Assembly: GCF_002113885.1 (NCBI RefSeq) | Contig: NW_018408845.1 | Location: 884,979 to 948,978, forward strand | Length of the DNA stretch: 64,000 bases | Direction: 5' to 3' | Origin: Mizuhopecten yessoensis | Taxonomy: Eukaryota | Shown: positions 1-64,000 of the stretch, one piece after another | Position numbering within the stretch: position 1 is the first letter of the stretch | Layout of the letters: each line of letters starts with the position of its first letter | Translations under genes and position numbers: made by a program | The notes under the pieces: model-generated | Database searches by the model: none | The model's input: only the letters and a program-made list of their open reading frames with translations | What the model was told of the DNA's origin: nothing

Positions 1-960
1 TAAATCACGTTCTCTCTCCTCCAGCGCTGCCATGTGTCTGCGAATGATAGTTCTCACTTCCGTCGTTACTGCCTGAGTTCTAACTTCCACACGCTCAGCC
101 ATTCCCTGAGTGAGCTCAATACTTTCCTCAAGAGCTTTGATCCCTGCTTTGGCATCTGCGAGAAGTTTCAATGTTATAGTTTTGGAATTATCAATTGCAT
201 CTTGAAGATATATGAAATTATGTCCAACATGCTCATTCATGGTACAATCACCACATATTGCCCTTGAACAGGTATCACAGTATAAACGTAATAGTCCGTG
301 CTCGTGCCGTGTACAGTAACTGTCTTGACATTCAGGGAGAGCTACCGCTTGTTGCTGATGTTGTTTTTGTTGTTGTTGATATTCCTGTTGCTGTTGTTGT
401 TGCATTGATGGTGAGCTCAGTCGAGGTTGACATGTTGTTCCTAGATGTAAAATGCTGCTTGATTGTAGATTTAACATAGAAAATCGTTCAATGAAGTGAT
501 CTTTAGTGAGCCTAACTCTTTGATGTGCCCGTACACAGTTATCACATAGGTACTCACTGCAGTTCTTACATACACACGTAGCTTTGCTTCCCTCGTCACA
601 CGAGTTACACCACTTCGCACCTGTTATGGGTCGTTGTCGTTCCAAATCTACAGATGAGTCTTCTATATCATGTTGTGTTGATACCATAACATCAAAAATG
701 TTCGACACGAATAAGTTGGAAGGCAAGCTTTCGATCCCCCCAGAGTTCAGGGGGACGGCTTGGTGACAAGTTGGACATTCTAGGGGTCCCGAAAACTCCT
801 GTCCTGGCTGAGACGGGGAGGGACCCTGGTCCCGTGTAACCTGTTCAAGGCATCGCTTGCAGAAGGAATGGAGACATGGCAAAATTCGAGGATCGTCAAA
901 TCGGTTGTGGCAGAGAGGGCAACCCAACTGCTCCCCAATCGAGTCGGCATATGCGGCCAT
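1..960 (-). CDS. TRIM71: TRIM71/lin-41-like E3 ubiquitin ligase, N-terminal part (RING, B-box1, polyQ, B-box2, coiled coil); continues beyond the window start
   Basis: Open frame from ATG at 960 (MAAYADSIGEQLGCPLCHNRFDDPRILPCLHSFCKRC...ECPTC, RING) through WCNSCDEGSKATCVCKNCSEYLCDNCVRAHQRVRLTKDHFIER (B-box1) and YCTRHEHGLLRLYCDTCSRAICGDCTMNEHVGHNFIYLQDA (B-box2) to ...RHMAALEERERDL at position 1, with no stop in 320 codons. LCDNCVRAHQRVRLTKDH matches vertebrate TRIM71 as recalled. Absent from the ORF track because it has no stop inside the window. Confidence 0.92.
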   Translation of the reverse strand, partial: MAAYADSIGEQLGCPLCHNRFDDPRILPCLHSFCKRCLEQVTRDQGPSPSQPGQEFSGPLECPTCHQAVPLNSGGIESLPSNLFVSNIFDVMVSTQHDIEDSSVDLERQRPITGAKWCNSCDEGSKATCVCKNCSEYLCDNCVRAHQRVRLTKDHFIERFSMLNLQSSSILHLGTTCQPRLSSPSMQQQQQQEYQQQQKQHQQQAVALPECQDSYCTRHEHGLLRLYCDTCSRAICGDCTMNEHVGHNFIYLQDAIDNSKTITLKLLADAKAGIKALEESIELTQGMAERVEVRTQAVTTEVRTIIRRHMAALEERERDL

Positions 961-1284
961 CGGCGAGGTAGAGCATGAGGTAGATTGGTTAAATCGAACA
1001 TAAAAAGTTGATCCTTACATTGCGTGTCTCTAGCGTACGTAACCGAGAGTATCAGCGCACCATTCGAAAGGGATCGAGGTTGGTAACCTGCCAACCACGG
1101 AGCTCTCCGGCTAAGAGTAGGTCATAGTCAACTTCTGTTGTCTCTACACAGTTTTGGGAGGTCAGTGTGAATGAAAGTCATATAAAATGTTGTAAACTTA
1201 CGTATCAATCACGACTTGGGTGTGTAATTCGAAGCACAGACGCACCTCGTCTCAAAACGAGCAATGTTGTCCTCGTTTCCTCTG

Positions 1285-1420
1285 TACGGCGCCATCTTCC
1301 AATATCATAAGTAGGCGTTCCTAACCTACTTTGCCACGCTGTCATTCATTTCCATTGGCCAATCAAAACACACGACACACCTGTTATCATTTTCATTCAT
1401 GTGGTCACTTCCGAAATTAC
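1285..1420 (-). promoter_or_regulatory. Putative TRIM71 core promoter/TSS region
   Basis: YY1-like AAGATGGCG (minus strand, ~1290-1298), overlapping CCAAT boxes (ATTGGCCAAT ~1354-1363), ETS-like CACTTCCG (~1406). A minus-strand GTAAGT donor at 1201 suggests a non-coding first exon. Confidence 0.45.
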
Positions 1421-4400
1421 ATAATGACCCGCACAGTTAGTGCTACTCACAAAAGTATACTCCTTGGTCAGATCTATGGTGCTTTTTTAATCTGCTTTTC
1501 TTTTAAATGCAACCCATAGACCATACTATTAATATTCGAAGTTTGTGAAATCCATGCAACGTAAGGCAAAATTTTCCGTACATCACAAATTAGGGGCGGG
1601 GGTCTGTCGGGCATGTGTTATGTAATAGGAATGCTGTCCATTACTGGACCCGTGTCCATGGTTCGGGGCTGACCAAGTTCTGCGTGAGTAGTTTCGATAG
1701 CTGGACATAGCTTGGGGCACTCCACTGTCCACTCTTTGTCTATGCACAGCGTGTGAACACTCGTAAAACCAATGGTTTCGAGTCCTAAACGAGGTCATGA
1801 CAAGAATAACGGCCTTAGTCCTAAATATGACACTTAATCAGATCGTCATTGCAGATCATATCCATACGATAATAGAGAACGTATTGTCTTCATTTAAGTA
1901 CTGATGCACCGATCGGAGAATGATATCTGACGGGAAGATATTTAATTAAATGTACTAATTATGCCGAAATGCGTTAAAAAATTAAACCCCCGGTCCTGGT
2001 ACTGAAGTTCCCATTTTTGATTTTGAAATTTATTTTGGTCAGTTTTAATTTAATGCACATGTAAACCCAATTACAAACAAAAACTAATTGCAATGTATAT
2101 CAAAATATCTATGCCGGCATATATGATTAATTAAGTCGTCTGTCGGATAACAAAATCGTCCCATGTTCGGATTGCTGAATTAAATCGTGCTAATCTTAAA
2201 ACGTTGTTATTGACTTTAAATCTCTGCTGAAAAAAGCTGAAACTGAAATTGAAAGTTTTCACGATACATGTAATTTGATTTTCTTTTAAGAAATCGGGGC
2301 TTAATTACAACACGGGAGCTTTTACATTACTATAAAGGATATATACTGTACTGTCCAAGAATATTTCCAAACAGAATGCAACTTAAAGAAGTAGTATCAC
2401 ATGTAAGCAGTTATCGCTGTTTGAATCATAAAGGCAATTAAATGTGTCTCTGTTGAAAATTAATTACAGGTTAAAAAAAATGTACGGCAAGACATGTTAT
2501 ATATTCTCGTCTCCACGAACGATAAATTCAATCTTGGGCACTCTGGCTTCGTGTTTTAATGTCGATGTATTAATGCACTGTAAAACATGTACTTCGTGAC
2601 ATGACAAAAGAAAGCACCCCATTCAAAATGTATATCTACGACTAGTTCATTCCCCTGGGGAGTGATCCGGTTTGGAAATAGAAAAAACTTTACCATTTTT
2701 TTGTCCATTACGTTTTTCTAGTAACGAAAGAAATGCTGTTTTTGTTTTATCTACATAAATAGAAATGGTATGATGATGTCACAATGTGAGGAGGCTATAT
2801 GTATTATATGGTTGGTAAATATACACAATATACTTGTACAATATTAATTAAAACATGTGTATACAAATACACGCATACCTCACAGTTGAAACAATAACAC
2901 AGGCAATTAATTACACGTGATCACGTTAGTTTTAGAAAGGTCGTTAGGTCAATTACACATGGCTAATTAAAAAAAAAATAACTTCTGAATTATGTCAGAA
3001 GTTTTTACTTGTGGTGTAGAAGATACACAGTAAGTCATATTGGATAACATCACGGCTGTCAATCAGTCATTTCAATTCGAATGCTATCTTATTTAGTTTG
3101 TTTTTACGTACGTGGCCAATCGTTACAAAGTACTATATGATAGGGTAAATACAATGAATCAACTACTTGAATCGCCTTCTATTACATTAAAAAATATTCT
3201 GGGTTCATATGATTTTTAAATAAATCAGTTTTATTTTAAAGTGCATGACGGCACCAGTAACGATCTAACAGGGTTGTCTAAGATTGTGTAACGGATCTAT
3301 ATAATTTAATACCGATAGGAATAAATCAAATATCGTTAAACCACGGACTTAGATTCTAATTCCGTGGTTAAACCAATTACTGTTTTTGAGTGGACATTAC
3401 TATTGTGTAATACTGTTTCAAATTTTAAGATGTGTAATCAGCTGAAGTTGATTGAATTCGATTATCAACATAATTTACTGTTAATACATCTATTTTGATG
3501 ACTCGGCAATTACGTAGTTTGCTTTTTTTAATCACGTAGATTGTTACAAAAAAGTCTCTGATCTTATCTGATCTGATAATAGTTTATTATTATTATCTTT
3601 CGACTGACATTTCTACAGACATACTTGTTATCGGTGTGAACACTTTGAATGAAAGGAAGAAAATGATAGTGAAGTTCTAATTACTGTCAGATGGAGAATG
3701 TAGATGGACCTTGATGGCTGGAATAATTTCAAAAGCTTGGATTGGGACTTTTAGATATATGTGGACGAAATACAGCACATAAGTCTAATGTAAGTAGTAA
3801 CGTTCGTTATCATATGGATAAGCACACGTTACCGTAAATAAGGTTACGTCATACGAATGACGTCATCATGTTAATATTACGTATAATGCATGTACATGTA
3901 ATATACATGTAAATGTATGCATCTAATCACCGCACCAGGGATGCAGATGGTATAACCTTATATATAGAGACATACACAGGGACATAATGCTTACATTACA
4001 AATGTAGTGAGCATTTTATCCAGCTGCCGAGAATGTGGTCTAATGGAGGTCCCCTGGTACCAATTCCTGTGTAAGTGACCTACTTTTGTGTACCGTTACG
4101 TGTACTCAAGGACATGCTTGTATATAACCCCTTGTCGAGACAATGGTTGGCTCAGCGGCTCAATCGATACAGTAAGACCACACATTCGTACCATAGATAC
4201 AGCGTTATCAGGCCAGGGGTCTCGCATCTCTAAATTCTCCACCTCAGCTGACTACCGTCACATCGTTTAACACATTAGAAGGGTTACGCGAGGTTGTCAC
4301 GAGCGGTACCGTCAGATAGCCGACGTTCCATTTGCTGACATCACGTCGTATATGTACTGGTATCAATGATGACAGGGAGAACCAGAAGGAAGACACCGGA

Positions 4401-4624
4401 ACTAGTTGTAATGATAACGTCAACTCTGAAAACAACCCATGAAATTGTGACAATGACAATAATTTACAACTCAATATGTCATTCACTAATAATTTTCGAG
4501 TTAAAAAAAAGGGGTGAAAAAAACTGGCAAATATCTTAATTGTCACGAGGAAATTTAGTCAAATGTCAGTCGTATACAGGTTGATAAATTATTAAAGCAA
4601 TTTGATTTACAATGAAGTATAACC

Positions 4625-7600
4625 CAATGTTGACAATGAAAACAAACATAATATTATGTTGACAATGAAAACAAACCCATTATTATGTTGACAATGAAAA
4701 CAAACCCATTATTATGTTCACAATGAAAACAAACCCTTTATTATGTTGACAATGAAAACAAACCCAACATTATGTTGACAATGAAAACAAACCCATTATT
4801 ATGTTGACAATGAAAACAAATTCTTTATTATGTTGACAGTGAAAACAAATGTAATCTTATGCTACCAATGAAAACAAACCCTTTATTATGTTGACAATGA
4901 AAATAAACCAAATATTATGTTGACTATGAAAACAAACCCATTATTATGTTGACAATGAAAACAAATTCTTTATTATGTTGACAGTGAAAACAAATGTAAT
5001 CTTATGCTACCAATGAAAACAAACCCTTTATTATGTTGACAATGAAAACAAACTTAATATTATGTTGACAATGAAAACAAACCTAATATCATGTTGACAA
5101 TGAAAACAAACCTAATATTATGTTGACAATGAAAACAAACCCATTTTTATGTTGACAATGAAAAAAAAAAACAATTTTATGTTGACAATGAAAACAAACC
5201 TTATATAATGTTGACAATGAAAACAAACCTTATATTATGTTGACAATGAAAATAAACCCAATATTATGTTGACAATGAAAAAAACCCTATTATTATGTTG
5301 ACTATGAAAACAAACACAATATTATGTTGACAATGAAAACAAACTCAATTTTATGTTGACAATGAAAACAAATCTAATATTATGTTGACTATGAAAACAA
5401 ACCCAACATTATGTTGACAATGAAAACAAACCCACTTTTATGTTGACAATAAAAACAAACCAAATTTTATGCTGACAATGAAAACAAACCCATTATTATG
5501 TTTACAATGAAAACAAACTCAATTTTATGTTGACAATAAAAACAAACGTAATATTATGTTGACAATGAAAACAAACCCATTATTATGTCGACAATGAAAA
5601 CAAACCTTATATTATGTTGACAATGAAAAACAAACCCATGATTATGTTGACAATGAAAACAAACCTTATATTATGTTGACAATGAAAATAAACCCAATAT
5701 TATGTTGACAATGAAAAGAAACCTTTTATTATGTTGACTATGAAAACAAACACAATATTATGTTGACTATGAAAACAAACCCAACATTATGTTGACAATG
5801 AAAACAAACCCAACATTATGTTGACAATGAAAACAAACCCAATGTTATGATGACAATGAAAACAAATCTAATATTATGTTGACTATGAAAACAAACCAAA
5901 TGTTATGTTGACTATGAAAACAAACCCAATATGACGTTGGCAATGAAAACAAACCCAATATTATGTTGGCTATGAAAACAAACCCAATATTATATTGATG
6001 ATGAAAACAAACCCATTATTAAATTGACTATGAAAACAAGCCCAATATTATGTTGGCAATGAAAACAAACCCAACCAATATTATGTTGGCAATGAAAACA
6101 AACCCAACCAATATTATGTTGACAATGAAATCAAACCCAATATCATGTTGGTAATGAAATCAAACCTAACAATACTTGGTCAATGAAACGTTAAACACAA
6201 TGAAAAAGTGTTCACAACGAAAAAGTCTAACCCTATGATATATTGTCAATTAAACTAAACCCAATGATATTCTGACAATGAAATTAAACCAAATGATATG
6301 TTCACAAGTATGTCAAACCCAATAGTATGTTGGCAATAAACACTAACTCTATGATAATTATGTTGACAATAAAATTGAAAAGAAATTGAAATGATATGTT
6401 GACAGTTATATAAAACCTAACGAAATGTTGACAATATAACTAAACCCAGTGATACGTCAAACCCATTAATTTGTTGACAGTGAAATCTAACCCAATAATA
6501 CGTGGTCAATGAAATGTGAAACCCTATGAAATGAAGTGTTGACAACGAAATGTTCCAATCCTATGATATATCGACAAAGAAATCAAACCCAATGCTATGT
6601 TGACAATAAAATAAATCCTTATGATATGCTTACAATGAAATTAAACCCAATGATATGTAGGCAATTATATAAAACGTAATGATATGTTGACAATGGAATT
6701 AAACCCAGTTATTTATTGACAATAACCTCAAGCCCAATGATGTGTTGACAATGAAATCGAACCCAATGGTAAGTTGACAATTAAAAGAATCCTAATGATA
6801 TTTTGACAATGGTATCAAACCACATGAGAAGTTGCCATATACACCAAGTCTAATGATACGTTTACAATAACCTCAACCCGATGATGTGTTGACAATGAAA
6901 ACAACCCCGATCATATGCAGACAAATATGTCAAGCCTAATGATACGTTGACAATGGAATTAAACCCAGTTATTTATTGACAATAACCTCAAGCCCAATGA
7001 TGTGTTGACAATGAAATCAAACTAATGATAGGTTGAGTATGAAATAGAAAAGCATTAATATGTTGACAATTGAAACAAAGTCCATGTCATGTTTACAATA
7101 AAATTTAACTTGTGATATACTGACTGTACAATCCAATGAGAAGCTGGCAGGGAGATAGAAAAAATGGCATGTTGTCCATGAAATAGAAATTTTAATATTA
7201 TGTTGACACTTATATGAAACCCAAATGATAGATCTACAATGAAATAAAAAATCTGATGATATTGTGACAACGAAAATGAAATATATAACCCACAATTATG
7301 ACGACACAGAATACGAAATGCTGTGTTGACAATGAAATAAGACCCAATAAGTTGAGTATAAAATACAAAAGTACAACAACATGTAAGCAATGGAATATGA
7401 AACGCAATGATACCCCCAACGTGTTGACAGTGTTGTATAGAACACAGTTATATGTTTTCAAGGAAATAATAAACCCACAGATAGCTTGATAATGGAATGC
7501 TTATGTTAACGAAAAACTCAAATCCAACGATGCAACGACAATAAAAACACTCATGAACAAATAAATAATAAAATCAAACCAGCGATATTTTGACAAAGAG

Positions 7601-7950
7601 CTCAATAATAAAATAACAAAAAAAACCTCATGATATAGTGACATTTAAACAATGTGTTGACAATAAAATAAGAAACAATAATATGCTGATATTGAAGTAA
7701 ATACAATGCGTTGAAAATAGAATCAATCAAATATGTGTTTACAATGTATCAAACACCCTTATGTGTTGATGACTGAGGAAAGAGAAAAAAAGTATATTTT
7801 GACACTATTACCAGATTTTATACAATGACCATTAAATCCATCCCAATGATACTTTCACACCGTAAATAACCCTACATGTGGAAAATGAATAGAAATCCCA
7901 TTGTATTGACAAAATTAAGTCCATGGCATACTGACAATAACACCACACAA
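4625..7950. repeat. 29-bp tandem satellite (TGTTGACAATGAAAACAAACCCATTATTA)
   Basis: Period of 29 (e.g. 4657 to 4686). Regular to ~6130, then increasingly degenerate to ~7950. Confidence 0.95.
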
Positions 7951-9734
7951 TCCGAAAGTTCGTTACCGGAATATCTCAATTAATAAGCTATTTTGGTATT
8001 GAATGTTACTTTGATACCATAAAAAACATGTCATCTTCAAAAGGAATAATAGTCTATTTTTAGACGTGGACGTACCACACATGATATATCCCCTGCAGTT
8101 ATATGACAAAACCCTAACCCTTTACTAATTTGACAATGGTATTATATGCAGTTTGCTATGGAGTAATACTGTGTGCCATTTTTAGACAGAAATCATACAG
8201 GAAACATTATATAAACATTCGAAACACTGACTGTACAATGCTGACACATCTTCGAAAGCTGAAGATTTCGCTCTCGATACATATCTTCCGTGTATCTAGA
8301 GCGAGTCTCTTTGATTTTGAAGATGTGTTGAAACTGAAATAATATTTTTACACTATTTTGTTACATAAGTAGAACATCTACTCTGCCTTTTTATCAACAC
8401 ATCGAAAATTATTGATTGTCAGTACTGTCTTCCCTTTTGAAAATACATGTAGTTGAGACAATGCACTACATGTTTTAAGGTCTAGTCTATGTTTGTGATA
8501 CATCTATTTATAAAGTTACCACGAATCCACTGCTAATAGTGTAGATAATTATGTAAACGTATATGAAATTGAGAATGTGTATATCTATATACTATTGTTT
8601 TTTGTTTATTTATGTATTATGGGAAAACATTAGAAGCATTAAAAAATGTAAATCAAATTCAGCACGAATCAATATCAGTATACGATAAATAAAAACAGCC
8701 GTTCGGAAATGAAATAGACTCACAGTTTTACAACAAAATATTCATATTTTTATTGCAATAAATTGACCGATTAAAATGGTAGTTTTTTGCTGGAAATCTA
8801 ATTAAGATAATTGATAATTAAGGCACTGACATAACAGTATTAGTAAAAAATAATCTTAAATAAACGTTTTGACAAGAAATAAAATCAATACTTCAGTTGT
8901 AGATGACAAAAAATACAGGATATATATATAGAGCATGGAATGAATTCACGATCCAAAATAAAGATTGCACTATGCGGAAATCGGCTTCATTCCCTCTATT
9001 GCTTGTTTTGTCATAATTGGGACTTTTGAATTATCTAAAGAAACAATCGTCATACGTTAGAACACTGATTTGTGATTTATAACATAATTATCGGTCACTA
9101 ATTAGTTACACAAAACCTAATAATTATTTTATAAATAGTTGACAGTTTCCGCATTTTTCCTGACTTGTGGAAATATTACCTTCTTTCTATAAAAAGAATA
9201 CCTGCACTTAATTCTCGTTTGTCTAAAAAAAACGTCATTTAAGCTTCCCGTCTCAGTATGCATTTAAAATAAAATGTGAAACGTTGAATCTCAAATGCAA
9301 TGAAACGCTTAAGACAGAATTATAATTTCAATTTTCAAATGATAATTTGATATAGATCAATTAAGATGTGGTTCATGTATATGTTATCTCTAACTTATAT
9401 TTTGTCTTAATTTCGATGTCAGACTCGGAGATTTTAAAATTTGCAAAGTTATTTCATGTTATCAAAATGATTTATGTAGCATTTACGAAGTAAAAAGTAA
9501 CTAGCAACTGTTAAAACTTACAATAGTAAACTAAATGTATCTATAAACAGTCTGAGATATCGATTATTTTTAAGTGAAACCAAGGACATATTCCTTTTTT
9601 CTTTAAATATGGGTTTTATGAGGTCTTTTGCTCTGGTTTCTCCTCAGTTTTTGTTGTTTTCTTTCTCTTTTTGTTTTGTTTTGGTGTCCCCTGCGTTCCT
9701 TTGCTTGCTTTGCTTGTTTTATTGACTCCACATG

Positions 9735-10265
9735 TCCTGTTGTTGTCTTACTTTTTTGTCCTGGTATCTCCTCAGTTCCTGTTGTTGTCTTACTTTTTTG
9801 TTCTGGTATCTCCTCAGTTCCTGTTGTAGTCTTACCTTTTTGTTCTGGTACCTCCTCAGTTCCTGTTGTTGTTTGTCTTTTTGTTTTGGTGTCTCCTCGG
9901 TTCCTGTTGTTGTCTTACCTTTTTGTTCTGGTACCTCCTCAGTTCCTGTTGTTGTCTTACCTTTTTGTTTTGGTGTCTCCTCAGTTCCTATTGTTCCATT
10001 TCCTTTGTCTAAGTGCCTCCGCAGTCTATCTCTCACTTCCTGTTGTTGTTTGTCCTTTTGTTTTGGTGTCTCCTCGGTTCATGTTGTTGCCTTTCCTGTT
10101 GTTTTTGTGTGTCTCCAGCTCCTCTTGTCTTGGTGTCTCTTCGGTTTTCGTGTTTCTGTCCATTTATTTTGGTGTTTCCTCAGCTCGTGTGTTGTTCTGT
10201 TTTGATGTCTCCTCAATTCATGTTGTTGTGTTTTCTTTTGTTTTGGTGTCTCAACGGTTTTTGTT
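9735..10265. repeat. ~42-bp T-rich minisatellite
   Basis: CCTCAGTTCCTGTTGTTGTCTTACCTTTTTGTTCTGGTATCT-like units; explains the overlapping low-complexity ORFs at 9628-10384. Confidence 0.85.
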
Positions 10266-13200
10266 TTGATTGGTGCATCGATTTTGAGTTCTGATTTTGT
10301 CCTTGTGTGTTGAAAATATATATATACATGCATGCTTATTTTCGCTGGTTTTCTTTTGCAAAACATGTTGACTAGGGGAGGCAATCGATATATAACACTG
10401 TGAAACGGAAGATCTGTGATGTAATATTATAGAGACGGTTTACTTATTTGTAACGTTTCTCCATCGGTAATGCGTCCCTATATGTGATCGAGGAACTGAA
10501 GAAAAACGTATAACTAAAGTGCCTATGAAATGGACGGTAAAAATCCTCCCGTTTCTGAAATAACCAAGTTTAAAACATAATATTACTTTGACAATTTACA
10601 AGTATATAGATTACTGTGGTTTAAATGTAAGAATATTGATCATTGCTATGAATCATGGTTTGATTTTAACATATTTTATTAATCGAACAACAGACATATC
10701 ATCTATCTCTAAGACAGGAATGTTTAAAAAAAACTAATTAGTGTATATAATAAGTATTTATCTAGCGCATAATGTTTAGCAATTCTCATAAGAATATGCA
10801 TACTTTTAAAATAATTAAACATTAAAATAGAATTTTCAACTCCTTAGAGCAGTGATCTGATTGTATTGGCAAGGTGTTATCATCAGAAACAAAGAATACT
10901 GTATCATTTTTGTCACTTCAAATGATTATAATAATGATTAATTCGTTTAGTCTTTCAATTAATTCCTTTTATCGTTATAAAATACATATTTAATGTGTAT
11001 AGTGTATATTCCCATGAAATGTTATCAAATATTTTACATACCTTGTATGAGTGTTAATATTCTAATGATACATTTCCTAGTAAAACTGTTATTTTTCCTT
11101 TTGTGAACCCTTTCAGGGATGGGGCTCTGGATTAAATTTCCTGTATAACGATATCCCCAGGAGGGATATCTTTCATACTTACTTTTTACAATCATTCGAT
11201 CCTTCATCTTTCCTTCAATTACTTTCTTAAATCTTTTTATATCATTCTTTCGTTAATCATTCACACGAATGTATGGACATGAGTATATATCATTAGATAT
11301 AAAACTACTAAAGAAAAAGACATGTACACATACTTCTGTTTCGCTTTTTTATGTAATTGTCTCTAATTTCCACATTTAATTTGATAAAAATCATTTCTTA
11401 TTACAACATTACGTAGCGTTCCGAATCTACTAATCTATAGACACGAAACATTTAATACACAAGTTACTTTTGATATATATAACTTAAATTAAAATAGTAA
11501 TTGCCCCAAACTTCACATGCACTACTGCACCTATTCCACCGAACGGGTATCATCAATGCTCAGTCTTAAACGTAACCACACAATTCAATGTATCGTTCAT
11601 TTCTTATTACATAACTAACTAAAAGATCACAAAAAGTAACACGAGAATACCAAAGGGTCAATGTAACCATAATTAGAGCTCAAAATCGATAGAACAGGAA
11701 CAAAATAGGAACAAAGAAAAACGTAACATGGAGAGCCTTGAAAAAGTACAAGGAGAATAAGACCATACGTTCCAGAAGGGTAAGTGTCGTCTTCTTCATC
11801 AACAACATCCGCTATGTATATCTAGGTCAAATCTGAGTAATGTCACGTCCTCGCACCGATAATTCGGGTAGTGATTATATAATCGGAGGCATATTTCCCA
11901 ATGAGATTGTGATGGCGACCATAAAACTTGTTCACTGTCTTCATCAACCTGCCTGCCCCTTTATTTTCTTTTTAATCGATTGTATGAACGTTCGGATTAT
12001 CACAGCCGATTCTTTTTCGTTCACTGCACTCGTCAATGAAATGTTCGCGAAGAAATAATTATCCTAAGTGAGTATACCACAACAGAAGACAGTTAATTTA
12101 TATAGGGAAGGGACCGATCGATTGACCCCTTCCCCTAAAAACCTGACTAAGGATACTACTACAGGAGACAATTTGTTACAGGGAAGGGACCGATCGATTC
12201 GTGCACACGTTCCTCAGCTCACGGCTGTCACCGCTTCTCCTTGCTCTGTGATATAGGTATTGTTCTCTCTCGTCGTTTGTTCTAAATGTTCGGATACCAC
12301 GGTCGTTTTGGTTTCGCTCACTACGCTCGTAATGAAGTATATTTGTAGAGAATTATCCTCCGGTATTATAAGTTAACGTGTGAAAAATACTTCACAACAC
12401 TTAAGTATATTTACACTTAGTGACACTGCATACTTTGATAGGCATTATATAAACTCCTTGGTACAAAGTTAGTAATATTTGTGTGATTAAATGACCATTC
12501 CTTATACCATGGTTTATACAGACTTTGCAGAACAAAATTAAAGCACCTTTTTAGGTCCAAGTTTCCGAAAAAGGGAGTTTTCTTTTACTGCGTATTGGTA
12601 CTGCCATATATCTAGAAAAGGAAAAATGAATGAATAAGCATACTACTTATCATTAACAAAACTGAGGCACAGCCTTATAGAGAAGAGAATACATGATAAC
12701 TGTCTCCAGTTTGTCATAGTTGCCTGGGTTTCATAGGCAAATAAACACATACTAATCATATCCTTGAGGTTCATTACAGAATAATATATATTGAATCTTC
12801 GAGGTTTTCGATTCTTTTTATTTCTTTACCTATAAAACGCAGGCAGCTGTGACATGCATATATATTCAATGCATTTTTCAAAGTCTAGTGAGGAACTTTT
12901 TGTACATTTCCAGTATACACCTTTTTCTTTTGCATTCTAAGTAATGACCCAAATTGCAGCACTTTTCGTGTCCTGTGTTAAAGGCGGTTATCTTTTGTTA
13001 AGATAGTTTGTTTTATTCGGTGACCACATTTTCATTGAGTTAATTGACAAGTATATTGATTATTTGATGAGTGACCTTACCCCGGTAGTCATTTTTAAAA
13101 TTCTGATTTTAAAAATCAACATGCTGGTACGATAAATGAAAAGAAATTGTAATTCTTGAACCCCCCCAACCCCAACCCCAACCCAACCTCACCAATAACA

Positions 13201-13519
13201 ATAAATTTGGATGGTAATATAAATCCTGATATGGTTTCACATTTGTGGAAACACTGTTTATTTAACATCTTTATAATTGTCCATGGATGCATTATCTTTA
13301 GGTTGTTTGGATCAGTATGTGGTCGTAGGAATTAGACAGATTGGTAAACATCAAGTTTGAAAAATCAGCATTTCAAACGTTTTCGTTCGTTGTTGTTGTT
13401 TTGAGCTGCTGCACTTACTGTTAATATTTATACACCACGTTTAAGCGTGTTTGACTTAAGATTGTTCTTGAATCATTTTAACAAAAGGCAACATCTCCAT
13501 CTTGACAATAATCAATTCC

Positions 13520-13697
13520 GTCTTTGCGTATTGCAGAGTTATCTTCTCTTGGGAGCAGGTGTTGATTGTTACGTCATTGGTTTGTGTGAGAAAATTACGT
13601 CGTTTTCTCAAAAATTGATGACGTTACTCTCACAAACAAGTGACGTGACAATCAATACCTGCTCCCAAGAGAAGATAACTCTGCAATACGCAAAGAC
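13520..13697. mobile_element. Palindromic MITE, family A, copy 1
   Basis: Long TIRs GTCTTTGCGTATTGCAGAGTTATCTTCTCTTGGGAGCAGGT / ACCTGCTCCCAAGAGAAGATAACTCTGCAATACGCAAAGAC; second copy at 36645-36833. Confidence 0.85.
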
Positions 13698-14289
13698 TCA
13701 ATTTCAGCCACGTAGATAAACGCAGGTCAACATTTAGTCAGTGCAACAGCTTTGGATGTTTTTGCAAATCTGCATTTACAGAAGTTGGTCTTTAAATACT
13801 TTTCCATACTCATTGTTACAAAACAATTAAATATTGCACTTCAAACTTGGCCAATTATTTCATTGTCATTATATATTGGGAATGAAACAAATCCGGTGAA
13901 AACGAAAAGTATACTAGGTCATCTAGATATCAATAGTCAAAGTGTATACCCCGACAATCAATAACCACTCTGAACATTATATTTGGTTGAAATCAGTTCG
14001 TAGTTTAATCCTAAAACATTACGACTACGCTTACCGTTTAACCTGTTTTTAACCTCGGGTGTTTTGTGGGGATTCGTGATTTGCTCTGTTTTCGTATTGG
14101 CTTTAATTCGAGTCTGCGGGTTGTCGTTGTGTTTTCACATTGTGGTATATTATATTCTAAATAATTCTCTCATGAAGTACATACACTGGGCCTATATGCC
14201 CGTATCGCTCAACTGGATTTCAAAGCAATCACATCGCAAAATATTATCTTTAAATATAATTCTGCAAATGTTTCCCAGTTTTGGCCCTA

Positions 14290-16419
14290 TTTCCCAGCAA
14301 CATCATTCCTTTATATAGCATTCGATTCCTTGGATCCATGATGCAACCCTTTCTATATTCTGATCAAGATACAGGGGTTAATCCAAGAGTCAATCATTGA
14401 AGCATGATTGCATTTATCTCTTCATGACCTGAAATTGAATACGTGGTTATGGGATGGAGACCTCAAAAGTTAGTGCTGGTGGCCGGCAGGGACCCTTGTG
14501 TAATTTTATTAGCATCGCTGCATCCTTCAATTCATGTCCAGCAAGTGTTTATATGGTTATAGGGCGAAAATATTAACCATGTTAAATTTCAGGACTAAGT
14601 CACAAGGTAGAGCCGGACCCAAGAGCCAATCACGAGAGCATGATTGAGTCCTTCTCTTCATGCTCAGCAACTGTATGCATAGTTATCTTATAATGTAGGG
14701 ATCTCGGCCGTTTCCGTGTTCTGATCCAGGGACTAAGTCTCCATGGGCAGGGATGACACCAAGAGCAAATATTTGTAGCTTGAGGACATTTATTCCTTCA
14801 TAACCACAAACTGTATGTGTAGCCATAGGATGAAGACCTCATTTACTTTCAGTTTAAGACCTAAGAACTTAGTGCCCGATGGGCGGCATGACCCTTGAGT
14901 AATTGTAGTGTCATGAGTGTTCTCCTCATCTCCAGTGTGTGTTTTTATGGTAATAGGGTTGGGATCTTAACCATTTCAGTATGTTAAAACATTTGGACTA
15001 AGTCCTCACACAGAGCCAGAACCAGGGCGAATCCTGTTAGCATGACTGTGTCCTTCTCTTCTTGTCAACAAACTGCATACATGGTTATAGGATAGTGATA
15101 TCAACTGTTTCAATGCCATGATCCAGGAACCAAGCTTCCAGGAGCTGGGCCAAATTCATTCTTGATGACAAACAAGTGTATGTGATTATAGGGTGAGAAA
15201 AACATTGATTTCCATGTTTTATTCTAGGAACTTAGTGCCCTTGGATGGGAACAGACCAACAGAAGGACCGATCCTTGTAGCATAGAATCTTTTGTCTCAT
15301 AATGTCACATATGTGTACTCCGTTTCCAGAGCAGGGATATCGAGTGATTTCAAGTTATGACAAAAAAAAATCCCAATCTGTCAGACCTCTGAGTAAATTT
15401 TGGTAGCATGTAAGTATTTGTCTATTAGATATAGGATGGGAACCTCAACTGTTGATGAATTATGGTCAAATTTCTTCCATTGGGCCCCACCCTCTTCCGC
15501 AAATAGGGGCTGTACTTTCTTTTTATACAAATTCAAGTCCCTTTGGCCCAAAGATGGTCTAGATCAAAGTTGGTTAAGATCCCTCCATCGATTTGGAGAG
15601 TTAGTCCTATTTCCTCTATTCCACAACAGGTGGCTACACATCTTTTGTTTCAGAGAATGATTACAACCCTTTCATTCCCTTGGTCAAAGGATACTCTACA
15701 CAAATTTGGATATAATCTCTCCAATCTGATTCATACAGAAAAAAACTTTACTGCTCATCTCTATAACTCTATTTCTGAATCCTGCTCCTATGCCCTAAGG
15801 TCAGCCACATCCTCGATATTCAGGGGTTACGCTCACTTTCGCTCTCTGCACCCCTGGAATATGTCATAGCAAATCGAAGGCTTAGTGTGCAGCATCTTGT
15901 GGACAAAACGAAAAGACTAGTTTGATCCTTTGATGTACATCAAAAGAATCTTGCGGTCGTGAAATTGTAAAATTTACTGGCGTCGCTCCTCTGTCATCTT
16001 CAAAGGACAAGTATCAGACTAGTGATTGGTCAGGTTGTTTTTACCGGACACCAATCAAATAGCTAGCCATGTGCCTTCAAATTTGCTATGACATATTCCA
16101 GGGGTGTAGGGATCGAAAGTGAGCGCAACTCCTGGAGTATCGAGGATGGGGAAGCCGTACCATCCATTGAAGTCCCTTTGGCCAAGGATTCTCTTGACAA
16201 AGTTTGGTTAAATTTCGCCATTTATTTAACTATTTTTCCTTATTTGGATAAAACTTTAAGTCTCCTTTGCCCGACAATGCACCTGACAAAATTTGGACAA
16301 AATCCACTGAGCTGTTCAGAAAGAGTAGTTTTTTTCAGGAAAAAGTTGACAAAAATGGATGGATAGATGCAGTGCCATAGCATAAGCTCACAGGTCCTTT
16401 GGAGAAAGTGAACTAAAAA
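14290..16419 (-). mobile_element. Degenerate Helentron-associated (HINE-like) element with decayed internal repeats
   Basis: Right end AAGCTCACAGGTCCTTTGGAGAAAGTGAACTAAAAA resembles the reverse complement of a HINE terminal hairpin, next to a GGATGGATAGATG microsatellite remnant; decayed repeat units lie upstream. The left boundary is approximate. Confidence 0.5.
15808..16148. mobile_element. MITE family B (CATC...GATG termini), longer copy
   Basis: ~60-bp TIRs CATCCTCGATATTCAGGGGTTACGCTCACTTTCG... / ...CGAAAGTGAGCGCAACTCCTGGAGTATCGAGGATG; related copy at 32222-32388. Confidence 0.8.
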
Positions 16420-19400
16420 CAAACGAAATAGAAGAAGAAAACTATCATTGTTTTAGTCATTTTAATATTCAACATCAGTTTCTATATAGGTAAGTTCAAC
16501 AATAGAAATAATACTGACAACAATGTGGTACAAAGACTAATGGCACGTAGTTTACTAACGAACAAATGGCAAAACATGGAATATTTGTAGAGCAAAAGTT
16601 TTGTCTTGGTCCTGTCTGAACCTTGGCCATGGTCAAACTTGACCTTGGTCCAAGCACACTTGTGGTTGTTTTCATCATTACATTTGGATTGGGGTGTATT
16701 AATGAAATAAGAATTACATGTTAAATTGTAAATACTATAAGGAAATCATGTTGTCAGATTTATAAAAAAATAATTCAACAGATAACAGAGACCCCAGATT
16801 GCGATGTTGGCGCCCACCTTTTTAAGATCTTCATTTGTTCTATGTAAGTTTGATCTATCTATATGATATCATGTCAACAGTAAATGTGATGGTATGGTTT
16901 TGGTGTAGGTAACATGGTGCATCTAAGATATCGACTTGTACATCTATTTGTCCAAGTCCACATTATCGCTCTTTATCACATCTGTGACAAATTTGAAGAT
17001 TTTTTAGGAGACATTAAACATATCAAAATCAATATCATAAACCTCAATAATGCTGTGTCAGAAAGCCAACAACATTTAAAGAATTAAACACCGATATCTA
17101 CTTTCAATTTAACATTGTGCTATATCTATGCTTTGCAAATTATTTTAAACGTTTGCCCCCGATTCAAATGAAAACTGAACCACAACTGTCAAGTAAAAAA
17201 AACCACCACACATCCGCTAGCTTGTAATAAAGATATCATATTATATGCCTATGACAATGACCGTATTAGTTTCCAGAAAATCCCACAACCACAAAAAATA
17301 TTTGCCAGCATAACACCACTTATTGTAATGGAACATATTCTATAAGATATCAATTAGAATTGACTAATTTGAAAGAGATATTGAAGAAGATAGCCTCGAT
17401 AGGTATAATCAGAAACAGTCTACAGATTTTTTGAACTGCTGTACTTCATATTACTGTATTCTGTAATATGATAAGCATGCACATTTATCTAATCTCCAGA
17501 TAACATACATTCTGAATCTGAAATTTGTTATTTTTAACATTTTGAGTACAAATATCATGATATACATATCACCTGTTAACTTTGGCTCATGCTTAAATAT
17601 TTTCACATTCACCGAACATTGTTCATGTCAAATTTCAAGCAAAAAAGAAAGACAGAGAAAAATCTGAATTAGACAATTTACCTAAATGTGATATGACTTA
17701 TCCAGTGGGATATTACTAATGTTTCTAATGTTACTTCTGAATTACGCCATTTAAATGTGTTAGACTATCCATCGGGATATATCAATATTTCTAATTTCTT
17801 ATATAATGAATTACTTCTTAACACATCTATACTTTATTGCACTATAAACATTTGTAAATAAAAGATGACTGTAATTTGAGGAAGAAATGCTACATTACGA
17901 TAATGGAATCAGATTCTTTCTGCATATGTGTAGTTTTAATATATATGTTATCACGACAAATTTATCATTTTTTTAATCAAGGCTGAAATTATAAAAATTG
18001 CTTCCTTAAAAGTTTTCAATTATCAATATCTCAAACTTTCCAACCTGTACCATTACAGTTATAGTAGTTGATAAATCAAAATTTTACTGCTGACACAGAT
18101 AGCTCTAAACAAACCAGTCAATTGCATGTTGACTTACAATGTACTTTCATACATCACAACACAAAGCTAACTACATGTCAAGTAATACATTTGGTTATTA
18201 TCATTGAGCTTAGATTCCATGCTAATAAGTACAACTGCCAGGAATATAAGTTACGTAGTGTATATACATGCAATCATTTACAGCCACAACAAGGCAATAT
18301 TTTAAACAGACATACAAACAAAATAACAAACACTCAAAGAAGAAATAACAGTTGCTTTTTAGGAATGTAGCTGCGGGTGGAGTAAATACACAGTACTCTA
18401 TACAGCGTCAAAGTTTGTGCAGAATATATGGGAATCAATTTAAATAGTTAACAACCCTCTTTATATAACACGAAAGATGCATGGTCCATAAATTAAGTCT
18501 AATAGATTTTATCAAGGTTGGAAAAGAAAACATTGACCTCAAACAATAATCAATAGTGTTAAGCAATAGCTAGAGTTATGTCCCCTGTTTTGACCAACCT
18601 AAATTACTTGATATTAATTATCACACATGACAGCAATTGAATACTCATTGTTCTAAATAACTACACATAGTCAATGTGTACATGTATGGTTTTCCCTCTA
18701 TAGTAAAGACCAGTAAATTAAACGAGAAGAGTAACACATATGTACACAAAGTGTTCTAGTACAACATATAATAACAGCTACATAATAGGACATCAAAATA
18801 ATCATAACAAATAACATTTCAGATCCATTTGTAGAGAAATATCTTAAACACTCAATGTGTCAAATATAGTCCATGACAATCATATTCTAGTACATTTTAG
18901 TTGTAAACGTGGAAAATTTATAAAGAATCTCATTTTTTTGGTGTAATTAAACCTGATGAAGTGAAACAAAATAATATCAGTCATTCTTTAAAGTTGGATG
19001 CAAATAAAATCAAAGTGAAAAAACAAAAATATGATTATACATGTAATGATATATATTATAGATTAAAGTAGCAGTAATATTGTATCTAGTCATGGATGTA
19101 ATTTCTTCCAATGTTTGCAGAATTCTATAGATGTAAAGAACACAACGGTATGTTTTAAATGTCTAATTATTCATGCAGTGAACGAAAATTTACTCGGCTA
19201 ATGAGCTTTATAGTATGCTCCGAGATGTCTGTGAAACACAGTTTAGGCATCTCAGAGTATACTTTATATAAAATGTACCATAAAAACAGAATATTTTTGT
19301 ACTGTAAAAAATACTGTTTCCAATTAATTATGTAAATCAAAATAAATCTGATACCATCCAACCATATACTTTTTTTAAGTATGAATATTTGAAGATCACT

Positions 19401-19493
19401 ATAATCAATATCAAAAGATGTAATATTATGACAATAATACGAAGTTTTCGAAAATTCATAAGTTGCTGTTCTTTCAAAATAAAATAATAATAA

Positions 19494-19918
19494 TGTAACC
19501 CTGGTAAATACTAGCCGCAATATATCGCTCGGCTATAGAGAACTTCTCTTTAGCTCGATCGGTTGAGCGTAAGACTAGTAAGCCAGAGGTCCCGGGTTCG
19601 ATCCCATGCGGAGGTAGTGATTCATATTTAATTAATCATGCGCTCTGTTACATTGGCGCCCACGTAGGGACCCGGGAAAAATACTCGGCCTTGCTCCACA
19701 AGCATCGCTGTTACCCCTGGAAAAACTCGAGGACGAGTTCTTTCCTGGAAGGGGGAGTATGTAACCCTGGTAAATACTAGCCGCAATATATCGCTCGGCT
19801 ATAGAGAACTTCTCTTTAGCTCGATCGGTTGAGCGTAAGACTAGTAAGCCAGAGGTCCCGGGTTCGATCCCATGCGGAGGTAGTGATTCATATTTAATTA
19901 ATCATGCGCTCTGTTACA
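19494..19918 (+). mobile_element. Intact miniature LTR retrotransposon (TRIM) with tRNA-like LTRs (Helenus-type)
   Basis: Two 159-bp LTRs, identical by eye (19494-19652, 19760-19918), with TGTAAC...GTTACA ends. PBS TGGCGCCCACGTAGGGAC (tRNA-Lys-like) at 19654-19671; PPT GGAAGGGGGAG before the 3' LTR; 4-bp TSD ATAA (19490-19493 / 19919-19922). Each LTR has an A box (TAGCTCGATCGG) and a B box (GGTTCGATCCC). Confidence 0.93.
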
Positions 19919-20634
19919 ATAAGGCAACAAATCTTAGAAAGAATTAATTCATCTTACATTAGTGATATTGGTTTGTTGGTCAACCATTCCTGTGGTAGGA
20001 CATTACAGAAAGATAATCAAATTAATCAAGAGTATGTGTGTTAAAGATACAGTACCCCTTTAGTGTCTATATAAAACCTTGTTAATCTGGACATGTAGTG
20101 AAACTTCAGCTTTCCAGAAAACTGGACATGTGTTACAGCAGACAAGACAGGTCATGATCAGAGTAAAGACATTTGTGGCAAGTAGCAAGCATTAAGGTAA
20201 TAGAAACCCTTACCCCTCATTAGTGTGACATTTCTGCAAGGTTATCTCCCCTTTCCTTTGTAAATAATATTACTTTTCAATGCAATGAAAACACTCAGAA
20301 AGCAGTTAATCATACCTTGCTAAGTTCCACTGCATATAGTGAGAGAGTGAATTGTGAAGGGCAGGCTATATTTACTTGAACAAACTAGTTATGTCATGGA
20401 GCATCAGAGTAAGCACACTACTATACATAGCTACTAGCTACAGAAAGAACGGTCTAGGAATGGTGATATAGTCAGACAATACCAAACACACAAACATATG
20501 CAGCACATCAACTGTCTAAATCAGCTGTTGAACAAACATTAACTTGTCGTCATGAATTCACAAAAATAAACAACAATCATGATCAGTAACAATTTGTTCT
20601 ATATGTAACTAATCATTATACATGTATATTAAAC

Positions 20635-21420
20635 ATACTACACATAGACTATAGTCATACGCATTTACTATAGTCAAACATACAGACTATAGTACTTGGT
20701 AATACACATAAAACCAGTCACACACATAAACTATTAGTCAAACACATAGACTATAGTCACATACATAGACTATATAATCATACACATTTACTATAGTCAC
20801 ACATACAGACTATAGTAATACACATAAAACCATAGTCGCAGCCAAATACTATTAGTCAAACACAAAGACTATAGTCACATACATAGACTATAGTCACACA
20901 CATGTACATGGACTTTTAGACATAAAGTACACATAAACTGTAGTCATACATATAGACTATTAGTAACGAACTATGAGTCATACACATAGACTATATGCTA
21001 TACATACAGACTATTAGTCATACATATGGACTATTAGCCATACATACAGACTATCAGTCATACATACAGACTATCAGTCATACATATGGACAATTAGCCA
21101 TACATACAGACTATCAGTCATACATATAAACTATTAGCCATACATACAGACTATCAGTCATACATATGGACTATTAGCCATACATACAGACTATCAATCA
21201 TACATATAAACTATTAGCCATACATACAGACTATCAGTCATACATATGGACTATATGCCATACATACAGACTATCAGTTGTACATATGGACTATTAGCCA
21301 TACATACAGACTAACAGTCATACATATGGGCTATTAGCCATACATACAGACTATCAGTCATACACAAAGACTGACTTTTAGTCATACACAGATTATCAGC
21401 CAGACACTGTACACATCCTA
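20635..21420. repeat. ~19-20-bp tandem minisatellite (TACATACAGACTATCAGTCA)
   Basis: Regular 20-bp period at 21001-21360 with degenerate flanks. Confidence 0.9.
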
Positions 21421-22361
21421 CACAGATTATTTTTCAGACACATAGGCTGTTAAGTCTTATAGTCAAGCATTAATAACATACCTTGCTTTCTGTTTGCCAT
21501 TTATGTAACAATAGTTCATCAAACTTCTTATTCATAAGATAAGAATTTATGAAAAATTAACAAATAGATGTTCCGTAATTATATAATTGCCTTATACATG
21601 TACTGGAAGTTGTTGTCAATACTCATGGCAAACCCCCCCCCAAAAAACATGGATTTATAGATATAGTTATATGTAACAGATCTCCAAAACATACATGTAT
21701 TAATTTATACAAGTTTGCCTCTTTATACAAGAAATAAGAGAAAAAATAATGTAACATGTTTTCTTAAATGACAAAATCAACAGTCTAGTGTATGTATTAT
21801 CTATTGTAATCACCCATTACCAATATCATTGTTTTGGTGATTTTTTTGTTAATTTTCTGTGGCTAATGATTGACTTTTGCAAAAAAAGGTTGAACAGCTA
21901 TAAAAATATCTTGATAAAATTTTGTGTTGAAAAACATTTGTGAAATTCAATTGAAGAGATAAAAAAGTGGTTTATATTAACTTGTATTAGTATTATTGTT
22001 ATATAACATTTAAGAGATAAAGTGGAGTTACTACAAGTATAACTTTGCAATTGTAATATCTTTTTCAAACACCATTGTGCAACTTAACCAGTGAGAAAAA
22101 TGTTCCTATTGAGGAAAAATATTGATGAATAAATACATGGCTATAATTATTTGTGTTTTCATAGAATGAAGACAAAATTCTGGCGATATCAGTGAAGATT
22201 CAATAACTGATCCTAAACAGTAACATCCAAATGTGTCCTAACCGTCAACACTAAATCTCCCAGATTCTGATGTTATAAAACAATTAACAAAACATTATTC
22301 AGAGAGGAGATAATCAATCTTTTACCAACCAAATCAGTACATCTTTTTAATGATTACTTAA

Positions 22362-22444
22362 CCCTTTCATCCCTATGTCACTTTAGTAGACTCTACCATG
22401 CATTGATCTGGAGGAGTCAATTATGGTCTTCAGTGGTGAAAGGG
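22362..22444. mobile_element. piggyBac-like mini-MITE
   Basis: TTAA|CCCTTTCA...TGAAAGGG|TTAA: CCC/GGG termini and a TTAA target duplication; 83 bp. Confidence 0.75.
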
Positions 22445-23411
22445 TTAAAACAAATCATTTATATATAGTTAGTCAGAAGAAATCAAGTGATTAGGTAGCA
22501 GAGTACAGTAGAAATGGTTTGACCCTAAAAATAAAGGACATGTCTCGGATAAACATGGATAGCGGATTCAACCTGCACAACACACCTACATATATATATA
22601 TATGTATTTCTAAACTACGTTTTGAATACAGTTTTTTTAGAAGAATGATTTTTTTTTCGAAAAGTGATTTTGTTACCACATCAAAAAATGCAAAAAAATG
22701 CAAAAAAACATGATTTTTAACCCAAAATTTGACCCACGCAAGTAGTAATTGTCTTCTTAAAACCTGCCTTAATTAAATATCACCTACTCGGTCACAGAAA
22801 TACTCATGTTTTAGCATAGGTTGCAAACTGGATTTTTCACAATATTTACACATGTGCTCAGTACAAAAATAGACTACATGAAAAGCTAGCTTTTGTTGTG
22901 TAGACACAGATTCGTAATTGGCCAAAAATGTAGTCTCAAGCCAAATTAAAATATTTTTTTAAAAATGTGAAGCCCATGTAGTCCAATTCATCATGTATAT
23001 GCCAATTTTAGAGCTGATTTTTTTAACTTTTGATACATGTAATATTACAGAGGTTATTCATTGTACAAAAATATCACCCATGGCCACCGTACACTGCTAC
23101 CTTAGGAACCACCGTACGCTACTGTACACTGCTACCTTAGGAAGGCTAAGACATATTATGGACATTATTCTTTTTTATCTTTTCATCTTACTACAGGGCT
23201 TGTTCTTATCAATCAATATTAAATTTTCTTTATTATAATGTGTCATTTCAATTTTCTTCCCATACGACTCAAGAATCCACTCTTCCTAATCCCTGTTAAA
23301 TAAATATATCACAAAATATTTCTTTTTACATTTATTTATCAATGCATTATCAATTTTTCCTTGAAAACACATTAGTGCTGTGAGTTAATTAACTGCATCT
23401 TTGCTGAAAGC

Positions 23412-24599
23412 TTAGTGCAATGAGTATGTGCTGCTGCGGATTGACGAGGACAGAAACGGATTAGGATCAGGCTCTTCTTTCATCATGGTAACCTTTATCC
23501 ATTCTTTGGTTTTATTTGATTTTCTTATGGCGTCCACAACAGTCTGAACATACAGTGAGTCTTCAAAATTTGCTGCCTGCAATACTGGATCTTGACAGTA
23601 ACTCTGTCGTTCTTCTTCTTTCTCAAAAGCATCTTTTACTGCTTCGATCATCCTAATGATTCCCTTTAAATATGGTGTGGCAATCTCTGCTCTAGTTTTA
23701 TCTGAAACTCCATGTCTCTCCTCCTCTTTGAAGTTGATGGGATCAAAGTGTATAAGTCTCTCTTTCTTTTCCGAATGCTTCTGACCATACAAGTCTGCAC
23801 CCTTGGCAATCAGACGACCTTTCGTTCCTACCATGAGTATTTCCTGTAGGAACACACCAGGTATATGACTGTTGATGGTAACAGTAGCACAGGATCCTTT
23901 GTCAAGTTCCATTTGAAAGGAACAGAAATCATCACTAGTTATTTCTCTGATACCTTTGATTTTTTCGGTTTGTTTTGTATAGGTTTTCAACATTCCATGA
24001 ACTTGTGTAGCTTTTTGACCAGTCAGATATGAAATGACATCAATTATATTATTTCCTATTGTATTAAGAACCCCGCCTCCCATCATTTCATCACACATCC
24101 AATCAAACTTTTCTTTTGGACTAGCTTCAAAATGTATGTTGACTTCGCAAATGGTCATGTCTCCAATGAAACTGTCTTCCATAAGTTGTTTCATCTTGCA
24201 AATTGTTGGCAAGAAGCGCAATCCGAAAACAATGAATGACATTAATCGCGGGTAATATCTTGAGGCGTTAACCATCCGTAAAGCATCTACCTGGCATGGT
24301 CCTGCCGGTGCCCCACATAGTACGTGCTTACCTATCCCCAGGGCTTTTACGGCAATAGGTGATTGGAGGTGAGGGGGGCAGCTTATAACAACAACATCCA
24401 CGTCTCTATTGAGCAGGACTTCATCCACCCTATTTGTACTGAATGGTATGTTCAATTCTTTGGCTAGCTCGTCTGCTTCCTCCTTCGTTCGACCCCACAA
24501 TGCGGCAACGTGAAACCCACATGATTTCAAAAGTGGAACATAGGATCGTATTGATGTTGTGGTACCGAGCACGCCAATACCAGGAAGCATTTTCCGCAT
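23412..24599 (-). CDS. GFOD1: Glucose-fructose oxidoreductase domain-containing protein (GFOD1/2 homolog, Gfo/Idh/MocA family), single-exon CDS, 395 aa
   Basis: MLPGIGVLGT N-terminus, Rossmann-like start, VKALGIGKHVLC, WMCDEMMGGGVLN, GIREITSDDFCSFQM and ANFEDSLYVQTVVDAI motifs typical of GFOD1/2. Probably co-orthologous to both vertebrate paralogs. Confidence 0.93.
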   Translation of the reverse strand: MRKMLPGIGVLGTTTSIRSYVPLLKSCGFHVAALWGRTKEEADELAKELNIPFSTNRVDEVLLNRDVDVVVISCPPHLQSPIAVKALGIGKHVLCGAPAGPCQVDALRMVNASRYYPRLMSFIVFGLRFLPTICKMKQLMEDSFIGDMTICEVNIHFEASPKEKFDWMCDEMMGGGVLNTIGNNIIDVISYLTGQKATQVHGMLKTYTKQTEKIKGIREITSDDFCSFQMELDKGSCATVTINSHIPGVFLQEILMVGTKGRLIAKGADLYGQKHSEKKERLIHFDPINFKEEERHGVSDKTRAEIATPYLKGIIRMIEAVKDAFEKEEERQSYCQDPVLQAANFEDSLYVQTVVDAIRKSNKTKEWIKVTMMKEEPDPNPFLSSSIRSSTYSLH

Positions 24600-24899
24600 T
24601 CTGCCTCATTTACTAAGACAGTTCAACCATCAGTTCGAAACATCAATTGCCCACCTTATGTGCATTGAAGAAATGAAATGTCTTATGCATGCATTTGTAG
24701 GGCTTTTTGTCTTATTCTCTGCGTCAAGGATTTTCTTTCTGAACCCCTTCTTGACAGGCATTCAATGTCAATGGAACGCTTTCAATAGACCACTCCTAAA
24801 ACAAACATTTCAGAGATGCTATACACGTTTTTTTTATGTCGTAAACAAAACAATTTTGTATGCATGAATGATTATTTCAAACAAACAAGATGATACGAC

Positions 24900-25075
24900 G
24901 AATTATCAGAGTTTATATATCATCCCTGTTCTGGTTTGTTAACTTTAAATAATCATAGCATATTTCCTCTAATTTTACGACAATTACATTTTTTATACTT
25001 TTCATTTCCGGGTTCACTGTTGTTGCATTGCTGAAAGTCAAGTTTTAAAAAAGTTGCCGACATCTGAGGTATGAA
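24900..25075. promoter_or_regulatory. Probable bidirectional promoter for GFOD (-) and MsrA (+), with a candidate non-coding MsrA exon
   Basis: Head-to-head arrangement; ETS-like TTCCGG at ~25006; candidate + strand donor GAG|GTATGA after 25068. The MsrA ATG exon starts at an acceptor (27791), so an upstream non-coding exon is expected. Confidence 0.4.
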
Positions 25076-26065
25076 TTATTCAACTTATACAACTGTTTGG
25101 CATAATGTCTTGCGATATGGTCCAATGGTTTTCTTGTTGTTGTAAGCTATTTTTGTAAACTCAACCAGACTTTGGACATTTTGACATATATCGTCTACTG
25201 TAGTCACCAGTTTCCGCGCGTTATGTATTTCCGCGCAGCCATTTTATCAAGCTATATCTAGTAACTACGTGACCTGCTGGACACAACACAAGGATATTTT
25301 AGACGTTTTGCCATCGTCTGTAAACTGACTCAAAAAATAACGGAAGTTCGTCCGGAAAACATCAGAAATAATCACCGATTAAAAAACACGCATAAATATG
25401 CAGTTTTGCTTAATGCACTTTTTATCTTGCTCAAAATGAACCCATACCTGAAAAAACGATGATATATCATTCATGAACCGGTCTTTTTTGTAGTCTGACA
25501 AACGTACGAAAATGTCGTATGCAAATGAGGCCACATCTCCTCGCCGATTTTTGTCCACTTCCGAAGAGCCAAGGAGACATTCTTATGTCGATAAACAGTG
25601 TTTTCAATAAAACGTAAACCTTGTAATGCAATGAACTTCCAATTTTAACCAATTTTAAACAGAACAAAATGAGAAATAACATACCATCAACCAAAACCGA
25701 TATAAAACTGCAGAAAAAAATAATAACAGATTCTATATTATAACTAAATAAATAAAATAAATAAATTTATAAAATTACATGAATTCGTTCAATTTGACAT
25801 CTTGAAAAATCATTCAAAAATGTGAAATTTAAAAAAAGTTTTTTTGATAATTAATTTGACAATCAAAGATTTTTTTTTAATTCCAAGTGAAGCTTTTGTT
25901 CTTGCAGGCAGGGACGTATATACTGTCCCTGTTGCAGGTCACTGTAGAGATTATTTTTAGTGTATCAAGTTATCTTTCTTCGAACACTTAATCAAAGTAG
26001 ACACAAGGAAACATATGACGGCTACTTCCGAAGGGAGAAATTTGTTAAAAATTGTTTGTTCTGAT

Positions 26066-26530
26066 TTTTAGCCCACCATCATCTGATGGTGGGCTATTCA
26101 AATCACCCTGCGTCCGTGGTCCGTCGTCCGTCCGTTGTCCGTGGTCCGTCCGTAAACAATTCTTTGTTATCGGTATTTCTCAAGAAGTACCAGAGGTTTT
26201 TTTCTCAAATTTTATATGTAGGTTCCCCTTGGTCCTTAGCTGTGCATGGCAATTTTTGAGACTGATCGGATTAACAACATGGCCGACAGGCAGCCATCTT
26301 GGATTTTGATATTGAAAGTTTGTTATCGCTATTACTCAAGAAGTACCAGAGGGATCTTTCTCAAATTTTATATGTAGGTTCCCCTTGGTCCTTAGCTGTG
26401 CAGGGCAATTTTTGAGACTGATCGGATAAACAACATGGCCGACAGGCAGCCATCTTGGATTTTGATATTGAAAGTTTGTTATCGCTATTTCTCAAGAAGT
26501 ACCAGAGGGATCTTTCTCAAATTTTATATG
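26066..26530 (+). mobile_element. HINE (Helentron-associated) element with a 156-bp internal tandem satellite, running into the assembly gap
   Basis: TTTTAGCCCACCATCATCTGATGGTGGGCTA terminal hairpin, (GTCC)n microsatellite, then 156-bp tandem units (26283 to 26439). Confidence 0.85.
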
Positions 26531-27119
26531 NNNNNNNNNNNNNNNNNNNNNNNNNNNNNNNNNNNNNNNNNNNNNNNNNNNNNNNNNNNNNNNNNNNNNN
26601 NNNNNNNNNNNNNNNNNNNNNNNNNNNNNNNNNNNNNNNNNNNNNNNNNNNNNNNNNNNNNNNNNNNNNNNNNNNNNNNNNNNNNNNNNNNNNNNNNNNN
26701 NNNNNNNNNNNNNNNNNNNNNNNNNNNNNNNNNNNNNNNNNNNNNNNNNNNNNNNNNNNNNNNNNNNNNNNNNNNNNNNNNNNNNNNNNNNNNNNNNNNN
26801 NNNNNNNNNNNNNNNNNNNNNNNNNNNNNNNNNNNNNNNNNNNNNNNNNNNNNNNNNNNNNNNNNNNNNNNNNNNNNNNNNNNNNNNNNNNNNNNNNNNN
26901 NNNNNNNNNNNNNNNNNNNNNNNNNNNNNNNNNNNNNNNNNNNNNNNNNNNNNNNNNNNNNNNNNNNNNNNNNNNNNNNNNNNNNNNNNNNNNNNNNNNN
27001 NNNNNNNNNNNNNNNNNNNNNNNNNNNNNNNNNNNNNNNNNNNNNNNNNNNNNNNNNNNNNNNNNNNNNNNNNNNNNNNNNNNNNNNNNNNNNNNNNNNN
27101 NNNNNNNNNNNNNNNNNNN
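26531..27119. other. Assembly gap (N run)
   Basis: Run of n bases. Confidence 1.
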
Positions 27120-27794
27120 ATTCTATTTCTTTCACATTAAGTACTGTACTAGTAAATATGTGAAATGACAAACTCACTTTGAAGGTTGGCTTTCATACAC
27201 ATCAGTATTAAGTTTAGATCAAAAGTTACCTCAAGGTGCATTTACTGTTAACATGACTCGATCAAACAGATTAGAGGAAAGAAGAGAAAAGATCGAACTG
27301 ACAAAGAACTAATGAAGATGGTACAAAGGTGGGCGCCAAGATCCCTCTGGGATCTCTTGTTTAAAATACAGTTTTATGTTGTTAGTTTTTTGTTTCCCTT
27401 AGTAGATTGTATACATGTTTATGACAGTCTTCCGTAATTTCAACAGTTTTCTGCCGATATGAGTACGAAATCGCGGATGCTTCTTAAGTGCGCGGAAACC
27501 GGTAACCCGAGGATACTATCTGTCAAAATGTCCTAGTCTGGTGTCAGGGCCAGAGGAAACTCGGGCTAGCATTTGAGTAACAATTACCGTTATGAGTTAC
27601 AATTTTATTACTGAAATGGGGAATCATGTGAAATGAAAACACATAAAATTCTTTTAAATTTCAGGATCAACGGCTTCACACTTTCAACGGAACACAATAA
27701 ATTATACAATGTATTATCTAATTGGCTGTTGTAATATTGGATGATTGTTTAGATGAAGATCAAACTATAAAAGAAATGTTTATATTTATAGAAC

Positions 27795-29561
27795 ATGTCC
27801 GAGACAGTTGAAGGCAGACTGGAGAAGGCCACATTTGCCATGGGCTGATTCTGGTTCCCAGATGCCCGGTTTGGGTGTGTCCCTGGTGTGGTTAAAACCC
27901 GAGTTGGATTCACTGGTGGTTCAACAAAGGGTGCAACATACCGAAACATGTAAGACATTGTTGTTCAACTTTATTTCTGCCTTTATGAATAGTATTGATA
28001 TACAGTAAATCTATTCTATAACGACACCATTAGAGTTTTGCTTTTAATAAATATGTAAAGAGTTTTATTACTACAGTGTTTTTCATTGCTTATCAGTGAC
28101 CATTTTCTTGATGTTTAAGAATCTAAATTAGAATATATGAATATCAATTACTAGGATTTATACTAAGAAGGTTTGAAGGAAATAATTTCATGTTTCAGAG
28201 GTGATCACACTGAAACTGTCGCCTTGGACTTTGATCCAAATAAGATCAGCTTTGGTGAGTTACTGGAGATGTTCTGGACAAATCACAGCCCTTTTTCAAA
28301 GAGTAGTAACCAATACATGTCTGCCATCTTTTATCATAGCACAAAACAGAAGATGGTGGCAGAAGAATCGAGGGACAAATTCCAAAAGGAAATGACAAGA
28401 CCCATAGCAACGAAAATCCTTCCTGCTGGTGAATTCTACAATGCTGAAGAGTAGGTATACCCTAGTCTTTAACAACAGACATAACTTTTGATACATGCTA
28501 CTCTGTAATGTATAGGCCACTATCTGTTACATTGCATGCACATGTCAAATTATCAAGTTTAGGAAATAAAGTCAGAGCAGATTGCCCGCAGGTTATATGC
28601 TACATAAAAACTATTATACCCAATGAATACTGGGTTTCTTTTCAACGTCAGGTAATGGACCTCTCACCCATACTTCTCTGGATATGTAACCACGTTAGTT
28701 ATCAGTGCTTTTGTTTTAGATAAACATGTTTTAACTTGTATATCCTTGACATACCAATAGCACTTTTCATTATTCTGATGTCAACAACCATGTTGTGTTG
28801 TAGACATACGTTTTGGTTGTTCACTTACTGTTCTACAGTTACCACCAGAAGTACATGCTGAGGCAGCACAAAGATTTTCTAAACAAACTGAATCTCTCTG
28901 ATGAAGACATTGTTACTTCTCATGTGGCTGCCAGGCTCAATGGCTATGTGGGGGGCTTTGGTTCCTTAGAGCAGTTTGATCAGGTGAGCATGTCAGATTT
29001 AGCTTTACTTACTTTTGTGTTTGTGAAACAAAAGTCTCTGTCAGTACTGTATAACAAGGAAACTTTGTCCATTAAAAACATTCACCCTTCATAAGTTAAG
29101 TCCATATTAAAGAACTTCTCAGTGGAATTATTTTTAATACTACATTCACCAATGTGATAAATTTGCCCTCATAATAGAGGGCAAAATCAGCAAAGGTTAA
29201 ACTATGGAAAACATTTACTGATATACATTATTTCATGAGGATCTCTAAGCACTATACATGTACTGTAAATCCAAACACAGAATTGACTGTAAGCTCATTG
29301 TTTCTAAAGATTATTAGAATTGGTGGTGTACCTTTATACAGTATTACTGACGTGTCAGTACAAGGTGGTTCAGGATTGAAGCATGATGTTCTGATAATAG
29401 TTTTCTAGAGCATTGTTTATTATTGACACTTCAGTTTTGTATTCGACATAAACCCATTGATGATCCTTATCTTACAATTCCAGGAGTGTGATTTGTTTGG
29501 CTTATCAGAACATCAACAATCATTTGTAAGAAAACAAATCCAGAAGAGACAGAAGAATTAA
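27795..29561 (+). CDS. MSRA: Selenoprotein methionine-S-sulfoxide reductase A (Sec-MsrA), 209 aa, 4 coding exons
   Basis: Exons 27795-27949, 28199-28450, 28839-28983 and 29484-29561; all GT-AG, phases consistent, 630 nt. Protein: MSETVEGRLEKATFAMG-U(TGA 27846-27848)-FWFPDARFGCVPGVVKTRVGFTGG...IGDHTE...QYMSAIFY...FYNAEDYHQKY...ARLNGYVGG. The UGA sits at the catalytic Cys of the MsrA GCFW motif, and a SECIS is present in the 3'UTR. Confidence 0.95.
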
Positions 29562-29572
29562 GCAATGAAGTG

Positions 29573-29722
29573 GTATTCCAGTACCAGGATGCATGCTGAG
29601 ATCGGACATACTGATTATACAGTATTCCAGTACCAGGATGTATGCTGAGATCGGACATACTGATTATAAAGTATTCCAGTACCAGGACGTATGCTGAGAT
29701 CGGACATACTGATTATACAGTA
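29573..29722. repeat. 49-bp minisatellite in MsrA 3'UTR copy 1 (~3 units)
   Basis: GTATTCCAGTACCAGGATGTATGCTGAGATCGGACATACTGATTATACA, period 49. Confidence 0.9.
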
Positions 29723-30016
29723 ATATCAACTTAGTTACCATGGTTCCAAACCTCACCTTTGGGCTCAAACCCCACTTTTGGGCTCAAACCTCACTTTAGG
29801 GCTCCCATGGCCTGGTGTTTATAGGATTGTTACACATATTATAGTACTACTGTTTTACAACCAGGCTCTCCACTCTTCTCTTCTCTAAATACCAGTATAA
29901 TATCCACTGTATCTTGTTTTATATTATTCTACCGCTGGTACCAATTCTGACAATGGCTGTACATTTACTCCGATTTTGTACAACACAGGGCTTTCCTATC
30001 AGCCATACAGTATACT

Positions 30017-30086
30017 CAAAATATCAGTAAATGAAGGTGAAAGTTGAAAGCATTAGACTTTGTCCTGATGTAGTGCATGATATTTG
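30017..30086 (+). promoter_or_regulatory. SECIS element (type I), copy 1
   Basis: Helix I AAATATCA/TGATATTT; core AUGA(30031)...UGAU; helix II AGG..AAAGUU / GACUUU..CCU; unpaired AAA 12 nt after the core UGA. Confidence 0.85.
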
Positions 30087-30325
30087 TTGTAGAAGAATAT
30101 GGCTGATTGGACAGCAGTGTGCTGTCTGTGATATTCGATATTTTCAAATACATTTTATTATTTGTATTCAACACTATTTACAGTTATCTTGTTTTTCTTA
30201 CTTATGTATTCAATTTAAAACTAAACCAAATGAGTTCTAGTTTCAAGATCAAAGGACATGAAGCATTGTATGTCAATTTTGTATTAGACATAAACCCATT
30301 GATGATCCTTATCTTACAATTCCAG

Positions 30326-30403
30326 GAGTGTGATTTGTTTGGCTTATCAGAACGTCAACAATCATTTGTAAGAAAACAAATCCAGGAGACACAGAAGAAT
30401 TAA
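30326..30403 (+). CDS. MSRA: Duplicated alternative terminal exon of Sec-MsrA (ECDLFGLSERQQSFVRKQIQETQKN*)
   Basis: Near-identical copy of 29484-29561, 842 bp downstream, with an intact TTCCAG acceptor and stop; three amino-acid differences. Confidence 0.6.
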   Translation, partial: ECDLFGLSERQQSFVRKQIQETQKN

Positions 30404-30413
30404 GCAATGAAGT

Positions 30414-31132
30414 GGTATTCCAGTACCAGGATGTATGCTGAGATCGGACATACTGATTATACAGTATTCCAGTGCCAGGATGTATGCTGAGATCGGACAT
30501 ACCGATTATACAGTATTCCAGTACCAGGATGTATGCTGAGATCGGACATACTAATTATACAGTATTTCAGTACCAGGATGTATGCTGAGATCGGACATAC
30601 TGATTATACAGTATTCCAGTACCAGGAGGTATGCTGAGATCGGACATACTGATTATAAAGTATTCCAGTACCAGGACGTATGCTGAGATCGAACATACTG
30701 ATTATACAGTATTCCAGTATTCAGTATTCCAGTACCAGGATGTATGCTTAGATCAGACATACTGATTATACAGTATTCTAGTACCAGGACGTATGCTGAG
30801 ATCGGACATACTGATTATACAGTATTCCAGTATACAGTATTCCAGTACCAGGATGTATGCTGAGATCAGACATACTGATTATACAGTATTCCAGTACCAG
30901 GACGTATGCTGAGATCGGACATACTGATTATACAGTATTCCAGTACCAAGATGTATGCTGAGATCGGACATACTGATTATACAGTATTCCAGTTCCAGGA
31001 TGTATGCTGAGATCGGACATACTGATTATACAGTATTCCAGTACCAAGATGTATGCTGAGATCGGACATACTGATTATAAAGTATTCCAGTACCAGGACG
31101 TATGCTGAGGTCGGACATACTGATTATACAGT
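30414..31132. repeat. 49-bp minisatellite in MsrA 3'UTR copy 2 (~14 units)
   Basis: Same unit as 29573-29722, expanded. Confidence 0.92.
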
Positions 31133-31427
31133 AATATCAACTTAGTTACCATGGTTCCAAACCTCACCTTTGGGCTCAAACCTCACTTTTGGGCTCAAAC
31201 CTCACCTTTGGGCTCCCATGGTCTGGTGTTCATAAGATTGTTACACATATTATAGTAGTACTGTTTTACAACCAGGCTCTCCACTCTCTCTTCTCTAAAT
31301 ACCAGTATAATATCCACTGTATCATGTTTTATATTATTCTACCGCTGGTACCAATTCTGACGATGGCTGTACATTTACTCTGATTTTGTACAACACAGGG
31401 CTTTCCTATCAGCCATACAGTATACTC

Positions 31428-31496
31428 CAAATATCATTAAATGAAGGTGAAAGTTGAAAGCATTAGACTTTGTCCTGATGTAGTGCATGATATTTG
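31428..31496 (+). promoter_or_regulatory. SECIS element (type I), copy 2
   Basis: Same core, helix II and AAA loop as copy 1; helix I is a perfect 10-bp CAAATATCAT/ATGATATTTG. Confidence 0.87.
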
Positions 31497-32221
31497 TTGT
31501 AGAAGAATATGGCTGATTGGACAGCAGTGTGCTGTCTGTGATATTTGATATTTTCAAATACATTTTATTTGTATTCAACACTTTTTACAGTTATCTTGTT
31601 TTTCTTACTTATGTATTCAATTTAAAACTAAACCAAATGAGTTCTAGTTTCAAGATCAAAGGACATGAAGCTTTGCATGTCATGATTAAGGGGAAATAAC
31701 TTTCCAGTTTTTGCTCAAAATGTGACCTTTTCATTTACAGGAAAGAACCAGTATTTTTTTTTACCACTGACCTGTGAAAGTCCTTTTGCAAGGGTCATCA
31801 GGAAATATCAAACCTCTAGGTCCATTGCTATTTCATAAAGGAACTACTTGGGTCCGACTATTCAAACCATAAGGATGGATCAATGAGAGCAGACCTGTTA
31901 TTTCTGTTTTTTGGGGTTCTTTTTGCATAAAATTTTACTTGAAACTTTCTACAAAGCATACTTTCTTTCTGTAGGTATGGTATCATATTGATACTTAGTT
32001 CGATTCAATTTCTTTGCAATCCAAGGGTTCCTCTCACTTAAGATTCAAGTATGTCATGACAAATTGGAAGGCTCTATGTTCACCACCTTGCACGTGAATA
32101 GGATACATGTAGATGAGTTTGATTCTTTGATGCACCTAAAAAATAAATGCAGCAGGATAATGGTAAAACTGACTGGCTCTTAAGTCAGGTATCACTTCTC
32201 TATAATCTTCAAAGGACAGGT

Positions 32222-32388
32222 CATCCTCGATATCCAGGGGTTACGCTCACTTTCGCTCTCTGCACCCCTGGAATATGTCATTGCAAAATTGAAGGCTCGG
32301 TGTGCGCCACCTTGTTGATGAGACAAGAAGACATATTCCAGGGGTGCAGAGAACATAAGTTAGCGTAACCCCTGGATTATCGAGGATG
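32222..32388. mobile_element. MITE family B, short copy with a 9-bp TSD
   Basis: CATCCTCGATATCCAGGGGTTACGCT...AGCGTAACCCCTGGATTATCGAGGATG; flanks AGGACAGGT / AGGACATGT. Confidence 0.85.
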
Positions 32389-32944
32389 AGGACATGTATC
32401 AGCGTAGTGATTGGTCAGTTTATACCCAAAACCAATTAAATGCCTAACCATGTGCGTTCCATTTTGTAATTAAATATTCCAAGAGTGTAGAGATGAGTGT
32501 AAATGGAACCTTAAGATTTCAAAGGTAATTTTCTTTAAAACAACACCCTTAATGACAAGTGACTCCAAATAAAAGCAGCACCATTCAGTAAATAAAAACA
32601 AATCCTTGGGACAAAACACAAGTGACCCTTCATTAACTTAAAATATGTTTAATTAAATTTCCAGCACTCGCATGTTAGTCATTACATTGGTAATAACCTC
32701 AATATTATTTACAGACTACAAATGCATCTTTGAGATAAAAATCATACAACGTAAATATTAATGATATTCAATTTCTTTTGGTAACAAAAATTAGTATAAA
32801 GCACACTATAGAATGTCCACAGATAGAGTGAGCATAAAGAGTAAAGATGTACAAAAAGAAATATTAAATGATAATAATAATAAAAACAGACAGAAAATAA
32901 TTGAATGAATACACATAATAACAAATCTGGATATTCACACATGT

Positions 32945-35320
32945 TGGAATGTATTCCAGAATGATTCCACATACTGGGTATGTACAACAACAGCCCAGTG
33001 ATACATGTATTCCAGAATGATTCCACATACAGGGTATGTACAACAACCGCCCTGTGATACATGTATTCCAGAATGATTCCAATTACAGGGTATGTACAAC
33101 AACCGCCCTGTGATACATGTATTCCAGAATGATTCCACATACTGGGTATGTACAACAACCGCCCAGTGATACATGTATTCCAGAATGATTCCACATACAG
33201 GGTATGTACAACAACCGCCCAGTGATACATGTATTCCAGAATGATTCCACATACAGGGTATGTACAACAACAGCCCAGTGATACATGTATTCCAGAATGA
33301 TTCCACATACTGGGTATGTACAACAACAGCCCAGTGATACATGTATTCCAGAATGATTCCACATACAGGGTATGTACAACAACAGCCCAGTGATACATGT
33401 ATTCCAGAATGATTCCACATACTGGGTATGTACAACAACAGCCCAGTGATACATGTATTCCAGAATGATTCCACATACAGGGTATGTACAACAACAGCCC
33501 AGTGATACATGTATTCCAGAATGATTCCACATACTGGGTATGTACAACAACAGCCCAGTGATACATGTATTCCAGAATGATTCCACATACAGGGTATGTA
33601 CAACAACAGCCCAGTGATACATGTATTCCAGAATGATTCCACATACTGGGTATGTACAACAACAGCCCAGTGATACATGTATTCCAGAATGATTCCACAT
33701 ACAGGGTATGTACAACAACAGCCCAGTGATACATGTATTCCAGAATGATTCCACATACTGGGTATGTACAACAACAGCCCAGTGATACATGTATTCCAGA
33801 ATGATTCCACATACAGGGTATGTACAACAACAGCCCAGTGATACATGTATTCCAGAATGATTCCACATACTGGGTATGTACAACAACAGCCCAGTGATAC
33901 ATGTATTCCAGAATGATTCCACATACAGGGTATGTACAACAACAGCCCAGTGATACATGTATTCCAGAATGATTCCACATACTGGGTATGTACAACAACA
34001 GCCCAGTGATACATGTATTCCAGAATGATTCCACATACAGGGTATGTACAACAACAGCCCAGTGATACATGTATTCCAGAATGATTCCACATACTGGGTA
34101 TGTACAACAACAGCCCAGTGATACATGTATTCCAGAATGATTCCACATACAGGGTATGTACAACAACAGCCCAGTGATACATGTATTCCAGAATGATTCC
34201 ACATACTGGGTATGTACAACAACAGCCCAGTGATACATGTATTCCAGAATGATTCCACATACAGGGTATGTACAACAACAGCCCAGTGATACATGTATTC
34301 CAGAATGATTCCACATACTGGGTATGTACAACAACAGCCCAGTGATACATGTATTCCAGAATGATTCCACATACAGGGTATGTACAACAACAGCCCAGTG
34401 ATACATGTATTCCAGAATGATTCCACATACTGGGTATGTACAACAACAGCCCAGTGATACATGTATTCCAGAATGATTCCACATACAGGGTATGTACAAC
34501 AACAGCCCAGTGATACATGTATTCCAGAATGATTCCACATACTGGGTATGTACAACAACAGCCCAGTGATACATGTATTCCAGAATGATTCCACATACTG
34601 GGTATGTACAACAACAGCCCAGTGATACATGTATTCCAGAATGATTCCACATACTGGGTATGTACAACAACAGCCCAGTGATACATGTATTCCAGAATGA
34701 TTCCACATACTGGGTATGTACAACAACAGCCCAGTGATACATGTATTCCAGAATGATTCCACATACTGGGTATGTACAACAACAGCCCAGTGATACATGT
34801 ATTCCAGAATGATTCCACATACTGGGTATGTACAACAACAGCCCAGTGATACATGTATTCCAGAATGATTCCACATACTGGGTATGTACAACAACAGCCC
34901 AGTGATACATGTATTCCAGAATGATTCCACATACTGGGTATGTACAACAACAGCCCAGTGATACATGTATTCCAGAATGATTCCACATACAGGGTATGTA
35001 CAACAACAGCCCAGTGATACATGTATTCCAGAATGATTCCACATACAGGGTATGTACACAACCGCCCTGTGATACATGTATTCCAGAATGATTCAATATA
35101 CTGGGTATGTACAACAGCCCAGTGATACATGAAGCAACAGATACATGTATTCCAGAATGATTCAATATACTGGGTATGTACAACAGCCCAGTGATACATG
35201 TAATCCAGAATGATTCCACATACAGAGTATGTACACAACCGCCCTGTGTTACATGAATTCCAGAATGATTCCACATACTGGGTATGTACAACAACAGCCC
35301 AGTGATACATGAAGCAACAG
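32945..35320. repeat. 56-bp tandem satellite (~42 units)
   Basis: ACATACTGGGTATGTACAACAACAGCCCAGTGATACATGTATTCCAGAATGATTCC, period 56 (33181 to 33237). Confidence 0.97.
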
Positions 35321-36491
35321 GTACACCAGCAGAACATAAGATTACAGAAACGACTTTTTTCAAGTTAGGTATGGCACAAAATGTGGAAAAATAACATTCA
35401 ACTTCGAATTTGTCCAGCAATACAGTGTCGCTGTTGTGACTGCCTGTAAGTTGATGTGAAAGGAAATATGAGAAATTGCAGTGGAAGAAAAATGATCAGA
35501 TCACTATTTTGAAAAAAAGCTATCAGTTTCAAGGCTTAGCTATTTCAAAGTGATATTGAAACAAGCACAATGGTAGAGACAGCACTGAGACGGACTGAAT
35601 GTCAACATGACAATACAGTGTACAAGTATTTAATGTCAGCTGAACTGACAGCAGATTTATACAATATAATGCAATTATTGCACTTTACTAAATACATGTA
35701 TAATAATTGATATTTAGGAGAATAAAGATCAAAATTCTGAGATTTCCACAATTAGCAATGGATAAAATACGATAAAACCTATGTAAAGCATGACATAGTT
35801 GACCTGTTCAACTACTCATTTTTCCCTTTATGGGTTAAACCCATCTAATCTGACAGGGTTATACAAAAATAAATGCCCACTTAAAGCAAAAGTTGGTTAA
35901 AATACCTGCATCAGTACTTTAAGATGCCATCTACCCCAGGGGTTGTCGCAGCTTTCATCTCCGAACAAGATGACATTTCTGACTCAAATTAAAGTAGTCT
36001 TTTAAAGATCAGTAACTGTTTCCTTTTCCCCTTCTGAAACTGAAAGATGCCAAAACTTTCAATTATTTGATGTTAATTAATTCCCTTGACCATGGAATGC
36101 CCCTTGTCTAATTAGGTTAAAAATCCCTTCACCAGTACTAAAGGAGTAAGATTAACCCTCATTCCCATTTTGGGGTCCACCTACATTTAAATGTTTTCCC
36201 CTGTCCTCACTACAAAACCTGTCAATCATTTCAGACCCCAACACCATTAAAACATTAATAAAAAGGCCTCCGTGTATAATCATAATGTGGAATAGCACTT
36301 AAGTATTTCTTCAAAAGCTAAATAAATAAGTCAGTCAACTATGCGTCTTGTCTTGGTTGTATCATTTGAGATTTTCCTTTGGATTGTACTTCCTGAGATT
36401 CTACTCCACTTTGAGATTGTTGATAGTTGTATGGCCTGTACCAGCAGTGTAGTTTCCGAGTATCACAGATATGAGCAGTCTTCCATATTTA

Positions 36492-39400
36492 CTAGTGAGG
36501 CCATGAACACTTGTGTGGTTTTGGAGAAGGTGGGGAATAGCACTTGTTACCTCCCTTGTCACATCCAGGGGGCGCCCAGTTCTAAAAACGAAAATTGAAC
36601 AAGTTTAATACATGTCATGGTGTCCTTGGTATGACCATATCTGCTATTCTGTCTTTTCGTATTGCAGAGTAATCTGCTCTTGTGAGCAGGTATTGATTGT
36701 TACGTCATTTGTTTGTGAGATAACGTCATAATATTTTGAGAAAACGACGTAATTTTCTCACACAAACTAATGACGCAACAATCAACACCTGCTCACAATA
36801 GCAGATAAATCTGCATTACGAAAAGACAGAATATGGTAACATGCAGCAACCTTTGACCTTACTAAACAACCACACTGCCATAAATGTTAAGTCATAGCTT
36901 GCACAAATTATGTTAAGTATCATACAGTCTATGCAAATAGTCTACACAAGATTGTTTCACTTATTTGTGAACAACTTTCAATATGGCAGCATCATTTAAT
37001 GACAAATGTTGTTTGGCTTAATCAATGTTTTTCTCACATATGAGTGAAAATTTAGAACACTCCAAGCAAGACAATCTGCGTGTTCAGGTTTTCTTAAAGG
37101 CCATGCTAATTGGTAAAAATATTTCTTCACACAGTTTTGAATTGAGAGCAAATGATCAAGGTATAACTTGCCATAATAGCATCATCACACATGTTGAGCT
37201 GTGGTGTGCCGGGTACCAGGTGTTTGAGGTGGACAGCTACAACCCCCTGTATTTCTGGAATCACTTTCTTGTATTCCTCAGTGGTAGATCTGGAAAGTTC
37301 AAATACAGGTAGAGAGTCCTGCATCGTTGGATACCCACGGTTGATTTCGTACCGAAGCGAAATCAACCGTGGGTATCCGATGATGAGAGTCCTGATACTT
37401 CTACTGTATTTTGTTACAGGCTTTGATTGAATACTTCCCTGTTAAATTTATAATATTTTGTCTATATTGATGCTTAGGAGTTGGAACATTATGAAAATCT
37501 TCTTAGTAATATTGCATCAATGGAACAGATATGACTGGTAGTGCAATGGATACAAACTCCCTACTTTATAATCAAGAGGTCCAGAGATTCAACCCCTGTA
37601 CATGTATGGGAAAAGTTTTGTGAAGAAAAGAAATTACGATATATATTTTCTTTCCTATATAACCTTTTGGTACAATAAATGAACAAACTGTTACAAGCAT
37701 CTGCAAATTAAAAACAACCAGACAAATGAACTCTTCTTCATTGGAGGTAGAACACAAAGCACTGGGACTCTCTTCCTTTAAATTAAATTACTACATGTAT
37801 GAGTACTTGATATCCTATGGTCATATTTTTTCTATTTTAAAACATTAAGTTGTGTTCAATGTTTCATTCAATAGACACACTGAAGAGTATGACATTGAAC
37901 TTAGTCCATAGTCCCCCCACACAAACAGATAAACAAAGTCTGTAAATAGAGAATTCTGAATCAAATAGATTACTTGATGAAGTATTTCTCGCCTGGATCC
38001 CTGTTGATGTGGAACAGTAACCATGGATCGTGTTCGACCTGATCATGTGTTGTTACGTTCTGTATCTCTTCTCCAGGACAGAAGTTAACACCCTGTCAAC
38101 ACAAAACAAGTGGAAATGTTAAGTAACTTTCAGGTTATTAATGATATTCATGTTAAAATGATAAAAAAAAAAATGAGAAAGTGAGCAAGGCTCACGATGC
38201 CTCCTGCTCCTGCTGGATTCATTGTGAAATTTTATTTTAAGTAAATGTACCTGTGAGCTTTCATCTAAATCAGTCAACCATATGAACAAATTTCAACTAT
38301 TCTAACAATCATCATATATTTTAGAGTGGAGACTTTCATTAACTGTGTACCGGGAAACTTTCATTCATGCAAACATTCAGCCTTCACCAATAAAATCAAC
38401 TTTTTCCCAGTGTAAATTTTGCCCCTCCCATTAAATTACTATTTATAATATGCTGTCTACTTATATGAAAATCAAGTGATCGTCTTGTTGACATGCAATT
38501 TGATTATGACATAATTATATAACATCATTTTATGACGACCTAAAAACATGCAGTATGGTATCCGATAGCGATCTGTTGATTCTAACCTGCTGTCCCCTTC
38601 ATATTAACCTACAACAGAACCCATCACGTAAAACTCCTCTACATCACACCTCACCCTGTTAAACTCCTGTATAGAATTAGTCCAGGTCCAGAGGTGTGCC
38701 TTATAATCACCCAGACGTACTGCCATCAACGTGTTCCCACGATAGTAAAACACTGGCCTACAAGATACCAGCATATATCAGAGTACTTTTGGAGGAAGAT
38801 GATTTTTTGCCCTTACTTTTGATACTTTTTCAAAAACCCAAAATTTCTTTTCCAATTATATTCTAAAGTTGGCAAGTACAGAACTAAAATCAATGAAAAT
38901 TAAGTCTACCCTACATGTTATACCAGTGTCAGAGTTATCTCCCTTACACAGTACATGTATTTTATACTTAACTATAATTAACTTTCCAACACATTATACC
39001 TGTGATTTAATTATTATGAATGCCCATCAATGTAAACATTTATTTATCAGAAAATTGTTTTTATGATAACCCGTGTTCTCCAAACTATTTACCAGTGCAG
39101 ATTGTAAAAGTTCCCACAAACAGGTTGTCTGAACACAATTCATATATCTTATTTAACAGTTGCTATATCGAATACTAAACAGAAAGAAAAATGTTACATT
39201 TTACATAATATATCAGTTCAGTATTGATTACACCCATATTCAGAATATGTATCTCCCTTATAATTTTAACATCACCATTAACTAATAATTGTTATTTAGG
39301 CATGCATTCTAGTGTACTTTTTAAACAAGGTAAAAAGTAATTAACAAAGTGTAAATTTCCATTCAAAACAGATATTTTGGAATTCTACGTTAAAGAAGAA

Positions 39401-42400
39401 GCATGTGAAAGTAAAGTAGCATAAATCCTTAAATGTGTCTATATAAACACTTGTCATATTTACCAGACAAGCTGACAGGCAGCTGCTTGTGTGCTATTCA
39501 TCAATTACCTGTGAACTTGAGTGTTTTGTAAAAGTGTATCTTTGAGACTGATGCCATCAATTGGTCTGTCAGAAGGTGGTTGGATACCCACTAGGTCAAG
39601 CACAGTAGGAAATAGGTCCATCAATGACCCCACCTGATGGGACACCTGTAAACATGAAACCATAGCATAACACATCCATCAGCAACACAACCTGGATGTA
39701 CACCTATAAATACTTCACCAAAACAGGTCCATCAGTGGCACACCTGCCAAAACAACACTAAAGGATGTGGCACCTTTTGAATGTATTAACAATACAGGGA
39801 GATAACTGCNAAAAAAAACCCCCCCCCCCCCCCCCCCAATCCTTTAAAAGAATGTTATAATTGATATTTTGTTTGCTGGGCACAGTACCCTACAATGAAG
39901 TCTTTTCAGTTTCCAAAATGGGAAGGAATTGTCAAGTGTATAGTGATCATATACTGATAGGTAATTTACCCTTAAGCAGAAATTTACTACACTATTTATA
40001 TGCTATATAATTAAGAAGATAACTTTCTATACTATGCAATTAGAGGAAAGTTTACCTGGCCTGGCGAAATTTTTCCTGGCCACCACGCAATAGCTGGCTC
40101 CCTCATACCACCCTCAAATGTTGTCTCTTTACCACAAAGGAATGGCCCATTACTACCACCTGTATATGGATATTTGGAAGAAGATCAACCTTTTATCTGA
40201 AACCGCTGACATCACAATAAAATGGATGCAAACATCCCAATTTCAGTTGTAACAGAACTGGTCTGGGTCGATCATCGGCGACCAGGTAACTCAGGAGCAG
40301 AAAATGCATTGGTAGACCGGCCCGGATTTAATCCAGGGACCCTCTGAACGCTAGATGGACGCTCTACCAGTGGAGTTATCTTGGTCGTTGATGAACAACC
40401 CAGTCCAGTTCCGCTACAACTTAATGCCTTAATTCAAATATGTTACAGCACATCATCCTGAATCAGAATTTATCAAAAACAGGTAAAAGAATACACATTA
40501 TACATATTCACAATGCCTAAACAACAATACATTTACCTGAGGTTTTGGCATAAGTAGCTGCTCCATTGTCTGATGAGAAAAATACAAAAGTGTTTTTGTC
40601 AAGTCCTAGTTTTACCAGAGTTTTCAGGATTTCTCCAACTGCATAGTCAAGTTCTCGCACTGCATCCCCATACCTGTGTAAAATACAGCAGTCTATGATA
40701 CTCGGGACACCTGTACTAAATAATTATAACTAACCACAGCGTAACACCTGTAATTAAAAACTACATGCATTAAAATCTCCAAATTGAGTTATGTTCAACA
40801 AAAGAGAGCAAACCAGAATCCAAATCTTACACAAAAATATCTTTTCACTTGAAATCAGTTGATATGATCAACACATAATTTGAAATTTTATTTTACAGAG
40901 AAATTCTCACAAATATTTTTCAAAAGTCTTGCGAAAGTGGTGCTTTCGACATTTTACTCACAATCCACGTCTGCTGGTGTTGAGGAATTTTTGTGACACA
41001 TACAGAGGCTCGTGTGTGGCGTCAGGAGTCCAGTACAGGTAAAATGGCTGCTTATTTGAGTATTGTTGTTCAATGAACTGCACAGCTTCCTTTTTAGAGA
41101 CAACACCTTATATAGACATATAACAGACATAACCTTATATAGACATAACAAACATAAACTTATAGACATCACCTTATATAGACATAACATTCATCAACTT
41201 ATAGAGACAACACCTTATATAGACATATAACAGACATCAACTTATAGAGTCTTAATCCTATATAGACATAACAGACATCAACTTATGGAGACATAACCAT
41301 ATATAGACTTAACAGATATCAACTTATAGAGACATAACCTTATATATGCATTACTTTATAGAGACATCACCTTATACAGGAATTACTTTATAGAGACATC
41401 GCCTTATATAGCCATTACTTTATAGAGACATTGCCTTATATAGCCATTACTTTAAAGAGACATCACCTTGTATAGGCATTACATTATAGAGACATCACCT
41501 TATACAGGCAATACATTATAGAGACATCACCTTATATAGGCATTACTTTATAGAGACATCACCTTATATAGGCATTACTTTAAAGAGACATCACCTTATA
41601 TAGGCATTACTTTATAGAGACATCATCTTATATAGGCTTTACTTTATAGAGACATCACCTCATATAGACATAACAGATATAAACCTATTGGTACATCACC
41701 TTTTATAGACATTATTTTATAGAGACATTACCTTATATAGACATAAACTTATAGAGACATCACCTCATTTCGGCATTACTTTATAGAGACATCCCCTTAT
41801 ACAGGCATTACTTTATAGATACATCACCTTATATAGGCATTACTTTATAGAGACAGCATCTTATATAGGCATTACTTTACAGAGACATCATCTTATATAG
41901 GCATTACTTAATAGAGACATCATCTTATATAGGCATTACCCTATATAGACATCCCCTTATATAGGCATTACTTTATAGATACATCACCTTATATAGGCAT
42001 TACTTTATAGAGACAGCATCTTATATAGGCATTACTTTATAGATACATCACCTTATATAGCCATTACTTTATAGAGACATCACCTCATATAGACATTACT
42101 TTACAGAGACATCACCTTATACAGGCAATACATTATAGAGACATCACCTTATACAGGAATTACTTTATAGAGACATCGCCTTATATAGCCATTACTTTAT
42201 AGAGACATTGCCTTATATAGCCATTACTTTAAAGAGACATCACCTTGTATAGGCATTACTTTATAGAGACAGCATCTTATATAGGCATTACTTTATAGTG
42301 ACATCATCTTATATAGGCTTTACCTTATAGAGACATCACCTCATATAGACATTACTTTACAGAGACATCACCTTATATAGGCATTACTTTACAGAGACAT

Positions 42401-45400
42401 CATCTTATATAGGCATTACCCTATATAGACATCCCCTTATATAGGCATTACTTTATAGATACATCACCTTATATAGGCATTACTTGATAGAGACATCATC
42501 TTATATAGGCTTTACCTTATAGAGACATCACCTCATATAGACATAACAGATATAAACCTATTGTTACGTCACCTTTTATAGACATTATTTTATAGAGACA
42601 TCGCCTTATATAGACATAAATTTATAGAGGCATGACCTTATACAGACATAACCTTATAGAGACATCACCTTATTTCGGCATTACTTTATAGAGACATCCC
42701 CTTATACAGGCATTACTTTATAGATACATCACCTTATATAGACATAAACTTATAGAGGCTTCACCTTATACAACCATAACTTATAGAGACATCACCTTAT
42801 ATAGACATAAACTTATAGAGGCTTCACCTTATACAACCATAACTTATAGAGACATCACCTTATACAGGAATTACTTTATAGAGACAGCGCCTTATATAGC
42901 CATTACTTTATAGAGACATCACCTCATATAGACATAACAGATATAAACCTATTGTTACGTCACCTTTTATAGACATTATTTTATAGAGACATTACCTTAT
43001 ATAGACATAAACTTATAGAGGCTTCACCTTATACAACCATAAACTTATAGAGGCATCACCTTATTTCGGCATTACTTTATAGAGACATCCCCTTATACAG
43101 GCATTACTTTATAGATACATCACCTTATATAGGCATTCCTTTATAGAGACATCACCTCATATAGACATAACAGATATAAACCTATTGTTACATCACCTTT
43201 TATAGACATTATTTTATAGAGACATTACCTTATATAGACATAAACTTATAGAGGCTTCACCTTATACAACCATAAACTTATAGAGACATCACCTTATTTC
43301 GGCATTACTTTATAGAGACATCACCTCATATAGACATTACTTTATAGAGACATCACCTTATATAGGCATTACTTTATAGATACATCACCTTACATAGGCA
43401 TTATTTTATAGAGACATCACCTTATATAGGCATTACTTTAGAGATATCACCTTATATAGGCATTACTTTATAGAGACATCACCTTATATATAATATTATA
43501 CAGATCTATGTAATAGACAATCCATTACATAATTCATGAAATAGCAAAGCAGTTATAGTAATTTCAAATTTCATCAATTCAATTAAAAAAAAAAGATAAT
43601 GCACTTCTACCAATTCATTACAGTTAAAAACCATTTCTCAAAACTGATTTCTTTTTATTCATAATTGAGATAATATCACTGGATTTTTTTTCAGTATTTA
43701 AAATTGATATTTAAGATGACAAACATAATTCTTGCAAAGAAGAGTACCATGTCATACATACATCTAAGTACATCATCGTCAGGTTGGATAATCCTGTCTT
43801 CCTATCAATCTGGAAATCTTCATAATATCTGTAACATCAATGTCAGCAATTGTCTATACTGTTAAGGCTTTAATATACATTTGTCTGATATGTCAAGGTC
43901 ATCATGCTTGTCAAGGTCAGACATATATAATACTGTATGAGGATCACTAAGTATGGACAGCCCTAAGTCAAGGCCATCATAAGCCTATAAATATCGTTGA
44001 TGCCAAGGTCAAATATGCACATACACACACAAAATTTGCTTCTCAAGGTCATACATATGTAATATCAAGGTCACCATACACAAGCAATGTCAAACAGACA
44101 ATATATATGTCTATAATGTCAAGGGAATGGTTTGCCATACATCTGTAATAATGATTCATGTATCACCATACATGTGTAATGTCAAGAATGTACTATATCT
44201 ATGATGCCATGGTTATCAATAATCTGCAATGTCAAGGTTATATTTCTGAAATTCAAATGTCTTCTTTCTTTCTAATTTCAATGCGGTCTCCATTTAATGT
44301 CAAGGGCACAGCACACATTTATAGTTTACATTTGAATATAACGGTCTGGTCAGTTTTACCCGACATCCCGGCGATACATACTATAGAAATGATCCCTAAA
44401 AGTAACTGACTGTGATAGAAGCTGCAAATGTATTGTTTGGAACATCATATAATTGGATTATCAAGATAATTGATTATATAACAGATTTTTTGGGTTATAC
44501 GACTATCTTTGAAGCATTTCTTAATACAACATCCCATTTCTTAGGCGTTATAGGTAACAGATGAGTGAGGATCTGAGACAAACCTGCCGGCCATGAGTGC
44601 ATCACGATAGACTGGGATGTTTGGAGTGTGGACGTCATCGTACGGCCCAAAGTGACAGTTAGGGGCACCAAACCACTCATTAAAGCCATGTTTGAGGGGA
44701 TGGTACTGGGGCAGATGGCCCAGGTGCCTGGAATATACAGTACATGTATAGTTTTACCAGGTACTACTACAGTTAAGTAGAACACGTTATAGCCTCTTTA
44801 TAGAGTATTACAGCTAAGGTATCTATTTGTATGATTTGTAAAGAAACCTATTGTGCATAGAATGAGTAAGCATGAGCATGTTTTCCTTCACCACATTGTT
44901 TACACAACATTTTTGGCAATGTCGAGAATCTTCACTGATTGGATGCAAATCAAGACTGACCAGAAGATGTCATCTGCTATTTGTGATTATTTTGAAATAG
45001 AGTAAATCAAACTCATGTACTGTGATTTGATGTATTGTAACTGCTTTGTTGTTTCATACATACCATTTACCAACAATTTTGTTGTGATATCCTAATTTAT
45101 TTAGAAGTTCTGGCAGGAGGATTTCAGAGTCTGCTATACCTCCCACAATGTTCTGGGGGGTGTAGGCTGAAACAATAAAATAAAATGATACTTTTTATGT
45201 AAATTCCAACTGTAAGAGCTACCAGTACTTCACTCCAGAGCATTACTTCTACATTTATTATAAACCTGTATATACAGAGACAATAGTTCAAATCTATATC
45301 AAGTTGAAGCAGATATTTCCTGAAAGTAACCTGTGCAATGCAATTTCTTCTTGGCACAATATAGGTAAAAACTTGGTAACGTTTTAAAGGCCATATCAGA

Positions 45401-46944
45401 CTACTGTTTAGCACTTGCATTATGTTTTCCTGATATGTATTTCTGTGTTATTTTGTGAGCGGAGACAATCACAAATTCCAAAGTTATTTCCACATGTTAC
45501 TGTAAATAACTTACATGTAAATCACAAGTCGAGGAAAGACAAGTGTGCATTCAATATCTTACAATAATCTATTCAGACATAATTGTATAAACGATATACA
45601 TAGCAAAAATAATCTTATTGCAAATTAAAACCCTTGCAAATATTGTGTTGAAAGAATAATTGTGAAAATAACAATTTTGACTAAATTTTGTGATTTACTG
45701 TTTTACACAAAGTTAATTATAACTGACTTTCCTCCTTACAGATCACATATTCCCTAATTGTTCAGCTTTAACTCATACTATACTCAAGTATTTCTGAACA
45801 TTATGATTATCAAGGATATGTGCATGGTGACCAATCAATTAAAGACCTTCGAGCAATTTTATGTACAGTATTGACTTTCTTTTGTAATTCCAAATGTGCA
45901 CAAATATAAGCAAAAAGCAGCATTAGTTTGATGCATAACTGATATTTTTGAAATCTGTAGATTTATCTGTTGGAACTTTTGCAGTAAAATCTGATCAGGT
46001 TGATCATGGGTGACAGGGAATCGCAGTTTGTTAAAACAGCAATCAGTCTAAGAGGTCCCAAGTTCAAATCCCGCTCTGGTACATTGCATTTTGTCACTCC
46101 TGTTATATAGTATATTAAGGTCAATCCTTGGTACTTGTCACTCCTGTTATATAGTATATTAAGGTCAATCCTGGGTACTTGATAGAAGGAGTAGGTATAT
46201 GAGAGTGATGTACAAGGTTTACCATTCCTAGCATGGGCATTAGTGGAGTAGAAACCGTTTCTGATAGGTAGTCTCCCCGTCAACATGGCGGCACGAGCTA
46301 CAACATAAGAAATACATATTGATATTTACTTAAAAGGAAAAAGCTATCAAAATAAACTTGATAATGACAATTATGTTTATGCATATTTTTCTGCTACATG
46401 CCTTTACAAGTACTTACAGGGAGAACACAGAGGGTTTGCGGAGTAGAAGTCAGTAAACAGCATTCCCTCACTGGCCATCCTGTCCAGGTTTGGGGTCTCT
46501 TTACTGGGCTCTCCAAACACGCCAAGGTCTCCCCAACCCATCTGTAAACACATTGCTGCTTTAGTAAAAGAAAACTATCTATCAAGATTATTCTTTTGTT
46601 TATGTGTCTGAATATGATGTCAAACTTTTTAGATATAGCAGATATGAAATTACATTTGTCTCCTGCTATCTTTTACTTCAGAGTCATTCTGGAATGGAAT
46701 GATTTGTCCTGAATCATGTAAGCAACCAGCAAACATATAGCGAAAACGTCAGTACAACTACCCCCCCCCCCCATATAGCGAAAACCTCCCCCCGAGTCCT
46801 AAAAAACATGATATGTAATCAATCAGCTTAATTACTTACATCGTCCATCAACATCACAATGACATTTGGGGTTTCGTTTGTGCATCCTTCTTTTACCTTC
46901 AGCATCAAATATATCAACAAGATACACGTGTTGTAACTGTACAT
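36492..46944 (-). CDS. GALNS: N-acetylgalactosamine-6-sulfatase, 517 aa, 14 coding exons
   Basis: Minus-strand exons: 46944-46840, 46541-46418, 46297-46223, 45166-45064, 44727-44584, 43828-43762, 41089-40962, 40673-40537, 40159-40056, 39645-39509, 38757-38655, 38092-37974, 37289-37172, 36581-36492; 1554 nt, phases consistent. Motifs: [24 protein letters not shown] (formylglycine motif), [38 protein letters not shown]...CSWPH*. Confidence 0.96.
36645..36833. mobile_element. Palindromic MITE, family A, copy 2 (GALNS last intron)
   Basis: TATTCTGTCTTTTCGTATTGCAGA...TCTGCATTACGAAAAGACAGAATA; homologous to 13520-13697, opposite orientation. Confidence 0.85.
37322..37385. mobile_element. 64-bp hairpin mini-MITE with a perfect 9-bp TSD
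   Basis: CATCGTTGGATACCCACGGTTGATTTCG-loop-CGAAATCAACCGTGGGTATCCGATGATG, flanked by AGAGTCCTG on both sides (37313-37321, 37386-37394). Confidence 0.9.
40248..40418 (-). mobile_element. tRNA-like solo LTR derivative with ~45-bp inverted termini
   Basis: Minus strand reads TGTAGCGGAACTGGACT...GGTAGAGCG...TGTTACA, homologous to 48640-48779; the ends are inverted repeats. Confidence 0.7.
41095..43495. repeat. 32-bp tandem satellite in GALNS intron 6
   Basis: ATAGAGACATCACCTTATATAGGCATTACTTT, period 32 (41521 to 41553), with shorter variants. Confidence 0.95.
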
Positions 46945-46974
46945 GTTGACATACAATAAGCACCCAGTTCAGGC

Positions 46975-47480
46975 TGAGAATAAAATAGACAAATATCACA
47001 TGACTACAGTCACATGATATATCACGTGATCATATACGCTGAAAGGTTCGTGGAGGGTTTACAAGATAATGCATACAGTTGAAAAAGTCATCTTTAATAA
47101 AAACAATGCATAAAAATATTTATTTGAGTATGAATTCTGATTTAATTAACCAAATTAACCTCTCCCGTGACAAAAGATGAGTCATACAATACAGATACAG
47201 AAAAATACCCCTTCGATCCCTCAAGCACCATTGGTAGAGGGCGCTATTGATGGAACAGCAGTTCTGAAGGCGAAAAACACTGAAAGAAATTATGGCGCAA
47301 ACGTTTTTGGAGCCCTTTTCAGGTCGTGACCATAACCAGCTTATTTGAAAATCGTTTCTAAATTCTTGTTGGTAACCGTTGTCTCGTTTTAACGACAGGG
47401 AGCCGACCGATCTATTCTTACAGTAGACTGAAAAATTTGCATGTTGTTGGTGTTCCGCCATTTTGATTTCCACGCAAAAT
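46975..47480. promoter_or_regulatory. Head-to-head GALNS/ZNF341 promoter region
   Basis: The ATGs are ~350 bp apart (46944 on -, 47292 on +); locally CpG-richer; E-box CACGTG ~47023; YY1-type CCGCCATTTT ~47455. Confidence 0.55.
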
Positions 47481-50400
47481 ATCCAGATAGCTCTCCTCAA
47501 AACATCAATTTTAAATTCCCTGTCGGCGTATGAAAATTAAATGCCCTGAACTAATATGTAAATATAATGTATATTGTTCGACAACACATATTAGATTTAC
47601 AAAAAAGAAACACTAGTACGTAAAATTATGTGAATGAGGTGTTGTCATGAATGGGTGTGAATAACATTTCTGGAATGGCCAACTTGCCGGTTATAACGCA
47701 TTTTACAGGGGGGTTACATTACACAGAATAGCCTCACCTCACTGGGTCACTAACTAGTTGCACTTAGGCCCATGACTTCCTCATAGCCACAAGAAAACTT
47801 CAGTTTGTCGATAGTAAACCAAAGCAATGTTATTTGATAACATATTGCATGAACTGGCTTGAGGATTCATTGATGATTATTAATTTTGCATAATAAAAGG
47901 CATATTGGCTAAGTTATAAAAAAAACCCTCTCAAAACGTTGCAATTACCAGCAAAAAAACTTGCATTATCAATTTAATATAAACATTTACTAAAATATTG
48001 ATAATGACTAAAAAAAAGCTGTTCTGTTTAAGGGATGAAAACAAAATTCAGCTACTCCGAATTGCACCACAATTGTTAACCAGCATAATTTTGTCCCTCA
48101 ATATTATACAGAGTTACAGTCCAGTTTTATATTTTCTGACAATGATAACAGCATGGAGAGAACTTCTAAATGTTTTGTGATTTAAAGTACATATGTGGAA
48201 TATATATATACTGCAACTGAGATAATGGACCCAGGATTACCATGTTAATATGACTTCCAAAATTATTCATATTGTTGGTAATCATTTGACAAATGATGAT
48301 CAATAAACACAGAAACATGGCCAATTAGTTGTGTAACAAGATTAGTACAACATATTATATGTATATTATATATATGAATATTTCATCCCATAACAACTGT
48401 AAATACAGTTACAGGATTTTGTATTGTTTTACAAAGTTAAAAACTTATTAGTTGTTAATTATTTTGAGATAGGCTTACTTCAAATGGTGGAAGGAAAATT
48501 TACTTTTTAGAAATGTCTTCTTTTAATTCCAATGGTTCACAGAATTCACTTTGCCTAGATGCGTAGATCAAGTTAATATTATAACTGACATCATGACATA
48601 TCGATTATCGTTTACTTTTTCTATTAATCAAGTAAGGTTTGTAACAGGAGCGGAAAAATACACGGCCAAACCGGGGTTTGAACCAGAGATCCTCCGAACT
48701 CTTTACAGACGCTCTACCAATTGAGCTTAATGTAACCTGGTCACTGGCGATCGACCCTAGTGAGTCCAGTTCCGCTTCAAATAGCATAAAAAACCCATTT
48801 CTATAACATGTATCTTATCTTGTGTTACAGTGTCAGGGATGGACTGTCAGACTGCGGTGGCTGTTCAGTCTTTGTTGGAGTCCACAGTCAGTGATGCTTC
48901 TCCAAGTAAGTGATGATCACTATATCCTATCACTGTTATGATATATCCTGTCACTGTTATGATATATCCTGTCACTGTTATGATATATCCTATCACTGTT
49001 ATGATATATACTGTCACTGTTATGATATATCCTATCACTGTTATGATATATACTATCACTGTTATGATATATACTATCACTGTTATGATATATCCTATCA
49101 CTGTTATGATATATCCTATCACTGTTATGATATATACTATCACTGTTATGAAAAAATTACATTGACTTTTAATGGTATTTCCATGTAATTCTAGAGCTGG
49201 AAAAACTTTTAGTATTTGAATATTCTTCTTGAAAGAATATTGGATACTTATAAAGTTCTATATCAATTTTTTAAACCTTTTTCTTTCTTATTCTTTTTCT
49301 CTTTTAATTACCATATTTGACCGCAAATAAGCCCCCACCCTTGTGACCAAAAGTACAAATGCTCACAAATGTCTAGCATCTTGGATATACAACTGTTTTA
49401 ATCTATAACCACACTACATATCATGGGCTTAGAGTTGTTCATGTTGTAAAAATAACAACCAAAAGGCAGAGGATTTATTAACAGTCACCAAAAACGATTA
49501 TAGTGTCTTGTGCTGTAGATTTCTGAACCAATTTTATTGCATTCATGTATGCATAGATTAAAGTATTGCGTAACTCAATGCTGAAGTTACTTGCTGTAAG
49601 CTTCCTTTGCCTATCTATTGATAACTGTGATTTGATTTGAAAATGTTTAGTCCATTTTTTTTCTCACAAATATGTAAAATAAAGATTAGTATTCTATATC
49701 TCATTTTGTTGGCATGTTAAACATTGTGTCCACAAAATGAATCGCCAAAGAAACAACAACCATGTAAAAATTAAAGAGAACTGTCTTTATATTTAATCTA
49801 GAAAGAGATGCTAACACTTCTTTTTTCGTTATAGTTGACGAAGAGGATGTCTTTCAGTGTGGAAAGTGTAAGAAACAGTTCACATCACTTGGTGCCTTTG
49901 TAAACCACAAACAGAGCCGATGTGTCACTCAGAAAACCATTCAGCAGCTGACAAATGCCATCAGTAGTGCTGTCAACACTGTGCCTGTATCCTCCAACTT
50001 AATGCAAAATGTCAACAAAGGACCACAACTCATACAGGTAGACAACTATGGTGACTAAAGTTCTCAGGAAGTCCACATCATTTTAAAACATCTTGTATAA
50101 AGTACAGGTAGTAATTTTTAAAATTTAGTAGATCAACTACAACTTTTTTGTCATGCACACTGCTGTACTAAGTTATGTTTTTGGTACAGATGTACTGTGA
50201 GATCCTGATAAGAATTTACAGATTGTCTCTGATGTAATAGTGTACAGTTTTACATAGATCATTCTAAAATTAAGTTTTATATACTGTAAGGTATTATTTA
50301 AGGTACATATATTAAGATAGTGTTGTCCCGATGATCGATTTTAATCGTTATCTAATCGGAAAGGTAACCGATTCCCGACAATCGATTATGAGATGTCAAC

Positions 50401-53400
50401 ATCGAGGATTGTTTTCAAAATCGGAAGTGCAAGTTCTACTTCCATTTTCACTAAGAGAGAACGGGAGTTCTATGTCATTTTACTCTTAACTATAACTTCT
50501 TACCAATTATGCTATTTAAACATAATTAATTGCAAATAATATAAATGATAACTGTTCATTTATAAAGATTGTTATGTTGAAATGGTATGATAAAAAATAA
50601 AGATACGAAACTAAGCGGAGTTAAGCTAGTAAAAAATCAAAATGACGGCGAGCTCAGTGCTACGAAGGAAATAGGCCTAAGGATTATGTAACGGAGGCTA
50701 ACCGATTAATTATCGAAAATCGATTGGTTGACACTAACCGATTATATCTGATAATTGTTGTTGAAATCTCAACCGATTCCCAACACTATATTAGATGCCA
50801 TACAACTTATCATTGACAAGATATTATTGAAATCTATATCTGAACGTGAGATTTTACACTTGTGATGTACTTTTATTTAGACCTCATACGCACCACAGAC
50901 CTCCATCACCCAGCTTCCACAGAATATGGTTCTCACAGACGACCTTATGTCCTTCGCCAACGTAGACACATCAGCGATTCAACTGGTAAGTTTCATCTTG
51001 TCTCTCTTCAATTAGAATTGAAGTCTACAAATTTATAACAGTGTTTTTAAGCTAACCAGGCCAGAAGGACCAAATAGGCATGCATCATGTTGTGGCATCC
51101 TTTGTCTGTTCTTTAAAACGCTACTTGTCCCGAATGGTTGAACTGATTTTGACTTAATTTGGTCTGGAGAATTGTTGAGCAGAGAGGCGACTTTTGTATA
51201 AATGGAAGGTGCCAGCACCTTCATCCTTTTGAGGGTAGAGAGGTGGGATCAACCCAAAAGGGAAACGATCCTATTAAAATACAGCTCCTCATTATGTTAT
51301 CATTCTACTATCATCGTTCTACTATCATTGGTCTTCTATCATCGTTCTACTATCATCGTTCTACTATCATACGATAGTATAATGAGGAGCTGTATTTCAA
51401 TCAGATTGAAAGGGAAATAAAAAGATTAAAAAAAAAATGCCTACACCTTCAGTATGAAAGAAGTGATTTTAATCTTACTTTGTATAAAGATTCCCTTGGT
51501 TAAGGGGACTTAATTTTACATAAACAGTGTATAGAGTTAGGGTGCAAAAGGGGAATAGATGTAAATCTTTAAAAAAATCATTCAGTCTGTTGTTTTATTA
51601 CATGTTACAGAATTTATATTAACATCTGATTTGAACAAATCAATAATTTAAGAACCTTGCTGGATTATTTATTTTTTATAGCAGGCCTCTACTTTACAGT
51701 CAGCTGGTCCGTTCCTGTCTCAGGTTGCGACTTTCACTTCAAGATCGCCAAACAACGTTACCATTCTTAGTCCCGTGACCACATCACTGCCCTCTAGTGG
51801 CTCCGCCTTCACCAGCACAGTCCATTCTACCAATCAGATTCATCTACAGCCAGTCCAGCAGCAAATCACCCTGACTACACTCCCAGAGAAACCAATAGCC
51901 CCTAATATGGGCAACATAGCTAAGCCAAGTCCAACTAAGGCAGGTGAGCCAAAAAAGGATTTCATTTTGTGCTGCTGTTTGGTTTCTGGTCAAATATGTA
52001 GAATAATAACCTTTGTCAATTGACAGAGTAATATTGTCATAATTTGTAAATCCTGCTTTAAAACAATTTTGTCATGACTAAGTTTTATTACCTGGATAAA
52101 GATATTCCACTGTAGATATTTTTTCAAAGTTTGAGTATTCATTCAGTTTTCATTCTGTTGAAATACTTCAAAAATAAATTGGTTATGTAACTTTTCAGTA
52201 TCATATGTTGTGGGTAAATCAATGCATTTTCTGTCCGTACAGGAAGAAAATCAGCCCAAGCTAGCCTTGTAACCGTTGTTTCAGCAGACTCACTTGTGAA
52301 GCTAAAACGCAGCAAAAATGGCAACATGGTGTTGGACGAGAAAAAAAAGCTACGTTGTAACTACTGTGATAAAACATTCGCTAAAAACTTTGACCTTAAC
52401 CAACATGTGCGCGCACACACAGGAGAAAAACCCTTCCAATGTATCGTCTGTGGGCGAGCCTTCGCACAGAAATCCAACGTCAAAAAACATATGGCAACAC
52501 ACAAGGTAGTGTTGTCCCGATGATCGCTTATAATCAATATCTAATCAGAAAGGCAACCGATTCCCGACAATCGATTATGAGATGTCAACATCAATGATTG
52601 TTTTCAAAACTGGAAGTGCGAGTTCTACTTTCATTTTCACTAAGAGAGAACGGGGGTTCTATGTCATTTTGCTCTTAACTATAACTTCTTACCAATCATG
52701 CTATTTAAACATAATTAATTGCAAAACAAAAGTATTAGGGTCTGTTTCAAAGTTGAAATTTCATTAGTAGTATTAATAAAAGGAAAAGCCATGCCATTGT
52801 TAAAAACAAAAGTAATATTTTTTTAAGGATTATGTAACTGTAGGCTAACCGAATAATAATCGAAAATCGATCTGTTGACACTAACTTATTATATCCGATC
52901 ATTGATGTTGAAATCTCAACCGATTCCCAACACTAACACAAGGTAACATAAACAATTAACAAATGCAACAAATCAAGAAACAAATGAAATTATGCAAAAA
53001 TGTAAGTGTGTTTAAAAAAGCCCAACCAAATTCTCAGATTAATAAATTTCATGAACTGTATAACTCTTTCTGTACATATAGGAGAGTTTTTTGAACATTT
53101 TTATCCGTATTTAAATTCTATCATTCATTTCATGTATTTTTATGGGTGCTCATATTTTTATTTTTTTTATATGAATTAAAATTCAATAGTCTAGATCAAA
53201 TCCTTGTGTTATGGTAGGTATGGCCAGCAGGAGCAGGGTCCACTCTACCAAACCAGCCGTCACCCCTGTTGATTGAGGAAGACGAGGAGCCCCCTCTCGA
53301 CTCCTCGCTGGACCCACCTCCATCTGAGGAACTGAACCAGAACCAACTCATGACCCACGAAGATTCCCTGGCACACGTCACTGATGTCCCACAGGTGGTT

Positions 53401-56400
53401 GTCTTGGATAATAATCCTATAGTGGATCCAACAGTTGATCCCTGTGGATTGCAAGACTCGGAACAGATGGTCGATGACAAGGTGACCAGCGATACATAAA
53501 AAAACATGAGTTGCTTTTCAGTTCATCTTGTCAGATTAATTTTACCGGGTGCTAGGTGTAATTTTGCAGAGGTGTTATCACACTGCTAAAATCTCGCAAA
53601 CTTTAAACACCCACTAAACACTATTTCCCATGCTATTATAACCCACTGTTCGAGAAGTCCAAGAAGTTCTGGAAGGAGCAGTGTTGTTACAAAGGTTAAT
53701 GTGTGTTATATTTTGGGAAATTTCCAACAATTCTCTGTCATCTGAGACCAGCAACAATTCAGTTCACAGATTAATTACTTATTAACACTTGATTAAAAAA
53801 CCCAATGAAATAAGTTATCTAGATGCCCTCCATACAATTACTTGGTATTAAAAGACAAAAGCAATCATGCTACTAGGACTGGCTCCTGGATCCAACCCTG
53901 CCCCTTATTGATAACATAAAAACACTTGATCCCAATCCTTTATCCATTCACACAATTGCTAGACTCGATAAATTTCTTATGCTATCAGGGTTGGCTCAGA
54001 GGGTTGGCGCAACCCCTGCTGTCTAAGTTCCTGAATCATAACTCGGGTAATATACACGTATGGATCTCATCTAAGCTGATAGGAATGAAATATAAAACAA
54101 ACCATTGAATGACACTACCAGGGTTTACCTTGGGGTCTGCCCCACCCCTTTGGACTATAGTCCTCAAGTTATTTCATAAAAAATTATTGATATTCTGACA
54201 CTATAACAAATTTCCAGTCATGCTACAAGAAATTGTCCCCTGTCAGCCTCGCTATTGGTGGTTTAGTCTGTGAGTCATAACATGGCAATGGTCGAGATTT
54301 GCAAAATTATCAGGCATGAAAGGAAAATCACAATCCTACTTGAGGTATCCTTGGGACCAGGAAATGAATTGTTATATGAAGGAAGGGGGTTGTCCTCTTT
54401 GGAACTGAGAGGCAGACCCCAAAAATGTTCAATATTTGTAATACATGTATTACTATTAATCCAAATACTGTTCAATGATTGTTTGAAACATCTCGGTGCA
54501 TGATTTTGTTGTAAGCCACACACCAATATCATGATAAAGCTATTCCATTAGTCTTACTGTACACATATGATGCCAGATAGTCGTGATATAATGAGACTTT
54601 ATTGACTTCTAGCAACCATCGGATGATGCAGAGAATACCAAGGTGAAGGTGGTTGTAGATAACTCGTACCTGTGTCAGTACTGTTGTGCTAAGTTCAGGA
54701 CGTACTTCCAGCTCAAGACACACATGGTTCATCACAAGGACCAGCAGGTAAAGACACACATGGTTAATCACAAGGACCAGCAGGTAAAGACCCACATGGT
54801 TAATCACAAGGACCAGCAGTCAGGACGTACTTCCAGCTCAAGACACACATGGTTCATCACAAGGACCAGCAGGTAAAGACACAGATGGTTAATCACAAGG
54901 ACCAGCAGGTAAAGGCACCCATGGTTAATCACAAGGACCAGCAGGTAAAGCCACATGGTTAATCACAAGGACCAGCAGGTAAAGACACAGATGGTTAATC
55001 ACAAGGACCAGCAGGTAAAGACCCACATGGTTAATCACAAGGACCAGCAGGTAAAGCCACATGGTTAATCACAAGGACCAGCAGTCAGGACGTACTTCCA
55101 GCTCAAGACACACATGGTTCATCACAAGGACCAGCAGGTAAAGACACAGATGGTTAATCACAAGGACCAGCAGGTAAAGCCACATGGTTAATCACAAGGA
55201 CCAGCAGGGAAAGACACACATATAGTAAATAACAAGGACCAGCAGGAAAAGACACACATGGTTAATCACCAGGACCAGCAGGTAAAGACACACATGGGTA
55301 ATCACAAGGACCAGCAGGTAAAGACACAGATGGTTAATCACAAGGACCAGCAGGTAAAGCCACATGGTTAATCACAAGGACCAGCAGGAAAAGACACACA
55401 TGGTTAATCACCAGGACCAGCAGGTAAAGACACACATGGTTAATCACAAGGTCCAGCAGGTAAAGGCACACATGGTTAATCACAAGGCCCAGCAGGTAAA
55501 GACACATGGTTAATCACAAGGACCAAGGTGAAGGTGGTTGTAGATAACTCGTACCTGTGTCAGTACTGTTGTGCTAAGTTCAGGACGTACTTCCAGCTCA
55601 AGACACACATGGTTCATCACAAGGACCAGCAGGTAAAGACACAGATGGTTAATCACAAGGACCAGCAGGTAAAGACCCACATGGTTAATCACAAGGACCA
55701 GCAGGAAAAGACACATGGTTAATCACAAGGACCAGCAGGGAAAGACACATGGTTAATCACAAGGACCAGCAGGTAAAGACACACATATAGTAAATAACAA
55801 GGACCAGCAGGTAAAGACACACATGGTAAATAACAAGGACCAGCAGGGAAAGACACACATGGTTAATCACAAGGACCACCAGGTAAAGACACACATGGTT
55901 AATCACAAGGACCAGCATGTAGAGACACATGGTTAATCACAAGGACCAGCAGGTAAAGGCACTCATGGTTAATCACAAGGACCAGCAGGTAGAGACACAC
56001 ATGGTAAATAACAAGGACCAGCAGGGAAAGACACACATATAGTAAATAACAAGGACCAGCAGGTAAAGACACACATGGTAAATACCAAGGACCAGCAGGT
56101 AAAGACACACATTGTTAATCACAAGGACCAGCAGGTAAAGGCACTCATGGTTAATCACAAGGACCAGCAGGTAAAGGCACACATGGTTAATCACAAGGAC
56201 CAGCAGGTAAATACTGACAGTTGGCAGCTTCGACATACTGCAAAAGAAGTTTTTAAGCCAAACTAAAAATTGTTTTGACATATCATGTTTTGCTTCTTCA
56301 ACTCTAATGGAACTTTATAGATTACATAAAGCTCCAGAAATGAAGATAAAAGTCACTGTATAGTTTTCAAGTGTAAACTGAAGTTCATATGTTTTGAACA

Positions 56401-59400
56401 CTCCCGAAAGAAGAACTTTCTTATGAATTTGTGAATCCGTTCAGTTATGTGTAATATGTACTGTATTATATTTGTAGGTATACAAGTGCGTAGTGAAGGA
56501 ATGTCAAGATACCTTCAAGGACCTTGACTCATTCCTGGAGCACATCAAGTCACATGATGAAGACATGTCCTACAGGTGTCATATGTGTAACAAGTTCTTC
56601 CCGACCTTGTATGACCTTGGTGTCCACCAGTACACTCACAGCCTTTACCCAAACCAGGGGATCAAGCCTGGCCCAAGGTCAGTCGAAGCACTCAATTAAA
56701 ACTTATACATTATTGGTGCGGCAGGTTTAATTGTACATCGGATTAAGGTAGCCTTCTAGCTTCGAGCTAGAGAGAATTTACCTTTAGCTCAGTGGTAGAG
56801 CGTCCGACTAGGAACTTGGGGATCAATGGTTTGATCCCCGTTGAAAGCACAATATTCCCTTTCCTGTTACATTGGTAACTATAGGTTAGGTTTATTGACA
56901 CCTTAGACACCTAACAATTAAAGTCAAATCTTGTAAGCTTAGGGATCAAAACTTTCTTTTTGCCACATGTAAAATTTTGCAAAATTTCACTCGCTAAATC
57001 AGAGGCTGACACACAAAACCTCATCATTACCGGTATATCGTGAATGAGCATCAACATGTGAAACTAAGAACAGATACAGTACTATGTCGGATGCTACATG
57101 GAATGTGACTGATGAATTTGCAGTGCTGTAGTTACTTTACTGTTAGACCTGCACAAATAATATAAGCACAGACCAGTGCATCAGGATTTAATTTAATGGG
57201 TCAAATTCGTATTTTGGGTTCTGAAACCGATTTGTAGAGTATCTCCTTTGTTCAACACTGTTAATAGTCAGTAATTCAAACTTACATGACAACATATCTC
57301 AAGGTTTATATTTCATACTTTTTTTTTCAGGCTGTACACTCAAAATCAAACAATCGCCATACAGTAGATGCTTCCACTATATCACTACACAGCATTCACC
57401 AGTATACAGTTAAAGTATGGGGTTCAGGGATATAGCAAGTTTCTGGTGTCCCAAGGTGAAGCCGAGGGAAATGGGCATGATCAAGGGACACCAGAAATTT
57501 GCTATATCCCTCAACACCATACTTTAACCGTTTTATTATACCGATACACACTGGAGTGATAGTTTTAACTAGAAAATATGTGTAAAACATCAGCTGTATA
57601 GCTTCACGTCCCAACTACCCTTTTGTAGAATGGAGCCAAATGCTTCCGAGTTCGGTAGCAAGCTCCTCCCACCTCGTGCGTCGCTTCTGAGTTCAGTAAC
57701 AAGCTCCGTCCAACTCTCACCAGATTGGCTTGGCAAAAACACCCGCGTGTAGGTGTGTTTTAGTTCCCAGACTAACACACAGGACTAAAACACAGTCAGG
57801 CAAAAGTGGGGATATATTCGTTTTTAACCAATTACTTTTATATAGAGTAAATAAAGTAGAGGTATATTAATCCTCAATCACAACCTGTATGTAAATGTGC
57901 TGACTGCAGTGGGATTTAACCTGTCCTCTTCATGAAAATTGTTCGAAATGACATCAACTTAAAAAAATACCCAATATTTAAGCTTGGTTTTCAGTTGATA
58001 CAATTATGAGCGTCACCATTAGAACCATGCTGTATGTTGGCAAATAGCACATTTGAGATGTGAATGCTATTTAAGCCCATAGAAACAGTTAAGAATGACA
58101 TTCGTGTTACTTTCAGACATTTCCAGTGTACCAAGTGTATGAACAAGTACTCAACCCCAGAAGCCTTAGAACATCACTTGGCAACCTCTACCCACAACCA
58201 CTCCTGTCCCCATTGTGAGAAAACATTCACCTGTGAGAGATACCTGAGGCGCCATCTTCCTTCCCATGGATCAGAAGGTAGGGAAATACGTAAAACATAC
58301 TCCAACTAGTGGGGTATTACACTTCTCTCCAATAAGTCCAAAACCAAAAAGAGTGCAAAACAATAAGTTGATTTCTGAAAGTTTCTATGCATGTGATTAT
58401 GTCATATGTCTGAAACAATTTGACAGCAAAAATTAAATAACCATAACATTTTTCAAAGAGAGATAGTGAATTGAAAAAGAAAACTAAGGACTCCAGGAAC
58501 TACCGGTACCAGTACATGGGTTGATCTGTCAAAGGGGTTAACTCTCTGGCCTTCCTCACAGATGGCTGGGAATAATCCCTGAAGTCATTGTAACATGGAT
58601 TTTCAGAGAAGGTATTTCTGTCCTACTTACTTAACTCCAATAACTCAAATACTTTGAATGCGTGGTACAATGCTGTTGCTGTGTCATCAGGTAAGATGGC
58701 ACTATACAAATGTTGCAACTGGAAACATTGCGCACTGCAAGACCGAGCGCTAAATTTCCTCCAGCGCACCTGTGGAGACATTTAGCCAGGTTGCATATGG
58801 CCAGTAGATAGCACATGTAGCACCTTATAAGGCAGTTACTGTGAATTACTTACATAGTATGAATGTATGAACTAAAGCCCATTTGGGTTTGGTTCTAGCT
58901 AGACAGGGTGTTATATCTCATTATAAAATGTACCATGATTATGCACTAAAAAAGTAATTTTGTTTTGCCTCCACAGGACAGTTCCAGTGTCCAACATGTG
59001 AGAAGAGGTTTAAGGGAGAACACTACCTAAAGATGCACATGTTAATCCACAGCGGGGAGAAACCATTCCAGTGTGATGTCTGTTCTGCTTCATTTAACAG
59101 AAAGGACAAGCTCAAACGACACATGCTAATACATGATTCTAACAAACGTTACCGGTGTCCCTTCAAAGCTCTCACAGGTACTGTACAACATATAGACACA
59201 TGTAGGAGAAATAATTAAAACTTCAAAAAAAGTGTAGAATCAAAATAATAAATACAGTTGCTTGGCAGACTGAAATTGTTATGGAATGTATTATGTAAGT
59301 TTTGATGTATTTAACATGAATTGCTTCATGTATTTTGATTTAATTTGGTAAGGAGAATCACGAAAATCACGAAGGTTTATTTAAGCTGACCTATATTTTG

Positions 59401-61230
59401 CATTGAGTCTGATCCTGAAATTCCTTGGATTTTTTTTGCCCCTTGAGAAAATTATTTCTCTCAGTAAAAACAATTTCATTGTATTCATGTTTCCTTAATG
59501 GAAGGGCAATACATATAATAACAATTTATAGAAATCAAATGTTTTGATATTAATAACCAAAACTCAATCTTGTGGGAGAAAATGGATCAGGAAGCATGAT
59601 TGCAAAAGTATCCTAATGCTGTATTTTTACGTATGACTTATCTGATCTGATCAGGGGCCGGGCCGCGATGGCCAAGTGGTTAAGGTGTCAGACATTCTGC
59701 TACCACTAGCCCTCCACCACTGGGTCGCGGGTTCGAGGCTTACGTGGGGCAGTTGCCTGGTACTGGCCGTAGGTCGGTGGTTTTTCTCCGGGAACTCTGG
59801 CTTTCCTCCACCACCAAAACCTGGCACGTCCTTAAATGACCATAGCTGTTAATAGGACGTAAAACCACAACAAACCAAACCATCTGATCTAATAAGATGT
59901 ACTGTTATATTGATAGAGTAAATGACTGACTTCTCATTGACCCATTCTCATGCATGGATATTATACATCATTTAATGTTGCTTATAACATTTAATCTGAT
60001 AAAAAATGGAATGATTTGTATGCATTGTTGATTTGCGTATATTATATTTATTAATTACATAGAGTGACACCCATGTTATCTTTATGTTCACTGTTTCTGT
60101 TTGTCATTTCAGGTTGTCAGAAAGAATTTAATCGTCCAGACAAATTAAAATCTCACATCCTAACACACAGTGGAATAAAGCCTTATAAGTGTCGCGAGTG
60201 TGGTCGCTCTTTTGGCCGGAAACCACATCTGAGAGAACACGAGCGTGGGCATAGAGCAGACTTCAAGTTCAAGTGTGAAACATGTGGAAAAGGCTTTTTC
60301 CGACCAAAGCTTTTTCAGTCTCATAAATGTCACCCATTAAAGCCTGGTCAGGCCCATGTATTTAAGCCACGAAATAAAAGGAAAGTTGGCCGTCCAAAAA
60401 AACGAGTTCCATCTGAAGCTGAGGGTGTCCGGGTAGAAAATACTATGACACTAGATAATAAAGAGGAGAAGTCGTCTACAACGCCAGACGCTACAGGAGA
60501 TGCCCACAATGTGATCGTTCAGGAAGAGAATGTGAGGAATGGATCAGGGGGTATATATGTGAATGAACAACTAGTGGTAGGATTGAATGACCACGAACAA
60601 GGGGGACAACTATCAAGCATACCTGAAAAGCGTGTTTCACGAAGCAGTAGCATAACATCATCAAGTAAAAAGCCTGATTTCTGTGTAAAGGTTAGTGCCC
60701 CTCCTCCTGTTCCGCCTGCTGTGGCGCCCAGGTATGTAACAGTACATATACAGAACAGCAACACTGCCACAGGCCAGGATATCCAAACACACTTAATGCC
60801 TCACCACTCCCAGCAACTCATGTCTCACCAGTCTGGAGCCAATGGCAGTATGCAGCCTATCACCATTATAGAGGCCCAACATGTCCCGATGCACCTTCCC
60901 ATGATGACAGGCCTGGACAACAGTATTGGAGAACCTATCACCATGCAAATGGCCACTGTGAGTGGTGCTGAATCCCTAGCACAGAGTGTGGCTGCTGTAG
61001 GGGGTGTTGTGAGTGAACTCATCCCTGTGGCTGTTGCCATGCAGGATAACTCCGACTCAATGGTGGCCACCCAAGTGGTTGTGACGTCCAACAGGGCCAG
61101 TGACCAAGGTTACATCACTAGTTCTGCCTCTCTAGAGGACTATGGGACACCAGATGGTGATCTAGTGTTACAGGGAACAGACAATCTTCTCAAGGCCCAT
61201 ACTGACATGTACCACTCTGCTCAACAGTAA
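47292..61230 (+). CDS. ZNF341: Zinc finger protein 341 homolog, ~1004 aa, 12 coding exons
   Basis: Exons 47292-47322, 48831-48905, 49835-50037, 50881-50985, 51685-51943, 52243-52505, 53218-53481, 54613-54747, 56478-56677, 58117-58277, 58977-59177, 60113-61230; phases consistent, 3015 nt. N-terminus MAQTFLE...[14 protein letters not shown]...[15 protein letters not shown] and fingers [73 protein letters not shown] and [14 protein letters not shown] match ZNF341 as recalled. Confidence 0.93.
48640..48779 (-). mobile_element. tRNA-like solo LTR (Helenus-like)
   Basis: Minus strand TGAAGCGGAACTGG...AGCTCAATTGGTAGAGCG (A box)...GGTTCAAACCC (B box)...CCTGTTACA; same layout as the LTRs at 19494. 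Confidence 0.7.
48916..49150. repeat. 21-bp minisatellite (TATCACTGTTATGATATATCC)
   Basis: ~11 units starting just after the ZNF341 exon 2 donor. Confidence 0.95.
50318..50788. mobile_element. hAT-like MITE, family C, copy 1
   Basis: TAGTGTTG...CAACACTA termini; near-matching flanks TATTAAGA / TATTAGAT; homologous to 52507-52935. Confidence 0.85.
51273..51401. mobile_element. Small TIR element with internal 14-bp repeats
   Basis: ATTAAAATACAGCTCCTCATTAT / ATAATGAGGAGCTGTATTTCAAT inverted ends enclosing (TCTACTATCATCGT)n. Confidence 0.65.
52507..52935. mobile_element. hAT-like MITE, family C, copy 2, inserted at the ZNF341 exon 6 splice donor
   Basis: TAGTGTTG...CAACACTA termini; perfect 8-bp TSD ACACAAGG (52499-52506 / 52936-52943). 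Confidence 0.92.
54715..56210 (+). repeat. ~36-bp tandem array derived from the ZNF341 exon 8 3' end plus donor site
   Basis: Unit AAGACACACATGGTTAATCACAAGGACCAGCAGGTA, about 40 copies, with an embedded longer exon copy at 55522-55632. Confidence 0.95.
56732..56875 (+). mobile_element. Degenerate tRNA-like LTR followed by a PBS remnant
   Basis: TGTAC...TAGCTCAGTGGTAGAGCG (A box)...GGTTTGATCCC (B box)...CCTGTTACA|TTGG. Confidence 0.65.
57407..57530. mobile_element. Foldback/palindromic element
   Basis: ~45-bp arms CAGTTAAAGTATGGGGTTCAGGGATATAGCAAGTTTCTGGTGTCCC / GGGACACCAGAAATTTGCTATATCCCTCAACACCATACTTTAACCG. Confidence 0.7.
59654..59881 (+). mobile_element. tRNA-derived SINE with a V-domain-like core
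   Basis: A box TGGCCAAGTGG, B box GGTTCGAGGC, central GGTGGTTTTTCTCCGGGAACTCTGGCTTTCCTCCACC (V-SINE-like), (CAAAC)n tail, ATCTGATC-type direct repeat on both flanks. Confidence 0.85.
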
Positions 61231-61448
61231 TGTCTGGGAGAGGACTATTGGACACCAAATGGTGATCTAGTGTTACAGGGAACAGACAATTTTCTCAAGG
61301 CCCATACTGACATGTACCACTCTGCTCAACACTAATGTCTGGAAGAGGACTATGGGACACCAGATGGTGATCTAGTGTTACAGGGAACAGACAATCTTCT
61401 CAAGGCCCATACTGACATGTACCACTCTGCTCAACAGTAATGTCTGGG
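61135..61448 (+). repeat. Three 105-bp tandem copies of the ZNF341 C-terminus and stop codon
   Basis: GAGGACTATGGGACACCAGATGG...CAACAGTAATGTCTGG starting at 61135, 61240 and 61345. Confidence 0.95.
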
Positions 61449-62316
61449 TTAGGTTCTTATATCCACCATTAATCTTTCTAGGTACCATTCTGGACACGAT
61501 TACACATTCATTCTCAAATTCTTTCTTTAAAGCACCTTCTATACTGATTCAAATAAAATACTGCATTTTTCAGTTTTGCTCAATCAAAAATTCTTGCACA
61601 ACGATTGGTGATATTGTAGGTAGTGAATCCTAATAAATACTACCAAGGGCCTGTCTATAACATTGCTGAGCAAAATCTGGTGAATTCGGAGCTACTAGAT
61701 TTTTTTGCTCCATTTAATACATAAAGTAAAGAGTCAAGTCATTGTGACTTGCTGCTTTATTACTTTGATTTTGAGCATCTGTTACGTATACCTCTTTGTA
61801 TTCATGTGGTTTAACATAGAATAACTGTTTTCATATATAATAGGTGTTGCTTATAGCATTGCTTGTATTTCATTCTGCGTTAATTGGATTAAGCATTAAG
61901 CCAACTTAAACTGCTACTAGAAAATACCATTGATTTGTAATCCCAAGATTGTTCTTAGAAGCCTCTGCTTAACAAGAAATGTGCACTTCTTGTTTATTTG
62001 CAAATTACATATTACTTGGCAGCAGTACATAAGAAGAAATACTATTTTGAATGTGTTTAGTTTCACCATTTACAGGAAAGGCTAGATAGCAAGGATCTTA
62101 TTCTTTTACACATTACACTGTATTAGCAACTGAAAGATGTTCATATCTGAATAAGCAGAAAAATAAACACAAGAGATGCAAAGTAAGGAGGCACCTATTT
62201 AAAACTTTAGTGAGTTGATGCAGACAGCCAGACATTGTAGCATTTTTACAGAACCATTTTGCTGTTTCCAGAAAGTCATCTAGAGCAAACCGGGAAATTA
62301 AATGACACCTTGGGAA

Positions 62317-64000
62317 ACTGTGAAGTAGCCCTGTCATAATGGACAGCAGACAGTCTATAAAATAGTCCCCGAGTCTCTCCTACACATTTATACCAGCCTC
62401 TACTGTGAAGTAGCCCTGTCATAATGGACACCAGACAGTCTATAAAATAGTCCCCGAGTCTCTCCTACACATTTATACCAGNNNNNNNNNNNNNNNNNNN
62501 NNNNNNNNNNNNNNNNNNNNNNNNNNNNNNNNNNNNNNNNNNNNNNNNNNNNNNNNNNNNNNNNNNNNNNNNNNNNNNNNNNNNNNNNNNNNNNNNNNNN
62601 NNNNNNNNNNNNNNNNNNNNNNNNNNNNNNNNNNNNNNNNNNNNNNNNNNNNNNNNNNNNNNNNNNNNNNNNNNNNNNNNNNNNNNNNNNNNNNNNNNNN
62701 NNNNNNNNNNNNNNNNNNNNNNNNNNNNNNNNNNNNNNNNNNNNNNNNNNNNNNNNNNNNNNNNNNNNNNNNNNNNNNNNNNNNNNNNNNNNNNNNNNNN
62801 NNNNNNNNNNNNNNNNNNNNNNNNNNNNNNNNNNNNNNNNNNNNNNNNNNNNNNNNNNNNNNNNNNNNNNNNNNNNNNNNNNNNNNNNNNNNNNNNNNNN
62901 NNNNNNNNNNNNNNNNNNNNNNNNNNNNNNNNNNNNNNNNNNNNNNNNNNNNNNNNNNNNNNNNNNNNNNNNNNNNNNNNNNNNNNNNNNNNNNNNNNNN
63001 NNNNNNNNNNNNNNNNNNNNNNNNNNNNNNNNNNNNNNNNNNNNNNNNNNNNNNNNNNNNNNNNNNNNNNNNNNNNNNNNNNNNNNNNNNNNNNNNNNNN
63101 NNNNNNNNNNNNNNNNNNNNNNNNNNNNNNNNNNNNNNNNNNNNNNNNNNNNNNNNNNNNNNNNNNNNNNNNNNNNNNNNNNNNNNNNNNNNNNNNNNNN
63201 NNNNNNNNNNNNNNNNNNNNNNNNNNNNNNNNNNNNNNNNNNNNNNNNNNNNNNNNNNNNNNNNNNNNNNNNNNNNNNNNNNNNNNNNNNNNNNNNNNNN
63301 NNNNNNNNNNNNNNNNNNNNNNNNNNNNNNNNNNNNNNNNNNNNNNNNNNNNNNNNNNNNNNNNNNNNNNNNNNNNNNNNNNNNNNNNNNNNNNNNNNNN
63401 NNNNNNNNNNNNNNNNNNNNNNNNNNNNNNNNNNNNNNNNNNNNNNNNNNNNNNTGAAGTAGCCCTGTCATAATGGACACCAGACAGTCTATAAAATAGT
63501 CCCCGAGTCTCTCCTACACATTTATACCAGCCTCTACTGTGAAGTAGCCCTGTCATAATGGACAGCAGACAGTCTATAAAATAGTCCCCGAGTCTCTCCT
63601 ACACATTTATACCAGCCTCTACTGTGAAGTACCCCTGTCATAATGGACACCAGACAGTCTATAAAATAGTCCCCGAGTCTCTCCCACACATTTATACCAG
63701 CCTCTACTTTGAAGTAGCCCTGTCATAATGGACACCAGACAGTCTATAAAATAGTCCCCGAGTCTCTCCTACACATTTATCCCAGCCTCTACTTTGAAGT
63801 AGCCCTGTCAAAATGGACACTAGACAGTCTATAAAATAGTCCCCGAGTCTCTCCCACACATTTATACCAGCCTCTACTTTGAAGTAGCCCTGTCATAATA
63901 GACACTAGACAGTCTATAAAATAGTCCCCGAGTCTCTCCTACACATTTATACCAGCCTCTACTGTGAAGTATCCCTGTCATAATGGACAGCAGACAGTCT
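62317..64000. repeat. 85-bp tandem satellite spanning an assembly gap (62482-63454)
   Basis: Period of 85 (62318 to 62403; 63541 to 63626). Confidence 0.95.

Follow-up and report, generated by a model that had tools for sequence, protein, structure and literature searches.

The locus considered here raises the question of whether an in-frame TGA, at the place where methionine-S-sulfoxide reductase A (MsrA) has its catalytic residue, is read as selenocysteine (Sec) or ends translation. It lies in a 64,000-nucleotide stretch of the genome of the scallop Mizuhopecten yessoensis, called the window below; all features are on its forward (+) strand. Our answer is that the locus is a real, expressed scallop MsrA gene with a UGA-encoded catalytic selenocysteine. 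The gene is very probably functional, with five exons, four of them coding, and its product a two-domain methionine-S-sulfoxide reductase A of 209 residues in which codon 18, UGA, specifies Sec by way of a form-1 SECIS element.

Gene structure and transcript

The first coding exon (exon A, 27792..27949) follows an acceptor at 27790-27791 and begins its frame at ATG 27795; it supplies residues 1-51 and two bases of codon 52, and is kept in Pecten and Ylistrum. Translation from this ATG gives MSETVEGRLEKATFAMG, then the TGA at 27846-27848, then FWFPDARFGC. Exon B (28199..28450) encodes the core of the catalytic domain, with its GDHTE and QYMS motifs, exon C (28839..28983) a helical domain, and the last coding exon (29484..29561) ends in TAA at 29559-29561. 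All three GT..AG junctions (27949>28199, 28450>28839 and 28983>29484) are read in RNA, in two raw runs (X23 and X24) and one contig set (X18). The joint leaving exon A, 27949>28199, is present in 32 reads of X23, in 8 of X24 and in the X18 contig. The intact frame of four coding exons, proposed in a preliminary description made from the sequence alone, is borne out at every junction.

The reads add a fifth, non-coding 5′ exon that the earlier exon count had left out (24991..25068, its 5′ limit approximate), with a GAG/gt donor at 25068/25069. The string AAGTTGCCGACATCTG, found at a single place in the window (25051-25066), precedes position 27790 in 20 reads of X23 and also in X24 and the X18 contig. 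Upstream of ATG 27795 the frame in this exon contains a stop with no later ATG, which excludes an N-terminal extension from it. At the other end, the 3′ UTR runs from the TAA to about 30100-30264: raw reads cover the gene through the 29978-30111 bin and fall to zero depth in 30112-30245, and the X18 contig reaches 30264. Reads extend over exon A with its TGA, over all junctions and over the bins holding the SECIS-like element described below, so that UGA and element are together in the mature transcript.

The preliminary description had named TGT or TGC in reads at 27846 as a refutation. The codon is TGA, with no other letter, in the two raw runs and the contig set of RNA and in a set of DNA contigs, drawn from three studies. 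Sites nearby (27815, 27864 and 27884) do vary among the read and contig sets, with other alleles present there in the RNA. The idea that the TGA is a sequencing or assembly error for TGT or TGC is refuted by these reads and contigs, and further opposed by the presence of TGA in other species; we give it practically no weight.

The TGA and its surrounding frame

Searches with separate exon pieces or database proteins as queries place the TGA at the MsrA catalytic position, as first proposed. The piece directly after it matches positions 9-40 of the Pfam PMSR profile (E 1.6e-5), and exon B matches positions 48-137 of the same profile (PF01625, E 1e-20), as well as PDB entries 4u66 and 4w8c (E about 1e-14). 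Exon C matches PF20939, the 'Selenoprotein MsrA helical domain' (MsrA_helical; E 2.5e-10, 40.4 bits against a cut-off of 23.7), and a profile search found no other match to this family in the whole genome. The best PDB relatives are the entries for the selenoprotein MsrA of Clostridium oremlandii (CoMsrA). The stretch ATFAMG-U-FWFPD lines up with ATFxMxCFW in Cys forms and, in CoMsrA, with the region of its native Sec16, which stands opposite codon 18; F19-N51 fall on CoMsrA residues 17-49. Phe replaces the +3 Gly of the GCFWG motif. The resulting GUFWFPD had been taken for an odd motif, a view that we drop: FWxPD/E is the usual motif of the MsrA subfamily concerned, as in FWGPDAQFG of C. oremlandii.

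The TGA is also conserved. Seven other loci (L013-L017, L026, L028) keep it together with the frame on both sides: those of Pecten maximus and Ylistrum balloti, and five from further away, which comprise three genomic loci and intronless transcript contigs. With the scallop gene included, eight loci have TGA at the same codon; the orthologue check proposed earlier thus turned up TGA instead of Cys in two other scallop genera and at five distant loci. In relatives, coding conservation extends over the 17 codons that lead up to the TGA and the 33 that follow it. Synonymous change exceeds non-synonymous change upstream of the TGA too, and a 3-nt indel there, in the comparison with Pecten and Ylistrum, leaves the frame intact. 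Among the three scallops dN/dS is 0.10-0.20 at a dS of 0.5-0.76 over all exons, including those after the TGA.

These data bear on the possibility that the TGA is a true stop and the locus a decaying or non-coding MsrA pseudogene, yielding only a 17-residue peptide. Public annotation lacks the first coding exon, and the SECIS element described below scores under the Rfam threshold; both would fit such a locus. A relic, however, should not be under purifying selection downstream of its stop, nor hold the TGA at the same codon in eight loci with no other frame defect in three scallop genera. The locus is also expressed as spliced RNA, and the stem-loop beyond the stop codon is conserved. We regard a pseudogene as highly improbable.

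The public models suggest a second alternative, in which translation starts downstream of the TGA (models of 93 and 134 amino acids) to give an MsrA-like protein that has lost its N-terminal part, the catalytic residue included. Database models of Mizuhopecten, Pecten and Ylistrum do begin at a Met in exon B, without the catalytic exon. Such truncation is the expected output of a gene caller that stops at TGA, and the preliminary description had rightly anticipated it. A product begun there would lack the catalytic Sec or Cys together with Tyr47 and Glu55, the conservation of the codons flanking the TGA would go unexplained, and no read joint supports 30093-30131, which the 93-aa model has as its last exon. 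This start has very little probability compared with a frame running from ATG 27795 through a recoded UGA.

A small hairpin around the UGA had been put forward as a possible modulator of recoding. It folds no better than expected (z -0.6, with 52 of 200 shuffles at least as good), and four orthologues give z values of -1.0 to -1.4; distant orthologues pair differently, and the inner stem consists of the conserved F-W-F-P-D/E codons. We have set this candidate aside.

A SECIS-shaped element in the 3′ UTR

SECIS element 1 lies at 30021..30083, within the transcribed 3′ UTR and in the sole 3′ UTR block conserved with Pecten and Ylistrum. Its AUGA (30031-30034) begins 470 nt beyond the TAA, and is followed by AAA at 30047-30049 and GA at 30067-30068, with a longer outer stem at about 29995-30110. 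The fold comprises helix I, the AUGA-GA core, helix II and the AAA loop (MFE z -3.5, none of 200 shuffles as good). Six such elements, with pairs counted by register from AUGA and GA because a MAFFT alignment misaligned their 3′ halves, have a common register of AUGA, 13 nt, AAA loop, 13 nt and GA, on helices whose sequence differs entirely between lineages. A pattern scan of both strands of the window, at thresholds set after the element had been seen, was passed only by SECIS 1 and its copy, as against an average of 0.2 in shuffles. Two transcript contigs of distant orthologues, L026 and L028, and the locus L016 gave no convincing SECIS by either the pattern scan or Rfam; the contigs may be incomplete, or the geometry different.

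The earlier proposal of a canonical SECIS about 470 nt past the stop thus holds for position, core, register, fold and conservation. It falls short on the covariance score, where the element reaches 17.1 bits on the Rfam SECIS_1 model, whose gathering score is 35, and it was not listed in a 5.5-kb Rfam scan. SECIS_1 is nonetheless the best family at that place, and it leads the Rfam matches at the corresponding site in each of three lineages (17.1, 22.1 and 22.7 bits). For calibration we took the TGA-containing GPx genes of the same genome, since PF10262 (Rdx) had given no genomic match. One GPx SECIS scored 34 bits and was missed by the genome-wide SECIS_1 scan, which listed eight matches, two of them above the cut-off; a second plausible GPx SECIS had no SECIS_1 match. 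Because GPx elements are likewise missed or under-scored, we read the shortfall at SECIS 1 as a limit of the model and not as a refutation, and a selenoproteome survey of this genome cannot therefore rely on the threshold.

The genome encodes Sec machinery: a search for two of its parts, tRNA-Sec and SepSecS, found a tRNA-Sec (77.3 bits, anticodon TCA) and SepSecS exons. It also has at least seven GPx exons with an in-frame TGA. We infer Sec insertion at codon 18, and this, together with the low Rfam score, gives some room to near-cognate read-through of the UGA (as Trp, Cys or Arg), with the stem-loop unrelated. Read-through of that kind would not account for an AUGA/AAA/GA core held in the right register in orthologues despite different helices. 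Cys-form relatives have TGT or TGC at this codon and no leaky stop, and the nearest relative to have been characterised is itself a natural selenoprotein. We judge near-cognate decoding very unlikely. In the mechanism that we favour, UGA codon 18 would be recoded to Sec under the direction of the form-1 SECIS, using the tRNA-Sec machinery.

Downstream of SECIS 1 the end of the gene is duplicated. A second last exon (ECDLFGLSERQQSFVRKQIQETQKN and a stop, 30326..30403) may serve as an alternative to the first: the joint 28983>30326 occurs in 6 reads of X23 and 3 of X24, although the assignment of reads between the copies is insecure because they are nearly identical. SECIS element 2 (31431..31493; AUGA 31441-31444, GA 31477-31478) has RNA-read cover, passes the pattern scan and differs from SECIS 1 at two positions within these limits. 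The duplicated cassette of last exon plus SECIS could give two isoforms with separately tunable recoding.

Recycling and comparison with known systems

By analogy with characterised MsrAs, Sec18 would attack methionine-S-sulfoxide and be converted to a selenenic acid. This might be reduced directly by glutathione or glutaredoxin, as in CoMsrA, or might form a selenenylsulfide with Cys28. Besides Sec, the scallop protein has two cysteines, Cys28 (in FGC) and one in the last exon (in EC), and so is not of the 1-Cys type; Cys28 is conserved across all animal loci fetched, and the last-exon Cys lacks conservation beyond the scallops. Among 95 relatives, Phe at +3 (U-F-W-F) is found in 51 of 55 Sec forms and in none of 40 Cys forms, and Cys at +10 in 35 of the 55 and 11 of the 40. 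From these counts Cys28 could be a dedicated resolving residue, a role that would parallel the additional resolving Cys in MsrB1, a mammalian selenoprotein. We offer as a tentative proposal, itself rather unlikely, that the animal Sec-MsrA departs in mechanism from the 1-Cys bacterial enzyme: Cys28 would resolve the intermediate as a selenenylsulfide, and in this scallop the duplicated cassette would yield two tunable isoforms. The U-F-W-F/Cys+10 signature is in any case a cheap, testable lead on how Sec-MsrA is recycled.

The gene was missed by public annotation, and such a selenoprotein was already known from marine invertebrates. Sec-MsrA was reported in 2012 to be widespread in these animals, with examples from Amphimedon, Trichoplax, Nematostella, Capitella and Branchiostoma (Jiang et al. 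2012, PMC3473315), so the scallop gene is a further case of a known selenoprotein and does not overturn current understanding. Lottia, the sole mollusc in that study, was without MsrA (PMC3473315), and in the literature searched we found no report of Sec-MsrA from scallops or other bivalves. The present gene adds a bivalve example to a family from sponges, placozoans, cnidarians, annelids and amphioxus, and calls for revised gene models of a redox-repair enzyme in no fewer than three scallop species of commercial importance.

The scallop gene resembles the marine-invertebrate Sec-MsrA genes (PMC3473315) in being eukaryotic, in having a catalytic-site UGA and a 3′ UTR element, here SECIS-shaped, and in belonging to an aquatic animal whose selenoproteome is large; it differs in the tandem duplication of its terminal exon and SECIS. 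Sec-MsrA is also known from algae (PMC7539508). With canonical animal Cys-MsrA of the GCFWGAE type, two genes of which stand in tandem on another contig of the same genome, it shares family PF01625 and chemistry. Those enzymes have a catalytic Cys in a GMGCFWGAERRFW motif, and the two loci give no PF20939 match. The Cys-form two-domain MsrAs of insects, mites and some archaea likewise join PMSR to MsrA_helical and are 50-60% identical to P0024, the invertebrate Sec form used as query; they differ in having Cys for Sec, G, A, S or E for Phe at +3, and usually no Cys at +10.

The closest counterpart of solved structure is CoMsrA of Clostridium (Alkaliphilus) oremlandii (PDB 4u66, 4lwj-m, 4w8c, 7c13). 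Both proteins have 209 residues, with Sec16 in the bacterial enzyme and Sec18 in the scallop, a numbering offset of 2. They have in common the FWxPDAxFG motif, the helical domain PF20939 and Tyr47, Glu55, Gln89, Tyr90, His137 and Tyr140, so that all active-site residues listed for CoMsrA (PMC4333827) are kept in the scallop protein. CoMsrA contains no Cys at all and, as a 1-Cys type enzyme, is recycled by glutaredoxin, whereas scallop MsrA has Cys28 and the last-exon Cys. Being bacterial, CoMsrA uses a bacterial-type SECIS inside its coding region. Counted from the Sec, position +3 is Gly in CoMsrA and Phe21 in the scallop enzyme, and position +10 is Ser and Cys28, respectively.

An MsrA gene interrupted by TGA

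Four coding exons, all in phase, lie on the forward strand between 27792 and 29561 and encode an MsrA candidate of 209 codons, TGA counted in. From the start ATG at 27795 the frame reads MSETVEGRLEKATFAMG, an in-frame TGA at 27846-27848 (codon 18, the predicted Sec18) and FWFPDARFGCVPGVVKTRVGFTGGSTKGATYRN, and it continues through exon B (28199-28450), exon C (28839-28983) and a last exon with its TAA (29484-29561). Homology searches were run on exon pieces taken separately. The 33 residues 3′ of the TGA matched positions 9-40 of PMSR, the Pfam catalytic domain profile (E 1.6e-5), exon B matched positions 48-137 (E 1e-20), and exon C matched PF20939, 'Selenoprotein methionine sulfoxide reductase A, helical domain' (E 2.5e-10). 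Translation and Pfam thus confirm the observation of a TGA within MsrA homology in an intact four-exon frame, and interpretation of the gene as a selenoprotein MsrA is supported.

Two raw RNA-seq runs (X23 and X24), one RNA contig set and one DNA contig set were aligned to 27700-31700. All three predicted GT..AG junctions were read in RNA, the first of them by 32 reads of X23, 8 reads of X24 and one 492-nt contig, as the proposed splicing of four coding exons required. Reads continue from 27790 into an upstream exon, also inside the window, that ends at 25068 (GAG, then gt). Since its frame holds a stop without a later ATG, we take this to be a 5′ UTR exon and 27795 to be the start codon. No letters other than TGA were found at 27846-27848 in any run, with a depth of about 30 reads in X23, and neither TGT nor TGC, the readings that would have undermined the preliminary description, was present. 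Because TGA appears in every run despite variation from the reference at the neighboring sites 27815, 27864 and 27884, an assembly error is ruled out, and the codon is common to different haplotypes.

Four coding polymorphisms change residues: A24T at 27864, Asp to Asn at 28233 in exon B, Ser to Gly at 28338, and His to Arg at 29512. Position 28338 encodes Gly in every RNA read and in the RNA contig, as in Pecten and Ylistrum, and the reference Ser in the DNA contig (X3); the non-reference letter at 29512 occurs in 4/4 runs.

The 3′ end of the gene is tandemly duplicated over 29435-31682, in a cassette that contains the acceptor and last exon, a minisatellite with units of ~45 nt, and the SECIS candidate. 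The peptide from copy 2 of the last exon differs at three residues, and joints from exon C were read to both copies. Additional read joints (29668>31249 and 31484>29782) point to structural variants. Taken with the copy-2 letters present at 29512, 30018 and 30027 in all runs, the joints of the duplicated cassette suggest copy-number or structural polymorphism. In Pecten and Ylistrum the cassette is single.

Orthologues and public annotation

All four coding exons align at the Pecten and Ylistrum loci, where exon A reads ...ATFAMS-TGA-FWFPEAQFGC in both and carries a 3-nt indel 5′ of the TGA that keeps the frame. Three more distant genomic loci from ENA assemblies likewise read ATFAMS-TGA-FWFPEAQFGC, so that each of these five orthologues carries TGA in place of a Cys codon. 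Substitution statistics, calculated per exon with exons unjoined, gave pairwise scallop dS values of 0.52-0.76 and dN/dS of 0.10-0.20, and per site the 17 codons 5′ of the TGA likewise have more synonymous than non-synonymous change. At the catalytic position, many relatives in the databases carry a 'W'; in the contigs that were checked, which are intronless transcripts, this is TGA under another genetic code. The relatives from insects, mites and archaea use Cys instead. Both loci are flanked upstream by a GFO/IDH/MocA oxidoreductase gene, encoded on the other strand at 0.8-1.3 kb from the Sec exon (7524-8711 in the Pecten locus L013, 6158-7345 in the Ylistrum locus L014), and downstream by a sulfatase gene, indicating that local synteny is conserved between the two genera.

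Annotation pipelines had been expected to truncate the gene, and the catalytic exon is indeed absent from 3/3 public scallop models. The database entry 'Peptide methionine sulfoxide reductase [Mizuhopecten yessoensis]', 93 aa long, matches exon C at 100% identity, starts at a Met within exon B, and terminates in KNMADWTAVCCL, which corresponds to 30093-30131, immediately 3′ of the SECIS. The aligned reads contain no RNA joint between exon C and 30093, and this terminal exon therefore appears to be an artefact of annotation. At 134 aa each, the models for Pecten maximus and Ylistrum balloti start at MFW in exon B. Annotated crustacean, echinoderm, tick and annelid proteins are cut or mis-modelled precisely at the TGA position. 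For L028, a transcript contig from JGI that represents a distant orthologue, the database protein passes another TGA (860-871) three codons short of its end; this is probably the true stop, the caller having used a TGA=Trp code.

The SECIS candidate and selenocysteine machinery

A SECIS element had been proposed downstream of the stop, and its fold, core and conservation favour this, although the Rfam covariance score is low: the best family, SECIS_1 (RF00031), reaches 17.1 bits where the gathering score is 35, and copy 1 is missing from a 5.5-kb Rfam scan. In copy 1 (30021-30083, forward strand), AUGA lies at 30031 and GA at 30067, and a small apical loop holds AAA (30047-30049). Helix II contains 10 standard pairs in 13 positions, and helix I runs on beyond the core into a longer outer stem. 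The MFE fold has a z of -3.5, and 0/200 shuffles were as stable. Of the 3′ UTR, only the SECIS block can be aligned between scallop genera, and the Ylistrum copy scores 22.1 bits on SECIS_1. Two distant orthologues have a SECIS-like element 0.85-1.8 kb 3′ of the stop that keeps the register (AUGA, 13 nt, AAA loop, 13 nt, GA) with an entirely different helix sequence; one of these has 13/13 pairs and scores 22.7 bits. A strict pattern scan of both strands of the 64-kb window, with thresholds set after the element had been seen, passed only 30031 and its duplicate at 31441 (copy 2, 31431-31493), and 60 shuffles gave a mean of 0.2 passes.

The SECIS_1 model is insensitive in the Mizuhopecten genome, where a genome-wide scan returned 8 matches, 2 of them above cut-off. 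At least seven glutathione peroxidase (GPx) exons with in-frame TGA are present (contigs C3892, C3722, C1046, C4792 and C1459; loci L019 and L029-L032), including one cluster on C3722, and their SECIS elements range from 35 bits to undetectable. One scores 34.0 bits yet is missing from the genome-wide list, and another plausible element has no SECIS_1 match at all. Given the conserved block, the shared register, the rarity of the pattern and this insensitivity, we do not consider the low score a refutation. RNA reads cover both SECIS copies, with depth zero at 30112-30245 and beyond 31586, which places both inside transcripts.

A small hairpin around the UGA, suggested earlier as a modulator of recoding, is unsupported. 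Its fold has a z of -0.6 (-1.0 to -1.4 in orthologues), 52/200 shuffles were at least as stable, and the conserved FWFPD/E codons make up its inner stem, with pairing that changes in distant orthologues. Elsewhere in the window, a long, near-perfect inverted repeat at 32230-32379 matches miRNA families on both strands (MIR6425, 35.8 bits; mir-2068, 34.5 bits), far below gathering scores, and is probably a transposon-derived hairpin.

The genome encodes a tRNA-Sec (77.3 bits; ARAGORN: SeC, anticodon TCA) as well as SepSecS, the latter in several exons. Another contig (C5459, 1666328-1669591 and 1685163-1688857; loci L001, L002, L004 and L005) carries two canonical Cys-type MsrA genes (GMGCFWGAER...; GMGCFWGAERRFW and GMGCFWGAERKFW) in tandem ~19 kb apart, making the Sec gene an extra, divergent paralogue. 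PF20939 was found in the Sec gene only. Cys-MsrA matches at 1667331-1668091 hold TAG stops, which may reflect intron read-through or a defect.

Relation to known Sec-MsrAs

The gene is a genuine, unannotated member of an already known selenoprotein family. Sec-MsrA has been reported to be widespread in marine invertebrates (sponge, placozoan, cnidarian, annelid and amphioxus) and absent from the one mollusc studied (Jiang et al. 2012, PMC3473315). There is good documentation of Sec-MsrAs in algae, too. Our literature search found no report of Sec-MsrA in scallops or other bivalves. The finding will help annotation and gives a minor lead on mechanism, and would not surprise a specialist.

That lead comes from 95 relatives with the motif (alignment A4, proteins P0024-P0148), in which TGA called as W was scored as the Sec form. 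Phe at +3 occurs in 51/55 Sec forms versus 0/40 Cys forms and Cys at +10 in 35/55 versus 11/40, an apparent association with Sec that is a lead and not a result, as the sample is phylogenetically biased towards kin of one Sec form. The last-exon Cys is confined to scallops and a few others.

The closest CHARACTERISED relative is Clostridium oremlandii MsrA (CoMsrA), which also provides the best solved structures for exons A and B. CoMsrA occurs naturally as a selenoprotein (209 residues, Sec16); its active site needs the C-terminal helical domain, and it contains no Cys and is recycled by glutaredoxin, not thioredoxin (PMC4333827). The scallop protein keeps Tyr47, Glu55, Gln89, Tyr90, His137 and Tyr140 (numbering offset 2). 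It also shares the FWxPDAxFG motif, so 'FPD', first regarded as an oddity, is the norm for this subfamily. Ordinary MsrA chemistry would be expected at Sec18, and recycling would proceed by GSH/glutaredoxin as in CoMsrA, or via Cys28. The two proteins differ at +3, where the scallop has Phe and CoMsrA Gly, and at Cys28 itself, where CoMsrA has Ser.
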